A DNA stretch of 64,000 nt from Dictyostelium discoideum (lineage: Eukaryota). The stretch is from assembly GCA_000004695.1 (NCBI GenBank), contig CM000153.2, forward strand, positions 2,368,001-2,432,000, in the 5' to 3' direction. This document shows positions 1 through 64,000 of the stretch, in pieces. Made by a program: the position numbers and the translations under genes. Numbering within the stretch: position 1 is the stretch's first letter; every line of letters starts with the position of its first letter. The notes beneath the pieces were generated by a model. That model searched no databases. It worked only from the letters and a program-made list of their open reading frames with translations, and was not told where the DNA came from.

Positions 1-1309
1 CCTTTGAAATATATTTTATTATTCGATATTTTAAAATTATTTTATTATAATTAATTTTTATTTTAATTTTTATAATTATTTTTATTTTAGCTCATAAATT
101 TTATATCATCACCATATACATATTAAACAATTAAATAAAATTTTTATTTATTTTATTTTATTTTTTAAAAAAAATAATTATTCACCTACCATTTGTAGTA
201 AAGATATTATTTTTACTAAATATAAAAGATAATACTGCATTATTATAAAGATAATAATTAAATGATTCTGTTTTATAAATAATTTCGAAATATTATCATA
301 ATATTGTTTTTATATTCACCCACAAATACATATAGAGTTATAAAGTTATATTCACCCCCACACACTTATCAAAAAAAAGCATTAGATTAGAAAAAAAAAC
401 AATAAAAAAAGATCTTTTACAAATAAAAAAAAATCAAGAACATCATAATATACTAGGGTTAATATTTAATATGGCAGCTAAATATAAAATAAAAAAATCA
501 ATTAATTACCACATTAAGCCCAGAGGACATATAAAATAATTTAGATTGGTTTAAACAACACACATACACACACACAATTCACACATTATTTTTTTTTTTA
601 TGTTTTTTTTTTCTCTTTAGTTTAAAATATTAATCTGTCCCACCCTGTCCTTTACTTTAGTTTTCAAATTAATTTCCTTTTCATTAAAATAAAAACAATA
701 TTGTTATTTTAATTAATTATTTAATATTGTTTTTTTAAAATATTTTTATTTTAACCCCAAGAAATAATTTGATATAAAAAGGTTAACTTTAAAAAAAAAA
801 AAAAAAACAAAAAATCATATTTGAATATTTATCAATCAAATCAAATAGTCAAAAAATTATATATAATAAAAATTTACTTAAACTACAAAAATATTATAAT
901 TTTAGCTGTTGATTGTTCATTTACAATTTTTCAGTAAAAAAAAAAAAGAAAAAAAAAAAAATTTTATTTAAACACTTTTTTATATATATTTATTTTGATA
1001 TTTATTTGTTTTTTTATTTTTATTTTTTAAAAAATCATCATTTTTTTTTTAAATAAAATAAATCTGTTTTTAAATTATAATATAATATTTTAAATTTATA
1101 AATTTATAAAAAAATAATAATTTATTTATTTTTTTCACTATATTGTACTTTAAATAAATAAATAAAATAAAATAAAATAAATTAAAATAAAATAAAATAA
1201 AATAAAATAAAATAAAATAAAATAAAATAAAATAAAATCCAACCATTTTTTTGTATTGTACTTTAATATATAAATATTATTATTAAAAAAAAAAAAAAAA
1301 AAAAAAAAA

Positions 1310-3160
1310 ATGAAACTCAATAAAAGTTTAATCGCAATATTATTATTATGTTTTGTGTTATTTGTTAATATAAATGTGTCCAATGGGCAAGATAGTTCGG
1401 TAGCACAATCGGAAAACCCTACTCCTTCAAGTTCCGAACAACAAGTAGTACCATCATCACAAGAAGATCAAACAGCTTCATCAGCTGTTCCCGAACAAAC
1501 TGACTCACAACAACAAGAAGCACCAGCTCAATCATCAGCTGCCCCATCAACTGATTCACAACAAGCTCCAACAGAATCAACTGAAGCCCCAACTCAATCA
1601 TCAGTCGAACAACCAGCACCAACAGAATCAACTGAAACACCAGCCCAATCATCAGCTGCTGAACAACAAGCACCAGCAGAATCAACTGAAGCCCCAGCTC
1701 AATCATCAGCTGCTGAACAACAAGCACCAGCAGAATCAACTGAAGCCCCAGCTCAATCATCAGCTGCTGAACAACAAGCACCAGCAGAATCAACTGAAGC
1801 CCCAGCTCAATCATCAGCTGCTGAACAACAAGCACCAGCAGAATCAACTGAAGCTCCAGCTCAATCATCAGCTGCCGAACAACAAGCACCAGCAGAATCA
1901 ACTGAAGCCCCAGCTCAATCATCAGCTGCTGAACAACAAGCACCAGCAGAATCAAATGAAGCACCAGCTCAATCATCAGCTGCCGAACAATCAGCAGAAT
2001 CAAATGAAGCACCAGCTCAATCATCAGCTGCTGAACAACAAGCACCAGCAGAATCAAATGAAGCTCCAGCTCAATCATCAGCTGCCGAACAACCAGCAGA
2101 ATCAAATGAAGCACCAGCTCAATCATCCTCAACTGTAGAACAACCACCAGCTGAATCATCAGCTGCACCAGAAGCAACAGAAGTTCCAGCTGAATCTGCT
2201 GAACAACCAACTGAATCATCAAATGCTGAACAACAACAAACTGACTCACAACAACCAACTCAATCATCAGGTGAAGAACAACAACAACCAACTGATTCAC
2301 AACAACAACCAACTGATTCACAACAACAAACAACTGATTCACAACAACAACAAACATCAGAATCATCAAATCCAACCCAATCATCAGGTGAACAACAACC
2401 AACCGAATCATCAAATGCTGAACAACCAACTGATTCACAACAACCACCAGCAGAATCATCATCAGCCCCAGAAGCAACTGAATCTCCAGAACAATCAGGT
2501 GAAGAACAACCAACTGAATCACAACAAGAAACATCTGCTTCACCAACTGAAGAAAATCAAACATCTTCAACAGAAGAACAACAACAACCAGCCGATTCAA
2601 CCGCCTCTGTAGAACAACCAGCCGAAACATCATCATCACAACAAACCTCAGAAGCACCAGCTCAATCAAATGAGCAACCAACTGAATCATCTGCCTCTTC
2701 TAATCCAACTGAATCATCATCTGCTACTCCAACTGAATCATCCACAGCTCCAACTGAATCATCTGCCACACCAGCTGAATCATCAACTGCCACATCAGAA
2801 TCATCTGAAGAAACCGTTGTAAAACCAGCCTCTGGAGAAGATGGTTCAGAAGCCATTGAATCAGGAGAAACTGAAACATCAGAAGAATCAATTGAATCAG
2901 AAGAAACTGAAACATCAAATTCTGAAACAAGTCCAGCAATTTCCAAATCACCAATCAACTCTGATCCAACTCTTCCAAATATTAATGAATTTTCTGACGA
3001 TGAAAAAGCCTCACAAAAAGGTGGAAAACAAAATAAATTACATTCAAGTACAGAAGAAACTTCTGATGAAACATCATCCCATAGTGATTCATCAAACTTA
3101 AAATCAAATAGTATATTCACAATTGTAGCTGTATCATCGATTATCTATTTAATTTTGTAA
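1310..3160 (+). CDS. Secreted Ser/Thr/Gln/Pro/Glu-rich repeat protein with an N-terminal signal peptide and a C-terminal hydrophobic GPI-anchor-type tail (mucin-like cell-surface glycoprotein); single exon
   Basis: 616-aa ORF. N-terminus MKLNKSLIAILLLCFVLFVNINVSNGQ is a classic signal peptide. Long low-complexity S/T/Q/P/E body with about 8 near-identical 17-aa units AEQQAPAESTEAPAQSS. C-terminus ...NSIFTIVAVSSIIYLIL is a GPI-signal-like hydrophobic tail. AAAAATG start context. Confidence 0.7.
   Translation: MKLNKSLIAILLLCFVLFVNINVSNGQDSSVAQSENPTPSSSEQQVVPSSQEDQTASSAVPEQTDSQQQEAPAQSSAAPSTDSQQAPTESTEAPTQSSVEQPAPTESTETPAQSSAAEQQAPAESTEAPAQSSAAEQQAPAESTEAPAQSSAAEQQAPAESTEAPAQSSAAEQQAPAESTEAPAQSSAAEQQAPAESTEAPAQSSAAEQQAPAESNEAPAQSSAAEQSAESNEAPAQSSAAEQQAPAESNEAPAQSSAAEQPAESNEAPAQSSSTVEQPPAESSAAPEATEVPAESAEQPTESSNAEQQQTDSQQPTQSSGEEQQQPTDSQQQPTDSQQQTTDSQQQQTSESSNPTQSSGEQQPTESSNAEQPTDSQQPPAESSSAPEATESPEQSGEEQPTESQQETSASPTEENQTSSTEEQQQPADSTASVEQPAETSSSQQTSEAPAQSNEQPTESSASSNPTESSSATPTESSTAPTESSATPAESSTATSESSEETVVKPASGEDGSEAIESGETETSEESIESEETETSNSETSPAISKSPINSDPTLPNINEFSDDEKASQKGGKQNKLHSSTEETSDETSSHSDSSNLKSNSIFTIVAVSSIIYLIL
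1650..2130 (+). repeat. In-frame tandem array of 51-bp units (about 8-9 copies, more than 90% identical) encoding AEQQAPAESTEAPAQSS
   Basis: Read directly: repeated tcatcagctgctgaacaacaagcaccagcagaatcaactgaagccccagctcaa units with a few T/A/N substitutions. Confidence 0.85.
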
Positions 3161-3415
3161 AAAAAAAAAATGGAATCAATCCACTTTTTTTTTTATATAT
3201 TTAAACTTTTAAACAACAAAATGTAAAAATTAATTTAAAAAATACAATCTTATTAATTGTAATAATAAAAAATAATAATCAAATAATCAAAATAATCAAA
3301 ATAATCAAATAATAAAAATAATATACATATAGCAATTGTATTATTTATATATTTTAAAAAAATAAAAATAAAAAATAAAAAATAAACATTAATTTAAAAA
3401 AAGAAAAATTTTATT

Positions 3416-4808
3416 TTATTTTTTTAAAGTTACACCAACACCATAATTATTTGAATTCATTTTAATTAAACCATTATCTAATAATTGAAAAGCATCATTT
3501 TCAAATAGTTGAGTTGCATCATCAATTAATAAACCACCATCGAGATCACCACCAAAGTCAGATAATGAACATAAGAGATGAGCAGCGGCACTAACATTTA
3601 AACTTGAAGCTACCATTGAACCAATCCAAGTTTTTAAACCCAATTCTTTTGCTTTTAATAATGTTGAAAGACCTGGTCTAATTCCACCAGTTTTTTCAAG
3701 TTTTATATTTACACCATGAACTAATTGAACTAAACCATCCAAATCCTTTTCAGTACAAATTGATTCATCAGCGAAAATGAGTAAACCTTTATCTTGATAT
3801 TCCTTTTTAATTGATACCCATTCGTTTAAATGTTGAATATCAATTTTTTGATCTTTGTTGACTGTTTTTAAAGTTTCAATTGGGAATGGTTGTTCAACCA
3901 TTGATATTAAATCAGCCATTGGTGATAGCTTTTCCAAATATTTTCTTGCAACACTTGGGGTCCAAGATGAATTTGCATCGACTGAAATTTTTGAAATTGT
4001 TCTTGTTGAATTATTATTTAATAAACGTTTTTGAACAGAGTCAATGATATTCATACCTTTTTCAACGTCAGCATCTAATTTAATCTTTAAAAATCCTGTA
4101 TATTTACTACCGAAATCAGTTGAATCCATAATTTCCTCCATTGTTGGACACATTGAAATTGTATAATAAAATGGTTTCAATGATTCACTCTCTGGAATAT
4201 TAATTAATTTATAAATTGGTTGTTTTAAAAATTTACCCCAACCATCTAACAATGCCATTTCAATTGCACATCTTGAAGCATAGGAATAATCTTTACTATT
4301 CTCTTTACAATTATCTAAACATTCAAATAAAAATTGATAAACACTTTGTTGATAATCACCATTCATTTCTTTTCTTAATTCTTTAAAATATTCTTTTTGT
4401 GAAATTTTATTAAATGCATCATAATGATATGATTCTTCTTGTTGTTGTTGTTGTTGTTTTTGTTTTTCATCAATTTCTTTAATCCAACTATTAAAATAAG
4501 TTTCAATATCATTGTAATCTGCTAAATAACATAATGGTTTCTTTGGTGGTAAACCACATTCTCCAAATCCTCTAATATCCTCTACTTTAATTTCAATTAA
4601 TGCATTGGTTCTTGTTGTTGTTACTGAATGTGCTGTTCTAAATTTAATGAAAAAAGTGTTAAATGAAATAAAATATTAAAATATAAAAATAAAATTTAAT
4701 AAAAATAAAATCTTACCCAAATGGATTTCTTAGATTTAATTTATATTGTTTAATTGATAATTCAACATTTATTTTATTTTTAAATAAAAATTTCAACATT
4801 TTTGTCAT
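3416..4808 (-). CDS. Enolase-superfamily enzyme of the mandelate racemase / muconate lactonizing enzyme family (dipeptide-epimerase / o-succinylbenzoate-synthase-like); 2 exons approx 4717..4808 and 3416..4637
   Basis: Exon 1 MTKMLKFLFKNKINVELSIKQYKLNLRNPFG ends at a GTAAGA donor; a TTTAG acceptor joins it in frame to TAHSVTTTRTNALIEIKVEDIRGFGECG (capping domain). Barrel domain carries KIKLDADVEKG, ISVDANSSW, FADESICTEKDLDGL and NIKLEKTGGI, matching MR/MLE metal-ligand spacing. Confidence 0.75.
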
Positions 4809-5103
4809 AATTATGGTAAATATAAAAAATAAAAAAATAAAAAAAATTAAAAAAAATAAAAAATTTGATATTCTGTTTTTTTTTTTGATCAAAAAATTCA
4901 TTTTCAATTTTTTTATTAAATTAACAATATATTCCCTATAGTTGTTATTGAAAATAAAGAAACAATTACAAAAAATGGATGATAAATAATTAAAAATAAA
5001 CTTTTTTAAATAAAAAAAAAAAAGAAAAAAAAAAAAAAAAAAAGTGGAAATTATTTTGATTGGTAGTATTAACCATTGTGTATTATTCTAAAATTTTTAT
5101 TAT

Positions 5104-6095
5104 TTACATCAATGAGCAAGCTCCATCATTGGTTAATTCACCCTTTAAATTGTTTTCTATAGATTGGGGTGGTGGTGGTGGTGGTGCTGAAATTTCACCA
5201 CTTTTTTTTGTACTATTGCTGTAGTTGTTGTTGTTATTATTGTTATTGTTATTAGATGATGAATTTTCAATAATTTTTTTTTTTAAGGGGTCCAATTTCT
5301 TTAAAATATTATTTGTAGCATTACCAATACTAGAATATGTTGTATTGGTGTTATTATTAGTTGTATTATTATTATTTACAGTTTTTAAAGATTTTGGAGA
5401 TTTTGGAGGTTCTTGGTTTTTAACTTGTTGGAGTTGATCATGTTTCATTTGTTGTTGTTTTTTTATTGCTAAATGATTTTGTCCTTCTGTATTTAAAAGA
5501 TGGAATGAGTTACTTCTTCTCTTTGGTTGATTGCTTTGTTGTTGTTGTTGCTGCTTTGATTGACTATCTTTTTTATTTACATTATCATTATTATTACTAT
5601 TACTATTATTACAATTATTAATGGTGGTGTTGGTACCAAAATTATTACCACTACTAGTTAAAGTTGGAGAATAATTTCCATTTGGAATTCTAAAAGATTC
5701 AATAATTAATGGATTTTCATAAGCTATTTGTTTTAAATCTTCAAATGATATTCTCTCTTTTGCATCATTTATGAAATCTTCTTTCTTTTGAAAATAACCG
5801 GATTTAACTTCATTTGGATAATCCTTTAGAAATGGTTCGAAATAAATGAAATGAACATGGTCAATTAATTCTCTTAATTCACTTCTATTGATGAAATCTT
5901 TATGTTCAATTGCAAATAATTTAAATATAAATGTTAACTTTTGATCTATATTACCATGTGATAATGTTGATAATGATTCAACCAATTCTTTAAAATTTAA
6001 AAGATTATCATCATCTTTATCCATTAATTTAAACATTCTATCCAATAAATTATTGTTTTTATTTTCATTGTTATTATTATTGCTATTATTATTGC

Positions 6096-6162
<67 letters not shown>

Positions 6163-7772
6163 ATTTAAATTCCAATTCCAGTCAGGTAAAAATCTTAAAA
6201 TTAATTGTTGAAATTGTAAGAAACCAATACCAGTACCATCAGTTGATAAATATTCAAATTCTTCTTTTAAATCTTTTAATTTCTCTAAATCGAATTTAGT
6301 TGATTTTAGTAGATAACGAAGATCATTATCTTCTTCTTTTTGTTTAACTTGTTTCTTTGTAATTTCCCAATGTTTTGATTTTAAATCTTGAATTCTCTTT
6401 TTAGAGAGTACAATACCAATTCTTTTATAGGAATTTTCAATTGTTTTGAAAAGGTCAGGATTAAATGGTCTACCCGATAGAATATCAGTTACTTGACCAT
6501 GATTCTTTGCCAACATCAATGAATTTAAATTCATTTCAATTAAACCTAATGCAATCTCTAATAGTACTCTACTACCTCTAATAATGAAATTATCCCAAAT
6601 TATTAATGCACATTGTGCAGGTAATGATACTGTAAATAAACATAAAAACCATTCCATTGATAATACTGGTATAATGGCTCCAATATTCTTTAAATGTTGA
6701 TTCAATTCTGGAAATATCTCTTCCATTAAATCTAATAATACATTTTGATCAACTTGACTTCCTAACATTGTCTTTGTATAATAATCTGTAAGTAATTGAT
6801 CTGTAATATGTGATAAACACCAAAACACTTGCTCCTCTATATATACATATATATATATATAAATATACAAATATATATATATAAATAAATATAATTTATT
6901 ACTATTAATAATTATTAATTTTAAAATTATAAATTATAAATTATAATACAAACCATTTTCAATAATCATTAATAAAAAAAAAGTTATATAATTTAAAGAT
7001 TGACAATAACCAACAGTTGTTGTTTCACTAAAAACAAATAAAATTCTTTTTAATTTATCTTTAAATTCTGGATCTAATGATTTTGGATGTGTTGGAAATG
7101 TTCTCTCTAAATCCTATAAAAATTGAAAAAATTAAAAATATATTAGAATAATATTATAAAATCAATCTATTAATAATAATAAATAAATAAAAAACATACT
7201 GATAAAATTTCATTTTTATATTTTAAATTATTTATATTAGATTTACTACTAGTACTATTAAAAGATTCTGTTGATGTTGATAATATTAAATCATTATAAC
7301 TTGAATTCTTTGGCATTGTTGTTGATGTTGATGTTGATGTTGTTGAATATGGTGATGATGGTGTTGAAAATATTTGGAGATCAGTTAAATCATTTGATAA
7401 TTCATCTAGATTGAAATTTTCATTTTTTAATAATGACCAATAATAACCTTTTTTAAAATCTAAATTATAACAATCCAAGAATATTGTCCAAATTGATTTA
7501 CGATATTTTGGATGAATACCATGTGATAATAGTTCTCTAAATGATTCTTCATGTGAATATCTTTTTAAGTATCTAAATATATCCTCTTCTGTATGACATG
7601 TAGTTTGAATATAGTGTGTCCATTCTTCTAATCTTTCATCTTCATTCTTTTTTTGTTGTTTTAATTCTTTAATTAATTCTGAATTCTCTGAATACCTATA
7701 CTCAAATCCATATTCATCTATAAATATATCTTGATCAATTATAATATCTGTATCTTCTTCAAATGTTTCCAT
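5104..7772 (-). CDS. TBC-domain Rab GTPase-activating protein with a C-terminal EF-hand-like segment and poly-N/Q tracts; 3 exons approx 7200..7772, 6954..7113, 5104..6836
   Basis: Exon 1 has RELLSHGIHPKYRKSIWTIF (TBC motif A). Exon 2 has DLERTFP (Arg finger) and YCQSLNY (Gln finger). Exon 3 continues the TBC C-lobe (LLDLMEEIFPELNQHLKNIGAIIPVLSMEWFLCLFTVSLP) and has MFKLMDKDDDNLLNFKELVESLS (EF-hand-like). Donors GTATGT/GTTTGT and TATAG acceptors were read on the minus strand. Confidence 0.75.
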
Positions 7773-8163
7773 TTTTTTATAAAATAATTTTTTTTTTTTT
7801 TTTTTTTTTTAAATATATAAATTTACACAAAAATAAAAAAAAAAATAAAAAAATAAAAAAAAGAAAATATATATATTATATATAAATTAAAATTTATACA
7901 TATAGAACAATGAGATAATCTATTTTTGGTGGACAAAAAAAAAAAAAAAAAATCTTTTTTTTTTTAACGAAGGGTGAAAACGCCTTTTAACAAAAATAAA
8001 AAAAAGTTAAAAAAATAAAAAAAAAATAAAAAAATAAAAAAAAAAAAACAAAAATAAAAAAAAAACAAAAATGAACTCCTAAATTTTTTTTTTTTTTTTG
8101 GCATGATATTATTTTGATCATTATTTATTTATTTATTTATTTATTTTTTTCTAAACATGATAA

Positions 8164-10598
<2,435 letters not shown>

Positions 10599-10838
10599 TT
10601 ATTTGTTTTGGTTTTTGAGTAGAAAAAAAAAAAATAAATAAAAAAAAAAAAGAAGATTTTTATTTTTAAAATTTTTTGAGAAAAAAAAAAAATAAAATAA
10701 AATTAAAAATAAAATAAAATTAAAAATAAAACAAATCAAAATTTATTTTTTTTTTTAGAAGAAAAACAATTATTATTATAATTATTATTTTAAATGATTA
10801 TTTTTTATTTTTATTTTTATTTTATTTTTATTTTATTT

Positions 10839-12249
10839 TTAATTATAAAATACTAAACTTGGGAATATATAAAAGTATTTTTTATAAGCAGTGTCGAAAA
10901 TATTTTTTGGAAGACGAAGATTTAATAATAAACCTTTTGTACGTTGAACGACAGCACATTGAATGATGACTTTACAATCTTTATCGATTTCAGGATCACG
11001 ACCATCCATATTGATACGAAGAGCACGATAATTATCGATACGAGCAGGATCTTGAGAGATGATACGTGCATTTTCGACAGAGTTTTCATAGAAAGACAAG
11101 AGGAGATCTTTATATTGCTCCAATTTGATTGGAGCACCCAAGTCCTCCAATGTGATATTAAATATTGGATACATTGGATAATCTTGATCGAGGAAAATTA
11201 AAGAGGTGAAATTGGATGATCTTGGGTCCATTGCGAATGATTTTGGAATGTGAACGTAGAATTTGAAGATGAAATTATAGAAACGATTGTAAACTGGTGA
11301 TTCTAAAAATGATGTGCCAATCTTTAAATCGGCTATAAAACGTTCGAATAGTGGTTCCCAAGAGTTTGATTCATTCTCTAAACATGTAAAGACCAATGAG
11401 AGATGAATATCTTCAATGGTTACATCGTAGTGGAAATGATGTTTATTATTAGTGATGGTAGTTGATTTTTTAGTTTCTTTAACTTGAGGAGTATTGGTTT
11501 TATTTTGAACTTCAACAACTAATGATAAGTTATTTGAAGAGTCTGTATATTCTTGATGTTTAGATTCTTTTTTTGATTTCCATGTCTTTGGTACCCAATA
11601 TTGGTAATAATAGGTTGCTGCTGATGATGAGCTTTTAATACTTGATGTGAATGCTTCCATTTGAGTGTATTTAAATCCTTTTGCTTCGAAATTCTTAAAG
11701 GTTTTACAACAATGTTCCAATGCTGGTAAATTCTTTGTGAATTCACCATTTGATGAGGTATATGAAATGATGAATACATTGTTATTCTTTATGAAGAAAC
11801 ATTGTTTATTTCTTACTTTTTGTTCTGGTGCATAATATGATAAAAAGTCTGCACTGTTTGAACCGATTTTACATGAACCTGTTTCAATATGGGTTGCATT
11901 AATTTGTTGAATTTGTTGAATTGAAATATCTAATAATTGTTTTGGTGTCATAGATTGATCTGATCCAGTTGATCCTAAAATTATTATTATTATTTATTAT
12001 TTTTTTATTAAATTCACTAATTCATTAGTAAATAGTTTTAATTATTATTATTTGTTTAAAAAAAAAAGAAAAAAACAAACCTTCTAAATTTTGAATTGTA
12101 ACATTAAGACTTGGTGAGTTTTTATCGTTTGATTCCATGAAAGATGCTAAAAACATTGCTGAATGTTCCTTTACTATCCAATTTGATGGATATTCAAGTT
12201 CAAAACCATATTGATTTGAAACGTATTTTGAGTATTGAATATCGCTCAT
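10839..12249 (-). CDS. Hypothetical protein with a PsbP/DcrB (DUF1795)-like N-terminal domain and an uncharacterized C-terminal domain; 2 exons approx 12071..12249 and 10839..11983
   Basis: Exon 1 MSDIQYSKYVSNQYGFELEYPSNWIVKEHSAMFLASFMESNDKNSPSLNVTIQNLEG joins through a GTTTGT...TTTTAG intron to STGSDQSMTPKQLLDISIQQIQ... The GFELEYPSNW...QSMTPKQLLD pattern is characteristic of the PsbP/DcrB fold. No family match recognised for the C-terminal 300 aa. Confidence 0.45.
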
Positions 12250-12796
12250 TTTAATATTTGGGTTTTATGATATTTGAAAAGAAAGAAAAAAAAAAAAAAA
12301 AAAAAAATTAAAAATTAAAAAAAAAAGAAAAATTAAAAAAAAAAATTAAAAATTAAAACCGAAAAAAAAAAATTAAAAAAAAAAAAATAAAAAAAAAAAT
12401 AAATTTAATTAAAGGTCTTAATTCTCCCATGATTTTCATTTTTAGATAAAAGTAAAGAGGAGTTTAGTTTCCAAAATTAGAATCAAATTTCATCTAAATT
12501 TTCTTCTAAAACATAGGTGACTAAATTCAAAAAAATTTAAATAAATTATTCTCTTATATATAAATATATATAAATATTAATGAAATTGTTTGAAAAAAAA
12601 AAAAAAAAAAAAAAATCCTTTTTCGCGCTTTTTTTTATTTTTTTTTTTTTAATTTTTTTTTTATAAATTTTTTTTTTTTTCAACTTTTTTTTTTTTTTTT
12701 TTATTCTTTTTTACTTACTCTTATATTACATAATATATATTTTTTTGTATATATATAAAAAAAAGTTAAAATAAAATAAAAAAAAATAAAATAATA

Positions 12797-14087
12797 ATGG
12801 ATAGTGATGAAGAAACAGTTTTTAAAACACCAATAAAAAGAAAAAAGAGTACAACAATTATTGATGAAGAAGATGATGATATTTTAATAGATAAAGTTGA
12901 TAATGGTAATAACAAAGGTGATGATGAAGATATTAATTTTAAAACACCTTCACCAAAAATAAAGTCAAGATTAAAGAGAATTAAATCGTCACCTTCTTCT
13001 GACATTGATTTCACTCCATCACCAAAATCAAACCAAAAATCCAAAAATGGCACACCAAAAAGTACAACATCTTCACCAAAAATTGCAAATTCAACATCAC
13101 CATATAAACCAACAATAACACCACCAACAACTCCATCACCATCAAAAAAGGACCAAATTAAAAAGAAAATTAATAAATCTCCAATTTCTGCTACCCAATC
13201 TCCATCATCATCACCATTATCACAACCAAAATCAAAACCAATTCAAAATAATAATGATAATAATAGTTATGATAATGAAATTACTAATGATATTGACAAT
13301 CCTTGGGATTTCGGTACATCAGATATAAGAATGAATGATGATGGATCAATGTCAAATGATAATCAATATTTTGCAACACCTGAAAAATATTCTTCACCAT
13401 CAAAACAACAAGACCAAGATAAATCTCCATCACCTCAAAAAAATGTAAATAAAAAAAATGAAAAAGATTTTAAAATTAGTAACAAAAAAGTAATTTTAAG
13501 ATCAATTAAAGATAAGGACTTACTTTCTTTTAAAGGGGTTTCAAAACTTTATAATTCCTTAAAACTTTCTGGTTTCTCCACAAAACAGTCAAATAAAGTA
13601 AGTAATATTTTTTAAAATATATATTTTGACCATTTTATTTTAGAAAAAGGAAAATATAATAAAATAAAATAAAATAAAATAAAAATTTAAAATTAAAATA
13701 TTTCTATTTACCAAACTATAGGCAAATTTAGAAAAGTTATTTGGAATTTACTCTAAATGGACAAAAGAGCTTAATCCATATGTTACACTAGAAAATTCAA
13801 TTATTAATGTTGAGAGGTTGGGTAGAAATAGAATTGTTAGAGTAAGTAATAAAAAAAATAAATAAATAAAAAATTTAAAAAAAAGAAAAAGAAAAAAAAA
13901 AAATAGAATACTAACTTTACACTTTTTTTTTTTTCTTTTTTTTCTATTTATAAATCTTCTTTATAATTTTTTTTATTTTATTTCGTTAATAAATTTTTAG
14001 AATCATATTGATGATTTAAAGAATGGTATAGTGTTTAGTTATAACGAACCAAAAGTAGGTATCATTTTTTATTATAATTGGTGATTT
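12797..14087 (+). CDS. TIPIN/Csm3/Swi3-family (Timeless-interacting) protein with a long S/P/K-rich N-terminal region; exons approx 12797..13597, 13712..13840, 14001..14054 (or read-through to the stop at 14087)
   Basis: Exon 1 ends SFKGVSKLYNSLKLSGFSTKQSNK at an AAG|GTAAGT donor. Exon 2 ANLEKLFGIYSKWTKELNPYVTLENSIINVERLGRNRIV and exon 3 NHIDDLKNGIVFSYNEPK follow the TIPIN core pattern (KLDAQRLISKRGLPAL...[37 protein letters not shown]). Whether the 3' end reads through to 14087 or splices on to 14948 is unresolved. Confidence 0.5.
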
Positions 14088-14329
14088 TTTTTTTTTTTTG
14101 GCAATAGATTGTTTTGGTAAAATGTCGGTTATCGTTTTTTTAAAATAGTGTGTTTGTAATATAACCTTAAATATCTTTAATTTTTTTTTTTTTTTTTTGG
14201 TCCCAAAATGGACTCTTTTCCACTTTTACTTGTTTTTTTAAGTTAATAATAAAAAAAAAAAGAAACCATTTATAATAAAAAAAAAAAAAAATCATTTATA
14301 ATAATAAAAAAAAACAAATCATTTATTTA

Positions 14330-14800
14330 TATTTATTAATCCACAAACATTTCACCACAACACAACACAACACTTCACAAAACACAACTATATTGGGTGG
14401 CTTCTGTGAGGTTAATGCATTTAAATTTTTAATCTCCTCGTTTACCACCCTAAATTAATTGCTAATGATGTCGTTTTTTGAAATTTTACATTTATGGTGT
14501 GTTGATTAATATGTGGGTATGTGTGTGTGTGTAACAACCACCCTTCCTCTTATTATTAACCTCCATTTTTACCCGAATGTTTATTTCATTTTTCACAATC
14601 ATTATCTCTTATCTCCTTATACCTATGTTGCAAAGATACAATTATAGGACAGATACGGATAAGACAACTTTATTATTATTATTATCATTTTTATTTTTAA
14701 AATAATTTATGGTTTATAATTGACCTTTTATTTGTTTTACATGTGTGGTGTGTGGTGTGTGGTGTGTTGTAAGTACTTGTGTGGTTTGTAATCAAAATAA
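14330..14800. promoter_or_regulatory. GC-richer island with (CACAA)n, G/T-rich and (GTGTG)n blocks (CAE / G-box-like elements of the kind bound by G-box binding factor in developmental promoters)
   Basis: Read directly: cacaacacaacacaacacttcacaaaacacaac; gtgggtatgtgtgtgtgtgtaacaaccaccc; gtgtggtgtgtggtgtgtggtgtgttg. Composition departs from the surrounding roughly 85% A+T. Confidence 0.35.
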
Positions 14801-15142
14801 ATTTTAAAAAGATAAAAAGAAATAAATAATCATAAAAACACAATCAGTACTGTTTTTTTTTGTTTCTAATTTTTTATTATCGTTATTATTAATTTTCTTT
14901 GAATACTAACATAAATTTCCAAATAATAAATAATAATTGTATTTTAGGATAATCAAAACGATGTTAATGATAATGATATTAAAAATAATAATAATAGTGA
15001 CGATTTTGATTTTGATATTGATAATGAAATATCAAATCCAAATAATAGTAAAGTTGATTTTGTGCCACCTCATCAAGCTAAAAAGAATGATAACACCCAT
15101 TCAAATTCTTTTGGACAATTTAAAAATAATAATATTAGTAAT

Positions 15143-15197
<55 letters not shown>

Positions 15198-15501
15198 TTA
15201 ATAATAATAATAATTTTAATAATAATAATAATAATTTTAATAATAATAATATAAATAATAATATAAATAATAATATAAATATTTTTAAAAAAGTCGCAAC
15301 TACCTCTATTTTACCACCTAAAGATAATAACGGAGGTAGAGGAGGCGGAATTAAATTATCTCTTCCCAAAAAACCATCAAAATAAAAATAGAAACTTATT
15401 TTTTTTTTTTATTATTTTTTTTTTTTTTTGGTTTTTGGTTTTTGGTTATCAATACCAATCAAAAGGGGAAATATTGGTCATTTAAATAAATAAAAATAAA
15501 T

Positions 15502-15542
<41 letters not shown>

Positions 15543-15999
15543 AAATTTATATATTTTTTATTTTAATTATTTCTTTTATCTTTTTATTTTTTAATTTTTT
15601 TAAATTAATCTTTTTTTATAAAAATATTATAAAAATCGATTTTGTTCAAGATCGATTTAAATCTAATACTACAAATAATTAAAAAAAATACAATCTGCAT
15701 AATAAAATTATTTTTATTATTATAATAACGAAAATATAAAAAAAAAAATAATTATAAATTTTTTTTTTATTTTTTATTTGTAATTAGAAGATCAAATACA
15801 ATAAATAGATCTTAAATATAATCATTACAAAAAGGTTTTTTTTTTTTTTTTTTTTTTAATTATTTATTTATTTCATTATACAACAACAAAAAGGAATCAT
15901 AAAAAATTTTTTTTTTTTTTTTTAATTATTTTTTTAATTTTCTTTTAAAAAATCGATTTTTCCTATATTCAATATATATATATATATATGTATCGACAC

Positions 16000-16039
<40 letters not shown>

Positions 16040-17089
16040 AAATAATCAAATTACAACAAGCGTGTTAGGCAAATTTTTATTTATTTTTTTTATTCTTTTT
16101 TTATACTTGCATTCTTTTTTTAAAAGAAAGGTGTGGGAATTCCTAATTACAAAAGAAAAATTTTTAGGAGATTGTATTGAGATAAAAATAGATTCAATGT
16201 CGAAAATGATTTCAGGTTATATTTTTTTTATTTTTTTTATTTTTTTTTGTTATTTTTATTAATCTAATATGATGGTAAAAAAACAAAAAAATTAATGGAG
16301 CAGTTCACAAGATTTTCCAATTTTTCTTTTTTTGGAAGATTTTAAACAAAAATAAAATTTTAAAAAATATTTTTATTTTTAATGTATGGGAGTTTTCAAT
16401 TTTTATTTACGTGGGTAGGAGTAATAAAAAAAAAAAAAAATTATTAAGTACCAAATTTTATAAATTTTCTTCATTTAATATTCCCAACTACAAAAAAAAA
16501 ATCCAAAAATCTAATTATCTACCTACCAAATTTAACTATTTTTAGAATATTTTTTAACACCAAAGCATTTCTCAATCATTTTTATTTTTATTTTTATTAT
16601 TTTCATTTTTACAAGTAGATATTTTTTTATTTTTTAATAAAATTAACATCGTAATTAGATATTTTTAATTAATTTTTTATTTTCTTCTTTTCTAATTTTT
16701 TTTTTTTTTTTTTTTAAAAAAATCTCAATGTTTTTGCAAAATTTTTTTATAATAATTTTATTTTATTTTATGATTTGTCAAAAAAAAAAAAAAAAAATTA
16801 TTAATAATAATATTAATTGGAATATTTTGTAAACTGTCTTTTTAAACTTTCAATCCCACATGCACACCACCTACACACGATTGCTTATTGAAATTATCTG
16901 TAAAACTTTAAAAATAGATTAGTTTGTATATGTAAAAATGTTAACATTTTTGTTTTATTTTTGCCAGTGTTTGTTGATTTTTCATGATAAATAAATATTC
17001 AATTAATTTATTGTGAATAAAAACAAATTGATTTCAATATTGATAAAAAAAAGTAGTACTACTCAATATTACCACGCATTTACAAAACA

Positions 17090-17400
17090 AATAAAACACT
17101 ACAACACACACACACACACTAACAAACAAGCTAAAACACACACACATTTTAACCCACTAGATAGAATATTCTATTTTTTGTTAGTTTAGTTAAGTGTGTG
17201 GGTGGGGGTTGTCAGTTTTAATAGCAGATTAAATCTACCCCTTAATATCACACGTACTTCCCAAATTCTATTTAACATTTTATAAAAATAGGGTTCGGTA
17301 AATTAATAATTACAAAGCTCCATTAATTAATTTGGTGGTATTTGGATTTAAAAAATGTAATGGTGCCTGGTGCCTAGTAGTTGGGGTTTATAAATTTTAT
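17090..17400. promoter_or_regulatory. CA-rich and G-rich boxes (candidate CAE/G-box cluster) in the 5 kb ORF-free region upstream of the terpene synthase gene
   Basis: acacacacacacactaacaaacaagctaaaacacacacacatttt, gtgtgtgggtgggggttg and ggtgcctggtgcctagtagttggggtt read directly. Confidence 0.3.
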
Positions 17401-18454
17401 TTTTTATTTTTATTTTATTTTATTTTATTTTATTTAATTTTATTTTATTTTGTTTTGTTTAATATAACTATATTTTTGTCTGTTTTATAAGATTTGTTGG
17501 GCTTGAGTGTGTATGTTGGTATTATTGAATATCAATAATTTTAAAAGTTTCATTGATACATGATATTATCTTATCTATTTTTTGGTACTTATTCACTTTG
17601 TGAAACTTGAAATAATAATAAGATCGTATGAACAGATTATTAAAGTATTATTTTTTCTTGTTGTGTGTGTGTGGGTGTGTAAGTGTGTGTGGTAAATATT
17701 TATTTTTTTATTATTGTTTTATATTTAAAAAATTCTCTTACCAAAATAAAGTATCATCTCATATTATTGTCAATTTTAAAATTTTAAAACAATTCATTAT
17801 TGATATTATTTGATATTAATAATTTTGAATAACAACATATTATTAACTAACTACAAAAAAAAAAAAAAAAAAAAAAAAAAACACAATTAATTATTTATTT
17901 ATAATTAAAAAAAAAAGAAATTTTATTTATAAAAAAAAATCAAGTAATAACAATAACATTGTTTGTATTATTTTATATAAATTAATTTTTTTGTTTACAC
18001 TTTTTGATAAAATTTATATAAAAATTAGAGTTGCATTGCCTTTTTTTTTTTTTTATTTATTTATTTTTTTTTTTTATTTAATTTATTTTATTTTAAATTA
18101 TAAAATAATTTTTTTATTTTTTATTTTTAATTATTTTATTTCTTCCTTAATTTTGGGTGATTTTTCAATCTTTAAATAACAGATATTTAGTTTTTATTGT
18201 GGTCGTAATAACATAATACAAAATTAATTTAAAAAATAAAAAAAAAATAATTGGAATTTTAAAAAAAGATAAAGATATTTATTATTAAATAAATAAAAAA
18301 AAATTGTGTAATATACCTGTTCCATATTAAATACACACAATTTTTTTAATATAGCAGTTTCATTTATTTGTATAAATATATTTTTATACTTTAATTTTTT
18401 TTTAAATCTACCTCCAACCAAAAAATAAAAAAAAAAAAACTAAAACAAAAAATA

Positions 18455-18459
18455 AAATA

Positions 18460-18510
<51 letters not shown>

Positions 18511-18512
18511 CT
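18455..18512 (+). repeat. (CAA)n microsatellite of about 19 units followed by an A/C-rich tract
   Basis: Read directly. Confidence 0.9.
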
Positions 18513-18787
18513 AAAACACCATCAACAACAACAAACGCCACCAACACCACAATAAGAACACCAATATTTACATCCCTACATTACCAACAAAAAAAACCAC
18601 CACTAGTAACAAACCACTACCAAATACATTCCTTCCACTCATGTTTATTACAAAACTTGATATTTTTCAATCTACCCAATATATTAAACATTGAATATTA
18701 ATTTTTTAATTTTTTTAAATTATATAACATTTTTTAAAAAAAAAAAATTAAAAAAATAAAAAAGAAGATTTAAAAATAATAAAAATA

Positions 18788-18824
<37 letters not shown>

Positions 18825-19218
18825 AAAAACAATAATAGTAATAAAAATAACACCAAAATAATAAAAATAATAATATTATCAATAACAATAAAATAAAAAA
18901 ATAAAAATAAATAAAAATAAATAAAATAAAATAATATTATAATCAAAAAAAAAAAAAAAAAAACAAAAAAAAAAAAGAGATAAAAACCCAAATTAAAAAT
19001 CAATCATTTTGACAAGGTCTATTGTTGGGTTAAAATAAATTAATAAATTTAGTTATTATTAATAAAACCACGGCAAAAAGCCAAAATAATAATAAAAAAA
19101 TAATACTTATAATAATAATAATAATAATTCTCATTGAATTAGTTTAAAAAAAATAATAATATTTATTTCCAATATTTATTTTATTTATTTTTATTATTAT
19201 CTATTTATTTTTTGGTTT

Positions 19219-19265
<47 letters not shown>

Positions 19266-20416
19266 ATTTAAACAAAACAATAAGTTTTAATTTTTTATAA
19301 ATAATTTAAATATAACAGTGTCCAATTAAAAAAGACCAATTTAAATTAATTTTTATCTCTAAAGGTATCTTTTTTAAAAAAAAAAAAAAAAAATTATAAA
19401 AAATCATTATTCTATATATAAATTTTTATAATTATTTAAGAATATTTTTAAATAATAAAGCCTTCACCCCCCATCAAACACACATTTTTATTATTTTTAT
19501 TATTACTCATACAAAAAAAAAATATCGAAAACCACCATACAATCATACATATACATATTTATAGTTTTTGAATTTTAATAAAACATTATAACTCCCACAC
19601 TCACACACAGCAATAAATTTTAAAAAGTGTAAAAGAAAATTAGTTTTTTAAAAAATTATTCTCCTAACCACCCCAAAAACAAAAAATTATTCTTTTATTA
19701 TTAAAAATTTTTTTTTTTTTTTTTATCGTTGTTACATTTTTTATTTAAACCATTTTTTTATTTTTTTTTTTTATTTTATTTTCAATATTCAAATCACATT
19801 AATTAATATCCTATTGCTCATACCTTTTTAACCTAAAATTAAATCAATTTTTACTTCTTTTTTTTTTTTTTTTTCAAAACCACCAATTATAAATTGAATA
19901 ATAAATAAAATTTTTTAACTTTTTTTTCAATCAAAAAACCACCGTTTTTAAAAAAAAAATTTTTTAGTTACCAATTCGTTAGTTTTTAAAATAATTTTAA
20001 GATCATAATCACCCCAAACCACTGCATATCTTAAAAAAAAAAAAAAATTATTAATTAATTAAATTTCACAAATAAATCCTTATCCTTAGTAAAAAATTAA
20101 TCAACAAAATATCTACCGTAATTTTTTTTTAAAAATATCTTCAATCAATTAATTAATTAACATAATTTTTACCAAAGTAATAAAAAAAAAATAAAAAAAA
20201 AATAAAAAAAAATAAAAAATAAAAAATCTATAAATAGAGAACAAAAAAAAAAAAAATAAAAAATAAAACATTAATCACTACAACTGTAACATTAAAAAAA
20301 TAATAAATTATTTATTTCAAAAAAAAAAAAAAAAAGATATAAATAGTTTTTAATAAATCCAAAAAAAAAAAAAAGAAGAAAATAAAAAAATAAAATTTTA
20401 TATTTCCTCATTTACA

Positions 20417-20520
<104 letters not shown>

Positions 20521-20565
20521 GATCAATTTATTTAAATAAATAATTTAATAATAATAAATAATAAA

Positions 20566-21651
20566 ATGTCTTTATCTTTGGGTGATATCAAATTTCCAGA
20601 TAATTGGGATTTAATTCCAAATGAAAAAAATTACATTGATTATGTTTACAAGGAATCAATTGAATTAGAAGTATGGAGACCAAATAATAAAAGAGATTTA
20701 ATGGCACATAATAATGTTGTAAGTTTGGCTAAATATTTCTGGCCACATGTTGATTTCAATAGATTAGTAATGGGTGGAGAATTAATGGTATGGTTCTTTT
20801 CATTTGATGATGTTCTTGATGCTGGTATCTACACTGATGAAAAACAAATGGATTTGGTGAAAAGAATGGATAATGTGTTTATTAATGGTACTGTTGAGTC
20901 TGATGCAACTGGTCCAGAGAAGATGGCTCTCCACCTTAGAAAGAAATGTGAAGTAATGTGTGGCAAAAGAAGAAAGGATACCTTCAACCGTTTCATCTCT
21001 TCATGTGTCCAATGGGTCGATTCAATTATTCCATTCAATAAACTTCGTTCAGCTCAAGGCACATCCCCACATTTAGAATTATACTCATACTTGAGAAAAG
21101 TTAATATCGGTGCATATCCATGTGTCACTCTTACTGAAGTAATGTTAGATCATGAAATTGAATATTACATTTGGTCAGACCCAAAATGGATCAAAATGAA
21201 CGAAGACATCGCCATCATCACCACCTTAATCAATGATTTAGTATCCTATGAAAAAGAAGTCAATGATCAAGCAGGTGACTTGAATCCATTATACTTCCTC
21301 CAAAATCAAAAGAATATTCCATTACCAGATTCTTACAAACAAGTGGTTGATCTCATTGATTTCTGGGTAAAAGATTACCAAACCATGGAACAAAGTCTCT
21401 TAAATGAAATGGAATTTAAAGATTCAAAACAAAGAAGTGATATGGAATTCATATTGGAACATCTTCGTTATTTAGCTAGTGGTTCAAAGAAATGGTCAAT
21501 GCAAACACCTCGTTATTGCTCTCCAACTTCTCCATTCATTGAAATGAGAACTAAACCATCAACTCCAGTTATGAATTCTACAAAAAAACAAAAAATTGAT
21601 CATGTTCCATCTCAATCATTTATTTCAACACCAATTGATTTAAATAATTAA
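20566..21651 (+). CDS. Class I terpene synthase (sesquiterpene-synthase-like, microbial type); single exon
   Basis: 361-aa ORF with the Asp-rich motif [11 protein letters not shown] (DDxxD, nt 20806..20820) and the downstream NSE/DTE triad [11 protein letters not shown] (NDxxSxxxE) at the expected spacing of about 140 aa. Size typical of D. discoideum TPS proteins. Confidence 0.8.
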
Positions 21652-21836
21652 AAAAAAAAAAAAAACAATCAATAATATATATATATATTTTAAAAAACCA
21701 CTCGATCAATATATTTTTTTTTTAATGTATAAAAAAAGAATATTAAAAAAAAATAATAGTTAATAAAATTTGACATAAATTCAATTTTAATAGAGAATTT
21801 CTATTTAAAATTTAATTATATGATTTACTCATAAAA

Positions 21837-21894
<58 letters not shown>

Positions 21895-22761
21895 AATTTC
21901 CATAGTTTATAATTAGAAATAAAAAGTCGGTTATTTTTATTTTATTTTTTAATTTTTATAAAAATTGAATAAAAATTTTATTGAGTTTTATTTAAAATGT
22001 TAATTGAAGGTGATAATCTGAAAATTAAATAACGTTTAAATAAAAATTTAAAAAAAAAATTAAAATTTAAAAAAAAAAAAAAAATAAAAAAAAAAAAAAA
22101 CTGTTTAAAATGTTTAAAATTATTGATAGGTTAAAAAATGGATTTACAAATAAATGGATATTGTTCCATTCTAAAATGAAAAAAAAAATAAATAAAATTA
22201 ATATCTTAAAAAAAAACCAACATAATTTAAAAAAATAAAAATTGCTAAAATATATTTTTTAAATATGATGTCATTCAAATGATTTTAATTTTAAATAATT
22301 TTTACAAAATGATATTTATTGGATAGTAAATAGCTGAATTTTATTAATTTAATTTTTTAAAGTGGACCAATTCCATTATACAATTTGATTATATAAAAAT
22401 GGTATACTTGTAAAAAATTAATGGCGCAATTAATTTTATCTTTTTTTTAAAAAAATATTTATTATTTTATTATTCTATTTAAAACTATTAAAAATAGTTT
22501 TTTTTTTTTATTTTTTTTTTTTAACTGTATTAATAAAATAATGGAATAACAAAAATTATGTTGTAGGGAATTTTCCATAAAATTTCACTACAGTAGCGTA
22601 GTGAATTTTATTATTTAATTTCCCTACAGTAGCGTAGTGAAAAAAAAAAATCACTGACCTTAAATTTTTTTTTTTTTCAAAAAACAAATAAAGTTTATTA
22701 AATTGAAATTTTATTTTTTGTTTTAATTATTATTTTATTTATTTTTATTATAATTATTGTT

Positions 22762-22801
<40 letters not shown>

Positions 22802-23984
22802 CAATTTTTTTTTTTTAAATTTTTTTCAATTTTTATTTGTTTATTAAATTGTAATTTTATTTTTTGTTTTAATTATTATTTTATTTATTATTATTGTTAA
22901 TTTTTTTTTTTTTTCAATTTTTTTTTTTTTAATTTATTTTTATTAATTTATTTTTATTAACTCCCTGAGTTGTTCAATTGCTTGATTTACCATATCACTG
23001 TAAACACTGCACACAATTGAATTTTTTCTAGCTTTGTTACCTCTGGTGCATTTGATGTTTTTGCATTTTCCTTTGTATACAAAAAAGTCCAAATATAATT
23101 CGTTTTCTATTACAGTTTTTACACAATGTTGGTGAAATTGTTTTGATTTTAATTCTAATGCTTCTAACATCATATTTGAATTTTTAACGATTAAAGCATC
23201 ACCACTATTTACATATAGTACTTTGGCTGCTTTTTCGAGGAATTTAGTCAAATTTTCCTCTGAATCTAACTATTCTTCATTGCCATATTCAATGGCTAAA
23301 TTTCTTAAGAGTTTTATCGAATCTATTAATTCTTCGATCATTCTTTTTTTTTGAAATTTTTTTTTATTTTGTTTTTTCAATTTTTTTTTTTTATTTTGTT
23401 TTTTCAATTTTTTTTAAGTTTTATTTTTTTTTATTTTTTTTTATTTTTTTTAACAAATGTAATTTTTTTTTATTTTTTTCAATTTTTTTTTTTTTTTAAT
23501 TTTTAATTTTTTTTTTTTTTTTTAATTTTTTGTGTTGATTTGTGTTTTTTTTGTTTTTTTGATTTGGCCACTTGTTTTTATTTTCTAATTTCCCCATACC
23601 CCCTTCTATTAATTGCAACCAAATCAAGTTCTAATTTTTGTGTCCTTGTTGACTTTGTTTTTGCAACTTTTTTTGAAGGTATCACATTAACGATTTTTCC
23701 TATTGATGGTGATTTGGAAGGTGATTTAAATGGTGATTTAAATGGTGAATTGGAAGGTGATTTAAATGGTGAATTGGAAGGTGAAATGGATGGTGATTTG
23801 GAAGGTAATTTAAATGGTGATTTGGAAGGTGATTTAAATGGTGATTTAAATGGTGAATTGGAAGGTGAAATGGATGTTGATTTGAGAGGTGATTTGGATG
23901 TTGATTTGAGAGGTGATTTGGATGGTTTAGAATGTGATTTTAAAGGAGGTTTATTAACAATTGGTATCTTATGANNNNNNNNNN

Positions 23985-24074
23985 NNNNNNNNNNNNNNNN
24001 NNNNNNNNNNNNNNNNNNNNNNNNNNNNNNNNNNNNNNNNNNNNNNNNNNNNNNNNNNNNNNNNNNNNNNNNNN
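23985..24074. other. Assembly gap (run of 90 N)
   Basis: Literal N characters. Confidence 1.
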
Positions 24075-24318
24075 TGTTCTAAAAATATCAACTGTTGATT
24101 GTTTATAAAGAACCAACTTGTTACCTCCTACAAAACCAGAGTATAAACCTTTTTTTTGAAGGCTATTGATTCCATCTTCCAAAAATTCAAGTTTATAAAG
24201 TTGTTTAGTGTCTTCCTGTATTACCTTATGAATTTTACACAAAATCAATATTTTCTATTAGAATTAAATATAAAATTTGTTAATTATTACTGTTTCATAT
24301 ATTATTAATCTTTATGTT

Positions 24319-25770
24319 TTAATTACTTACATTATTTTTTTTAATTTCTAGAAAGAGTACAGTATCACCAACTTTCAATCCCTTTGGTGGTTTTGAATTC
24401 CATTGATTTTGGTAACTTGTGAGATTTTCAAGAATAATAGCTGTTCTTTCTTCTTTTGAAACATCTGAAACACCAATTGATTGAGAGTCTTGTTCTGATT
24501 GAACATTAATAAACAAAGGAACAATACCAACAGCTTGAGATGGTTTCATTTTAATTGTTCTTGTTTTTGTATTATTGTAATCATACAAAGCTTGTTTTAA
24601 TAGTTCAGAAAGAGACCTAGAAGTACCATCAAGAAAACTAAAATTTATTTATAAATGATTAATTAATAAACATATCGATAATTTATATTGTTCACAATAT
24701 CATACTCTTGTTGTTTTAATTTTGAGATCCTCTCCTTGATAGTTCGATTCAATCTTTCTACCATACCTTGAGTTGTTGGTGTACGAGGAGCTCCATGTGC
24801 TGACTTGGAGCCTGGAAAAAGTTTTAGGAATTCTTTTTGGACTTTGTTTTTAAATTCACGTCCATTATCGCAGTGCCATACTTTCACAGGTTTGCCAAAG
24901 TACGTGAGAGCCAAAAAATTGTATATGGGAACTGTTCTCTTTGTTGTCAAACATCTAAAAAATAAATGATAATTAAAATAAAAAAAGAAAACTAATAAAT
25001 TAATAAATAAAAAATAAATACCTTCCAGTAGCAAATTTTGTAAAAGAATCTATGCATAGAATAATGTAAACAACATCGGTGTCGTACGGTTGTACAGAGT
25101 CATATTGGATAAGATCATCTAGTTTAGTTAGTATCTTTTCATTATCATCATCGTATGTAACTTTTTCTTTATGTTCACCTTTAATTGATGTTAAATCATA
25201 AACCAATCTTGAGTATTCCTCGGTATCTACAATTGGAGCAAAATCCTTTGTTATACCTATTAATTTATTTAAATTATTAAAAGAGTTTTAATATAAAAGT
25301 TACAAAACATCATATAAAAATGATTGATACCAAACCTTTTATTCTATTTCGTTGGCAAATGTCACACGTATCTACTGCATCAGATACAAAAGAATACAAT
25401 CCCATATTATAATATTTAGTCTTGTAGTTCCCATAGGTTGCATCTCTTCCTATATGACCTTTATGCATTTCTTCCCAGAGTGATACCATTCTATAATCAT
25501 TAATTACTTCTAAACACACTTCTTTTGATATATTTCTATCTCCGCCACAATTCATGACTTTTTTTTCAATTCTAAATAATTTTTCTTTTCTGTTTCTGTT
25601 TTTTATTGGTCAGAATTTAAAAAATGATTGTGTTATTGTAAGGAAAAATATTTACTCATCATGTAAAAATTTATAATTTTTATGTTTAGTATTTTCAAAA
25701 TTATTATCTTCAATAAATTTTAAATAATTTATAATTTCATTTATTTTATCTTGTTTCATTTTGGGAAAAT
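24319..25770 (-). CDS. Integrase-like transposase of the mobile element (multi-exon, partly degenerate; N-terminal exon MKQDKINEIINYLKFIEDNNFENTKHKNYKFLHD at about 25668..25770)
   Basis: See the mobile element entry. The exon chain was assembled by hand and is interrupted by the N gap further downstream, so completeness is unknown. Confidence 0.45.
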
Positions 25771-25774
25771 GAAA

Positions 25775-25809
<35 letters not shown>

Positions 25810-26344
25810 TGTTGGGGAAAAAAAAAAAAAGTTTTGGCCCAAAAAAAAAAAAAAAATTAAATTAAAAAAAAAAAAAATTAAATTAAAAAAAAAAAAAATT
25901 AAAAAACCTTTTTTTAAAACTATTATTCAATTAAAAAATAATATTTTAATAAACTTTTTTTGTTTTTTGAAAAAAAAAAATTTTAGGGCCAGGAATTTTT
26001 TTTTTTCCTTCCCCTCCTGGGGGAAATTTAATTAATAAATTTCCTTCCCCTCCTGTAGTGAAATTTTTTTTAAAATTCCCTCCCACCCTTTAATTTATAA
26101 AATTTATTATGAATAAAAAAAATTATTTTTATATTTCCAAAATTTATTATATTTTAAAAGAAAAAAAAATTTAATTTTTTAATTAATGAATAGAAAAAAT
26201 TTTATTTTCATTTTTTTTTTTGGGGGTTACCCCCTTTTTTTTTTTTTTTTTTAGTGTCCAATATGGTGATTTTTCCAATTGATAAAAAAAATTTTTTTTT
26301 TTTAAATTTTTTTTTTTTTTTTAAAAAAATTCAATTTCTTTTTT

Positions 26345-26409
<65 letters not shown>

Positions 26410-26560
26410 ATTTTTTTTTTTTATTAATATTATTGTTTTTTTTTATAAATTAATTATTTTTATCTATTTCTTTAAGACAAATTATATAAATCAATTATAT
26501 AAATAGATAATATAAAGAAAAATAGGAATAATAAAATAAATAAAAAAATAAAATAAAAAG

Positions 26561-29811
<3,251 letters not shown>

Positions 29812-29941
29812 AAAAAAAAAAAATTGCAATAAATAGTAAAAAGAATAATAATAATAATAAAATTAAATTAAAAATAAATGATATCATTTAATTGATTTTA
29901 AAGGTTTTTTTATTTAATTTTATTTTTTCAATTTATAATTA

Positions 29942-30964
29942 TTAATTATTATTTGATGGTAATAAATCAGCAATTGTATTTGTATAATAATTTGGATTAA
30001 TTTTTGAATCGATATTATTAATTTCATTTAATTTTGATATACCTGTCAAAACTAATAGACTCCTTATTCCTCCATTAACAGCAAAAGCGATATCAGTATC
30101 TAATCTATCACCAACAAATAAAGTTCTCTCTGGATTTAAATTATCTTTTTTTAAAATTACATCTAATAGTAGTGTTTCAGGTTTACCAATTGTAATGGGT
30201 TTAACTCCAGTTGAAGTTTGTATCATTGCTACGATTGAACCTGCACCTGGCAATGTTTTTTCATTTTTCACTGGATATGAAGTATCAGGATTGGTTGCAA
30301 TAAATAAACAACCTTCAATTTCTTTTATACACATATGAGCATAAGTTGCCTTTTGAAATGTTAATTGTGTATCCATACCAACTATAACTGCACCAACATC
30401 TTTATCAATAGCTGTATTTTGAACACTATCTAATCCATCTTTTAATTTATTAATCTATAGATTTGGATTATTTTTATAATTATTATTTTTATTATTTTTA
30501 AAATTAATGATTGAATAATCAGTAAATTAATTATGTATGAGTATATATTTTTTGATTTTATTTACTTCTTTAATAGTTTTAAAATTTTGATCGTTTAATT
30601 CTTTTTCTAAACCATGTTCGCCAATAATGAAGACTTTTTTAGTTTCTTTTGGGAAGTTGATTTGATTTAGATAAATTGCAGCCCCATATGATGATCCATA
30701 CACCTCATCTATGAAAGCTTCGATATTAAATGATTTGATTTTCTCCAAGAATTGTTGTCTAGTTTTCGTACTATTATTTGTAACAAAAAGAATCTTTTTT
30801 CCAAGTGTTTGTCTTAAATAATTTAAAGTTTCAATAGCTCCTGGTACAATAGTATCTGCAATCCACAATACACCATCACAATCAAAAATAAATGTATCAA
30901 TTGAATCTATAAAAGATTTTTTATTTTCTTCATCAATTTTTGTACTATAGGTTACCAAATTCAT
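29942..30964 (-). CDS. HAD-superfamily subfamily IIA phosphatase (phosphoglycolate / p-nitrophenyl phosphatase-like); 2 exons approx 30567..30964 and 29942..30463
   Basis: Motif I FIFDCDGVLW, motif II LFVTNNSTKTR, motif III/IV KPITIGKPE...FVGDRLDTDIAFAVNGGIRSLLVLTG. Intron with GTAAAT donor and CTATAG acceptor between TIKE and INKLKDGLD. Confidence 0.85.
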
Positions 30965-31421
30965 TTTTATTATTACTATTATATCTGAAAATTAATATTC
31001 AAAAAAATAAATTGATTAAAAAAAAAAAATTGAAAAAAAGTAAAAAAAGAATGATTAAAAAAAAAAGAAAAAAAATTTAATTTTATTTTTCTTTTTTTTT
31101 GTTTTATTTAGCAAATGATTTAATTTGATTTATTTTTAATATGAATTTGGTATAGATATATATATGTTGGTCATTGAATTGTCCAATTTTTTTTTTTTTT
31201 AAATTATTATTGTTATTATTTATTTAAATAAATTAATAAATATTAATAGTAATTTAAATTTTATTTTTTGTATTATTGTTTTTTTATTTTAAATTTCCCA
31301 TTTCATTTCCGACTTTAAAAAAAAAAAAAAAACCATATTTTGGTCACTGCTTTTCCTAAATCTACAAAACAAAAACCAAAAAAAAAGGTTTTATTCTTTG
31401 TATAACATTTTTTAACAAAAA

Positions 31422-31453
<32 letters not shown>

Positions 31454-31479
31454 ATTGAATAAATATTATTATCAATTAT

Positions 31480-33787
<2,308 letters not shown>

Positions 33788-33842
33788 TATTTATATACTC
33801 TCTTTCTATATTCCAATTTTAGTTTATATCCTTATTATTACT

Positions 33843-33875
<33 letters not shown>

Positions 33876-34067
33876 AAAAAAATTATTGGTTCAATTATTA
33901 TTATATTACATACAAATAGGTGAAAAAAAAAAATAAAAAAAAAGTTTTAACTAATTTTGTATGAGGTTTGTGATAATTTTGATGGGGTTACTGCCAAAAA
34001 AAAAAAAAAAAAAAAAAGTTTTAACAAATTTTGTTTGGGGTCTGTGACAATTTTGATGGAGTTTTTC

Positions 34068-34108
<41 letters not shown>

Positions 34109-34278
34109 TTTAAATTAAAAAAAATTTCCAAAAAAAAAAATTAAAATTAAAAAAAATGGAAAATTAAAGTTTTGGTTTTTATTAATTAAAAAAAAAAAAA
34201 ATTAAAAAAAAAGTTTTATATCTATAAATAAATAATCTATTTTTGGTTTTTTTTTTTTACTTTTTTATTTTATTTTTA

Positions 34279-34313
<35 letters not shown>

Positions 34314-34369
34314 TTTTATTATTTACAAAAATGAATCACATAAAATGAATCTTAAATATTATTATTAGG

Positions 34370-34391
<22 letters not shown>

Positions 34392-34400
<9 letters not shown>

Positions 34401-37380
34401 TTGTTTTGCAACTTCAACATCACAAACCAAGAAATGACTACCAGCTGGTAAAAGTTGAGATGATTTTGAAGAAGTTGTTTTTAAAGCGAATAATACATTG
34501 GCAACTAAACAAGATGGTAAATTTTTATCATATAATTTTTTGAGGGCAGACATTGAATCATTTGAGACACAAACGATACCTTCTTCTAATTGATGACCAT
34601 AATATCTTTCACCTTTTAAGACGAATAAAGCTGTGCAACCTGCTTCAATCTTTGTAAATGTAATTGGAGAACCATTTATGAAATCCATTAATTTAATGTT
34701 CTCTCTTGAGCTGGTGGTTAAATCCTCTTCTAAAGCAGAAGCACGACGACCAGCTTCCAACAATTCCTCTTCGGTACCCATCCAACCAGATATTTTCTCT
34801 TGGAAACTTTCTTCCAAAAGGTGGATTAATTCTTTATTCTTTTCAGTTTGATTCTTACTATGATTTCTTTCAATTTGTTGAACTAATGCTTGGATTCTAT
34901 TTACAGAGATGTCACTTGGAGTTATACAAGTTAAATCTAAATCACCACTATTAAGGGTTTTAAGTGCTTTACCACCAGATCTATATTTTTCAAATCTATC
35001 CAAAATTAAAGCTGATGGTGTTTTCTTTTGACCAATACCTTTTTCAATTGATATGTTATCTGACGATGAAGTGGTAGTTGTAGTGGTTGTTGTAGTAGTG
35101 TCGTGAATATTAATCTTTGAGAAATCTTTAGTTGTTATTTCCATATTATTATTATTATTATTATTATTATTTGAGCCAGCAACACTTGCAATTGATTTTT
35201 CAATAGCCATATCAATTTCAAGATCGAAATCACTCTTAACTTTTGTAACAATGGCAGTGGTAGTATTGGTGGTTGAAGATGATACTAATGATTTCATTAA
35301 TTCTTCTTCTTCTTGTTTATTTAGCTCTACTTTGGTGGTTTCATCGGAATCTTCTAGATCAGATTCACTATCACTATCATCTAAATCTACTTTATTATAT
35401 TGAGCCAATAATTCAATATAAGTGAAACCATGATTATTTACAACACTAATGTCACAATTACTTTCGATTAAGTAGGTGACAATATCGGTATTATTGGTAA
35501 CGATTGCTTTGAAGATTGGTGTTTCACCATCACCATCGACGGCATTAATATTTGAACCAGCTTCAACCAATTTAACAAAGATATTGTAACGACCTAAAGC
35601 GGCAGCCCAATGTAATGGAGTCATACCAGTGTGATCCTTGATATCCAAAAGTCCATCACCCATGAATAAAAAGTGTTCAATGAAAATGGAAACGATACGA
35701 CAATTGTTATCTTGAACAGCATAATGGAAAGCGGTTAAACCACGGTTATCTTTACATTCAACCAATACGTCATATTGTTGACAAATGAATTTGACCAATC
35801 TATAATGACCACGTTCGGTGGCAATATGTAAACCGGTGGCACCAACATTATCGGCATTTAAAAGATCAAGATCACTACCGGATGCTTCGATCACTTGAGT
35901 GACCAATTCAATTGAACCTGAATAACAAGCCATATGGAAAACTGAGTGACTACTTCTATTCTTTATGGTTAAATCAGCACCCATTTCAATCAATTTCTCG
36001 ACCATATCAGTACGACCTTCCTTGGCAGCAATCATAATTAAAGTATTACCTTGTAAGTCTCTAATGGAATTGACGAAACCATCCTTTTCATCACCACTTA
36101 ATAAATCTTCTAATTCTTCAACTTCGCCATGGATTACACAATTCATATAGTTGAAATAACTTGGTGAAGAGTTCATATTGTTATTATTATTACCACTATT
36201 ACCACTGCTACCAGTGATGAAATAAGTTTGACTGTTACCACCAGCACCACCAACAGCACCATTAATGTACATACTATTTGAATAATCTTCACTTGATGGT
36301 GATGAAGGATTTCTATCGCCACCAAAATCAATTTGTTGACCACGTTGACGTTTTGGATTACCATCTTCTGGTAATTCATTATAGGTGAATGGATGTGGTT
36401 TACCGATTTTAGATTTATTTTTGACAGACTTTTCCTTATCTTTTTTGATGGTGTTTTTAGTGTAACGGGTGGTGACATTGTATGAACCAGGTGTTGAACG
36501 ATTTGGTGGAACAAAAGCAAAAGAGAAAGAGGTTTGATTTGGCATACGAAGTTGTTCTTGCTTTACAGAGTATGGTTGATGATCGGGAGATGGTTCCAAT
36601 GGATCGAGATCTACATAGAGAATTTCAGTACGACCTTTCTTAAAGTAGTAACCATAACAAGTTACCTCTGGCTCTTGACCACAATAACAAGAGTTTGGAA
36701 CTAAACGAGCTATATCTGGTGCTGGTAAGAGATCGGTATGGTAAAAGAGATTGATTGGTTGCGAAACAACTTCATTGAAACGTTCAAAAGTTCTCTTGTT
36801 GATTAAAGAGAATTTCAAACGGAATGAACTACATGGGTCATGTTTCTTACGATCGACGTGCATATCGGTGAATTTAAATTCAAATGTACCATCGATACAA
36901 GTAACGGCTGGTTGTGAAATAATGATTGAATCATCTGGCTCTGGATTTGCAACTACCATTAAATCATTGGCATCCCCTTTATAGTTGGCAACTTTGACAA
37001 CTGGTGCTGGAACGAGTACATGAGTTTTGACAGTATAAATTGGGAATGGTTGATTGTAACTATCTACAATTTCAACTTTTGGTCCATAGCTATTAATATT
37101 TACAGGTATATTATTAAAAATTTGTGGATTATTATTAATATTATTATTATTATTATTATTATTATTTCTTTGATTATTAGTTTGAATTTGTTGATTATTA
37201 TTTTGTTGTGGTCTTTGTGGTGATTGAATTAAACCATTATTAAATTGCATTGGTGATGATGCATAATCATTATTTGGTGTTGATGGTTCTGAATATTGGT
37301 TTTGAATTGCTGGCAGTATTAAATTATTACCAGTACTATTCATATTTATATTATTACTATTATTCATATTTATATTGTTA

Positions 37381-37444
<64 letters not shown>

Positions 37445-37689
37445 TATTATTATTACTATTATTATTACTATTATTATTCATATTATTGTTGTTGTTATTA
37501 TTATTATTATTATTATTATTGTTGTTGTTGTTGTTCATATATTGTTGTGTCATTTGTTGCTGCATAAATTGATTTTGGTATACTGATTGAGACGAGTTTG
37601 ATAAATCATTGAAATTATTGTTGTTATTATTATTATTATTACTATTAGTGTTGTTGTTGTTGTTATTACTATTATTATTGTTGATGTTG

Positions 37690-37733
<44 letters not shown>

Positions 37734-38247
37734 GTGATTGTTATTGTTGTTATTGTTATTATTATTATTTCCAAATGATGGTGATCTTATTGGAATTGAG
37801 CCCATTGAATTTATATTGTTGTTGTTGTTGTTATTATTATTATTGTGGTGGTGGTTGTTGTTGTTGTTGTTGTTGTTGCTATTATTATTATTATTATTAT
37901 TATTACTATTGTGGTGATGATGATTATTGTTGTGATTGTGGTTGTTGTTGTTATTATTATTATTGTTGTTGTTGTTGTTGTTGTTATTATTGTTGTTATT
38001 ATTATTACCACCATTATTACCATTATCTTGTTGTGGTGAATGTGGAACTGGCGAATAAACAATAGTATTTGGTTGTGACAATGGTGAGTGTGGTACCATC
38101 GATGTATGTTCATTATTGTTGGAGGTTGGTGCATTTTTAAAGACCAAATTGCCCAAAGCTATTTGTTGGTGAATGTATGACAAAAAGAATGGATCATTTA
38201 AATCTACAGATTGAGGATTGGTATTATTGTTGTTATTATTATTATTG

Positions 38248-38279
<32 letters not shown>

Positions 38280-38515
38280 GTTATTATTATTATTATAGTA
38301 ACCCATATTATTGTTATTACTGTAACTATTGTTGTTGTTATTATTATTATTATTACTATTATTATTATTATTATAGCAATTATTAGTATTATTATTATTA
38401 TTATTATTACTGTTATTGTCAAAAAAGATCTCGTCTGATCCATTAGACACATAACCATTCACAGAATCCTTGGTCATCATATTTCCATCGTCATTATTAT
38501 TGTTGTTGTTATTAA

Positions 38516-38547
<32 letters not shown>

Positions 38548-38579
38548 GAATATTGGTTGTTATTGTATGATTGATCCAT
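34392..38579 (-). CDS. Very large (1395 aa) poly-N/poly-H-rich protein with a central beta-rich domain and a C-terminal block of ankyrin repeats; single long exon
   Basis: ANK repeats GNTLIMIAAKEGRTDMVEKLIEMGADL..., TGLHIATERGHYRLVKFIC, TAFHYAVQDNNCRIVSIFI, TPLHWAAALGRYNIFVKLVEAGSNINAVDGDGETPIFKAIV. Upstream conserved region PFPIYTVKTHVLVPAPVVKVANYKGD...CYGYYFKKGRTEILYVDLDP of unknown family. Extreme homopolymeric N, H and T runs. Confidence 0.7.
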
Positions 38580-38619
38580 TGTTTATTTTATGTGTGTGAA
38601 AAAAAAAAAAATCTTTTTT

Positions 38620-38650
<31 letters not shown>

Positions 38651-38664
38651 GGACAAGCGGAAAA

Positions 38665-38698
<34 letters not shown>

Positions 38699-38869
38699 TA
38701 TTATTGTTATTATTATTATTAATTTTTTAAATTTATAAAAATTATTAATTAATGCTGTTTTGAACAAAAAAAAACAATAATATATAAACGGTTAATCGAA
38801 TGGATAAAAAAAAAAAATTTATAAAAAAAAAAAGGAAGGAAAAAAAAAAATTATGAAAGTGAGTGAAAA

Positions 38870-38900
<31 letters not shown>

Positions 38901-39435
38901 AATTGAAAAAAATAAAATTTTTTTTCTGCGTTTTGCAAGACAAGGGGTGGTTGAAAGAAAAAAAATAAATAAAAATAATAAAATAAAAAAATTTATTATT
39001 TGTTTAATTATTAAAGTATTTATTTATAAAAAATGCTTTTTGAATTATTATATTATATTGTTATTATTATTTAAATAATTTTTTTTATTGTATGTGTATT
39101 TTTTAATAATATTGTATATTGATAATAAAAAAAAAAAAAAAAAATTGAAAAAAAAGTTGAAAAAAATAAAAAAAAATAAAAAAAAATTGGAAAATTTTGT
39201 CTTAAAGACTGAGGAAAACCTTTCTTCCTTGGGAGACTTCTTTGTACACACAATTTTTTTTAGTAAACAAAGTCAAAGGATATTATATGAATAATATTTT
39301 ATTACCTCAAGGAAATTTTTGATAAACAAAGTCAAATGATATTATGTGAATAATAATTTTTTATTATTATCTTCCATTGTTTTTTTTTTTTAAAAAAAAA
39401 AAAAAAAATAGTAATAAATTGAAATAAATTCAATT

Positions 39436-39478
<43 letters not shown>

Positions 39479-40032
39479 AACAAGTTAATTAATTTGTATG
39501 TTTTTATTATTAAATACACCATTAATTAATTTTATTACTATTATTATTTTTAATCTTTTTTTTTTTTAAAATAATATCTTTTTTTTTTTTCCTTTTTTTT
39601 TTATTTTTTTTTTAAAATTTTTGGTATAAAAATGTGTGGTGTTGAGAAAAAATATCTCTCAAATGAAAGACAGTGCGATAGTCTAAAATTTTCAAAAAAG
39701 AGAATTCTTTGTGTTTGAGCCAGGGGCTTCATATTTATGTGAAAATTTTAATTGCTCAAAGTCTAAAAAAAATAAAAAAAAATAAATAAAAATTTAAAAT
39801 AAATTGAAACAAATATAACCAATGATAACAAATAGAATTTTTTTTTTTTTTTTATTCCCCAACCAAACATTTTTATTGTTTTTTTTTTTTTTTTTTGTTT
39901 TTTTTATGTTTTTTGTTTTTTTTTGGTTAATCTTAAAGTTAAATAATAAAAGATTTTGTTTGGTTATATTTATCTTTTTTTTTTTTTATTTTTTTTCTCA
40001 AAAAACTTTTTCCTTTACAACTTTTATCTTTT

Positions 40033-40145
40033 GTCATTTAATTTTTTTTTTTTTTTTAAAATATCCGGCAACACCACCTGATGTTTTGTCATTTAATTTT
40101 TTTTTTTTTAAAATATCTTCGGCAACATCACCTGATGTTTTGAAA
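40033..40145 (+). repeat. Tandem duplication of a roughly 57-bp unit GTCATTTAATTTTTTTTTTTTTTAAAATATC(C/TT)CGGCAACA(C/T)CACCTGATGTTTTG
   Basis: Two adjacent near-identical copies read directly. Each contains a GC-richer CGGCAACAYCACCTGATG core. Confidence 0.7.
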
Positions 40146-40462
40146 AAAAAAAAATAAAAAAAAAAATTTAATAAAAAAATAAAATAAAAAAAAAATTTAA
40201 TAAAAAAATAAAATAAAAAAAAAATTTAAAAAAAAAAATCTTGAAATAGTTTGGGTTATTTTCATTTTTTTTTCTTTTTTCTCTTTTCTTATTTTTTTTT
40301 GTTCACAAATCTTTTTTGTTTTTAGTAATAATTTGTCAGAGATCACATAAGTTTAGAACTTTATTATCAACCAACGAGTTAGTTTAAAATTATATTAAAA
40401 TAAAAATAAAAAATTCCAAAAAAAAAAAAAAAAAAAAAAAGGCCCAAAACCAGAATGTTTCA

Positions 40463-40534
<72 letters not shown>

Positions 40535-40565
40535 ATTATTTGATTATAATTTAATCAGTCTTTTC

Positions 40566-40601
<36 letters not shown>

Positions 40602-41122
40602 AACCTTATGAATAAATATAGTGTTGAGGTTTATAAAATGAAAGGCCCTTTAAGATTGTTAAAAAATTAGCAAAAATAGAAAGTTCTTTGTGTCAGCCAT
40701 ATAGGTCCAGGATTATGTTAATCTATTATTACCCATTCATTTTATTTTTTATATTTTTTTATTTTTTTATTTTTTTTTTAAAAAACTTTTTCCTTTGCAA
40801 TCTAAGATTTTTTTTTTTTTAAAAAAGTATCTCAGTTCAATGTGATCTTAAAATAGAAAAATGTTTGTAAAATTTTTTTTTTTTTTCTATAATGTTATTC
40901 GTAATATTAACCTTTTATTTAGTTTTTTTTTTTTATATTTTTATATTTTTAAAAATATTTTCTAAAATAATATGTAAGAGTGTGGTTGAAAAAAAAAAAA
41001 AGGCTTTTTATTGAGATATTTTAATTTGGTGGTTTATTAAGTAATTAAAAATTATAAAATGATTTGGGATATTAATATTTTTAAATTTTAGAAATTTATT
41101 AAATGGCTTCTTTTAAATTCTG

Positions 41123-41165
<43 letters not shown>

Positions 41166-41368
41166 ATAAAAAGCAAAATTTAGGTGCCTTTTAAACTTTT
41201 AGTATTTATTAGATTATCTTTTTTGATAGTTACTCATATATTTTAAATTATTAAATACTCAAAGCCAATAAATAATTTAATCAAAAAGGGAAATAAATTT
41301 TATGGATTTTATCACATTCTTAAATGATTTTTTTTTTTAATTATTTGATTGAGAAATAATAAAAACAA

Positions 41369-41413
<45 letters not shown>

Positions 41414-41763
41414 TAAAAAAATATATTGTTATATTATATTTAAATGAAATTTCGTTTTTCTCAGTTTGATTTTTTAAACAGTTAAAATTTAAAAATGATC
41501 AATTGGAATGCAAAAATCCTTTTTTTTTTTTTTTTTTTTTTTAAAAAAAATAATATTTACTGTATAACATTATTATTATTTATAAAAACTGTTCTTTGAT
41601 ATATGTTGTTTCTAATAACATTTGATTTAAATTTGAATTTTTTTTTTTATGATATATCTTAAAATTTTATTTGTTGGCATTTTGGTTTCCTACATTATAT
41701 AAATAAATTAATTTGAAAAATCTTGTTGGTCAAAGTGGAAAATTAACACCTTTTTTTAAAATT

Positions 41764-43508
41764 TTATAATTTTAGATTATTAAAATCTTTAAGATTTTTA
41801 CGTAATAGTTTACCAGTTGCAGATTTAGGAATTGCAGGTATGAAAAAGATACCACCTCTGAAATGTTTATAATTTGCAATTTTTGGGTGAGCCCAATCCA
41901 AGAGTTCTTTTTCAGTAAGAGATTCATTTTGTTTAATAACAACGAAACCTCTTGGTACTTCACCCATATCACCTTTTGAAAGACCTACTACACAGGCATC
42001 TGCAACTTTTGGATGAGATAATAGTAATGCTTCTAATTCAGCAGGTGGTACTTGGAAACCTTTACATTTGATCAATTCCTTTGATCTATCGATGATAAAG
42101 AAATAACCATCTTCATCAACATAACCAATATCACCAGTTTTTAAGAATCCATCTTTATCTATGACTTCATTGGTTGCCTTTTCATTGTTATAATAACCCA
42201 ACATAACATTTGGACCTTTAATACAGATTTCACCCTTTTCACCCATACCTAAATTCTCACCAGTCTCTGAAGAGATGATTTTAGCTAATAGATTGGGTAA
42301 GAGGGTACCAGAGGAACCCGATTTAACTAATCCATTTGGGGTTACAAAACAACATGGACTAAGTTCGGTAGCACCATAACCTTGTTTAATTACAAGTCTG
42401 CCTTTGAATCTTTCTTTAATTAAATCTTCAATCTCTGAACCTAATGGAGCAGCACCACAAAATAGTGTACGTAAACTTGAGAGATCAAATTTATCGACGA
42501 TTGGTGATTTTGCAAACATGATAGCAATCGGTGGAACAATGAATGACATTGCAACCTTATACTTTTTAATTAATTCCAAGAATCTAACTGGTTCGAATTT
42601 TGGTAAGGTAACAATTCGATAACCTTGTTTCACCATCAACATTATGTGTAACATTAAACCAAAGGAATGAAAGAATGGTAAGACACCAATAACGCTATCA
42701 TTCTTTTTATAGGTTGATGTTTCAATGGTTTGAGTTTGATATGTATTTGAGACTAGATTATAGTGACTTAAACAAACACCTTTAAATAATCCAGTTGTGC
42801 CACTTGAAAATGGAATAATAGCTGTATCTTTCGTTAGATCAATTCTAACGATTGGGTAATCTTTACCATTATTATTAGTTAATTGATTAAACGACATTAC
42901 AATTCCATCACTAGATAAAGTTAATTGATCAATTTCTTTTAAAGTTTGACCTGCAATATCGACTAAAATCACTTTTTCAACACTTGGAAAAACTCTTTTT
43001 AAATCATTTTTAATCTTTTCATATACTGCTAATGTTACTGCTAAATATCTTGGTGAAACTGTTGCTAATGTATGTGATAACTCTTCAATTGTATAGTCTG
43101 GATTAACTAATGATGTAATGCCTCCCATCAATAATGTACCATGAAATATTGGTACATATTCTGGTAAATTTGGTAGAATTACTCCAAGTACATCACCTTT
43201 TTTAATATTTAATTTATTTAAACCACATGCAACCTAATTAAAAAATAATAAAAATAAAAATAAAAAAAAAAATTTTTAAAACTTGTTTGGAAATAGAAAA
43301 AAAAAAAAAAAAATTTATTTACCTTTTCAATTGTATCAGCGACAAAATGTGAAGAATATTCTTTAAAAGTTAAACCATCAACTAATAAAACTTGATCAGG
43401 TTTATATCTTATATGTTTTAAAATTAAATGTGGTATTGGTTTCTCTGGTATTATAATATTTGGGTATTTTGATGTGAAATAAGTTTGTCCATTAATTATT
43501 CTAATCAT
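41764..43508 (-). CDS. 4-coumarate-CoA ligase-like acyl-activating enzyme (ANL/AMP-binding superfamily), tandem copy A; 2 exons approx 43323..43508 and 41764..43233
   Basis: Exon 1 MIRIINGQTYFTSKYPNIIIPEKPIPHLILKHIRYKPDQVLLVDGLTFKEYSSHFVADTIEK ends at an AAG|GTAAAT donor. An AATTAG acceptor joins VACGLNKLNIKKGDVLGVILPNLPEYVPIFHGTLLMGGITS. Box I FSSGTTGLFKGV, box II GEICIKGPNVMLGYYNN, QGYGATELSP. Total length about 552 aa, as for D. discoideum 4cl1-3. Confidence 0.85.
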
Positions 43509-43613
43509 CCTTAAATTTTTAATTTTTTTTTTTAAAATGGTATTGTGTTTATGCTATGGGTTATTATTTAAAAAATTTTCTGTTGGTATTAATATATTAC
43601 ATTTAAATAAAGG

Positions 43614-43652
<39 letters not shown>

Positions 43653-44191
43653 AACAGTTTTATTAATTGTTTGTTTTACTATTATTAATAGTAAATTTTT
43701 TTTTTTTTTTTTATATTTTTTATAGTATAAAAATGTGGTGTTTAGAAAAAATATCTCAAACTGGAGATTTTTCAAAAATAAAAATACTAACAAATATTTT
43801 TCTCTTGCCAAACATTTTTTATTTGTTTATTATTTTTTATTATTACTATAATTAATATTATGATTATTAAAAACTTATTAATATTAAACAATTTAATTCA
43901 TTACATATCAAAAATTAAAAAATTGCAATCGATAATAAAAAAAAAATCTTGGTCCATAATATTTTCTTTTTTTTTTTTGAAAATGTTTTTTTATTTTATT
44001 TTCTATTTTTTATTATATTTTTTTTTCCTCCCTACTGTTTTTTTATTTGTAATAAGTAAAAAAAAAAAAACACGGTAAAACCGAATCTCGAGAATATCTT
44101 TTAAAATTTTCTTAATGACAAGACCTAATTTTTTTTTTTTTATTTTTAAAACTTGTTTGGAAATAGAAAAAAAAAAAAAAAAATTTATTTA

Positions 44192-44378
44192 CCTTTTCAA
44201 TTGTATCAGCGACAAAATGAGAAGAATATTCTTTAAAAGTTAAACCATCAACTAATAAAACTTGATCAGGTTTAGATCTAATATGTTTTAAAATTAATTG
44301 AGGTATTAGTTTCTCTGGTATTATAATATTTGGGTATTTTGATGCGAAATAAGTTTGTCCATTAATTATTCTAATCAT
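44192..44378 (-). pseudogene. Orphan duplicate of 4CL-like exon 1 plus the intron start, with no downstream exon 2 (duplication relic)
   Basis: MIRIINGQTYFASKYPNIIIPEKLIPQLILKHIRSKPDQVLLVDGLTFKEYSSHFVADTIEK is followed by GTAAAT. The homologous intron runs to the acceptor region ...ACCTAATT (about 44124), then similarity to exon 2 stops. Confidence 0.7.
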
Positions 44379-44842
44379 CCTAGAAATTTTTTTTTTTTTT
44401 TTTTAATAAACAATGGCGAAACTTAAATTAGGAGAATTTTGGAAAACAAAGAAATAATAAAAAAAAAGTTAAAAATAATAATTATTTATTTTTTAAAAAA
44501 TGGTATGGTGTTTAAAAAAAAAAGTTAAAAATAATAATTATTTATTTTTTGCCTCGTAAAAAAAAAAAATAATAAAGTATATTAATTTGTTTGTTTTAAT
44601 TAATTTTATGTTACGCCACATTAATTAATTTTATTTAGTATTTGGCTTTTATCGATAAAAGGTGTTTTTTTTTGTATACCTTTCTTCATTTATCCTAATC
44701 TTTTTAAATAATAAATTGAAAAAAAATCAATAAAATGTGAATAATAAAAATTTAGGTGCCGAAAAAAAGGTGTTTTGGATTTGTATGGGGTGGAAGAAAA
44801 TAAAAAAATATAAGTAAAAAAAAAAAAAGAGGAGTCAAACCC

Positions 44843-44864
44843 CACAAACGCCCCATAAAATTAC
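44843..44864 (+). promoter_or_regulatory. Tandem pair of DUSE-like motifs (ACCCCACAAA + GCCCCATAAAA) matching the Dictyostelium upstream sequence element consensus [AT]CCCA[CT]AA of ncRNA genes
   Basis: Read directly in aaccccacaaacgccccataaaa. Embedded in a locally GC-richer patch between the orphan 4CL exon and 4CL copy B. Confidence 0.3.
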
Positions 44865-45036
44865 TTTTCACAAATAAAAAATTAAAAAAAAATAAAAAAA
44901 TACAAAAAAAAAGTGGTGTTGTCATAAATAGTAAATCACGCAAGATATTTTAGACTAGTAAAAAACAGTGCTATTTGAATTCAAACCGACATTAAAAAAT
45001 AATTTTATCTTTTTTTTTTTTTTTTAATTTAAAAAA

Positions 45037-45098
45037 ACAGATGGTCTGTTTTTTTTTTTTTTTTTTTTTTTTTCTCCCCATCTGTTTTTTTAAATTAA
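45037..45098. terminator. Perfect 9-bp inverted repeat AACAGATGG ... CCATCTGTT enclosing a 35-nt T/C loop (hairpin), about 200 bp downstream of the 4CL copy B stop codon
   Basis: Read directly. Function (3'-end processing signal, replication-slippage relic or protein-binding palindrome) is unknown. Confidence 0.25.
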
Positions 45099-45290
45099 AA
45101 GACCAGGAGAAAAAAAAATAAAAAAACAAAAAATATCAAAGAATTTTATTCAGTATTATTTAGAAAAAAGAAAATATTAATAATTTATACTAATAAAATA
45201 TATTTTTTTATATAGAATCAATCCAAAACATTAGTTTAGCAACTTGTTGTAAATTTTAAATTTTTATTTTTTATTATAATTTTATTTATT

Positions 45291-47024
45291 TTATAATTTC
45301 GGAGGATTAATATCTTTAAGATTTTTACGTAATAGTTTACCAGTTGCAGATTTAGGAATTGCAGGTATGAAAAAGATACCACCTCTGAAATGTTTATAAT
45401 TTGCAATTTTTGGATGAGCCCAATCCAAGAGTTCTTTTTCGGTTAGAGATTCATTTTGTTTAATAACAACGAAACCTCTTGGTACTTCACCCATATCACC
45501 TTTTGAAAGACCTACTACACAGGCATCTGCAACTTTTGGATGAGATAATAGTAATGCTTCTAATTCAGCAGGTGGTACTTGGAAACCTTTACATTTGATC
45601 AATTCCTTTGATCTATCGACGATAAAGTAATAACCATCTTCATCAACATAACCAATATCACCAGTTTTAAAGAATCCATCTTTATCTATGACTTCATTGG
45701 TTGCCTTTTCATTGTTATAATAACCCAACATAACATTTGGACCTTTAATACAGATTTCACCCTTTTCACCCATACCTAAATTCTCACCAGTCTCTGGAGA
45801 GATGATTTTAACCAATTGATTGGGTAAGAGGATACCAGCGGAACCAGATTTAATTAGTCCACTTGGAATTACAAAACAGGCTGGACTAAGTTCGGTAGCA
45901 CCATAACCTTGTTTAATTATGAGTTTTCCTTTGAATCTTTCTTTAATTAAATCTTCAACCTCTCTGCTTAATGGAGCAGCGCCACTAAATAGTGTACGTA
46001 AACTTGAGAGATCAAATTTATCGACGATTGGTGATTTTGCAAACATGATAGCAATCGGTGGAACAATGAATGAAATTGCAACCTTGTACTTTTGAATTAA
46101 ATCCAAGAATCTAACGAATTCAAATTTTGGTAGGATAACAACACAATGACCTTGTTTTACCATCAAAATTAGGTATGTCATTAAGCCATAGATATGAAAA
46201 AATGGTAGTTGACCCATAACTGTATCATTCTTTTTATAGTTTGTCGTTTCAACGGTTTGAGTTTGATGTGTATTGGAAACGAGATTATGATGACTTAAAC
46301 AAACACCTTTAAATAATCCAGTTGTACCACTTGAAAATGGAATAATAGCTGTATCTTTCTTTAGGTCAATTCTAACGATTGGGTAATCTTTACCATTATT
46401 ATTAATTAGTTGATTGAATGACATTACAATTCCATCACTAGATAAAGTTAATTGACCAATTTCCTTTAAAGTTTGACCTGCAATATCTACTAAAATCACT
46501 TTTTCAACACTTGGAAAAACTCTTTTTAAATCATTTTTAATCTTTTCATAAACTGCTAATGTTACTGCTAAATATCTTGGTGAAACTGTTGCTAATGTAT
46601 GTGATAGCTCTTCAATTGTATAGTCTGGATTAACTAATGATGTAATGCCTCCCATCAATAATGTACCATGAAATATTGGTACATATTCTGGTAAATTTGG
46701 TAGAATTACTCCAAGTACATCACCTTTTTTAATATTTAATTTATTTAAACCACATGCAACCTAATTGAAAAATAATAAAAATAAAAATAAAAAATTGATA
46801 TTAGTTTTGGAAAAAAAAAAAAAAAGAAATTTATTTACCTTTTCAATTGTATCAGCGACAAAATGTGAAGAATATTCTTTAAAAGTTAAACCATCAACTA
46901 ATAAAACTTGATCAGGTTTCGATCTAATATGTTTTAAAATTAAATGTGGTATTGGTTTCTCTGGTATTATAATATTTGGGTATTTTGATGTGAAATAAAT
47001 TTGTCCTTTAATCATTCTAATCAT
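45291..47024 (-). CDS. 4-coumarate-CoA ligase-like acyl-activating enzyme, tandem copy B; 2 exons approx 46849..47024 and 45291..46760
   Basis: Same architecture and motifs as copy A. About 88-90% amino-acid identity to copies A and C by eye. Confidence 0.85.
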
Positions 47025-47363
47025 CCTGAAATTGTTATTTTTTTTTTTAAAAATATCAAAAAAAAAAAAGAATAAAATAAAACTTAAACCAGGAGAATTT
47101 TGAAAAAAAAAAATATTTAAATTTAAAATGTTAAAAAATGGTATGGATGTGTTTAAGCTATGGGCTAATATTTAAATAATATACAATAGGTAATATTTTA
47201 CAAACAAATTAAAAAATTAAAAAAATATCAAAAAAAAAAAAAATTAAATAAAAAAAAAAAAAAAAAATCAAGTTTAAAAATTTGTGTGTTTTAATTATTA
47301 TTATATTAGACACATTAATTAGTTTTATTATTATTATTTTTTCTTTTTTTTCTACTTTAAAAA

Positions 47364-47399
<36 letters not shown>

Positions 47400-48041
47400 A
47401 TTTTTTAAAATGTGTGGTTTAGGAATAAGATCCCTCAAATAAGATTATGCCAATTGAAAATTATAAAAAATTAATTTTCCAATATAAAGAATAAACAAAG
47501 AAAAAATGTTTTGCACTGGGTTTATAAAATTAAACAAAAATTTAATATAAATTAAAACAATCTCTCATTTTTCAAAAATGATTCAATCAATTAAAAAAAT
47601 GAAAGATTGCAAAATTTTATTAATTTAAAATTAAGTTTATTAATATCTTCGGTGAAAAAAAGAAAATTCACAGAAGAAAAAAAAAAAAAAAATCATTTTC
47701 CACATAAAACTATTCAAATTAATTTATTTATTCAAACAAATAAAAATTTATGAAATATTTGAAATATCTAATAAAGAAAAAAAATCGAAATAATATACAT
47801 ATAGCATATTGAATAGTTTTAAAAAAAAAACAAAATTCAAACCAAATATTATTAAAAACTAAAGAATGTTTTTCAGTAAATATTATTTAGAAAAAAAGAA
47901 AAAAATTTAATAATCTATGCCAATATTATATATATTTTTTTTTATAGAATCACATTAGTTTAATAACTTGTTGTAAGTTGTGTTTAAATTTTTATTTTTC
48001 GACTTAAGTTTAATTTTTTATTTTTTATTTTTTATTTTATT

Positions 48042-49558
48042 TTATAATTTTGGAGGATTAAAATCTTTAAGATTTTTACGTAATAGTTTACCGGTTGCAG
48101 ATTTAGGAATTGCAGGTATGAAAAAGATACCACCTCTGAAATGTTTATAATTTGCAATTTTTGGATGGGCCCAATCTAAGAGTTCTTTTTCGGTTAGAGA
48201 TTCATTTTGTTTAATAACAACGAAACCTCTTGGTACTTCACCCATATCACCTTTTGAAAGACCTACTACACAGGCATCTGCAACTTTTGGATGAGATAAT
48301 AGTAATGCCTCCAATTCGGCAGGAGGTACTTGGAAACCTTTACATTTGATCAATTCCTTTGATCTATCGACGATAAAGTAATAACCATCTTCATCGACGT
48401 AACCAATATCACCAGTTTTTAAGAATCCATCTTTATCTATGACTTCATTGGTTGCCTTTTCATTGTTATAATAACCCAACATAACATTTGGACCTTTAAT
48501 ACAGATTTCACCCTTTTCACCCATACCTAAATTCTCACCAGTCTCTGGAGAGATGATTTTAGCCAATTGATTGGGTAAGAGGATACCAGCGGAACCAGAT
48601 TTAACTAATCCACTTGGAATTACAAAACAGGCTGGACTAAGTTCGGTAGCACCATAACCTTGTTTAATTACAAGTCTGCCTTTGAATCTTTCTTTAATTA
48701 AATCTTCAACCTCTGAACTCAATGGAGCAGCACCACTAAATAGTGTACGTAAACTTGAGAGATCAAATTTATCGACGATTGGTGATTTTGCAAACATGAT
48801 AGCAACTGGTGGAACAATGAATGAAATTGCAACCTTATACTTTTGAATTAACTCCAAGAATCTAACTGGTTCAAATTTTGGTAAGACAACAACACGATGA
48901 CCTTGTTTCACCATCAACATTAAGAATAACATTAAACCATAGATATGAAAGAAAGGTAATATACCCATAACTGTATCATTCTTTTTATAGGTTGATGTTT
49001 CAATGGTTTGAGTTTGATATGTATTGGAAACGATATTATGATGACTTAAACAAACACCTTTAAATAATCCAGTTGTACCACTTGAAAATGGAATAATAGC
49101 TGTATCTTTCTTTGGGTCAATTCTAACGATTGGGTAATCTTTACCATTATTATTAATTAGTTGATTGAATGACATTACAATTCCATCACTAGATAAAGTT
49201 AATTGATCAATTTCTTTTAAAGTTTGACCTGCAATATCGACTAAAATCACTTTTTCAACACTTGGAAAAACTCTTTTTAAATCATTTTTAATCTTTTCAT
49301 ATACTGCTAATGTTACTGCTAAATATCTTGGTGAAACTGTTGCTAATGTATGTGATAACTCTTCAATTGTATAGTCTGGATTAACTAATGATGTAATGCC
49401 TCCCATCAATAATGTACCATGAAATATTGGTACATATTCTGGTAAATTTGGTAGAATTACTCCAAGTACATCACCTTTTTTAATATTTAATTTATTTAAA
49501 CCACATGCGACCTAATTGAAAAATAAATAAAAATAAATAAAAAAACTATTAATATTTG

Positions 49559-49591
<33 letters not shown>

Positions 49592-49784
49592 TATTTACCT
49601 TTTCAATTGTATCAGCGACAAAATGTGAAGAATATTCTTTAAAAGTTAAACCATCAACTAATAAAACTTGATCAGGTTTAGATCTAATATGTTTTAAAAT
49701 TAATTGTGGTACTGGTTTCTCTGGTATTATAATATTTGGGTATTTTGATGTGAAATAAGTTTGTCCTTTAACTTTTATAATCAT
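48042..49784 (-). CDS. 4-coumarate-CoA ligase-like acyl-activating enzyme, tandem copy C; 2 exons approx 49600..49784 and 48042..49511
   Basis: Same architecture and motifs as copies A and B. Confidence 0.85.
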
Positions 49785-50208
49785 CCTGAAATTATTATTT
49801 AAAGTTGAAAAAAAAAAAAAAAAAAAAAAAGAAAATATAATAAATTAAAACAAAAATGAAAAGAATATTGGGAGTAAAGAAAAAATAATAAAATTTAAAA
49901 AAAAAAGTTAAAAATAATTGGTTATTTTTTTTAAAAAATGGTGTGAATGTGTTTATGCTATGGATTAATATCTAATAATTTACAAAGGTATTTTACAAAT
50001 AAATATCTAAAAAAAAAAAAAACTAATTTTAAAAAAAAAAAAAAAAAAATTAATTTAAAAAAAAAAAAAAAAAATTAATTAAAAAAAAAAAAAAAAAAAA
50101 AAATCGAACGTTTGATTTTTTTAACTGAAATTTCCAATCGTCATAATATCCTAAATTAATTTAAATGATGGTTTTTTGAAATTACAAACATTGCGCAAAT
50201 ATTAAAAC

Positions 50209-50239
<31 letters not shown>

Positions 50240-50842
50240 CTTTTATTTTTTAATATTAAAATTTTTTTTTTTGTTTTGTGTTTTGTTTAATTTTGTTTTG
50301 TTTTTTTTTTTTTATTTTATTTTTATTTTTTATCTTTTTTATTTTTACCTGAAAACCTTATTTGATTTTGAAAATGTTAAAAAAACAAAACCTGACGACA
50401 TATGATGAATTTTTATTTTTATTTTTATACCACCATATTATTTTTTTTAATTTTTTTAATTTTTTTTATTTGACAATTCAAGTAATTTTTTATAAGCTTT
50501 CCCAAATAGGATGGAAATAATTTTTTTGTTTTAAGATTTTTTTTGTTTTATTAATTTAAAAAAAAAAATTATTAAAAAAAAAAAAGAATGAATATTTGTT
50601 AACTCAATCGAATAAATAAATATTTTAAACCATACAATCCAAATTAAAAAATATATATATATTTGGAAAATAACCTTAATATTTAATTTCTGGAAAATAC
50701 AAATGGAGAGGGAGATATGAATTTTTTTTTTTTTTATATCGATAAAGTACTTTATTTTATTATTTTTATTTTATTATTTTGTTATTTTATTATATTATTT
50801 TTAATTATTATTTATTTATTATTTTTTTATTTTTTTATTTTT

Positions 50843-53462
50843 TTACATATTTTTATATTTTGCTTCTAAAGTTAAAATTGCATTTGGAGAAATTCTTTTT
50901 GTTCTTTGTAAGAAATCAATAATGATTTTACCTTCTTCTAGAGAAAAGAAAGGTTGACTCATTTTCTCTAAAAGATAATTTAATAATTCATCCTCTGCGG
51001 AAAGGGCTTGATAAAATTGACGAATACGGTCAAAGAAAATCTCACGTTTTACAATGATATTTGAAAGATTCTGTTGAAGTGTGAACACATTTTTACAAAG
51101 TTTAGCAACACCATTATCATTGATTGAATTGACATGTACCAATTTCGAGATTAATAATTTACCAATTAATTTTGCAATACCACTAAATAAGAAATTACAT
51201 TTATCACTTGTTAAATAAATTGACATCATTTCTTCACTTGCTGATAAATCTTTATTCAATTCAACAATGAATGAATCAGGATCAGTTCTTTCCTCTTCAC
51301 ACATATATTGAGCTCTCTTAAATCCTTCTAAAAAGTAAAAACAATGAATACGATATTCAATACGTAATGCTAATAAACAACGTTTTGATAAATCTTTAAA
51401 TCTTTGTGCAATATCCTTAATTGGTTCTTCCATTGTTTTCAATGCTTCAATTGATTCTGCTGACATTTGATTAAATGTACCTATAAAATTATTACTACCA
51501 GTAGTTGTACTATTATTTTCTTTATTACTTGCTGTACTATTACCACCACTATTAATACCACTATTTAATTTCGATGGTGTTTTAATAGAATCAACTTGTT
51601 GTTGCTGTTGTTGTTGTTGCTGTTGTTGTTGTGTATATTTTTCTTTTTGATCTTCTTGAACAATTAATAATTGAACAATTTTATCAGCTAACCAATTTAA
51701 ACTATGACTCATATTGGCCAACATTGTTAATTTTTCAATATTTAAAATTAATTGATTCTTTAAAACTGGTTTTTCAGGATGATTGAATAAATCAGACTCT
51801 AATTTAAATTCATATTCTTCCTCTCTTGAATCTTGAAATTTAGCAACATCTTGTTTCTTTGAACTTACAGCTAATGATGCTAATAGATATTTATAGAGAT
51901 CTGTATTCAATAGTTGATTAGTTAATGTTGGATCTATTTCTTGACTGAATTTACTTAAACATTTTTCATAATATCTTAAGAGTGATACTTGAATGATTGC
52001 ACCAAACTCTACGACATAATGACTCATAGCCACAATATCAGAGAAAAGTTCAATAACAAATTGAAATATTTGTAAGGTACTATTTAAAATTGGTTTAGTT
52101 TCTTTTAATCTAAATACTAATTTATATCTTTCCAATGGTTTGAATGCTTCTGTACTTTCAATTGAATGAGCGAATCTATCCTTATAATCATTCTTTATAT
52201 GTTGTAAAAAGTTTCTATGAACAAAATCATCTATATATAATCTTAATAAACCTTTTTTACTATTTTGATTATGATAACTATTTGTAGTAGTAGTAGTAAT
52301 GGTGGTGGTGGTTTTAGTAGTTGTTGGTGTACCAGTTCTATCTCTAAGGGTTTTATCTAAATGGTCAGTAAACTTGACAATCATTGGATAAATTGGTGTA
52401 ACATTATATTGTGAAGCTTTAAATATACTAATTACAGCAGGACCACCACTATTTGAATCAATAGCATCAGCACCTGAAGTACCATTTGGTGAAGTTGGTG
52501 AAGTTGTTACCATTGGACTAATTGAACCATTCCAATTATCAGTAACAATTGAATTTGTAAAACTAAATAGTCTTTGAGACTTACCACTATTTGATTCAGT
52601 ACCATCTGGATTTAATCTACTCTTTGTACTTAATAATAAACTTGATGTATCTTGTAAATGAACTCTTAACATTTCTCTAATCTCTTTTTGAATGATTTCC
52701 CAAACTAATGATGCATCATAAACATCTGCAATTTCAACTTTTGATTTTTGAAGTTTAGTTGGTTTTGGTGTACCTTCGAAATCATTATCGGAATCACCAC
52801 CACCACCCTCAGTTTCTTCTTTAAAATCAAATTTATTTGCACGAATTTTTAATTCACTTTTTCTAATTGCATCATTAAAAATTTTACTTAATTGAAGATG
52901 ATTCTTGAAAACCATATTAACTTTATTGAATATCATTTTCAATAAATCTACCAATGGTATATTGTGAGTTTGATTAGCTAATAAATCATTTCTATTGAAA
53001 GTTTCAGTCAAGAAATTGAATGCTGCTGAATATTCATCGATATTACTAAATGTTGCACTACCAATATGTGAATTCTTACTTAATACACTTGGTGATAATC
53101 CATTAGCCCCAATATTTGATGATGTTGAGGATGTTGGTGATGATGACGATGCTGTAGAACCATTACCATTTATACCACCACTACCATTCATACTATTATT
53201 ACCACCACCATTGCTACCATTACTACCATTACTACTATTTGATGATTCGCCAGGCATCTTTGGTATAACTCTACCTTCACTATGATATACATTGGTAATA
53301 AGTGTTATACTATTTGTAATTGCAGTCTTTAATTCAATTGAAATTCTACCTAAAATTAAACCAACCGCTGGTGATAAATATTCTAAAACATTCAATGCTT
53401 CAACTAATAATGTCATAAATAATTTTCCATCTTGTTCTGGATCAATATTTAAATCTTCTTTA

Positions 53463-53507
<45 letters not shown>

Positions 53508-54496
53508 ATTTAACATATTAGAATAATAAATAATAAATAATAACTAATAAAATTATATTTATACAAACATTTGAAGTTTTAGAAATTTCTTCAAGTTTTA
53601 AAACTTCTGGTTGATTAGATTGTGATAATCTTTCTTGATTATATAAATTTGCAGCTGCTTTTTCAGCTTTTTCTTGACTCGCTTTAGTTTGAAAAGCACC
53701 TGTAAATTGTGGTTTAAATGGTGATGTCGTAGTCGGTGGTAGTGGTGATTTAAAAGTATTATTACTATTATTACTATTACTATTCTTGTTACTAATATTT
53801 GTATTGTTTTTTAATATTAATATATTATTATTATTATTAAATTATAATTTTGAAAAAAAAAAAAAAAAAAAAATACAATACGATAATAAAATTTTCTTAA
53901 AATTTGATTGTAAATTATTTTCATCATCATATTCAAATGCTTTTAAAGATGATTTAGTTTTTAAATAAATATGGTCATTTAATTTCTCAACTAACATATC
54001 TTTGAATGATTCTTTCTTTTCAACTAACATTTGTCTAAGATCCATTAATGCATTAACATTAACAAGATCCCTTTCATTTAAAGTTGATATTGAATTTACT
54101 AATATATTTGCTGCATGTACAAAATGATTTCCTTTAATATATTTATTTAATAAATCTGGTACTTTTTTTAATTCTTCCCTATAAAAATATATAAAAAATA
54201 AATAAAAAAAAATTATTATTTATTATTTATTATTTATTTTTTATTATTATTTTATTATTATTTATAATTATTACATTTTCTCTAAAATTTCAATCATATA
54301 ATAATATTCTAAATTTCTTTTCCATAATCTTTCTATACCTGTACCATTAAAATTGATAAGTTTATTAGTCTCTTCAACTTCTTTACTCATTAATAAAGCA
54401 TTACCATGTGATGTACCCATAAATTCTAAAATTCTAGAATAATTGTGAATGGATTTATTGAATCCTTGAAAGTAAACTGTATATATATATAGTATG

Positions 54497-54574
<78 letters not shown>

Positions 54575-54835
54575 TTATTACAAATATATTAGAAATTGTT
54601 TTAAAATTGTAAAGAAAAATCAAAAATTACCATCAACAATATTATCAGTTTCAACATTAACTTCATCTAACCAATCACCAATTTGATTAAGTAATTCTTT
54701 TCTATTTGATGATCTCATATAATCTAATGCAGTTCTTCTTGCTTGAAATGAGGTTTTATGATATTGTTCGGGTATACTCGATAATACCTTTGATATCTTA
54801 TTTTCATCTAATTTCTTTTCTTCATTGTCATCCAT
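50843..54835 (-). CDS. Exocyst complex component Sec8 (EXOC4 homologue); at least 5 exons approx 54630..54835, 54276..54479, 53881..54178, one or more small exons around 53580..53800, and 50843..53470
   Basis: Exons 2-3 ...ERLWKRNLEYYYMIEILEK|MEELKKVPDLLNKYIKGNHFVHAANILVNSISTLNERDLVNVNALMDLRQMLVEKKESFKDMLVEKLNDHIYLKT are collinear with human EXOC4 [95 protein letters not shown]. Long C-terminal helical exon. Internal exon 4 boundaries unresolved. Confidence 0.6.
54496..54573. repeat. (ATT)n microsatellite within the first intron of the Sec8 gene
   Basis: Read directly. Confidence 0.9.
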
Positions 54836-55375
54836 TTTTCTTTTTTTTTTTTTTTTTTCTATTTCTTTTATAAATACATAAATATTTGTACAATAAATTA
54901 TTGAAAAAAAAAAAAAAAAAAAAAATTTTGTTTCGACCCAGTGGATTTTTTTTTTTTAATTAATTTTTTTTAAGCATTTTCATATTTATTTTTTAATTTT
55001 TTTTATTTTTTTTAATTTTTTTATTTTCCAATTCGTTTTAAATTGCTTAATTGGACAAAATAAAAAATAATAATACATGTATTATTATTCGAATTTCTTA
55101 CTTTTTTTTCACATATAATCATTTTTCATATTATTTCCGCCTTTAAGTGGTAAATTCTCAAAAAAAAAAAAAAAGAAAAAAAAAAAAAAAAAACCCATTA
55201 AAAGATTTTTTAAAAGAAAGAAATAGTTTATCTTTTTTTTGGTATTATTGGAGATAATTTTGATGATTTAAAAAGATATAAAAAAATTGGATATAAAGAT
55301 AAATTACAAAATAAAATAAACAATTTTAATATTTAATTTCTTTTTATTTATTTTTTTTAATTTTATTTTAACAAT

Positions 55376-58300
55376 TTAATCATATTTATTTATAATACTA
55401 AATAAATTTTCAAATGAATCTTTATTTGGATCAAAATTTTCAAAATAATCCAAAAGCTCATTATATTTTTTAATTTTAGATTGATTTGGTGATATTGGTT
55501 CAAAATTTTGACAATTAATAGTTTTGTATTGTTTTTGATGATCCATAATTTCATAAGCTCTATTTACTACATTTTCATTTACACCAGCAATCTTTGCACA
55601 TAATATACCAAACGATGAACTTGAAATACCTTCTTTTAATTTATAAAATGGTATAAATTCATTTGGTTTATTATTTGTATTTGTTATTTTATTTGTAGTA
55701 TTGAAAATATTATTATTATTGGTTTTAGTATTGGTAGTTGTGTTGGTTGATTGTAAATCTAAAAATTTATTATTATTATTTTGATTATTATTAGTTTCAA
55801 TCACAAATTCCATTGTATTAAATAAAACTTTATTAAATATACTATCGGTTGAATTTGAAATTAGTTCAAAGAATTCATAAAAGTGAGTACAAATAAAAGT
55901 TTTTGGAGTTGATGGCGATTTAGTTAAAAGGAATACCAATAGACCATATAGTAGAGAGATACCATCCAATGGATTTGTACCTTTTCCATACTCGTCAATG
56001 ATTAAAAGTGAACGACTAGTTGCAAAACGAGTCATTTGAGCAATTTGTTTACAATCGATCATAAATGAGGATTCAGAGATGGCATTACTCTCTCTTGATG
56101 ATATTCTAGTATAGATATGATCAAATAATGATATAGTAGCACTTTTAGCAGGTACATAACTTCCAATTTGACCAAGGAAAACAATTAGAGCAACTTGTTT
56201 AATATAAATACTTTTACCAGATTGATTTGGACCAGAAACGATAACTACTGGCTTTGTTGGGTCGTTTTGAGTGTCATTTGGTATGAAATTGGTGACACAG
56301 TATTCTTGAATTAAATGACGACCACTTTGAATTTCAATTTCTTGTTGTTCCGTTGAAATGATTGGTTTAACAAGATCATATGCTTGAACACAACTTGCCA
56401 ATGATAATATACAATCCAATTGAGTACAATAATTACATAAATCAATGATTGAACCACTATTAGACATTATTTCGTCAACTACCTCTTTTTCAATCCTTGA
56501 TTGAATATCTAATATATCATTATGAATATCACCAAAGAAATCATCCAATTCTTTAGTTTTTTGATTTTGAAAATAAAGGTAACTACTTGTTTTAAATATA
56601 AAACTTAAAGATGGTATATTAATTTGATTACCAATTGCAATACTCTCTTCAATTGGTATACAAATTAAACAACCCAATTGTGGATAATAAACTAAATGAA
56701 ATGATGTAATCCAAGTTAGATTTGTAAATTTAACTCTTTCTAATTCACCATGTTCAGTTAGAATTTCATCCATTGATAAATAAACATTTCTCAATTGATC
56801 CAATTCTTCATCAACCCCTTCTCTAATTGATATTCTTTGGTCATCTTGATCTGCAAAAAAAAATATACTTTCAAATTTTTGATATATATTAACCAATGAC
56901 TGTGGATATAAATTATTTAATTTCTTTAAAAATGGTAGTTCAGAATTCTTTGGAACAATTAATAATTTAATCTTTAAAAAATAATGAAAAGTTTTATAGA
57001 TTGAAATGAAATCTTTAGATGGATTTTGTGATGACCTATATATATAAATAGTAAAAAAAAAAAAAAATTAATTAAAAAAAAAATAATAAACTTTATTTAA
57101 ATTTATTATATAATACATACGAAATTCTACTTAAAATTATTTTTAAATCTTTAATATTTTTTAAATTATCTAATAATTCAAATTTTAATGATGAGTTTTC
57201 TTGTGAAGAAAAAAATTGAATTAAATTTTGTCTTTCTTCAATAACAAATCTATTTCTTGATGGTCTCATAAACCAAGTTCTAAAATTAAAAAAAAAAAAA
57301 AAAAGTACTGTTTAATAGTTATATTATAATATAATATATCATTATATTCTTCAATATTGAAAATTATTGATTAAAAAAATATATTACTTTAATAACTTTT
57401 TACCCATTGTTGTTTTTGTTTTATCGAACAAACCAAATAAAGATAATCCTTCTTTTGAATTACCGAATGAATAACAACTTGGATGGCTTTTTTTAATAAA
57501 AATATTAGTGTTAAAATAAATTTTTTTTAAAAAAAAAAAAAAAAAAGAAATGATTACTTTTGGTTTGAAAATATTTGTAATGAAAATAAAGTATTATTAT
57601 CTAATAATAAATATTGATTTAAAGTAATTGGACAAATTTCATTAATAATTAAATTATCCAAAGAATCGAAATCATCCAATAAAATATATTTTGATAAATA
57701 TGATAATAATCCACCAACTGCTCTTATCTAATATTTTTTAATAAAAAAAAAAAGAAAAAAACGAAAAAAAAGGGTTAATATTGCTTTGTGTTTTTTTAAT
57801 TTTTTAGAATAAATTTTATTTACCATTTCAATATTATCAAAATTGAAAACATTTTGTAAAAATGTATATTTAATTGTTGTATTGTTGGTATTGCACATTG
57901 ATAATTTAAGATTTAACAATCTATTCTTTGATGATTCAAATGTAAAATCACTAAATCTTGAATAATGGTATTGAGTATTTTTTGATGTTTGTTTTTCATT
58001 ATTTTCATTAGAGTCATCTAAATTTCTTAAAATATTATCAATAAATTTTTGTGGCATTCTTGAAGGTATTATTATTACTTTTGGATTTATTAGTTGTTTA
58101 ACTTTTTTAAAAAATAAAAAATTATAGAGTTAATAAAATTTTTTTTTTTTTTTAATTTAATATTAGATTTAATTAAATAAATAACAATATACCTACTTGA
58201 ATTTAAACAAGAAAAATTCTCATCTTCCCAGCATTGGCATAAATAGATATTAGATTCTAATCTATCATAATAAGCTACACCAATTTTTAAATCTTGATAA

Positions 58301-58473
58301 AAAACTGCTAAAATTGAATGTGATTGATTATCAATTTCTATATTATCATTACTAATTCCATTTGTATTTTCATTAATACTTTTGTTGGATCCAATAATAT
58401 GATGTGGTGGTATTTCATTATCAACCCAACCAATTGGACTTTGATTATTTATTAAAATATTATGTGTATTCAT
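55376..58473 (-). CDS. msh5: MutS homologue MSH5 (meiotic MutS-gamma type; no mismatch-binding domain I); at least 6 exons, including approx 58190..58473, 57728..58057, 57590..57720, 57420..57480, 57045..57260 and 55376..56990
   Basis: N-terminus ILAVFYQDLKIGVAYYDRLESNIYLC matches the MSH5 N-terminus [25 protein letters not shown]. Connector/lever LSLFGLFDKTKTTMG. ATPase PVVIVSGPNQSGKSIYIKQVALIVFLGQIGSYVPA, SSFMIDCKQIAQ, SLLIIDEYGKGTNPLDGISLLYGLLVFLL, and THFYEF (MutS C-terminal H-x-x-x-E-like). Confidence 0.7.
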
Positions 58474-58529
58474 TTTCTAATTAATTAAAATATTAAAAAA
58501 AAAAAAAAAAAAAATTAGTTATGTTTAAA

Positions 58530-58564
<35 letters not shown>

Positions 58565-58749
58565 ATAATTTAAGAAATTATTTTTATTATTTTAAAATCA
58601 AATAAATAAAAATTAATATAAATTTTTTTAAAATTATTAAAATTATGATTTTATTTATTTTTTAAGTATATATATTTTTTAATAAATAACCAAAAAAAGA
58701 TATTACCTTTTTTTTTTTTTTTTTTTTTTTTTTCCAAAACAATAATTAA

Positions 58750-59334
58750 TTAAAGTTGAGATGAATTTGTTTCAAGCATTTTTCTTAAAAAACATCTAAT
58801 TAAAGTTGCAATATTTCTATTAACTTGAGAAAGAGTATGTTGTTCTAAAGATAGTAAAGGAGAAGAAGATAATCTTAGATCAGTTGGAGGCCATCTTTTA
58901 ATTTGTAAACAAGTTGAAAATTGTTTAAATCTATCAATCATTTGTACCATTAATTCTAAACCACAAACCCATTCATCTTTTATTGTATCCCAAACGATTT
59001 GATAAGTTTCATTCATTGGATTAGGTGGAACTTGAACATCAATATAAAATTTAATACTTGAAATAAATAATTTATTCAATAACTCCTCGCCCTGTGGTAA
59101 TGCTAAAATATCCTTTTCATCTAAATTCTTTAAAATTCCAAATGATAATGTCATTAAAGTACCAATTAAAAATTGATATGTTATAATTTCATTATTTATA
59201 ACATTATTATTATTATTTTCATTATTATTGGTATTAATATTATTATTATTTTCATTTTCATTATTATTATTATTAATGTTTTGAATATTTTCAATATCAT
59301 TTTCATCAATATTTTGATTATTATTGTTATTTTG

Positions 59335-59400
<66 letters not shown>

Positions 59401-59540
59401 GTTGTTGTTATTATTATTATTATTATTATTTGGTAAACTATTACTTAATTGATTTATACATTCAATTGAAACAATTAATAATTGTAAGAAAGCTGTTCTT
59501 GTAGTAGTACCAGGGAACCCACCACCAATACTACCAACCA

Positions 59541-59628
<88 letters not shown>

Positions 59629-62600
59629 GTTTGAACAACCATTTTGAATTGATAAATCATTTAAATAAGAAGTAATAATTTCGCAAGCTCTTGGTATTAT
59701 AATATTAACTGTTATATCAGCAGATACACCATAATCCCTAAGATTATTAATGATAGGATCAGATTTCAATGATGGATCTTTGACGAAATCAATTAAAGAT
59801 GATAAATAGAATGACATATAATTTGCAATTCTTAAATGACAATGATTATTGAAAAATGATTCTCTGCACTCTTGATCATCAATATAGAATGCTATACCAG
59901 GCAAAAGGAAACAAAGATAATAACCAAATTCGTCACGGTATTGTAAAAGATATTGCAATATGAAATGAAGTGATAACTTTAAGTTTGAAGACATTGATTT
60001 AGTTTCCTCTGCAATCCATAACCCTAATAATTTGACACTACCAATCACCAATTGATTTGGTTTAACCTCTGGTGTTTCCTCTGCAACTTGTTTTAAATAA
60101 TTCAATATAATTGATATTGATTCAACTAAAATATCATTGATTTTACCAAATGTATCAATTGAAAATATTGCAATATTTGATTTCTTAATTTTATTATTAT
60201 TATTATTATTATTTGATGGCGATGTTGTTGGTGGTGTTGGTGTTAATGATGATGCTTCAATTGTCACATTTGAATTAAAAGTATTACTATCATCAAAATA
60301 AGTTGTTAAGAATAAAACTGTATTTTCAATAGAAAGATAACAAGAAGATAATAATGATTCATTTTGTTTACTAATTACTTCTTCAAGTAAAAGGATCATA
60401 TGAATTTCAGATCTAATCATTTGTAAAGATAATAATAAGAACTTCTCTGATGAAATCATTAATTGATTGAGTTGGTCTGATGATTTCATGAATAACCATT
60501 TACCACCTAAAACATCCAATAACATTGAATAGAAAATGATTGAATTATTTCTCCATTCCTGTTTTAATTTCTTACTTGAAAATATTGAATACAATCCAAT
60601 CATTAAATTATCCCTCCATGACATTATTCTATCATTTATTATCTTTTTATTAAAATCACTAAAATCTTCAAAATCTTCTTCAAAATTAATATCATTATTA
60701 TTATTATTATTTAAATCACTATGTTTTTGTTTTGAATTATTATTATTAATATTATTATTATTATTTTCATTATCATTATTAATTTCATTTGATTTGTTTT
60801 GAGTTGTTATTAAATTATTTACAGATGAAAATAGTGAAATAAAAGATTGAGTTGTAATATCTTGATGATGAGTAAAGATTGGTATGAGTATTGATAGAAT
60901 TGAAAATTTAAATTCATCGAATCTTTCCCTAAAAATAATTGATAATGGTTCAATTAGAATTAAATCATTGTTTCTGTTTGGCCGGCTACTATTATTCTTT
61001 TCATTACTACTACTATTTGATTTATTTTTCTTTTTTTTATTATTATTACTATTTTCATTTATAGATTCATTATTATTATTATCATTAGTTACTTCATCTG
61101 TTATAGTAGTAGTATTATTTGAAGTAGTAGTAGAAGTTGTTGTTGTAGTTGTTGTTGTGGTTGTTGTAGTTGTTGTTGAATTTGAATTTTTATTATTAAT
61201 ATTATTAATATTATTTGTATTAAGTAACGATGGTAATATTGTTGAAGATAATGGTAATGATTTTCTTTGAATATTGTAAACAACCAACAACACTAAGTTT
61301 ATAGTCAATTGAAATGTATTTGATAATACAATAATTGTTTGCTCTCTCTTTTTTTGTGCTATTCTTTCTTCTTCCTCTGAATCTAATTCTGATGAATCTG
61401 AATATTCTTCTTCACTATCATCTTCGTCCTCATAACTGCTATCATCTTCGTCATCATCATCTTCTTCTTCTTCTGTAATATCTTCATCATCACTATCTTT
61501 AACTACTAATTTCGCCTCTACTTCCTCGACGATATCATCGTCATCATCTTTTACTTGAACACTAGGATTACTTGTATTATTTGTGTTTATAGTTGTAAAC
61601 TTTTTAGAGATATTATGAATATATAAAATAAAGTCACACAATAATCTTAAATTCTCTACACTTGATAATGTATCTAAAACTGAATTATATTTATTTGTTT
61701 TCGAAGATATTGCCTCTGTTTTATCATTATCAGACTTATTTGATTTCTCTTTAATTATATTATTGTTATTACTACTACTACTATTACTATTATCACCATT
61801 ACAATTATTATTTAAATTTGAAGAAGAAACATTTGTTTTTGAAGAAGAGTTCTTTTTTAATACCTTTAGTTCCTCTCTAAGTGTATTTTCAAATAAACAT
61901 AATGAATATAAAGTTTGAACTGATTCATATAATAAATCTACATTTGATGACTCACTATATAGATGATAAATGTAAAAATGTATTAAAATTTATATATGTA
62001 TATATAGGTTTGTGATGGCTTTTGATATTAAAAATCCTACCTTTCAATTGAACGTTTTAAAATCATTGGAACTATTTGAACGGTTAACGGATGATAAAGG
62101 ATATTAAATAAAATTGAAGTTTTAGGTGTCGGTATTGGTTTTGAATTTTCTGTTGTTGCTGTTGTTGTTGTTGTTGTTGCTGATATTGTATCAGAAACTT
62201 TTACCTGTTGATCATTTGATGCTGTAATACCATCATCATCAAAATTTGCTCTTTTATTATTATTATTATTATTATTATTTTCATTGCTGTTATTACTATT
62301 ATCAGTTCGTTTTGTATCATTTTTATCATCCTCTTCTTCTTCCCCTTCTAATGGTTGTTGAACTGTACAAAATGTTGAAAGTATTGCAATTGATAAATTT
62401 ACATATGAAATAGACTCGACACCTTTTTATTATTATTATTATTATTATTATTAAATTATTATTTGGTTAGAACATAATATTAGCTATCTTACTACTACTA
62501 CAACTAAGGTTAAATGTAGATTTATATAATACATACCAGGTACTTTTGGAGTTTGTAATAATCTATAAAGGAAATCTAAACCTAATGAAGAATATACTTT

Positions 62601-62729
62601 ACTTAATGACTTATAGTCATTTGGTTTTATTAAATTCTTTACCAATATGATTCCAACAAATTTCTCTTCATCAACTTTACTTGATAACAAGTTTAAACAA
62701 GTTTGAAATGATGAATCTGTTGAATTCAT
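58750..62729 (-). CDS. Neurochondrin-like protein with long poly-N, poly-T and acidic inserts; at least 4 exons, including approx 62520..62729, about 62100..62420, about 61870..61960 and 58750..61700
   Basis: N-terminus MNSTDSSFQTCLNLLSSKVDEEKFVGIILVKNLIKP matches the neurochondrin N-terminus [71 protein letters not shown] matches [33 protein letters not shown]. Overall armadillo-like helical repeat character. Confidence 0.5.
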
Positions 62730-62795
62730 ATCTACAATTATCTATAATATCGTTGTTTTTTTTTTTTTTTTTTAAAAAAAATTATTATTATTTAT

Positions 62796-62840
62796 TTATT
62801 TATTTGTTTATTTATTTATTTATTTATTTATTTATTCTTT
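62796..62840. repeat. (ATTT)n / (TTTATTTG)n microsatellite
   Basis: Read directly. Confidence 0.85.
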
Positions 62841-63298
62841 GTGTAGTGAGAGAAAAAAAAAAAATAAAAAATAAAAAATACAAAAAAATAAAAAAAAAAT
62901 AAAATAGATAAAAATTATAATAATTAATATTAAATAAATTCTATTTGCAGATTACGGAAATTTAAAAATAAAAAAAATGGGAATGGAAAAAAAAAAAAAA
63001 AAAATAAAAATAAAAATGAAAAATGAAAAAATAAAAATGGTATTATTTAAATTATGTATGTATATAATTTAAGTTAGATTATATTTATATAGTGTAGTTT
63101 ATAATGCGAATGATGAATGGATATATATTAATATATTTATACCTTCACTTGTGTGTGTTAAATTAAATTTAATTTTTTTTTAATGTTATTTTTGTTTTTA
63201 TTTTTTAATTTTTTTTTTTATTTTTATTTTTTATTTTTATTTTTATTTTTATTTTTTTTTTTTATTTTTTTTTCTTTTTTTTTTTCCAATTTTCACTT

Positions 63299-63330
<32 letters not shown>

Positions 63331-63735
63331 CTTTTTCGAAATTCATTTCCTTTTTTTATTTTTAACTCTAAACCTATCATAATATTATTATTATTATCAT
63401 ATAGAATATCATTGAATTTGATTTTTGATAATTTGCTTAAATTTACCATTGTAATTTGTAAAAAAAATGAGATTATTTAAAAAAAAAAAAAAAAATATAA
63501 TCCAATAAAATCAATTTTCTGGTTTTTTTTTTTTTATATAAAATAATATATTCCCTCTTGTTGTTCCTTAAAATAAAAAAACAATTACAAAAAAAATGAA
63601 TGATAAATAATCAAGTTCTAAAAATAAATTTATTTTTTGACAAAAAAAAAAAAAAAAAAAAAATGAAAATAATTTTTTTTTTTTTTTTTTTTTTTTTTTT
63701 GATTTAATATTTTTTAAAAAAAGGTTAAAATAAAA

Positions 63736-63933
63736 TGAAAGCAACAAATAGTAATATTAAAAAAGCCATCCAAACCATTTTGAAAAAACAAATACCTGGA
63801 AAATTATGGATTATTGATGAAATGGTTTCAAATTTGGAAAATCTTCAAATCAAGGATTGTTCAAAAGGTTGTGATAATTTGGTTTATTTAGTTTCATTGA
63901 AAAATGAAAATAATAATATTAAAAATGGTGATG

Positions 63934-63965
<32 letters not shown>

Positions 63966-64000
63966 GATGAGGAAAAAATTATTATAAGAATACCAAAACT
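63736..64000 (+). CDS. 5' part of a protein-coding gene running off the window end (MKATNSNIKKAIQTILKKQIPGKLWIIDEMVSNLENLQIKDCSKGCDNLVYLVSLK...)
   Basis: ORF opens at ATG 63736 in AAAATG context and is still open at 64000. No family recognised. Confidence 0.4.

What the first reader, a model, noticed from the sequence alone, without database searches (positions are those of the whole stretch)
22570..26065. Integrase-type transposase gene broken by spliceosomal introns inside a terminal-repeat-bounded element (Ginger/Tdd-4-like DNA transposon rather than an LTR retroelement?)
The rve-type integrase (HHCC + DDE + C-terminal GDTV motif) is normally part of an intronless retrotransposon pol. Here it is interrupted at least four times by sequences with canonical Dictyostelium donor and acceptor signals. 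Two examples are FLHDE|gtaaat...tttag|IEKKVMNCGG and FATGR|gtattt...tttag|CLTTKRTVP. There is no recognisable RT/RNase H or gag nearby. The ends of the roughly 3.5 kb unit share the motif AAATTTCACTACAG / CTGTAGTGAAATTT, each end carrying it in both orientations. This fits the cut-and-paste Ginger/Tdd-type transposons, whose transposase derives from gypsy integrase. The minus-strand S-P-x-K repeats at 23540..23974 also deserve attention. The unit contains an N gap, so the reference assembly collapsed a repeat here. The local copy may be degenerate.
Basis: partly seen in the sequence, partly recalled or inferred. Interest (0 to 1): 0.55.

Follow-up and report, generated by a model that had tools for sequence, protein, structure and literature searches.

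The report
Known Tdd-4 DNA transposon copy
This is an ordinary, apparently intact copy of Tdd-4, a cut-and-paste transposon of the slime mould Dictyostelium discoideum described in 1999, whose intron-containing transposase gene resembles a retroviral integrase.

Summary
Window 22559-26086 is one copy of Tdd-4 (Ginger2/Tdd group) on the minus strand.

- **Gene:** five GT-AG introns join six exons into an uninterrupted 437-codon frame up to the N gap. It carries an HHCC zinc finger, a D,D,E core and an SH3-like tail. Fifteen SPxx repeats follow the gap.
- **Family:** the protein is 92-99% identical to D. discoideum proteins. One of them (DDB_G0282919) is labelled Tdd-4 by dictyBase.
- **Ends:** about 153-170-nt inverted repeats start TGTTG.
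- **Mobility:** another D. discoideum strain has an empty site at exactly this position, between a terpene synthase gene and the beta-COP gene. The mobile unit is therefore only this roughly 3.9-kb element, with no reverse transcriptase.

- The true ends lie 11 and 21 bases outside the given coordinates.
- The 100-N gap replaces about 439 nt of unique internal sequence, not a collapsed repeat.
- The "degenerate" right end is a stretch of poor reference sequence (about 25880-26330) that also garbles unique flanking DNA.

One loose end remains: a 108-codon ORF lies in frame directly behind the annotated stop codon.

The parts
22554..22558 (.). Target-site duplication, left copy (AATTA)
   Evidence: The empty site in L003 reads ...CAAAAATTA|AATTAATAAAA. 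The window reads ...CAAAAATTA|TGTTGTAGGG.
22559..26086 (-). Whole Tdd-4 element: 3,528 positions including 100 N, about 3,868 bp once the gap is filled
   Evidence: Boundaries come from the empty-site comparison and from alignment of both ends to the complete copy in L001. The L001 copy is 3,791 bp after removal of its three secondary insertions. PMC2836005 gives 3,839 bp for TDD-4.
22559..22712 (.). Terminal inverted repeat at the 3' end of the gene, starting TGTTGTAGGG
   Evidence: Inverted repeat I1. It is about 98% identical to L001 over 22555-23494, which includes this arm.
22584..22641 (.). Two direct 22-nt sub-repeats, TTCACTACAGTAGCGTAGTGAA (22584-22605 and 22620-22641), each internally palindromic. 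They are candidate transposase binding sites.
   Evidence: One search found 0 and 1 mismatch, with none expected by chance. The DNA fold z-score is -5.55. The binding function is inferred.
22946..23269 (-). 108-codon ORF in frame directly behind the TAG stop. Its function and its link to the transposase mRNA are unresolved.
   Evidence: The probability of staying open by composition is about 2.6e-5. The only homologues are other Tdd-4 copies. There is no Pfam hit.
23270..23342 (-). Exon 7 of the AX4-type gene model (G-MIEELIDSIKLLRNLAIEYGNEE-stop, TAG at 23272-23270)
   Evidence: P0003 (DDB_G0292352) ends ...AINRRGMIEELIDSIKLLRNLAIEYGNEE. The same TAG is present in L001.
23343..23599 (-). Intron 6 (GT...AG, 257 nt, A-rich), as used by the AX4 gene model. 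If it is not spliced, the frame ends YGEIRK-stop at about 23578.
   Evidence: Models P0001 and P0002 leave it unspliced.
23600..23974 (-). Exon 6, part distal to the gap. It holds 15 tandem SPxx repeats (about 23670-23957) followed by a basic tail.
   Evidence: The 12-nt period is shown.
23975..24074 (.). Assembly gap (100 N) replacing about 439 nt (146 codons) of exon 6
   Evidence: One search gives the N run. Searches show L001 6209-6650 spanning it. P0002 and P0003 carry the missing peptide SPNIQKDIDSF...RLRGRP.
24075..24254 (-). Exon 6, part proximal to the gap
24255..24330 (-). Intron 5 (GTAAGT...AG, 76 nt)
24331..24637 (-). Exon 5 (307 nt), from the end of the catalytic core to the SH3-like segment with GDTV
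   Evidence: Independent models of L001 and L002 use the same length.
24638..24705 (-). Intron 4 (GTATGA...AG, 68 nt)
24706..24954 (-). Exon 4 (249 nt), holding catalytic D221 (HCDNG) and E258 (MVERLN)
24955..25021 (-). Intron 3 (GTATTT...AG, 67 nt)
25022..25256 (-). Exon 3 (235 nt), holding catalytic D134 (VYDLTS) and an acidic insertion of about 40 aa between the first two core strands
   Evidence: In the P0001 model, strand 113-119 carries the homologous D. The sister family has an exon of the same length.
25257..25335 (-). Intron 2 (GTTTGG...AG, 79 nt)
25336..25571 (-). Exon 2 (236 nt), holding the HHCC zinc finger (H71, H74, C104, C107)
25572..25655 (-). Intron 1 (GTAAAT...AG, 84 nt)
25656..25759 (-). 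Exon 1 (104 nt), with ATG at 25759
   Evidence: The L002 model has the same 104-nt first exon.
25934..26086 (.). Terminal inverted repeat at the 5' end of the gene, garbled by poor sequence
26087..26091 (.). Target-site duplication, right copy. AATTA is expected and CCTTT is read.
   Evidence: Alignment to the composite of element, AATTA and empty-site flank needs only one gap. The bases themselves are unreliable.
25880..26330 (.). Low-quality stretch of the reference sequence, crossing the boundary between element and flank
   Evidence: There are 69 mismatches to the other strain here, against 0 in about 3.9 kb of the remaining unique flanks. Twenty-five of them lie in unique flank. Sixty-six of the 69 repeat a neighbouring base, where 28 are expected at random.

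Best explanation
Window 22559-26086 is one copy of Tdd-4, the Dictyostelium discoideum cut-and-paste DNA transposon of the Ginger2/Tdd group. It is inserted in the intergenic spacer between a terpene synthase gene and the beta-COP gene.

The element is transcribed from the minus strand. Five GT-AG introns, plus a sixth after the SPxx region, are spliced out. The product is a transposase of about 700 aa built like a retroviral or Ty3 integrase. It has an N-terminal HHCC zinc finger, an RNase-H-fold D,D,E catalytic core (D134, D221, E258) and an SH3-like segment. These are followed by a linker, 15 SPxx repeats and a basic tail.

By analogy with integrases and IS3/IS481 transposases (inferred, not shown here), the protein binds the sub-repeats in the roughly 150-170-nt terminal inverted repeats. 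It then cuts at the TG...CA termini and joins the ends to AT-rich target DNA with a 5-bp stagger, which produces the 5-bp duplication.

The sequenced parts of this copy have no frameshift or stop codon in exons 1-6. The copy looks damaged only because the reference sequence has a 100-N gap and a low-quality stretch over the right end.
For: Spliced ORF and introns. Independent gene models on other copies use the same exon lengths, and the positions are conserved in a sister family about 47% identical.

Integrase domains: Pfam. D and E align to RSV and HIV-1 integrase. The AlphaFold model of the 92%-identical P0001 matches full-length PFV, Ty3 and HIV integrases (E=1.7e-14, about 390 aligned columns).

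Family identity: 92-99% identity to D. discoideum proteins P0001-P0003 and P0011. P0011 is DDB_G0282919, labelled Tdd-4 in PMC12405889. Length, 5-bp TSD, TGTNR termini, H2C2 plus DDE and the absence of GPY/F and YPYY all match the TDD-4 and Ginger2 description in PMC2836005. Fifteen SPxx repeats and six introns match my recollection of the abstract of Wells 1999 (NAR 27:2408), which I could not read here.

Mobility: the complete copy in L001 has the termini TGTTGTAGGG...CCCTACAACA and the TSD TCATC. The syntenic empty site in L003 places the left junction exactly and predicts the TSD AATTA.

Sequence quality.
Against: - The type sequence of Tdd-4 (Wells's GenBank entry, or the Repbase TDD-4 consensus) could not be compared directly. 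Family identity rests on a dictyBase label carried by a 93%-identical partial protein and on published descriptors.
- The right-hand terminus and the right TSD copy in the window cannot be read reliably (CCTTT instead of AATTA).
- About 439 nt of the coding sequence are hidden by the gap, so the intactness of this particular copy is unproven.
- The 3' end of the gene is unsettled. Three public gene models end differently, and a 108-codon ORF follows the stop in frame.
- rve and rve_3 score below Pfam's curated cut-offs (27.8 against 32.6 bits, and 23.6 against 26.5 bits).
- The mean pLDDT of the structure model is only 55, although the core scores 70-88.
Confidence: 0.95

Rival explanations
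1. It is a fragment of an LTR retrotransposon (Ty3/gypsy-like, such as Skipper or DGLT-A), of which only the integrase part survives.
For: The protein is integrase-like. Dictyostelium TE clusters do hold gypsy-type elements next to Tdd-4 copies, as shown by the RVT_1/RT_RNaseH genes in L001, L002 and L006.
Against: - The terminal repeats are inverted, not direct.
- The empty site shows that the inserted unit is only about 3.9 kb and is bounded by those repeats.
- The flanks are host genes.
- The gap is filled in other copies by 146 codons of linker, not RT.
- The gene has conserved spliceosomal introns, which retrotransposed copies would have lost.
Confidence: 0.01
2. It belongs to the sister family (Tdd-5 or another Tdd-like family) rather than to Tdd-4 itself.
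For: A second family with the same architecture exists in Dictyostelium: P0004 and P0005, 45-48% identical and with shared intron positions. I could not align the window to the type sequences.
Against: - The window is 93% identical to DDB_G0282919, which dictyBase labels Tdd-4.
- It is 92-99% identical to a multi-copy family. The P0002 cluster has 19 members. That fits the 19 Tdd-4 elements against two Tdd-5 occurrences that dictyBase lists (PMC3386910).
- It has 15 SPxx repeats, as I recall for Tdd-4, and no SPxx tract is evident in P0004 or P0005.
Confidence: 0.02
3. The insertion is an assembly artefact: a Tdd-4 copy wrongly placed here in the reference. The internal gap and the poor right junction would be symptoms of that.
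For: The element contains a 100-N gap. Its right junction lies in about 450 nt of very poor sequence. Another strain has no element at this site.
Against: - The left junction is clean sequence running from unique flank straight into the terminus.
- The right junction, though noisy, still shows the inverted repeat running into the correct unique flank, with 4-5 extra bases where the duplication should be.
- Presence or absence between strains is what a mobile element is expected to show.
Confidence: 0.02
4. It is a domesticated, host-owned integrase-derived gene rather than a transposon.
For: It has introns, an intact ORF and known transcription. Tdd-4 ORFs are up-regulated in the rblA mutant (PMC3386910) and are among the differentially expressed genes tabulated in PMC12405889.
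Against: - It is multi-copy at non-syntenic sites.
- It is bounded by inverted repeats and a target duplication.
- It is absent from the orthologous locus in another strain.
Confidence: 0.01

Closest known systems
Tdd-4 of Dictyostelium discoideum (Wells 1999, NAR 27:2408; TDD-4 in Bao, Kapitonov & Jurka 2010, PMC2836005)
   Same: - Same species: the exact flanking protein and 100%-identical flanks occur in a D. discoideum assembly.
- Length of about 3.8-3.9 kb and long terminal inverted repeats beginning TGT.
- 5-bp target duplication.
- Integrase-like transposase with HHCC and DDE, split by six introns.
- Fifteen SPxx repeats.
- 93% identity to a protein that dictyBase labels Tdd-4.
   Different: Nothing of substance differs. 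This copy has two more SPxx units than the L001 copy (24 nt) and a few point differences. My recollection of Wells's abstract is that intron 6 was reported as AT-AA with alternative 5' sites. The AX4 gene model, by contrast, uses a GT-AG intron at 23599-23343. I could not check the paper.
Tdd-5-like sister family (P0004 and P0005 in D. discoideum and D. cf. discoideum)
   Same: It has the same domain order. Its intron positions are conserved: a 235-nt exon 3 and neighbouring exons of 260 and 252 nt. It has the same D,D,E context, HCDNGREFKNK...TTQGMVER.
   Different: It is only 45-48% identical in protein. P0004 and P0005 show no evident SPxx tract and have no counterpart of the 108-codon 3' ORF. 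That these proteins are Tdd-5 is my assumption.
Ginger2 transposons of animals and fungi (PMC2836005)
   Same: [quoted passage not shown]
   Different: Those elements make 4-bp duplications, whereas Tdd-4 and Tdd-5 make 5-bp ones (PMC2836005). No close non-Dictyostelium relative appeared in my search: the next hits are metagenomic rve proteins at E of about 1e-9.
Integrases of retroviruses and Ty3/gypsy retrotransposons (PFV 3l2q, Ty3 7q5b, HIV-1, RSV)
   Same: They share the three-part architecture and the catalytic D,D,E. These are the best structural matches and the best sequence matches in the PDB.
   Different: Here the protein is encoded alone, with introns, in an element that has inverted rather than direct repeats and no RT, RNase H or gag. 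It carries an insertion of about 40 aa between core strands 1 and 2, and a long C-terminal extension with SPxx repeats.

Membership tests
Tdd-4 / Ginger2-Tdd DNA transposons | Transposase with an H2C2 (HHCC) zinc finger and a DDE core related to LTR-retroelement integrases | tested here: met
   Integrase_H2C2 scores 33 bits against a cut-off of 25.5. rve and rve_3 fall just below their cut-offs. D221 and E258 align to RSV D121/E157 and HIV-1 D116/E152. The fold matches PFV and Ty3 integrase.
Tdd-4 / Ginger2-Tdd DNA transposons | Terminal inverted repeats (not direct LTRs) | tested here: met
   A 153-nt inverted repeat at 22560-22712 and 25934-26086. The four ends of the window and L001 copies align over about 170 nt.
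Tdd-4 / Ginger2-Tdd DNA transposons | Termini TGTNR...(CA) | tested here: met
   TGTTG at 22559. L001 has TGTTGTAGGG...CCCTACAACA at its two ends. The right terminus of the window reads CCCTCCCAC, in poor sequence.
Tdd-4 / Ginger2-Tdd DNA transposons | 5-bp target-site duplication | tested here: inconclusive
   Met for the family: TCATC on both sides of the L001 copy. For the window copy, the empty site plus the left junction predict AATTA. The right flank has the right number of extra bases, but they read CCTTT in low-quality sequence.
Tdd-4 / Ginger2-Tdd DNA transposons | No reverse transcriptase, RNase H or gag in the mobile unit | tested here: met
   The empty site in L003 shows the unit is only the TIR-bounded element. 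The hidden 439 nt encode a linker in other copies. The neighbours are terpene synthase and beta-COP.
Tdd-4 / Ginger2-Tdd DNA transposons | Ginger2 rather than Ginger1: no GPY/F and no YPYY motif | tested here: met
   Neither motif occurs in the window protein or in P0001-P0005.
Tdd-4 / Ginger2-Tdd DNA transposons | Size of about 3.8 kb (3,839 bp in PMC2836005) | tested here: met
   3,528 positions with 100 N standing for about 439 nt gives about 3,868 bp. The L001 copy is 3,791 bp after its insertions are removed.
Tdd-4 / Ginger2-Tdd DNA transposons | Six introns and about 15 SPxx repeats near the C-terminus (Wells 1999 abstract, recalled from memory) | tested here: met
   Five GT-AG introns plus intron 6 of the AX4 model. 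Fifteen SPxx units. The criterion itself could not be checked against the paper.
Tdd-4 / Ginger2-Tdd DNA transposons | Multi-copy, with near-identical copies labelled Tdd-4 | tested here: met
   Copies in L001, L002, L004 and L006, and AX4 proteins on two different chromosomes. DDB_G0282919 is labelled Tdd-4. dictyBase lists 19 Tdd-4 elements (PMC3386910).
Tdd-4 / Ginger2-Tdd DNA transposons | Nucleotide identity to the type sequence (Wells's GenBank entry, or AAFI02000006.1:352615-356458) | not testable with these tools
   None of the DNA collections offered holds Dictyostelium reference records.
LTR retrotransposon (Ty3/gypsy type) | Direct long terminal repeats and a pol with RT and RNase H | tested here: not met
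   The repeats are inverted. There is no RT in the unit.
Polinton/Maverick | 15-20-kb element with protein-primed DNA polymerase, protease, ATPase and capsid genes beside the integrase | tested here: not met
   The inserted unit is about 3.9 kb. It holds one integrase-type gene plus a 108-codon ORF.

The most novel reading that the evidence does not exclude
The 108-codon ORF at 22946-23269 (minus strand) lies in frame directly behind the TAG that ends the AX4-type transposase model. It may be a genuine, functionally uncharacterised coding part of Tdd-4. It could be a second small cysteine/histidine-containing protein, or a C-terminal extension reached by alternative splicing or stop-codon readthrough.

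It is far longer than composition allows by chance (P of about 2.6e-5). It is kept in every full copy I could inspect and has no homologue outside Tdd-4. I could not check whether Wells 1999 already describes it.
Probability: 0.15. Interest if true: 0.25.

Novelty: already known. Interest (0 to 1): 0.08.

Why it matters
It matters little as a discovery. Tdd-4 has been known since 1999, and it founded the Ginger2/Tdd group, which is of interest for the evolutionary link between DNA transposases and retroviral or LTR-retrotransposon integrases.

Three practical points follow:
- This locus is a presence/absence polymorphism between D. discoideum strains. It gives a clean empty site and confirms exact boundaries.
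- The reference sequence here has a 100-N gap and about 450 nt of unreliable bases that extend into the promoter-side spacer of the beta-COP gene. These bases should not be read as real variation.
- Gene models for Tdd-4 disagree at the 3' end, and transcript data could resolve that.

Tried and rejected
- **Papers not held.** Wells 1999 (PubMed 10325432, PMC148809) and Glöckner 2001 (PMC311061) are not in the library. Statements about 145-bp TIRs, six introns, the AT-AA intron 6 and 15 SPxx repeats rest on my memory of the abstract.
- **P0003 locus.** A look-up of P0003 (DDB_G0292352), meant to fetch the AX4 locus, returned nothing on record. P0003 differs from the window copy at two residues, so it is another copy.
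- **3' ORF in the sister family.** tblastn of the 3' ORF against the sister-family loci gave no hit, apart from a nested Tdd-4 fragment in L004.
- **3' ORF homologues.** A full HMMER search of the 3' ORF found only Tdd-4 copies, plus two low-complexity repeat proteins that I regard as spurious.
- **P0017 locus (L006).** I fetched it to see whether a gene model joins AINRR to the 3' ORF. It is a degenerate copy that lacks the SPxx tract, and it is uninformative.
- **Literature on thug-S/DDT-S.** A search meant to name the 760-bp secondary insertions returned almost only irrelevant papers.
- **Window scans.** tRNA scans of the window and of L001 found nothing.
- **Readings considered and rejected.** LTR retroelement remnant, Polinton fragment, domesticated gene and misassembly. 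The reasons are given under the rival explanations.


Full report
**Organism and setting.** The window is extremely AT-rich, about 15-30% GC. The single-exon 361-aa ORF at 20566-21651 is a terpene synthase. It is found, residue for residue, in a D. discoideum assembly (GCA_054883475.1, locus L003). There the flanks are 100% identical to the window, apart from homopolymer lengths. The gene to the right, starting at 26561, is beta-COP, with Adaptin_N and Coatamer_beta_C domains in L003. The finding therefore sits in an intergenic spacer of D. discoideum.

**The gene.** Three-frame translation of the minus strand shows integrase-like segments in shifting frames. Five GT...AG introns of 84, 79, 67, 68 and 76 nt (7-20% GC) join the exons:
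- 25759-25656
- 25571-25336
- 25256-25022
- 24954-24706
- 24637-24331
- 24254-24075

Together these form one open frame of 437 codons that runs into the N gap. NCBI gene models made independently on other copies use exons of 104 (L002 model only), 235, 249 and 307 nt. A sister family only about 47% identical keeps a 235-nt exon flanked by exons of 260 and 252 nt. The introns are therefore a conserved feature and not an accident of this copy.

**What the protein is.**
- Pfam gives Integrase_H2C2 (E=6.7e-8, above its cut-off). rve (3.1e-6) and rve_3 (4.3e-5) fall just below theirs.
- Against the PDB, the best sequence matches are RSV, HTLV, PFV and HIV-1 integrases. HCDNGREF aligns to the second catalytic Asp, and QGMVERLN aligns to the catalytic Glu.
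- The motifs sit at H71/H74/C104/C107, D134 (VYDLTS), D221, E258 and GDTV 365.
- I modelled the 92%-identical full-length homologue P0001. Mean pLDDT is 55 and the core scores 70-88. The model has the beta1-beta2-beta3-alpha-beta4 order of the RNase H fold, with the first Asp on strand 113-119 and an insertion of about 40 residues before the next strand.
- The best structural matches are whole PFV, Ty3, SIV and HIV integrases, at E down to 1.7e-14 over about 390 columns.

**Beyond the gap.** The same exon continues with 15 SPxx units (12-nt period, about 23670-23957) and a basic tail.

**Family.** The only close relatives are Dictyostelium proteins:
- P0001: 708 aa, 92% identical.
- P0002: 693 aa, in a cluster of 19 members.
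- P0003: DDB_G0292352 of AX4, 99% identical.
- P0011: DDB_G0282919 of AX4, 93% identical.

DDB_G0282919 is listed as 'DDB_G0282919_TE, Tdd-4' in a dictyBase-derived table (PMC12405889). dictyBase lists 19 Tdd-4 elements and two occurrences of Tdd-5 (PMC3386910).

Bao et al. 2010 (PMC2836005) describe TDD-4 as follows: 3,839 bp, more than 10 copies, a 5-bp duplication, TGTNR termini, H2C2 plus DDE, and no GPY/F or YPYY motif. Every one of these descriptors fits. The six introns and 15 SPxx repeats match what I recall of Wells's 1999 abstract, but I could not read that paper.

**Ends and mobility.** The longest inverted repeat in the region has arms 22560-22712 and 25934-26086. I aligned the two window ends with the two ends of the complete copy in L001. 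This gives a consensus of about 170 nt that starts TGTTGTAGGGAATTTTC. It holds two direct 22-nt sub-repeats, TTCACTACAGTAGCGTAGTGAA. Each sub-repeat is internally palindromic. The L001 copy is flanked by TCATC on both sides.

The decisive result is L003. In that strain the terpene synthase and beta-COP genes are 1,318 bp apart, against 4,910 bp in the window. The spacer there reads ...CAAAAATTA|AATTAATAAAATTT..., where the window has ...CAAAAATTA|TGTTGTAGGG.... This has four consequences:
- The insertion is exactly the TIR-bounded unit, 22559-26086.
- The expected duplication is AATTA.
- Nothing else travelled with the element, and in particular no RT or RNase H.
- The element is polymorphic between strains, as expected of a mobile element.

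**The gap and the 'degenerate' end.** The N run covers 23975-24074. In L001 the corresponding stretch is about 439 nt. In P0002 and P0003 it encodes the linker SPNIQKDIDSF...RLRGRP. So unique internal sequence is missing, not a collapsed tandem repeat. With the gap filled, the element would be about 3,868 bp.

Identity to the L001 copy is 99.9% over 24258-25688 and 98% at the left end, but it drops to 87% over 25683-26081. I aligned the window to a composite of empty-site flanks plus the L001 element. All 69 mismatches of the right-hand region fall between 25800 and 26400. Twenty-five of them lie in unique flanking DNA. The remaining 3.9 kb of unique flank has none. In 66 of the 69 mismatches the window base simply repeats a neighbouring base, where 28 would be expected at random. 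Examples are GGGTGTTATCACT read as GGGGGTTACCCCC, and CACTACGCTACTG read as CCTTCCCCTCCTG. This is the signature of poor base calls, not of mutation. The right TIR and the right TSD copy (read as CCTTT) are therefore unreliable, and the copy itself need not be degenerate. Exons 1-6, as far as they are sequenced, have no stop codon or frameshift.

**The 3' end.** Public models disagree. P0001 and P0002 read through to YGEIRK-stop. The AX4 model P0003 removes a GT-AG intron (23599-23343) and ends ...RRG-MIEELIDSIKLLRNLAIEYGNEE-stop at TAG 23272-23270.

Directly behind that TAG, in the same frame, 108 further codons are open (23269-22946). From the local composition this has a chance probability of about 2.6e-5. 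The TAG and the ORF are both present in L001, which is 99% identical. The ORF has no Pfam hit, no counterpart in the sister family and no homologue outside Tdd-4 among 1.8 billion representatives. There is no GT between the exon-7 start and the TAG (seen directly), so a simple extra GT-AG intron cannot remove it. How, or whether, this ORF is expressed remains open.

**Mechanism.** Shown here:
- an intron-containing gene for a three-domain integrase-type protein with the catalytic D,D,E in place;
- long inverted repeats with TG...CA ends;
- a 5-bp duplication in a sister copy;
- presence or absence of the element at a precise site.

Inferred from the known chemistry of retroviral integrases and IS3/IS481-type DDE transposases:
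- the protein binds the TIR sub-repeats;
- it cleaves at the CA-3' ends;
- it inserts the ends into AT-rich DNA with a 5-bp stagger.

From memory of Wells 1999: the element was caught transposing into a plasmid, and alternative splicing around the SPxx region was proposed to give a transposase and a shorter inhibitor.

**Verdict.** The element is an already known one, so its interest is low.

Noticed in passing
L001:3108-3867, 5299-6056, 7108-7867 and 8978-9736; also L004 (about 3609-4368, 5068-5826, 9677-10435): In strain GCA_054883475.1, the Tdd-4 copy of L001 carries three near-identical insertions of about 760 bp, and a fourth lies just outside it. Their termini are CACAGCrAAGAAAAA...TTTTTCTTyGCTGTG, and their interior is rich in TTTAAAG repeats. 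The first insertion is flanked by a TA duplication, and the second is accompanied by a 30-bp deletion. One insertion sits in an intron of the sister-family gene in L004. None is in the window or in L003. This looks like a very active non-autonomous DNA transposon that prefers transposon clusters. [quoted passage not shown]
   Followed up: partly
window 25880-26330: The reference sequence here is unreliable. There are 69 mismatches to another strain, and nearly all duplicate a neighbouring base. The stretch reaches to within about 230 bp of the beta-COP start codon (26561). Apparent variants or motifs in this promoter-side spacer should not be trusted.
   Followed up: yes
window 22946-23269 (minus strand): A 108-codon ORF (LDSEENLTKFLEK...CKNIKC...IEQLRELIKIN) lies in frame immediately after the transposase stop codon. 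It is specific to Tdd-4 copies. Different annotations call it as a separate small gene (P0029, 110 aa), fuse it to a neighbouring gene (P0030) or ignore it.
   Followed up: partly
L004:7300 onward and L004:9025: A Tdd-4 copy, with its terminus TGTTGTAGGG at 7300, is inserted directly behind or into the 3' end of a sister-family (Tdd-5-like) element. This gives nested DNA transposons in a chromosome-end cluster that also holds chromo- and integrase-bearing retroelements.
   Followed up: no
window 25022-25256 (protein residues about 137-176): The catalytic core has an acidic insertion of about 40 residues (IKGEHKEKVTYDDDNEKILTKLDDLIQYDSVQPYDTD) between the strand carrying the first catalytic Asp and the next strand. 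This is why Pfam's rve match starts only at profile position 23 and stays below the cut-off.
   Followed up: partly
window 20566-21651 and 26561 onward: The host genes flanking the insertion are a terpene synthase (Terpene_syn_C_2) and beta-COP. The element's 5' end, on the promoter side, points toward the beta-COP start about 470 bp away.
   Followed up: no

Follow-up and report, generated by a model that had tools for sequence, protein, structure and literature searches.

Intergenic segments around a Dictyostelium discoideum 4CL gene array are probably relics of tandem duplication

A small family of related intergenic segments, here called e, accompanies an array of genes for 4-coumarate-CoA ligase (4CL) in Dictyostelium discoideum. 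We conclude that these elements are probably neutral relics, that is, intergenic DNA multiplied by tandem duplications of the array. We observed that the members are truly related, that their flanks are collinear, that they are restricted to one locus in which copy number varies between genomes, that they diverge at the level of neutral sites, and that they carry no coding or RNA signatures. Because pieces of spacer would have been copied along with the 4CL genes and would have drifted at a neutral rate since, the family appears to be an ordinary by-product of gene duplication. The analysis covers a 64-kb window of D. discoideum DNA (the whole stretch under study) and five 22-kb orthologous loci (L001-L005), about 170 kb altogether. 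The initial annotation had offered three readings of the segments: a conserved distal enhancer copied together with the genes, a family of small non-coding RNA genes, or a MITE-like dispersed repeat. The outcome is essentially the scenario that it had itself set against them, a local duplication artefact.

Four segments form a genuine family

The positions of the e segments, the array genes and the related spacers are collected in Table 1. The first 4CL gene encodes a protein with 100% identity to 'Probable 4-coumarate--CoA ligase 3' of AX4, and a 3.2-kb intergenic region extends from the 3' end of this gene to the ankyrin-repeat gene.

Table 1. Features of the 4CL locus (positions in the window)
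Feature	Position	Strand	Remarks
ankyrin-repeat gene	ATG 38579	-	borders the 3.2-kb intergenic region with e1 and e2
spacer left of e1	39476..39558	+	tcaaacaagttaattaatttg...; between poly(A) and poly(T) tracts
e1	39625..39770	+	fullest member; in the 3.2-kb intergenic region; similar to e2, e3 and e4
e2	40606..40730	+	second copy in e1's intergenic region; 5' core decayed, 3' part e1-like
e6	40955..41050	+	second weak copy of the initial annotation; not a member
4CL gene, intact, two exons	41764..43508	-	ATG 43508
spacer left of e3, shortened	43650..43690	+	z 5.7 vs spacer left of e1
e3	43724..43830	+	216-322 bp upstream of ATG 43508
4CL remnant, fourth copy	44112..44378	-	exon 1 only; matches intact copies from 44142, inside the intron
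spacer upstream of the exon-1-only fragment	44570..44650	+	z 5.5 vs spacer left of e1
e5	44905..45000	+	'weaker' copy of the initial annotation; membership not demonstrable
4CL gene, second intact	45291..47024	-	ATG 47024
spacer left of e4	47268..47345	+	z 8.7 vs spacer left of e1
e4	47403..47530	+	379-506 bp upstream of ATG 47024
4CL gene, third intact, outermost copy	48042..49784	-

To measure relatedness, local alignment scores were compared with those of 300 dinucleotide-shuffled sequences. The core sequences quoted in the initial annotation are present where it placed them, and four of its six related segments, e1 to e4, are a genuine family: on the same strand the pairs e1-e2, e1-e3, e1-e4 and e3-e4 score z 6.8, 7.9, 8.3 and 5.8, and none of the 300 shuffles matches the score of any of these pairs. 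Opposite-strand scores are lower, that of e3-e4 still reaching z 3.6 (1/300 shuffles). The cores open with TATAAAAA, which is TATA-like, and continue into a G/T-rich run; e1, e3 and e4 have the heptamer AAATGTG at their 5' edge. Compared with e1, e3 has an internal deletion of ~100 nt. e2 is significantly related to e1 only; it has lost the core TGTGG/GAAAAAATATCTC and has in common with e1 the 3' part TTCTTTGTGT...AGCCA...GG...TTATGT. The internal segment ttctttgtgt...agcca...gg, described earlier as common to the whole family, holds for e1 and e2 and not for the other members. The elements are indeed GC-richer than the homopolymer tracts that flank them (0.25-0.33 vs 0.02-0.15); other non-repetitive intergenic DNA, for example 39180-39270, equals them in GC.

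The remaining two segments are not significantly related to the family. e5 scores z about 0-1 against the members, with which it has only the 9-mer GTGGTGTTG in common; one higher value, z 3.5 with e3, was taken as a match of A-runs. Towards its 3' end it aligns collinearly (44979/47835) with sequence that flanks another 4CL copy on the 3' side; two DUSE-like CCCAYAA motifs precede it (44841 and 44852), at a spacing not kept in L004 and L005. e6 has a same-strand z of about 0, and its minus-strand z of 4.9 is put down to poly(A) aligning with poly(T).

Homology continues on both sides of the elements

To the left of the e copies lie, in the same order, a poly(A) tract, a spacer of ~80 nt and a poly(T) tract, and further common anchors follow on the right. 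The poly(T) tract and the core align together between copies, and the left spacers resemble each other with z 5.5-10.2, the highest value linking the spacer upstream of the exon-1-only fragment to that left of e4. No recognisable e follows the former, as 44645-44770 is not similar to any of e1-e4. On the right-hand side, e1 and e3 are joined by the collinear anchor CCAAACATT (39863/43808) and e1 and e4 by ATATCTTCGG (40113/47643); e1 and e2 have collinear anchors at 39705/40684 and 40005/40785. Because homology runs collinearly into both flanks, each e copy belongs to a larger segmental duplicate and is not a discrete mobile or RNA-gene unit, and for the same reason the boundaries of the copies are not sharp.

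The initial annotation placed two copies on the upstream side of 4CL start codons at a distance of 220-500 bp, and this is correct given that the 4CL genes lie on the minus strand. The 5'-flank homology between the second intact and the outermost 4CL copy (flank 49501-50085) stops at ~47280/50085, and e4 begins ~120 nt beyond this end; position ~47280 marks the duplication junction. The spacing arises because e3 and e4 sit just past the end of the 4CL 5'-flank homology. Upstream of the outermost copy, the flank (49785-50840) is of the ancestral single-copy type and holds no e element.

The family is confined to the 4CL locus and varies with the array

All e copies lie in one orientation in one 8-kb locus. 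We found none outside 39.4-47.6 kb in the window and none outside the 4CL locus in the five orthologous loci, so that the earlier description of the family as dispersed does not hold in the sequence covered; a 20-mer scan of metagenomes returned unrelated chance matches only. In the five related genomes the 4CL copy number is 1, 2, 3-4, 3 and 5, and the complement of e elements varies along with the array. D. dimigraforme has a single 4CL gene with no e element in its 5' or 3' flank. Its 3' flank does contain the start of the spacer, 'ttcaaacaagt', and the origin of the duplicated block is therefore placed in the 3' flank. e2 is doubled in strains L004 and L005. In D. discoideum strain L004 (GCA_054859385.1), a natural deletion of ~400 bp removes e4 and leaves the adjacent 543-aa 4CL gene intact.

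The elements diverge at about the neutral rate

Orthologous e copies are 0.67-0.97 identical with 1-22 gap columns, compared with 0.87-0.93 at four-fold synonymous sites of the neighbouring gene. Orthologues of e1 (L002-L005) are 83-97% identical and the e3 orthologue in L005 is 92% identical. By this measure the e copies drift at a near-neutral rate, accumulating indels and at times losing whole copies. Between paralogues, identity is 52-60% over full elements and ~85% in the best-kept core. The duplicated 4CL gene bodies are ~90% identical at four-fold sites and thus less diverged than the spacers, which is consistent with gene conversion or with selection on the genes.

In comparisons with two D. 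cf. discoideum genomes, identity peaks locally over the 60 nt at the 5' end of e1, at 0.92-0.95; the adjoining low-complexity DNA has 0.65-0.80 and synonymous sites have 0.87-0.89. The 3' half of e2 shows the same kind of peak. The excess identity, no more than 2-4 substitutions, falls short of significance but leaves room for weak constraint.

A model for the origin of the elements

These observations suggest how the family could have arisen. D. dimigraforme still has a single 4CL gene whose 5' flank faces the upstream gene and whose 3' flank faces the ankyrin-repeat gene, and this was presumably the ancestral order. In the D. discoideum lineage, tandem duplications by unequal exchange, perhaps within the poly(A) tracts, would have built the array. 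Each duplicated unit would have taken along part of the 3' flank, namely poly(A), the ~80-nt spacer, poly(T), e and further sequence; the spacers between genes would therefore consist of 4CL 5' flank, a junction, and 3'-flank DNA starting with e. Such a make-up would account for the few hundred bp by which e3 and e4 each precede the next 4CL start codon. e1 and e2 would be the copies that remained in the original 3' flank, a region that would also have been duplicated once. These two have no adjacent 4CL remnant (no tblastn signal), and an extra local duplication or the deletion of a gene body is therefore predicted for them. After duplication, the copies would have diverged near neutrally, with indels and whole-copy losses, probably free of function. 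They are noticeable only as complex DNA of ~30% GC amid fast-evolving homopolymer tracts.

Alternative explanations

We consider it unlikely that e is a piece of promoter or enhancer, copied together with the genes and in use today, by the 4CL genes in the case of e3 and e4 and by the ankyrin-repeat gene in the case of e1. The candidate factor sites would be the TATA-like box, the G/T-rich box of GBF type and a palindrome, TTGAGA-N9-TCTCAA. The location of e3 and e4 216-506 bp upstream of 4CL ATGs is suggestive, as is the modest local conservation peak in the 5' core of e1, and the TGTGTGG in e1 and e4 fits a GBF response element (PMC2257962). The half-site consensus is (T/G)G(T/G)G(T/G)G(T/G) (PMC2257962), and strict matches number one in e1, one in e4 and none in e3 or e2, the site being lost in several orthologues. 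However, the G/T run is deleted in e1 of L004, altered in e1 of L003, replaced in e4 of L005 and absent from e2; e1 fails the bipartite pattern KGKGKGKNKGK, and clusters that match this pattern exist elsewhere in the window. Not only do the outermost 4CL copy and the single gene of D. dimigraforme do without e, but several spacers in L004 and L005 also lack any e. The intact gene beside the e4 deletion and the neutral-level divergence speak against a regulatory module as well. Thus, of the enhancer proposed by the initial annotation, the duplication stands, in the form of larger collinear blocks, and the conservation does not. A weak cis-regulatory role may nevertheless exist.

In the sequence covered, the elements do not behave like genes or mobile DNA either. 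It is very unlikely that they are small non-coding RNA genes or precursors of such RNAs, starting on the plus strand at the TATA/AAATGTG ('TGTG box'). This reading would account for the heptamer that opens e1, e3 and e4, for the T-rich or A-rich tracts that follow the elements, and for the minus strand of e1 folding better than shuffles (z -3.7). Yet the other copies and strands have fold z of -0.8 to +1.1, AAATGTG is not above chance in the window (16 observed vs 23 expected), and the copies differ by large indels and diverge neutrally. RNAalifold gave no consensus pairs for 18 paralogues and orthologues, no Rfam match to e was obtained at E<=10 except noise, and no tRNA was found for the elements. 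The conserved 11-nt motif of Dictyostelium Class I RNA genes is CCTTACAGCAA, and nothing like it was found near the e elements. In these genes a DUSE, [A/T]CCCA[C/T]AA, precedes the start or the TGTG box by ~60 nt (Kjellin et al. 2021, PMC7919456); no DUSE or CCCAYAA lies within 150 nt upstream of e1-e4. The small RNA family of the initial annotation thus found no support. It is highly improbable that e is the promoter-proximal part of DUSE-independent short non-coding RNAs, starting at the TATA-like box and then AAATGTG on the strand opposite 4CL, co-amplified with the genes and modulating expression of the array; if such transcripts existed, they would bear on whether the TGTG box itself is the transcription start. 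We give similarly little credence to a MITE-like or other transposable element inserted repeatedly near 4CL genes. The elements are short, non-coding and present in several copies with A/T tracts on either side, but their flanks are homologous and collinear, and all copies lie in the one locus; the other 56 kb of the window contain none, nor do the sequences that flank the orthologous loci. Their inverted repeats are low-complexity A/T only, with none common to the termini, and no transposase or RT open reading frames occur close to them; the earlier MITE proposal is not supported by these findings. Finally, e almost certainly does not represent exons, intact or decayed, of a small gene that codes for protein and is transcribed divergently from 4CL. 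This reading could cite an aaaATG context and short open reading frames in e1, e3 and e4, such as the 28 codons from ATG 39632 in e1 (MCGVEKKYLSNERQCDSLKFSKKRILCV). It is effectively refuted already: the L003 orthologue of e1 reads AAAGTG and has lost the ATG, the L004 orthologue has it disrupted, a 2-nt indel directly follows the ATG between paralogues, 1-nt and 7-nt indels separate strains, and the frames stop after 10-40 codons at differing places. No open reading frame is conserved among orthologues or paralogues of e, and the indels are not multiples of three.

Comparison with known systems

The elements resemble several known systems in part. Like the GBF G-boxes and CA-rich elements of developmental promoters, e has a G/T-only run (TGTGTGGTGTTG) in very AT-rich upstream DNA; by contrast, G-boxes usually form a closely spaced pair, whereas e has a single predicted half-site that neither strains nor paralogues conserve. 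The MITEs of Dictyostelium include short, putatively non-autonomous elements named 'thug' elements. With these and other MITEs e has its size class and non-coding nature in common, and it differs by its homologous flanks, by the lack of terminal inverted repeats and target-site duplications, and by showing no dispersal in the sequence examined. The likeness to Class I RNA genes (PMC7919456) lies in the AAATGTG at the 5' edge of e1, e3 and e4, in the short length and lack of coding capacity, and in the presence of several copies in a Group 4 dictyostelid. Unlike those genes, which measure 42-65 nt, e is about 100-150 nt long and lacks the DUSE 60 nt upstream, the 11-nt motif, the terminal stem and the G...CUGU ends. 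Rather, e matches the spacer paralogues that unequal crossing-over produces in tandem arrays: both are confined to the array, in one orientation and at equivalent positions relative to the genes, both have homology that runs collinearly past the 'element', and both are polymorphic in copy number between strains, with no essential difference between them.

A local family of four elements

[quoted passage not shown] Because these genes lie on the minus strand, upstream of 4CL means higher coordinates. The protein of the 41764-43508 gene is 100% identical to the AX4 'Probable 4-coumarate--CoA ligase 3'; in the literature, a search for Dictyostelium 4cl genes gave plant papers only. The remnant has an intact ATG, and its exon 1 protein is 90% identical to exon 1 of the 45291-47024 gene. 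Its homology ends within the intron, and exon 2 was therefore lost by deletion.

Features of the 4CL locus (window coordinates)
Feature	Position	Strand	Remark
ORF of 1395 aa, left of array	34392-38579	-	ankyrin-like repeats, type assigned by eye
Intergenic tandem duplication	39262-39350		~57-nt unit 'taaacaaagtcaaa(g/t)gatattat(a/g)tgaataata…', two copies
Element e1	39625-39770		
Intergenic tandem duplication	40042-40140		~47-nt unit 'ttgtcatttaatttttt…aaaatatc(c/tt)cggcaaca(c/t)cacctgatgtttt', two copies
Intergenic tandem duplication	40150-40235		29-nt A-rich unit, ~three copies
Element e2	40606-40730		
4CL gene, intact, two exons	41764-43508	-	ORF + tblastn
Element e3	43724-43830		
4CL remnant, exon 1 only (fourth copy)	44112-44378	-	homology to intact copies from 44142
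4CL gene, intact, two exons	45291-47024	-	ORF + tblastn
Element e4	47403-47530		
4CL gene, intact, two exons	48042-49784	-	ORF + tblastn
3' end of another gene, right of array	from 50843	-	

The initial annotation described six related segments dispersed around this array. Their quoted cores occur in the sequence as described, and four of the segments, e1-e4, form a family when pairwise local alignments are scored against 300 dinucleotide-preserving shuffles (e1-e2, z 6.8; e1-e3, 7.9; e1-e4, 8.3; e3-e4, 5.8; all same strand), whereas 44905-44995 (e5) and 40960-41020 (e6) show no significant similarity to any of the four. The 5' core TATAAAAATGTGTGGTGTTKAGAAAAAATATCTCTCAAAT is common to e1, e3 and e4, and e1 and e2 share a 3' part (…AAATGAAAG…GATWGT…AAAATT…AGTTCTTTGTGT…AGCCA…GG…TTATGT). 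The family is real and has four members, but it is local rather than dispersed: a BLAST search of the window with the elements gave no further match outside low-complexity DNA, and intergenic occurrences of the core 12-mer (≤2 mismatches) are confined to e1, e2 and e3. A metagenome scan for the core 20-mer GTGTTKAGAAAAAATATCTC hit two unrelated contigs that match the 20-mer alone, as expected of chance hits. A GTGGTTGAAA-type motif is common to e6 and the ankyrin-gene promoter region and is not enriched.

Only the 9-mer GTGGTGTTG (44913) links e5 to the family, and in its 3' part e5 runs collinear with the 3'-flanking DNA of a different 4CL copy (44979/47835). Its inter-4CL spacer contains two tandem motifs resembling the DUSE, a signal of Dictyostelium Class I RNA genes (CCCACAA at 44841 and CCCATAA at 44852), ~55-70 nt upstream of GTGGTGTTG, and a T-run at ~45012 downstream of it. 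An inverted partner, tttgtatgggg, lies at ~44785, near the DUSE-like motifs at 44841-44858. We rejected a DUSE-driven RNA gene here: in the D. discoideum strain loci L004 and L005 the motif is ~115 nt away and has changed to ACCCACCAA, and 29 nt of the body are deleted. Nor does e5 give a fold signal.

The elements sit in a larger block

Upon inspection of the flanks, we found the same order leading up to e1, e3 and e4 from the left: a poly(A) tract, a spacer starting tcaaaca, a poly(T) tract, and the element. The left spacers are themselves related (39476-39558 against 47268-47345, 44570-44650 and 43650-43690: z 8.7, 5.5 and 5.7; 47268-47345 against 44570-44650: z 10.2), and none is similar to the matching stretch at 50104-50210, upstream of the outermost 4CL copy. 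On the right, the units have unique, GC-containing 9-11-mers in common, in a constant order. Anchor ATATCTTCGG occurs at 40113/47643, and ACTTTTTCCT at 40005/40785 joins the e1 and e2 units; from CCAAACATT at 39863/43808, e3 appears to be e1 minus roughly 100 nt. In the exon-1-fragment unit, no equivalent element could be detected at the syntenic position (44645-44770), and tblastn with 4CL protein revealed no 4CL remnant beside e1 and e2 (38.6-41.8 kb). Neither global alignment of the AT-rich spacers nor an initial MAFFT run helped, the results being uninformative or partly misaligned. The motif aaaatttaggtgcc at 41175-41188, in the first 4CL gene's 3' flank, recurs at 44747-44760 in the spacer on the upstream side of the exon-1 remnant; the pair is probably a further collinear remnant of the duplicated 3'-flank block.

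Comparison across related genomes

We located related genomes by protein search with the 4CL sequence and took ~22 kb round the array from each. Close relatives differ in the copy number of the array, from 1 to 5 genes (three in AX4). Orthologues of e1 and e2 are present in L002-L005, with e2 doubled in L004 and L005, and e3- and e4-type copies occupy some array spacers; the elements are absent from L001, and none lies outside the 4CL locus in L001-L005. In L004, the strain of GCA_054859385.1, where the equivalent of the exon-1 remnant appears intact, no spacer bears e3, and a ~400-bp deletion takes out e4 and leaves the adjoining 543-aa 4CL gene intact.

Orthologous loci: 4CL copies, and identity of each element to its window copy beside 4-fold degenerate sites of the neighbouring ankyrin-repeat gene
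Locus	Source	4CL copies	e1	e2	e3	e4	4-fold
L001	D. dimigraforme	1					0.73
L002	D. cf. discoideum	2	0.83	0.80	0.67	n/a	0.87
L003	D. cf. discoideum	3, plus truncated copy and short fragment	0.94	0.85	n/a	0.79	0.89
L004	D. discoideum strain	3	0.94	0.93, 0.95	n/a	n/a	0.93
L005	D. discoideum strain	5	0.97	0.85, 0.89	0.92	0.85	0.92

Element identities are similar to those at the 4-fold sites, and this puts the evolution of the elements at roughly the neutral rate; orthologue comparisons each contain 1-22 gap columns. Sliding-window identity rises modestly at 39630-39689 and at 40650-40739 above that of the slippage-prone homopolymer surroundings, and these peaks exceed the synonymous rate by a few substitutions only. 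Between e2 and the 4CL array of L003 lies a predicted 143-aa gene with one short intron (13127-13584, locus minus strand). It is found only in D. cf. discoideum GCA_054859205.1, being absent from the window and the four other loci, and we set it aside as strain-specific.

Functional readings of the elements

The initial annotation proposed a regulatory or non-coding RNA family. Were the elements small RNA genes, transcription might begin ~25-30 nt past TATAAAAA or at AAATGTG, the TGTG box; we consider such genes very improbable. The one fold signal, on the minus strand of e1 (z -3.7), arises from an e1-specific inverted repeat (AAAATTTTCA/TGAAAATTTTA); the other elements and strands give single-sequence z values of -0.8 to +1.1, and RNAalifold, run on 18 paralogues and orthologues, predicted no base pair. 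Rfam places no family on the elements even at E=0.1, returning between 38 and 51 kb (E≤10) only noise, mostly on an A/T palindrome at 45031-45149, and no tRNA was found in the whole window. The TGTG box is defined by its position ~60 nt downstream of the DUSE (PMC7919456). Neither a DUSE nor its core CCCAYAA lies within 150 nt upstream of e1-e4, and the AAATGTG heptamer is unenriched (16 observed, 23 expected). The Class I 11-nt motif is missing near the elements. A protein-coding role is hardly conceivable: the e1 ATG reads AAAGTG in L003, TGTGG is deleted in L004, a 2-nt indel separates e3 from e1 directly after the ATG, strains differ by element indels of 1 nt and 7 nt, and the ORFs end after 10-40 codons at differing places.

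A cis-regulatory module, with the G/T run TGTGTGGTGTTG as a candidate site for the promoter-binding factor GBF, is less far-fetched and still unlikely, as the run is conserved among neither orthologues nor paralogues and the L004 deletion makes e4 dispensable for retention of its 4CL gene. A mobile element is slightly less credible even than an RNA gene: the flanks are collinear and terminal inverted repeats are lacking beyond the A/T tracts, which are properties of segmental duplicates and not of discrete insertions. Rather, the elements are probably neutral relics, left by the tandem duplications from which the copy-number-variable 4CL array arose. Their duplication origin is well supported; from neutral-level divergence and natural loss we infer that they lack function.

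Elsewhere in the window, clusters of G/T-only runs (354-576, 14512-14532, 17104-17209, 17662-17680 and 21061) match paired GBF-type half-sites 20 times where 1 match would be expected, and may represent G-box regulatory elements or simple TG repeats. A block starting AAAATGGTATGGATGTGTTTAWGCTATGGG, also found in L004 and L005, is conserved 30-140 bp upstream of every 4CL ATG, the exon-1 remnant included (43534-43600, 44497-44520, 47135-47200 and 49925-49990), and is a better candidate than the elements for the real 4CL proximal promoter. The arms of the 45031-45149 palindrome are short and contain GC (…aaacagatgg…ccatctgttt…); the palindrome lies ~150-250 nt beyond the 45291-47024 4CL stop and draws weak Rfam miRNA/leader matches (E 0.17-5.7). 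L004 and L005 contain related cagatc/gatctg palindromes. The window palindrome probably forms a 3'-end or terminator hairpin.

Junction and history of the array

BLAST between inter-gene regions reveals 5'-flank homology that spans exon 1, the ATG, the AAAATGGTATGGATGTGTTTAWGCTATGGG block and A-runs, joins 46750-47280 to 49501-50085, and ends there. e4 starts ~120 nt past this end, with e3 in the corresponding position after 43650. The 5' flanks of the outermost copy (49785-50840) and of the single D. dimigraforme gene contain no element and are alike (…aaatttcc/g..tcgtcat…). The D. dimigraforme 3' flank holds an A-run followed by ttcaaacaagt, the start of the spacer preceding e1. The simplest history would be tandem duplication with breakpoints in the 5' and 3' flanks, both at A-runs. 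Each array spacer would then consist of 5' flank, junction, and 3'-flank DNA starting with spacer, poly(T) and element, and e1 and e2 would be two copies of a block inside the original 3' flank. The upstream placement, 220-500 bp from 4CL start codons, correctly noted in the initial annotation, is accounted for by this junction, and no function is needed. The D. dimigraforme 4CL gene also has in its 3' flank a long, near-perfect and hairpin-forming inverted repeat (cttgggaaaatcttgatgtgaaaaaa … ttttttcacatcaagattttcccaag; L001, ~12400-12530).

The 4CL paralogues (41764-43131, 45291-46658 and 48042-49409) agree at ~90% of 4-fold sites, with values of up to 96% for some gene thirds, whereas the co-duplicated spacers are 52-60% identical over full elements and ~85% in the best-kept core. 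This difference suggests gene conversion or much older spacers.

The elements thus drop out as a candidate regulatory or RNA family and become spacer carried by tandem duplication, of little weight alone. As by-products, the analysis maps how the D. discoideum array was built (junction position, exon-1-only remnant and two block copies in the 3' flank) and offers, in an array of 1-5 genes among relatives and strains, a small natural case of copy-number evolution in an extremely AT-rich genome, and probably an example of gene conversion as well.

Follow-up and report, generated by a model that had tools for sequence, protein, structure and literature searches.

The tandem array of acyl-CoA ligase genes on chromosome 4 of Dictyostelium discoideum AX4 raises the question of how neighbouring paralogues come to be nearly identical at their ends and clearly different in the centre. 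The reading that we favour, with a probability of roughly 75%, is that an older tandem duplication has been homogenised by gene conversion while selection has kept type-specific residues in each copy, 4cl2 being a chimera.

Within the window (the whole 64,000-nucleotide stretch of DNA that was analysed), 4cl1, 4cl2 and 4cl3 lie head to tail on the minus strand (Table 1), with 4cl1 in the first array position and 4cl3 in the last, and all three match AX4 ‘4-coumarate-CoA ligase’ database annotations exactly. Their architecture is the same, with an exon 1 of 186 nt, a GT–AG intron of 87 nt (4cl1), 78 nt (4cl2) or 89 nt (4cl3) and an exon 2 of 1470 nt, giving a 551-amino-acid product with PF00501 and PF13193 domains. 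The initial annotation had described this shared exon–intron structure and shared intron sequence, and the introns can indeed be aligned, with a mean column identity of 79%. The peptide strings that it quoted are all present, namely SHHN, TVMG, PFFHIYGLM, AISF, SGAAPLS, PACFVIPSGL and SAGILLPNQL in 4cl1 and 4cl2, SHYN, SVIG, PFFHSFGLM, AMSF, CGAAPLG, PCCFVTPNGL and SSGTLLPNLL in 4cl3, and EPVRFLEL, at which 4cl3 groups with 4cl1 against 4cl2.

Table 1. Features of the array, with positions counted from the first letter of the window
Feature	Position	Strand	Remark
4cl1	48042–49784	−	Exact match Q54P77/XP_638381.1; intact ORF; copy C of the initial annotation
4cl1 parts	exon 1 49599–49784, intron 49512–49598, exon 2 48042–49511	−	Gene model
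4cl2	45291–47024	−	Exact match Q54P78; copy B
4cl2 parts	exon 1 46839–47024, intron 46761–46838, exon 2 45291–46760	−	Gene model
4cl3	41764–43508	−	Exact match Q54P79; copy A
4cl3 parts	exon 1 43323–43508, intron 43234–43322, exon 2 41764–43233	−	Gene model
Orphan fourth copy, between 4cl2 and 4cl3	44125–44378	−	Repeat family with four copies
4cl1–4cl3 conversion tract, 4cl1 side, CDS nt 192–522	49176–49506	−	Permutation p = 2e-4
4cl1–4cl3 conversion tract, 4cl3 side	42898–43228	−	Partner of 49176–49506
4cl2–4cl3 conversion tract, CDS nt 1335–1500	45447–45612 (4cl2), 41920–42085 (4cl3)	−	p = 0.004
Divergent core of 4cl1, codons 176–384	48546–49172	−	Substrate-binding region, Box I to Box II
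Divergent core of 4cl2, codons 176–384	45795–46421	−	AX4 copy comparison
Divergent core of 4cl3, codons 176–384	42268–42894	−	AX4 copy comparison
4cl1 upstream (promoter) flank	49785–50085	−	Common with 4cl2 47025–47280; inside duplicated unit
4cl2 3′ flank	45138–45290	−	Homologous to 4cl1 3′ flank 47861–48041; duplicated-unit end

Differences among the AX4 copies are not randomly placed, as had been proposed: codons 176–384 hold 83 of the 120 variable nucleotides, a density of 13.2% compared to 3–4% in the ends (chi-square p = 2e-12). The stronger claim that divergence is confined to pocket segments stands in part, in that 16 of 16 diagnostic residues outside the N-terminus lie between Box I (SSGTTGLFKG, codons 205–214) and Box II (GEICIKG, codons 395–401), but codons 3–35 and 546–549, outside the core, also differ, and few pocket positions are hit (see below). 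Duplication of whole gene units is supported by the alignment of 4cl1 with 4cl2, which extends over 2240 bp at 89% and takes in both flanks (~260–300 bp upstream and 150–180 bp downstream). The 150–500 bp of upstream sequence said to be shared by all copies was found for this pair but not for 4cl3, where good homology to the other copies covers only ~30 bp, plus ~160 bp at 71% with 4cl1.

A fourth, partial copy had been overlooked. Its exon-1 reading frame is intact (44193–44378), its intron is truncated (44125–44192) and exon 2 is absent from the copy; it is 95.8% identical to the 5′ end of 4cl3 over 265 bp. Promoter-like homology continues upstream for ~265 bp, to ~44643, in a sequence that has 76% identity with the region upstream of 4cl2 and is closest to array copy three in isolates W and R.

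Comparison with eight related genomes shows that the duplication predates the split of the sampled isolates. Where D. purpureum, D. firmibasis, D. dimigraforme and D. citrinum have a single gene at this locus, isolates of the D. discoideum complex have 2–5 copies (2, 3, 3, 3–4 and 5) plus truncated remnants; the arrays outside AX4 come from draft assemblies of recent date, where tandem repeats can be mis-assembled. ‘Triplication’, the term used at first, therefore understates an array that varies in this way and has a fourth remnant in AX4 itself. Nor is ‘recent’ supported: the isolates share the three types and their promoters while differing at dS 0.11–0.15 in a single-copy neighbour gene, which makes the duplication older than the likeness of the copies suggests. 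Noncoding upstream flanks cluster by type, not by genome (e.g. AX4 4cl1 with W1, 90% over 356 bp), and array order across isolates follows type.

A genuinely recent triplication, with central differences arising fast by positive or relaxed selection and no conversion, would fit the overall paralogue dS of only ~0.10 and the nearly identical ends. It would also fit the AX4 trio taken alone, in which the alternation of 4cl3-specific and 4cl2-specific blocks is not clustered beyond chance (runs test p = 0.26) and no conversion fragment is significant in permutation tests on the longest matching run (p = 0.10–0.37). We nevertheless consider it highly improbable, because types, diagnostic residues and promoters are common to isolates already diverged, because silent sites follow genome while replacement sites follow type, and because conversion tracts are significant once population-level polymorphic sites are included. 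On the favoured reading the copies look young because conversion homogenises them; paralogue dS is 0.018–0.12 at the gene ends, at or below that of the isolate split, and 0.13–0.24 in the centre.

The patchwork first taken as a sign of conversion is thus at chance within the AX4 trio, and three sequences can give only singleton changes on different branches, so that their patchwork does not amount to phylogenetic conflict; real conflict is visible only after adding other genomes, and there the idea holds. Synonymous sites cluster copies by genome over the whole gene length, while ~20 diagnostic amino acids, like the upstream flanks, cluster them by type across isolates. In regional trees the AX4 trio falls together in the 5′ third (86% bootstrap) and the 3′ third (92%), whereas the central region groups by type (type 2 85%, type 3 89%), a signal lost when only third codon positions are used. 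The conversion scan suggested at the outset returned significant tracts between paralogues, comprising 63 consecutive polymorphic sites identical between 4cl1 and 4cl3 (nt 192–522), 35 matching consecutive sites between 4cl2 and 4cl3 (nt 1335–1500) and a second 4cl2–4cl3 tract (nt 114–333, p = 1e-3), with no significant tracts in the orthologue controls. 4cl2 is a true mosaic: codons ~222–277, the 5′ part of its substrate-binding segment, are type-2-specific and codons ~291–380 are 4cl1-like, this 3′ segment being 4cl1-like in AX4, W and R and type-3-like in isolate Y.

The combination of conversion with selection, as originally suggested, is strongly supported by the two classes of quartet site pattern, since genome-grouping sites are mostly synonymous (e.g. 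14 S : 4 N) and type-grouping sites mostly nonsynonymous (3 S : 20 N). In seven quartets this contrast has Fisher p values of 4e-7 to 6e-4. The silent sites that follow genome (codons 188, 307, 308, 313, 351) lie scattered between codons that are type-specific. In an MK-like test, whose ‘polymorphic’ class mixes alleles with same-type paralogues, types 1 and 3 show fixed differences of 14 N : 0 S, compared with polymorphisms of 151 N : 146 S (p = 1e-4), and types 1 and 2 show fixed differences of 14 N : 2 S (p = 7e-5). Diagnostic residues lie at 25, 222, 236, 246, 257, 258, 260 and 277 in 4cl2, and at 222, 253, 258, 298, 321, 327, 356, 360, 362, 370 and 377 in 4cl3, the latter set being common to six type-3 copies in four genomes. 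dN/dS exceeds 1 in no region (maximum ~0.4–0.7), and therefore what is demonstrated is retention against conversion, not positive selection.

Whole-gene and silent-site trees that cluster copies by genome, together with differing copy number, might also be expected if the gene had been duplicated separately in every isolate and the same amino acids had then been reached by convergence. This is extremely improbable, as it needs 14 identical replacements, including the conservative V298I and I222L, in six copies of four genomes. The synonymous sites that do group by type (codons 254, 259, 268, 322, 326, 364, 378) adjoin diagnostic codons, the third (homoplasy) quartet pattern occurs 0–1 times in the centre, and upstream flanks, checked for genome grouping, follow type, as does array order.

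The central protein region of 4cl1 is identical to that of other isolates’ first-position copies and nearly identical in single-copy species, which marks 4cl1 as the conserved, ancestral-type copy; 4cl3 is the derived type 3. Orthologue dN/dS is 0.04–0.09 for type 1 and 0.16–0.28 for types 2 and 3, which evolve ~5 times faster at the protein level. This difference, the truncated copies in AX4 and isolate Y, the frameshifts in R2 and R3 and the variable copy number could suggest that 4cl2 and 4cl3 are redundant and drifting toward pseudogenes, their centres relaxed and their ends kept alike by stronger constraint. We think this unlikely. Constraint cannot explain ends that are alike at synonymous sites too, with dS below that of the isolate split; the three genes of AX4 and the five of isolate W all keep an intact ORF, canonical splice sites and the full set of catalytic motifs; dN/dS is still well below 1; and although conversion takes no account of coding effect, the fixed type 1–type 3 differences are replacement-only. 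Constraint that is partly relaxed would also fit the faster evolution of these two derived types, the truncations and the frameshifts.

The history that we propose would begin with one peroxisomal-type acyl-CoA ligase gene of the ANL superfamily, downstream of MutS5 and Sec8-like genes. Tandem duplication followed the split of the D. discoideum lineage from D. citrinum and preceded the divergence of the sampled D. discoideum-complex isolates, with unequal crossing-over later altering copy number to leave 2–5 copies and truncated remnants. Interlocus conversion has since overwritten coding sequence again and again, and within each genome it has homogenised the outer thirds of the genes (5′ and 3′) together with silent sites. 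Tracts enter the central region too, where nearly all of the ~20 paralogue-specific residues that survive in every isolate are placed, and their survival requires selection against conversion events erasing them. On this reading the pocket of 4cl1 is the ancestral one, under strong constraint, those of 4cl2 and 4cl3 are derived, and 4cl2 is itself a chimera made by conversion.

Primate L/M opsins and RHD/RHCE are the classic cases of concerted evolution with selection-maintained paralogue-specific sites. As there, conversion homogenises silent sites and flanking exonic segments of tandem paralogues, a few replacement sites of critical function remain different between the copies and predate the sequence around them, and copy number varies by unequal crossing-over. 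The present case differs in concerning a metabolic adenylate-forming enzyme of a social amoeba, in which conversion has made a new chimeric pocket combination (4cl2). The array adds a clear-cut new instance of a process already known, from genes that are annotated but not characterised.

The ‘4CL’ label of these genes is doubtful. The best solved-structure matches are plant 4CLs (Populus tomentosa 4CL1, 3A9U/3NI2, E = 3e-116; Nicotiana tabacum 4CL2, 5BSM, 8e-114; full length), which share the two-domain ANL fold, Box I/II, FHIY, GYG.TE and the C-terminal catalytic Lys motif, but identity is only ~40% and Drosophila CG6178 (7KYD, E = 1e-104) matches nearly as strongly. 4cl1 agrees with the At4CL2 specificity code at 7 of 12 positions; in all three genes N256 is Met, M293 Ile, K320 Phe and V355 Ala (Cys in 4cl3), and three residues are deleted at the L356 loop. 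Since the polar residues with which plant 4CLs bind the 4-hydroxyl are missing, activity on 4-coumarate is rather improbable as their chief function, and we infer hydrophobic acids, aryl or aliphatic, as the substrates instead. Nearest non-dictyostelid homologues, at 42–46% identity, are animal, sponge and Physarum ‘4CL-like/luciferin monooxygenase’ proteins and bacterial acyl-CoA synthetases, and the best NCBIfam match is a long-chain-fatty-acid-CoA ligase (353 bits, below the family cut-off of 476).

When pocket positions were mapped by alignment to Pt4CL1 (3A9U) and Nt4CL2 (5BSM), at ~40% identity, 3 of the 14 positions taken from published residue lists, themselves secondary sources (PMC3958857, PMC5239791), proved type-diagnostic (p = 0.012 protein-wide, p = 0.11 within Box I–Box II). 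The plant 4CL residues to which these correspond are Tyr236 (Y253F, type 3), Ser240 (Leu in the Dictyostelium genes, L257T in type 2) and Val338 (A356C/S, type 3), and the retained residues may alter acyl-substrate preference, in which case the three enzymes might use different substrates, as first suggested. Scots pine Ps4CL2 and Ps4CL3, ~90% similar, have a single pocket difference, an adjacent residue pair of the FHIY motif that is IY in one and VF in the other, and the paralogue with Phe prefers the more hydrophobic cinnamate; the swap altered kcat more than Km, and is therefore no simple specificity switch (PMC12917453). At exactly the same positions (residues 252/253) 4cl1 and 4cl2 have IY and 4cl3 SF, with Tyr to Phe at 253 fixed in all type-3 copies, though the pine pair comes from another lineage and its pocket background is not the same.

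Luciferase-like/4CL-like peroxisomal acyl-CoA synthetases include Drosophila CG6178, the firefly luciferases and plant OPCL1-type 4CL-like enzymes. The -KL end of the Dictyostelium proteins resembles that of a PTS1-type signal, although the tripeptide is PKL, or LKL in AX4 4cl3, and not the canonical SKL.

Three ligase genes of the same architecture lie on the minus strand between 41.7 and 50.1 kb of the window, which has a GC content of ~22% and contains long homopolymer tracts. Each of them, 4cl1, 4cl2 and 4cl3, consists of a 186-nt exon 1, a GT–AG intron (87, 78 and 89 nt, respectively) and a 1470-nt exon 2, with a product of 551 aa, and the database name of all three is the homology-derived ‘Probable 4-coumarate--CoA ligase’. 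A duplicated unit of ~2.24 kb is common to 4cl1 and 4cl2 at 89% identity, taking in 260–300 bp upstream and 150–180 bp downstream, and 4cl3 has little homology to the other copies outside the coding region. The initial annotation had described a three-copy array; the three full genes stand, but a fourth, truncated member had been overlooked. This orphan copy retains an intact exon-1 frame (62 codons) and the 5′ part of the intron, breaks exactly at the exon-2 boundary, and has about 265 bp of promoter-like homology of its own upstream.

Features of the AX4 ligase array and its surroundings (window positions)
Feature	Position	Strand	Remarks
Gene for ~1400-aa protein	34392–38579	same as array	flanking; no Pfam domains
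4cl3	41764–43508	minus	copy A of the initial annotation; exact protein match Q54P79
4cl3 codons 548–549	41773–41778		in C-terminal -NLKL
Orphan exon-1 copy	44125–44378 (with upstream sequence to 44643)	minus	96% identical to 5′ end of 4cl3
Inverted repeat	45004–45118		
4cl2	45291–47024	minus	copy B; exact protein match Q54P78
4cl2 codon 220	46287–46289		His
4cl1	48042–49784	minus	copy C; exact protein match Q54P77
4cl1 codon 220	49038–49040		His
Sec8-like gene	50843–53416 (ORF)	same as array	flanking
MutS5-like gene	about 55376–56896	same as array	flanking

Across the whole 64-kb window, no tRNA genes were found by a tRNA scan and no family matches by an Rfam scan at the gathering threshold, and no metabolic partner gene was seen in the array neighbourhood. 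Just past 45138, where the homology between the 3′ flanks of 4cl2 and 4cl1 ends, lies an inverted repeat (core AATTTAAAAAAACAGATGG / CCATCTGTTTTTTTAAATT, spacer about 33 nt), which could be a transcription-termination hairpin, or else the footprint of a rearrangement or transposon at the unit boundary.

The three proteins are members of the ANL superfamily of adenylate-forming acyl-CoA ligases, with matches to PF00501 (E = 8e-75, residues 34–410) and PF13193 (E = 8e-18, residues 461–537), both of which are also precomputed for all homologues. The motif set considered for this superfamily comprised the Box I P-loop, GYG.TE, TGD, the hinge D–R and the C-terminal Lys in PKS..GK; the catalytic motifs SSGTTGLFKG, QGYGATE, KTGDIGY, DRSKELIK and IPKSATGKLLRK are identical in all three proteins. 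The closest resemblance is to plant 4CLs (about 40% identity, E = 3e-116), although luciferase-like fatty acyl-CoA synthetases are nearly as close (CG6178, E = 1e-104). At the sequence level, the match to 4CLs of solved structure is unambiguous. Outside the dictyostelids, the nearest relatives are ‘4CL-like’ proteins of animals, sponges and Physarum, together with bacterial acyl-CoA synthetases, and the NCBIfam matches are to fatty-acid-CoA ligases only, all of them sub-threshold. Both plant 4CL boxes, SSGTTGLPKG for Box I and GEICIRG for Box II (PMC3958857), are matched in Dictyostelium except for a single residue: Box I reads SSGTTGLFKG, with Phe for Pro, and Box II reads GEICIKG, with Lys for Arg. 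The At4CL2 specificity code, as quoted in the same paper, consists of I252, Y253, N256, M293, K320, G322, A323, G346, G348, P354, V355 and L356 (PMC3958857). Measured against the code in that quoted form, 4cl1 is identical at seven of 12 positions and differs at N256 (M), M293 (I), K320 (F) and V355 (A), with L356 falling inside a 3-residue deletion of the Dictyostelium proteins; 4cl3 shows the further changes I252S, Y253F and A356C. Hu et al. are said to have established in 2010 that Ser240 and Lys303 of Pt4CL1 contact the 4-hydroxyl, and the equivalents of these two residues in the Dictyostelium enzymes are Leu and Phe. With five of the 12 code positions changed, and Leu and Phe in place of Ser240 and Lys303, we would not file these enzymes as true 4CLs: judged by the specificity code, they are probably not bona fide 4-coumarate:CoA ligases (EC 6.2.1.12), the ‘4-coumarate’ in their name is probably inaccurate in detail, and the substrate would more likely be more hydrophobic than 4-coumarate. 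The doubtful label bears on any reconstruction of phenylpropanoid-like or polyketide starter-unit metabolism in social amoebae. As D. discoideum has a horizontally acquired phenylalanine ammonia-lyase, DdPAL, of confirmed biochemical activity (PMC2657906, PMC5651878), cinnamate would, speculatively, be an available candidate substrate. No paper on 4cl1, 4cl2 or 4cl3 came up in literature searches that used gene ids, accessions and names.

The syntenic locus (MutS5, Sec8-like gene and ligase) was recovered from eight other genomes by protein search and contig look-ups. D. purpureum, D. firmibasis, D. dimigraforme and D. citrinum have a single ligase copy; in counts that rest on draft assemblies, there are two in D. 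cf. discoideum ACTFIZ (Z), three, one of them truncated, plus a 3′ fragment in D. cf. discoideum ACTFIY (Y), three in D. discoideum ACTFIR (R) and five in D. discoideum ACTFIW (W). The array is therefore restricted to the D. discoideum complex, within which the number of copies differs between genomes. The five copies of W, numbered W1–W5, are intact and in tandem (L001 7180–20909, in the local coordinates of the recovered locus), with a 227-bp piece of exon 2 in inverted orientation (84% identity) between the third and the fourth (L001 15302–15519). In Y, the second copy (L003 10001–11270) breaks off at about codon 380, and the third is followed by an isolated 3′ piece (exon 2 nt 776–1470; L003 14009–14710). 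This arrangement gives the impression of an older gene into which a full copy was inserted, or within which one was duplicated, with mis-assembly a possible alternative. The R2 and R3 copies of R (L002 10001–11724 and 12766–14509) are each frameshifted early in exon 2, which the annotation bridges by non-standard introns to give products of 543 aa and 538 aa, and they are either real pseudogenes or the result of homopolymer errors in the assembly.

The copies in these isolates can be assigned to types 1, 2 and 3, named after 4cl1, 4cl2 and 4cl3, and the way in which they group depends on the part of the gene considered. Neighbour joining on the 5′ third and on the 3′ third clusters paralogues by genome (AX4 trio bootstrap 86% and 92%), and on the central third it clusters them by type across genomes (type 2 85%, type 3 89%). 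Third codon positions of the central region had been expected to confirm the grouping by type, but removed it instead; the clusters in third-position trees follow genome. In quartet comparisons, the informative sites that group copies by genome are mostly synonymous and spread over the whole gene, where they are also interspersed among type-specific codons (188, 307, 308, 313, 351), and those that group by type are nearly all nonsynonymous. For AX4 4cl1/4cl3 versus W1/W5, synonymous and nonsynonymous sites number 14 and 4 by genome, and 3 and 20 by type; the Fisher p values of seven quartets fall between 4e-7 and 6e-4. The nucleotide sites fixed between types 1 and 3 are nonsynonymous and synonymous in the ratio 14:0, compared to 151:146 for polymorphic sites (p = 1e-4), and the corresponding ratios for types 1 and 2 are 14:2 and 73:130 (p = 7e-5). 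Conversion is blind to whether a site is replacement or silent, and the keeping of replacement differences only therefore indicates that selection retained the type-specific replacements against homogenisation.

Considering the age of the array, the noncoding upstream flanks (350 bp per gene) group by type and array position: AX4 4cl1 and W1 are 90% identical over 356 bp, compared to at most about 79% over partial lengths for paralogous promoters inside AX4. Because array order and diagnostic residues, like these flanks, follow type across isolates, the duplication must be older than the split of these genomes. The dS of the neighbouring single-copy Sec8-like gene, taken as a yardstick, is 0.11–0.12 between AX4 and W, R or Y, 0.15 between AX4 and Z, and 0.31 between AX4 and D. 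citrinum. Between paralogues, dS at the gene ends (0.018–0.12) is no greater than that of the isolate split (0.11–0.15), and dS in the centre (0.13–0.24) is intermediate between the values for the isolate and D. citrinum splits. The triplication had been called recent, and this has to be withdrawn: types and promoters are common to isolates at dS 0.11–0.15, and the array is old but homogenised. A simple recent triplication was thus rejected, as was independent duplication in each isolate followed by convergence. The case is clean and statistically strong, and corrects the age of the duplication; similarity between paralogues misleads dating while conversion acts.

All residue strings quoted in the initial annotation were verified in the three AX4 proteins, whose coding sequences have 120 variable sites in 1653 nt (53 sites unique to 4cl3, 41 to 4cl2, 23 to 4cl1 and three with three states). 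The density of variable sites is 13.2% in codons 176–384 versus 3–4% in both ends (chi-square p = 2e-12), and synonymous differences are also unevenly spread along the gene (p = 0.008). The proposed mosaic by gene conversion could not be recovered from the trio, neither by the order of 4cl3-specific and 4cl2-specific changes (runs test p = 0.26, no significant clustering) nor by a GENECONV-style longest-run permutation (p = 0.10–0.37); in a set of three, such patterns amount to singleton changes on separate branches. It proved right once relatives were added. The suggested gene-conversion scan, run as a GENECONV-style test on the 391 sites polymorphic among 15 D. discoideum-complex copies, gave significant tracts between 4cl1 and 4cl3 (CDS nt 192–522, p = 2e-4), 4cl2 and 4cl3 (nt 114–333, p = 1e-3; nt 1335–1500, p = 4e-3), W1 and W2 (nt 924–1142, p = 3e-3), and W1 and W5 (nt 381–658, p = 4e-4), and no significant tracts in orthologue-pair controls (p > 0.4). 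All the marks of concerted evolution are thus present, namely neutral sites that group by genome, a duplication older than the split and significant paralogue tracts. A literature search for concerted evolution in Dictyostelium found only work on rDNA and tRNA. These are previously annotated genes undergoing a textbook process, i.e. tandem duplication and concerted evolution with a few sites kept distinct by selection, and there is no new kind of system here.

The 4cl2 gene is a true chimera. Its 5′ substrate-binding segment, from about codon 215 to 290, is type-2-specific, with type 3 as sister, and its 3′ segment, codons 291–380, is 4cl1-like in AX4, W and R; the latter segment in the matching Y copy is nearly identical to type 3. 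The patchwork first seen in AX4, with B resembling C in some segments and A resembling C in others, is therefore a real mosaic produced by conversion. For the two sub-segments, the combinations observed are (1,1), (2,1), (2,3) and (3,3). The contrast between the strings SHHN and SHYN was read correctly, but it is lineage-specific rather than type-specific, because His220 is found only in AX4 4cl1 and 4cl2, with Tyr in all other copies and outgroups; His220 is apparently a derived replacement passed between these two genes by conversion. In the history inferred for the array, one ancestral ligase gene was duplicated after the D. citrinum split and before the complex diversified, unequal crossing-over then enlarged and shrank the array, and gene conversion continues to homogenise the coding sequence. 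R3 combines a W3-like promoter with a W5-like 3′ flank, AX4 4cl3 has a W4-like promoter, and the upstream region of the orphan copy is most like that of the third array copy of W and R, which suggests that AX4 formerly carried at least four full ligase copies.

Residues diagnostic in all copies are 3–5, 222, 253, 258, 298, 321, 327, 356, 360, 362, 370 and 377 for type 3, and 3–5, 25, 222, 236, 246, 257, 258, 260 and 277 for type 2. All 16 of the non-N-terminal positions lie between Box I (codons 205–214) and Box II (codons 395–401), an interval named the substrate-binding region in plant 4CLs (PMC12917453), and these 16 residues, protected by selection from homogenisation, are obvious mutagenesis targets for work on ligase substrates. 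Pocket positions were taken from papers quoting the original lists, i.e. the 12-residue At4CL2 code, the Pt4CL1 pocket (Y236, G306, G331, P337, V338; PMC3958857), and the Pp4CL1/Nt4CL2-numbered pocket and Ser240 (PMC5239791). Transfer by sequence alignment to Pt4CL1 and Nt4CL2 gave 14 putative pocket positions (252, 253, 256, 257, 294, 320, 322, 323, 347, 349, 351, 355, 356, 357). Three of them are among the diagnostic residues (Y253F, L257T, A356C/S), and diagnostics 258, 321, 360 and 362 directly adjoin pocket positions. The earlier claim that divergence is confined to the pocket therefore holds as far as the interval between the boxes and enrichment across the whole protein (p = 0.012) are concerned, but not inside the substrate-binding region (p = 0.11), and variable positions overall show no pocket enrichment (p = 0.08). 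Seven of the 14 vary somewhere in derived copies (252, 253, 256, 257, 320, 347, 356); type 1, D. citrinum, D. dimigraforme and D. firmibasis have the same residue at each of the 14, and the sole difference in D. purpureum is at 351. The IY to SF change of 4cl3 falls on the very residue pair, IY versus VF, in which a pine 4CL with a preference for cinnamate differs from its paralogue (PMC12917453), and Y239F in Pp4CL1 lowered activity (PMC5239791). Position 320 (plant K320, Pt4CL1 Lys303) is Ser in all non-AX4 type-3 copies and Phe in AX4 4cl3, as in 4cl1 and 4cl2; a short conversion may have reset this pocket residue. Purifying selection on type 1 is strong (dN/dS 0.04–0.09), and the rates of types 2 and 3 are about fivefold higher (0.16–0.28) but still well below 1; as dN/dS exceeds 1 in none of the regions, positive selection is not claimed.

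We give perhaps one chance in five to a wider reading, that the array is a fast-evolving specialised-metabolism locus, where conversion would homogenise and reshuffle the two sub-segments, selection would keep new pocket combinations, and different hydrophobic aryl acids, e.g. the cinnamate of DdPAL, would be activated and fed to polyketide synthases. Were this so, the large Dictyostelium polyketide synthase repertoire would be the putative recipient of activated aryl acids, and differences in copy content between isolates would lead to different secondary-metabolite profiles.

The C-terminus is -PKL in 4cl1, 4cl2 and the related Dictyostelium copies, and -AKL in Polysphondylium violaceum. The consensus of the PTS1 tripeptide is (S/A/C)-(K/R/H)-(L/M), in relation to which PKL is non-canonical; the conserved -PKL/-AKL may point to peroxisomal targeting. 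AX4 4cl3 alone ends in -NLKL, where all the other copies, across the genomes covered, have -PPKL, or -PSKL in R2, and if -PKL acts as a peroxisomal signal, this enzyme may be targeted differently.

Follow-up and report, generated by a model that had tools for sequence, protein, structure and literature searches.

A truncated first exon in the tandem 4CL-like array of Dictyostelium discoideum as the probable remnant of a once-complete third copy

The 4CL array and its orphan module

The window analysed here is a strongly AT-rich stretch of 64 kb that carries three intact 4CL genes on the minus strand, each with two exons and a product of 551 aa. Copy A (43508..41764; exon 1 43508..43323, intron 43322..43234, exon 2 43233..41764) is 4cl3, its protein being 100% identical to the 'Probable 4-coumarate--CoA ligase 3' of D. 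discoideum AX4 (P0001). Copy B (47024..45291) is 4cl2 and has the sequence of 'Probable 4-coumarate--CoA ligase 2' (P0122), and copy C (49784..48042) is presumably 4cl1. The array is flanked by a gene for 1395 aa (5' side at 38579) and a gene for 857 aa (end at 50843). Pfam finds two domains in 4cl3, AMP-binding (PF00501, residues 34-410, 7.7e-75) and AMP-binding_C (PF13193, residues 461-537, 7.7e-18), and with both present in copy A the parent genes can be placed among the adenylate-forming (ANL) enzymes of the 4-coumarate-CoA-ligase-like type. The name 4-coumarate-CoA ligase itself is that of the databases and the substrate specificity is putative. A tRNA search of the window gave zero hits, and Rfam over 36-52 kb returned only sub-threshold chance matches, located on a hairpin at 45.0-45.1 kb. 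Our literature search found no work on the Dictyostelium 4cl genes, on their gene IDs or on D. dimigraforme genomes.

Between 4cl2 and 4cl3 lies an additional exon 1 (44378..44193, minus strand), the only further 4CL coding piece detected by tblastn in the window. This orphan exon measures 186 nt, reads as an ATG with 62 stop-free codons (peptide MIRIINGQTYFASKYPNIIIPEKLIPQLILKHIRSKPDQVLLVDGLTFKEYSSHFVADTIEK) and matches residues 1-63 of 4cl3 at 93.7% (tblastn). No relic of exon 2 was found near it by tblastn. An earlier note on this DNA had described an extra exon 1 here, together with its donor site and most of its intron; all of these are present, with 44192 as the first base of the donor.

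Using blastn, the segment 44142..44406 aligns with 43272..43535 of copy A over 265 nt at 95.8%, 44161..44395 aligns with copy C at 93.6%, and 44156..44643 aligns with exon 1 and the upstream region of copy B at 76% with gaps (E = 3e-106). A permissive self-comparison (+1/-1 scoring, no low-complexity filter) had given hundreds of AT-rich pseudo-matches; the final comparison was based on stricter blastn with low-complexity filtering and on AT-aware Smith-Waterman alignments with shuffles and whole-window controls. Under these conditions the similarity of the orphan to the full copies far exceeds the AT-rich background, and the claim that it is not mere low-complexity AT matching holds.

Downstream of the exon, the intron begins with a GT donor, and its first 51 nt (44142..44192, minus strand) are identical to 43322..43272 of the 4cl3 intron, a T17 run included. 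This stretch is followed by a remnant of the intron's 3' end (44123..44141, minus strand), which consists of an A13 run and then the acceptor AATTAG with GT behind it. In the full copies a T-rich tract of approximately 32 nt precedes the acceptor, and in the orphan its place is taken by A13. The octamer AATTAGGT at 44130..44123 contains the acceptor AG (44126..44125) and the first two bases of exon 2, GT (44124..44123). On the minus strand of the 64 kb this octamer occurs four times, at the three true acceptors and at the orphan, and the chance of meeting it within a 60-nt zone is about 0.002. Because of this rarity, the end of homology can indeed be placed at the exon-2 acceptor, to within 2-3 nt.

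Past this breakpoint come 282 nt of AT-rich sequence (43841..44122) with no detectable homologue: no match above background was obtained in the window or in three related loci described below (L001, L002 and L006). The segment is either filler inserted at a deletion junction or the remnant of a lineage-specific spacer. Directly next to it, homology to the upstream region of copy 4 in L001 begins sharply (43840 = L001 12991, 49/50). The distance from the orphan ATG to the 4cl3 ATG is 870 nt.

Tandem arrays of about 94% identity mis-join easily, and a homology that stops so abruptly could point to a mis-assembly of the AX4 reference in the repetitive array. This explanation is refuted and retains virtually no probability: the independent long-read assembly GCA_054883475.1 (CM142510.1, locus tag ACTFIT), which stems from the same AX2/AX4 laboratory lineage as the reference, contains 44420..44100 exactly. 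Over 13.5 kb it is 99.5% identical to the array, with 3 mismatches and homopolymer-length gaps for the remainder.

The upstream region of the orphan (promoter/5'UTR, 44379..44643, minus strand) has paralogues in front of copies B and C, and its orthologue in other genomes precedes copy 3. Homology to the copy-B promoter had been proposed from three blocks, which lie 46-258 nt upstream of the orphan ATG. Both blastn and AT-aware local alignments (66/77 and 48/55 to B) bear this out, and the latter also give 49/55 to C. Within the region a tandem duplication is found (44459..44550) with a 56-nt period and two 36-nt copies that are 100% identical; the repeat is single-copy in L001 (9859-9911) and L002 (9857-9910), and both AX4 copies match that segment. 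Further upstream, a conserved spacer block (44912..44990, plus strand) is nearly invariant in AX4, L001 and L002, with flanks of about 70% identity, and AX4 has a 28-nt insertion inside it. The sequence GTGGTGTT in this block is common to 'block 4' in the upstream regions of A, B and a relic at 39.4 kb. The motif AACACCACA(N0-2)TTTT occurs in the window only at 39629 and 43729, and in the other loci at equivalent places. The spacers 43803..44122, 44636..45137 and 47480..47860 showed no above-background homology to one another or to anything else. The upstream region of 4cl3 (43509..43840, minus strand) is without some 85 nt of the proximal part that is seen in B, C and the orphan.

The relic at 39.4 kb (39442..39664, minus strand) consists of a distal upstream region without a gene. 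The promoter-only copy announced by the earlier note is thus real, with its coordinates corrected. It is found 2.1 kb past the end of 4cl3, the ATG of the next gene (38579) following about 0.9-1.1 kb further downstream, and matches the upstream regions of B (47230..47421, 151/187) and of A (43620..43757, 117/129, composed of 63/67 and 54/62). No exon relics were found near it in a tblastn search of the window.

Counterparts in related genomes

Syntenic loci with the same two flanking genes were located via protein search in recently deposited Dictyostelium assemblies. These appear to be the long-read genomes of PMC12745789, a paper that assigns two tropical isolates to D. discoideum and considers two others to be possible cryptic sister species. 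The label of L006, D. cf. discoideum, denotes a provisional sister species (PMC12745789), so that L006 serves as outgroup for the polarity of change. L003 is the same D. cf. discoideum locus as L006, and L004 and L005 were examined by pattern searches and by eye.

The number of 4CL copies in these five genomes is 1, 2, 3, 5, or 2 with 2 fragments. L001 (GCA_054859355.1) has five full copies, L002 (GCA_054859385.1) three copies, L004 (D. cf. discoideum) two and L005 (D. dimigraforme) one; in L006 a full copy, a 5' partial copy (aa 1-381), another full copy and a 3' fragment (aa 321-551) follow one another. Fragments or frame-broken copies are present at the locus in three of the other genomes, and the relics differ from genome to genome. 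The suggestion that such relics are unusual is therefore not supported, and at this locus they are common. For AX4, 26 tgr pseudogenes have been reported (PMC12745789).

Positional orthology was derived from collinear blastn matches and a score matrix of the upstream regions. Copy C is the orthologue of copy 1 in L001, L002 and L006, and copy B corresponds to copy 2 elsewhere. The orphan corresponds to copy 3: its segment 44508..44142 matches L001 9859..10244 at 88.5%, and the spacer that follows copy B (45042..44861) is collinear with L001 9358..9515. For copy 3 of L002, 44948..44526 corresponds to 9294..9721 and 44508..44144 to 9857..10242 (upstream match 88.2%). The orphan upstream region matches L006 11705..12024 at 85%; the match to copy 3 of L006 is weaker, the upstream sequence aligning over just some 120 nt with roughly 73% identity. 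In the score matrix the orphan reaches 104 with copy 3 of L001 (W3) and 105 with copy 3 of L002 (R3), against 27-53 for the other pairs. Its score with the upstream region of A is 27, which equals background. The upstream region of A is orthologous to that of copy 4 in L001 (43840..43660 = 12991..13177, A-W4 score 123).

In L001, L002 and L006 copy 3 covers residues 1-551. In the L002 copy the reading frame is broken close to the beginning of exon 2, where there is a 5-nt gap that is either real or an assembly error. Since the orthologous upstream flank belongs to a full-length copy in three genomes, the orphan is best read as what remains of a gene; that this gene was once complete at this position is indicated by L001 and L002 and, more weakly, by L006.

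The earlier note had regarded the orphan and the promoter-only copy as marks of duplication breakpoints. A partial tandem duplication of the upstream region, exon 1 and intron, with its breakpoint at the acceptor, would mean that the orphan was born truncated. The layout fits such a local event, as the orphan stands directly upstream of a full copy with a short distance between the two start codons, and its exon 1 and intron are closest to those of the adjoining copy A. However, beyond 27 nt upstream of the ATG the orphan region is not a copy of A's, being orthologous to copy 3 whereas A's is orthologous to copy 4; the partial and the full copy thus do not share one upstream region of the same age. 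At a duplication junction, moreover, what follows the breakpoint should be found again ahead of the partial copy, but for the 282 nt no second copy is seen in the window, L001, L002 or L006. Finally, the orthologous upstream region heads full-length genes in the three other genomes. A birth by partial duplication is therefore unlikely. What stands of the earlier proposal is that these elements are relics of the array's history; with copy 3 full-length elsewhere and the 282 nt unique, the view that they mark its duplication breakpoints and give the order of duplication is not supported.

As for the relic at 39.4 kb, counterparts lie at the same position in L001 (20021), L004 (15110) and L006 (16692-16931). 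It was not recognised by pattern searches and by eye in the single-copy locus of D. dimigraforme. Its presence at the same place in three loci implies that it predates the split, and consequently it is uninformative on recent events in AX4. It may be a promoter whose gene copy has vanished, or else a flanking repeat that formerly served unequal crossing-over.

Sequence exchange within the array

Exon 1 of the orphan and exon 1 of copy A differ at 7 of 186 nt. The differences fall mainly within the exon's first 104 nt, and the final 133 nt shared by the two contain a single one. Codon 6 is AAT (Asn) in the orphan and copy A alone; of the 15 exon-1 sequences compared, which come from four genomes, the 13 others have AAA (Lys). 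Both also have the same 'copy-3 type' start of the intron over 51 nt, and the intron of copy 4 in L001 is different. The shared derived K6N and the shared intron type suggest later gene conversion between the orphan and 4cl3. The latter gene is a mosaic of a copy-4 type upstream region and a copy-3 type intron.

The array as a whole has a mosaic pattern. Per 100 nt, copies A, B and C differ at 0-2 sites over the first 300 nt and over parts of the 3' end of exon 2, compared to 12-21 in the middle of exon 2 and 24-26 in the intron. From these data we infer repeated gene conversion in the array, in which the orphan would still be taking part. The assignment of 4cl3 exon 2 to copy 3 or copy 4 was tried by means of sliding-window distances and rejected, the signal being blurred by within-genome concerted evolution; in the homogenised stretches this exon is nearest to its AX4 paralogues.

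Four changes are unique to the orphan, namely T12A, P24L and two synonymous substitutions. Its specific variants include GCA at codon 12, CTA at codon 24 and TCT at codon 53. T12 is kept in 12 of 14 copies and P24 in 13 of 14, so both non-synonymous changes affect conserved sites; a total of two against two is too small to gauge constraint. Gene conversion would explain the intact frame of the orphan and selection need not be invoked.

The 3' flank of 4cl3 has a more complicated structure. Compared to the 3' flank of copy 3 in L001, one piece is inverted (41644..41729, 74/84) and another is direct (41280..41197), and a third piece (41516..41386) is common to the flank of the last L006 fragment (113/128). 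Judging from the alignments, the two pieces shared with L001 can be explained only by assumed paralogous flanks or by an extra rearrangement. Given the mosaic nature of 4cl3 and its composite 3' flank, any exact order assigned to deletion, conversion and a possible inversion would be tentative.

Origin, function and meaning of the orphan

Taking these observations together, the orphan is probably the 5' remnant of a once-complete third 4CL paralogue, of which exon 2 disappeared in the AX2/AX4 lineage and the rest then underwent conversion with 4cl3. Paralogue 3 would initially have been a complete third member of the tandem 4CL-like array. In the AX2/AX4 lineage a deletion or replacement would have taken away at least 1.5 kb, namely exon 2 together with the 3' flank, beginning 2-3 nt past the acceptor and beside the long T-rich tract of the intron. 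The unrelated 282 nt would have come in its stead, directly abutting the upstream region of 4cl3, and the surviving module would comprise the upstream region, exon 1 and a shortened intron up to the AG acceptor. Subsequently the fragment would have exchanged sequence with 4cl3 by gene conversion over the shared stretch of about 265 nt, and this continued exchange would be the reason why the exon looks fresh and intact.

The non-coding parts of the module agree with such a pseudogene: upstream blocks, donor, 51 intron nt and acceptor octamer are all shared with the full copies. As homology covers the upstream region and the intron, the orphan is not a retrocopy. Essential coding sequence is missing, with residues 1-62 only being left and a predicted 69-aa product that matches no Pfam family.

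This reading is tempered by the weak match to L006 and the mosaic structure of 4cl3, and by three further points. By count, a history with deletion in AX4 and a history with truncation first and repair through unequal crossing-over in the other lineages each need two events. The A13 run in place of the T-rich tract, with the acceptor octamer surviving, is unaccounted for by a simple deletion. Furthermore, an intact ORF and donor with just four unique substitutions count against proven loss of function.

The position of the break had been considered notable in itself. Its location at the acceptor is correct, but the other relics in these arrays break inside exon 2, in L001 (aa 453-530) as well as in L006 (aa 381 and aa 321), and there is no general splice-site preference among the breakpoints. 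A random break within about 3 nt of either splice junction has a chance of less than 1% per event and of a few per cent across the breakpoints seen, which makes the acceptor position suggestive at most. It is plausible that the long T-rich tract adjoining the break is a fragile or slippage-prone site. A mechanism specific to splice sites or T tracts, as opposed to chance, is an improbable reading of the break.

Whether the orphan is a dead fragment or an alternative first exon of 4cl3 is a separate question. Judging by its coding content, it could not by itself encode an adenylate-forming enzyme, the part encoded by exon 2 being absent, and it is most likely a non-functional gene fragment. Stand-alone products are predicted to have 69 aa if the orphan's own acceptor remnant is used and 88 aa by read-through. 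An exact database look-up of the 88-aa read-through ORF returned nothing, nor did a word-indexed protein search with the 62-aa peptide or a look-up of P0001 itself. If the orphan instead provided an alternative promoter and first exon, its donor at 44192 would be spliced to the 4cl3 acceptor at 43234/43233, exon 2 of 4cl3 being the sole in-frame downstream partner. The resulting isoform would have a 959-nt intron and 551 aa, and would differ from 4cl3 at four N-terminal positions (T12A, P24L, H27Q and Y35S). The start codon, the 62-codon ORF and the donor context are intact, the donor is identical to that of 4cl3, and both introns are phase 0, which permits an in-frame join. In addition, the upstream region scores 104-105 against its orthologue, a degree of conservation close to that seen upstream of the functional copies B and A (131 and 123), and the highly conserved distal block upstream of the orphan has been retained. 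A gene finder formerly made this join as well: the obsolete 663-aa UniParc sequence P0123, from the first automated AX4 model, fuses the orphan exon to 4cl3.

P0123 is, however, a gene prediction and not transcript support, and its join ran through implausible mini-exons that translate the upstream region of A. The current curated model EAL65024.2 (551 aa) omits the orphan exon. Two of the four orphan-unique changes hit residues that are otherwise conserved (T12 and P24), and use of the orphan's own acceptor remnant would lead into the 69-aa dead end. Introns in Dictyostelium are typically far shorter than 959 nt, and this one would contain a complete promoter and exon. We consider a role as alternative first exon of 4cl3 quite improbable. 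It is very improbable that the orphan is a live module in the stronger sense, in which the loss of exon 2 would have merged two genes into one with two promoter-plus-first-exon modules. If this were true, the orphan promoter and the conserved distal element would drive a 4cl3 isoform through the 959-nt intron, and the locus would capture the emergence of a variable-first-exon locus from a tandem array.

Loci with variable first exons, such as UGT1A and the clustered protocadherins, splice promoter-plus-exon-1 modules to shared exons. The present locus resembles them in that a single exon 2 is preceded by two tandem modules whose phase-0 donors are identical. It differs in that there are only two modules, that the upstream one probably comes from gene decay, and that transcription of this module and its splicing to the shared exon are hypothetical. 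Partial gene duplicates, in which the duplicated span ends inside a gene, have been described for young duplicates in nematodes and flies. Like these, the orphan consists of a promoter and a 5' exon upstream of a full copy, but its flanks are without a junction repeat and the orthologues at the same position are complete. Closest are the truncated unprocessed pseudogenes of birth-and-death arrays with gene conversion, for which the partial tgrB/tgrC genes of AX4 are a Dictyostelium case (PMC12745789). Similar to these, the orphan keeps its promoter and intron, is not retroposed, lies inside an array, is polymorphic between related genomes and probably still exchanges sequence with a neighbouring copy. 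Unlike them, it keeps the first exon and intron only, has an intact frame, and is broken 2-3 nt from the acceptor.

Summarizing, the probable remnant of paralogue 3 is most likely a case of ordinary gene death in an unstable tandem array, of a well-known kind, and not a duplication scar. The order of the duplications cannot be read from it, and it opens no new question. It has practical consequences for annotation, as the orphan exon misled the first automated AX4 model into the 663-aa fusion, and for experiments: with only 7 of 186 nt separating it from exon 1 of 4cl3, cross-mapping of short reads and primers is possible. Recombination also has a substrate in the two direct repeats of 265 nt, which lie 870 nt from each other, and would delete the 4cl3 promoter. 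For the biology of the family, the locus is a small and clean case of a tandem metabolic-gene array that decays and is remodelled over short evolutionary distances, with a copy number of 1 to 5 within the D. discoideum complex, and in which even a truncated fragment may be kept coding-like by gene conversion.

A conserved block and an inverted repeat upstream of the orphan exon

The spacer upstream of the orphan exon, an exon 1 without exon 2 that lies between 4cl2 (copy B) and 4cl3 (copy A), contains a nearly invariant block at 44912..44990 on the plus strand. Some 65 nt of it (GTGGTGTTGTCATAAATAGTAAATCACGCAAGATATT...AATTCAAACCGACAT) are almost unchanged among AX4 and two loci from other genomes, L001 (GCA_054859355.1) and L002 (GCA_054859385.1), whereas the spacer around the block is only about 70% identical. 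AX4 carries a 28-nt insertion inside the block, and the C-rich motifs CCCCACAA and CCCCATAA are found upstream of it, at 44840..44858. The sequence GTGGTGTT is common to this block and to a block in the upstream regions of 4cl3, 4cl2 and the gene-less relic at 39.4 kb, where the gene-strand form reads AACACCACA(C)ATTTT. An Rfam search yielded no match for 44912..44990. The block could be a small RNA gene or else a conserved CA-rich element that acts in cis on regulation.

An inverted repeat lies about 200 nt past the stop codon of 4cl2; its 41-nt arms (45004..45044 and 45078..45118) are 80% complementary, include a perfect 22-nt core (TTTAATTTAAAAAAACAGATGG / CCATCTGTTTTTTTAAATTAAA) and flank a T-run. 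The sub-threshold Rfam matches originate from this repeat.

Annotation and 3' flank of 4cl3

An obsolete gene model of 663 aa (P0123; UniParc UPI00004E53BA) spans 44378..41764 and consists, in this order, of the orphan-exon peptide, 50 aa of translated 4cl3 upstream region and the full 4cl3. The present AX4 entry, EAL65024.2, has 551 aa. At the C-terminus (41764..41790) 4cl3 ends in ...NNLKL against ...NPPKL in copies B and C; the latter ending is also seen in those copies of L001 and of L005 (D. dimigraforme) whose 3' ends were read. Homology between copy A and copies B and C stops 3 nt past the stop codon; the latter two have 150-180 nt of 3' flank in common. The first ~100 nt of the 4cl3 flank (41644..41729) correspond, in inverted orientation, to the 3' flank of copy 3 in L001 (74/84).

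Downstream of 4cl3, a 3.2-kb interval devoid of genes holds several short tandem or direct repeats (40000..40240 and 39200..39340), for example ...gtcatttaattttttt...aaaatatc(tt)cggcaaca(c/t)cacctgatgtttt and aaacaaagtcaaa(g/t)gatattat(a/g)tgaataata, each present twice. Further away, a weak tblastn match to 4cl3 residues 181-264 (59871..60216, minus strand; E about 0.1), the SSGTTG motif region included, may represent another adenylate-forming enzyme gene.

Defective copies in other genomes

Between copies 3 and 4 of L001 we observed a non-AT-rich stretch (12300..12650), possibly inserted DNA of foreign or transposon origin. It is followed by an inverted exon 2 fragment (aa 453-530) at 12642..12866, within the region 12300..12990. 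Part of the same stretch recurs at 13844..13918 of L006 (D. cf. discoideum), a locus that also holds a 5' partial 4CL copy (10001..11270, aa 1-381) with a 36-nt local repeat at its end and a 3' fragment (14009..14712, aa 321-551). In L002, the reading frame of copies 2 and 3 is broken close to where exon 2 begins (7486..7530 and 10300..10320); these breaks may be genuine or may stem from the assembly. Other genomes have defective 4CL copies of their own.
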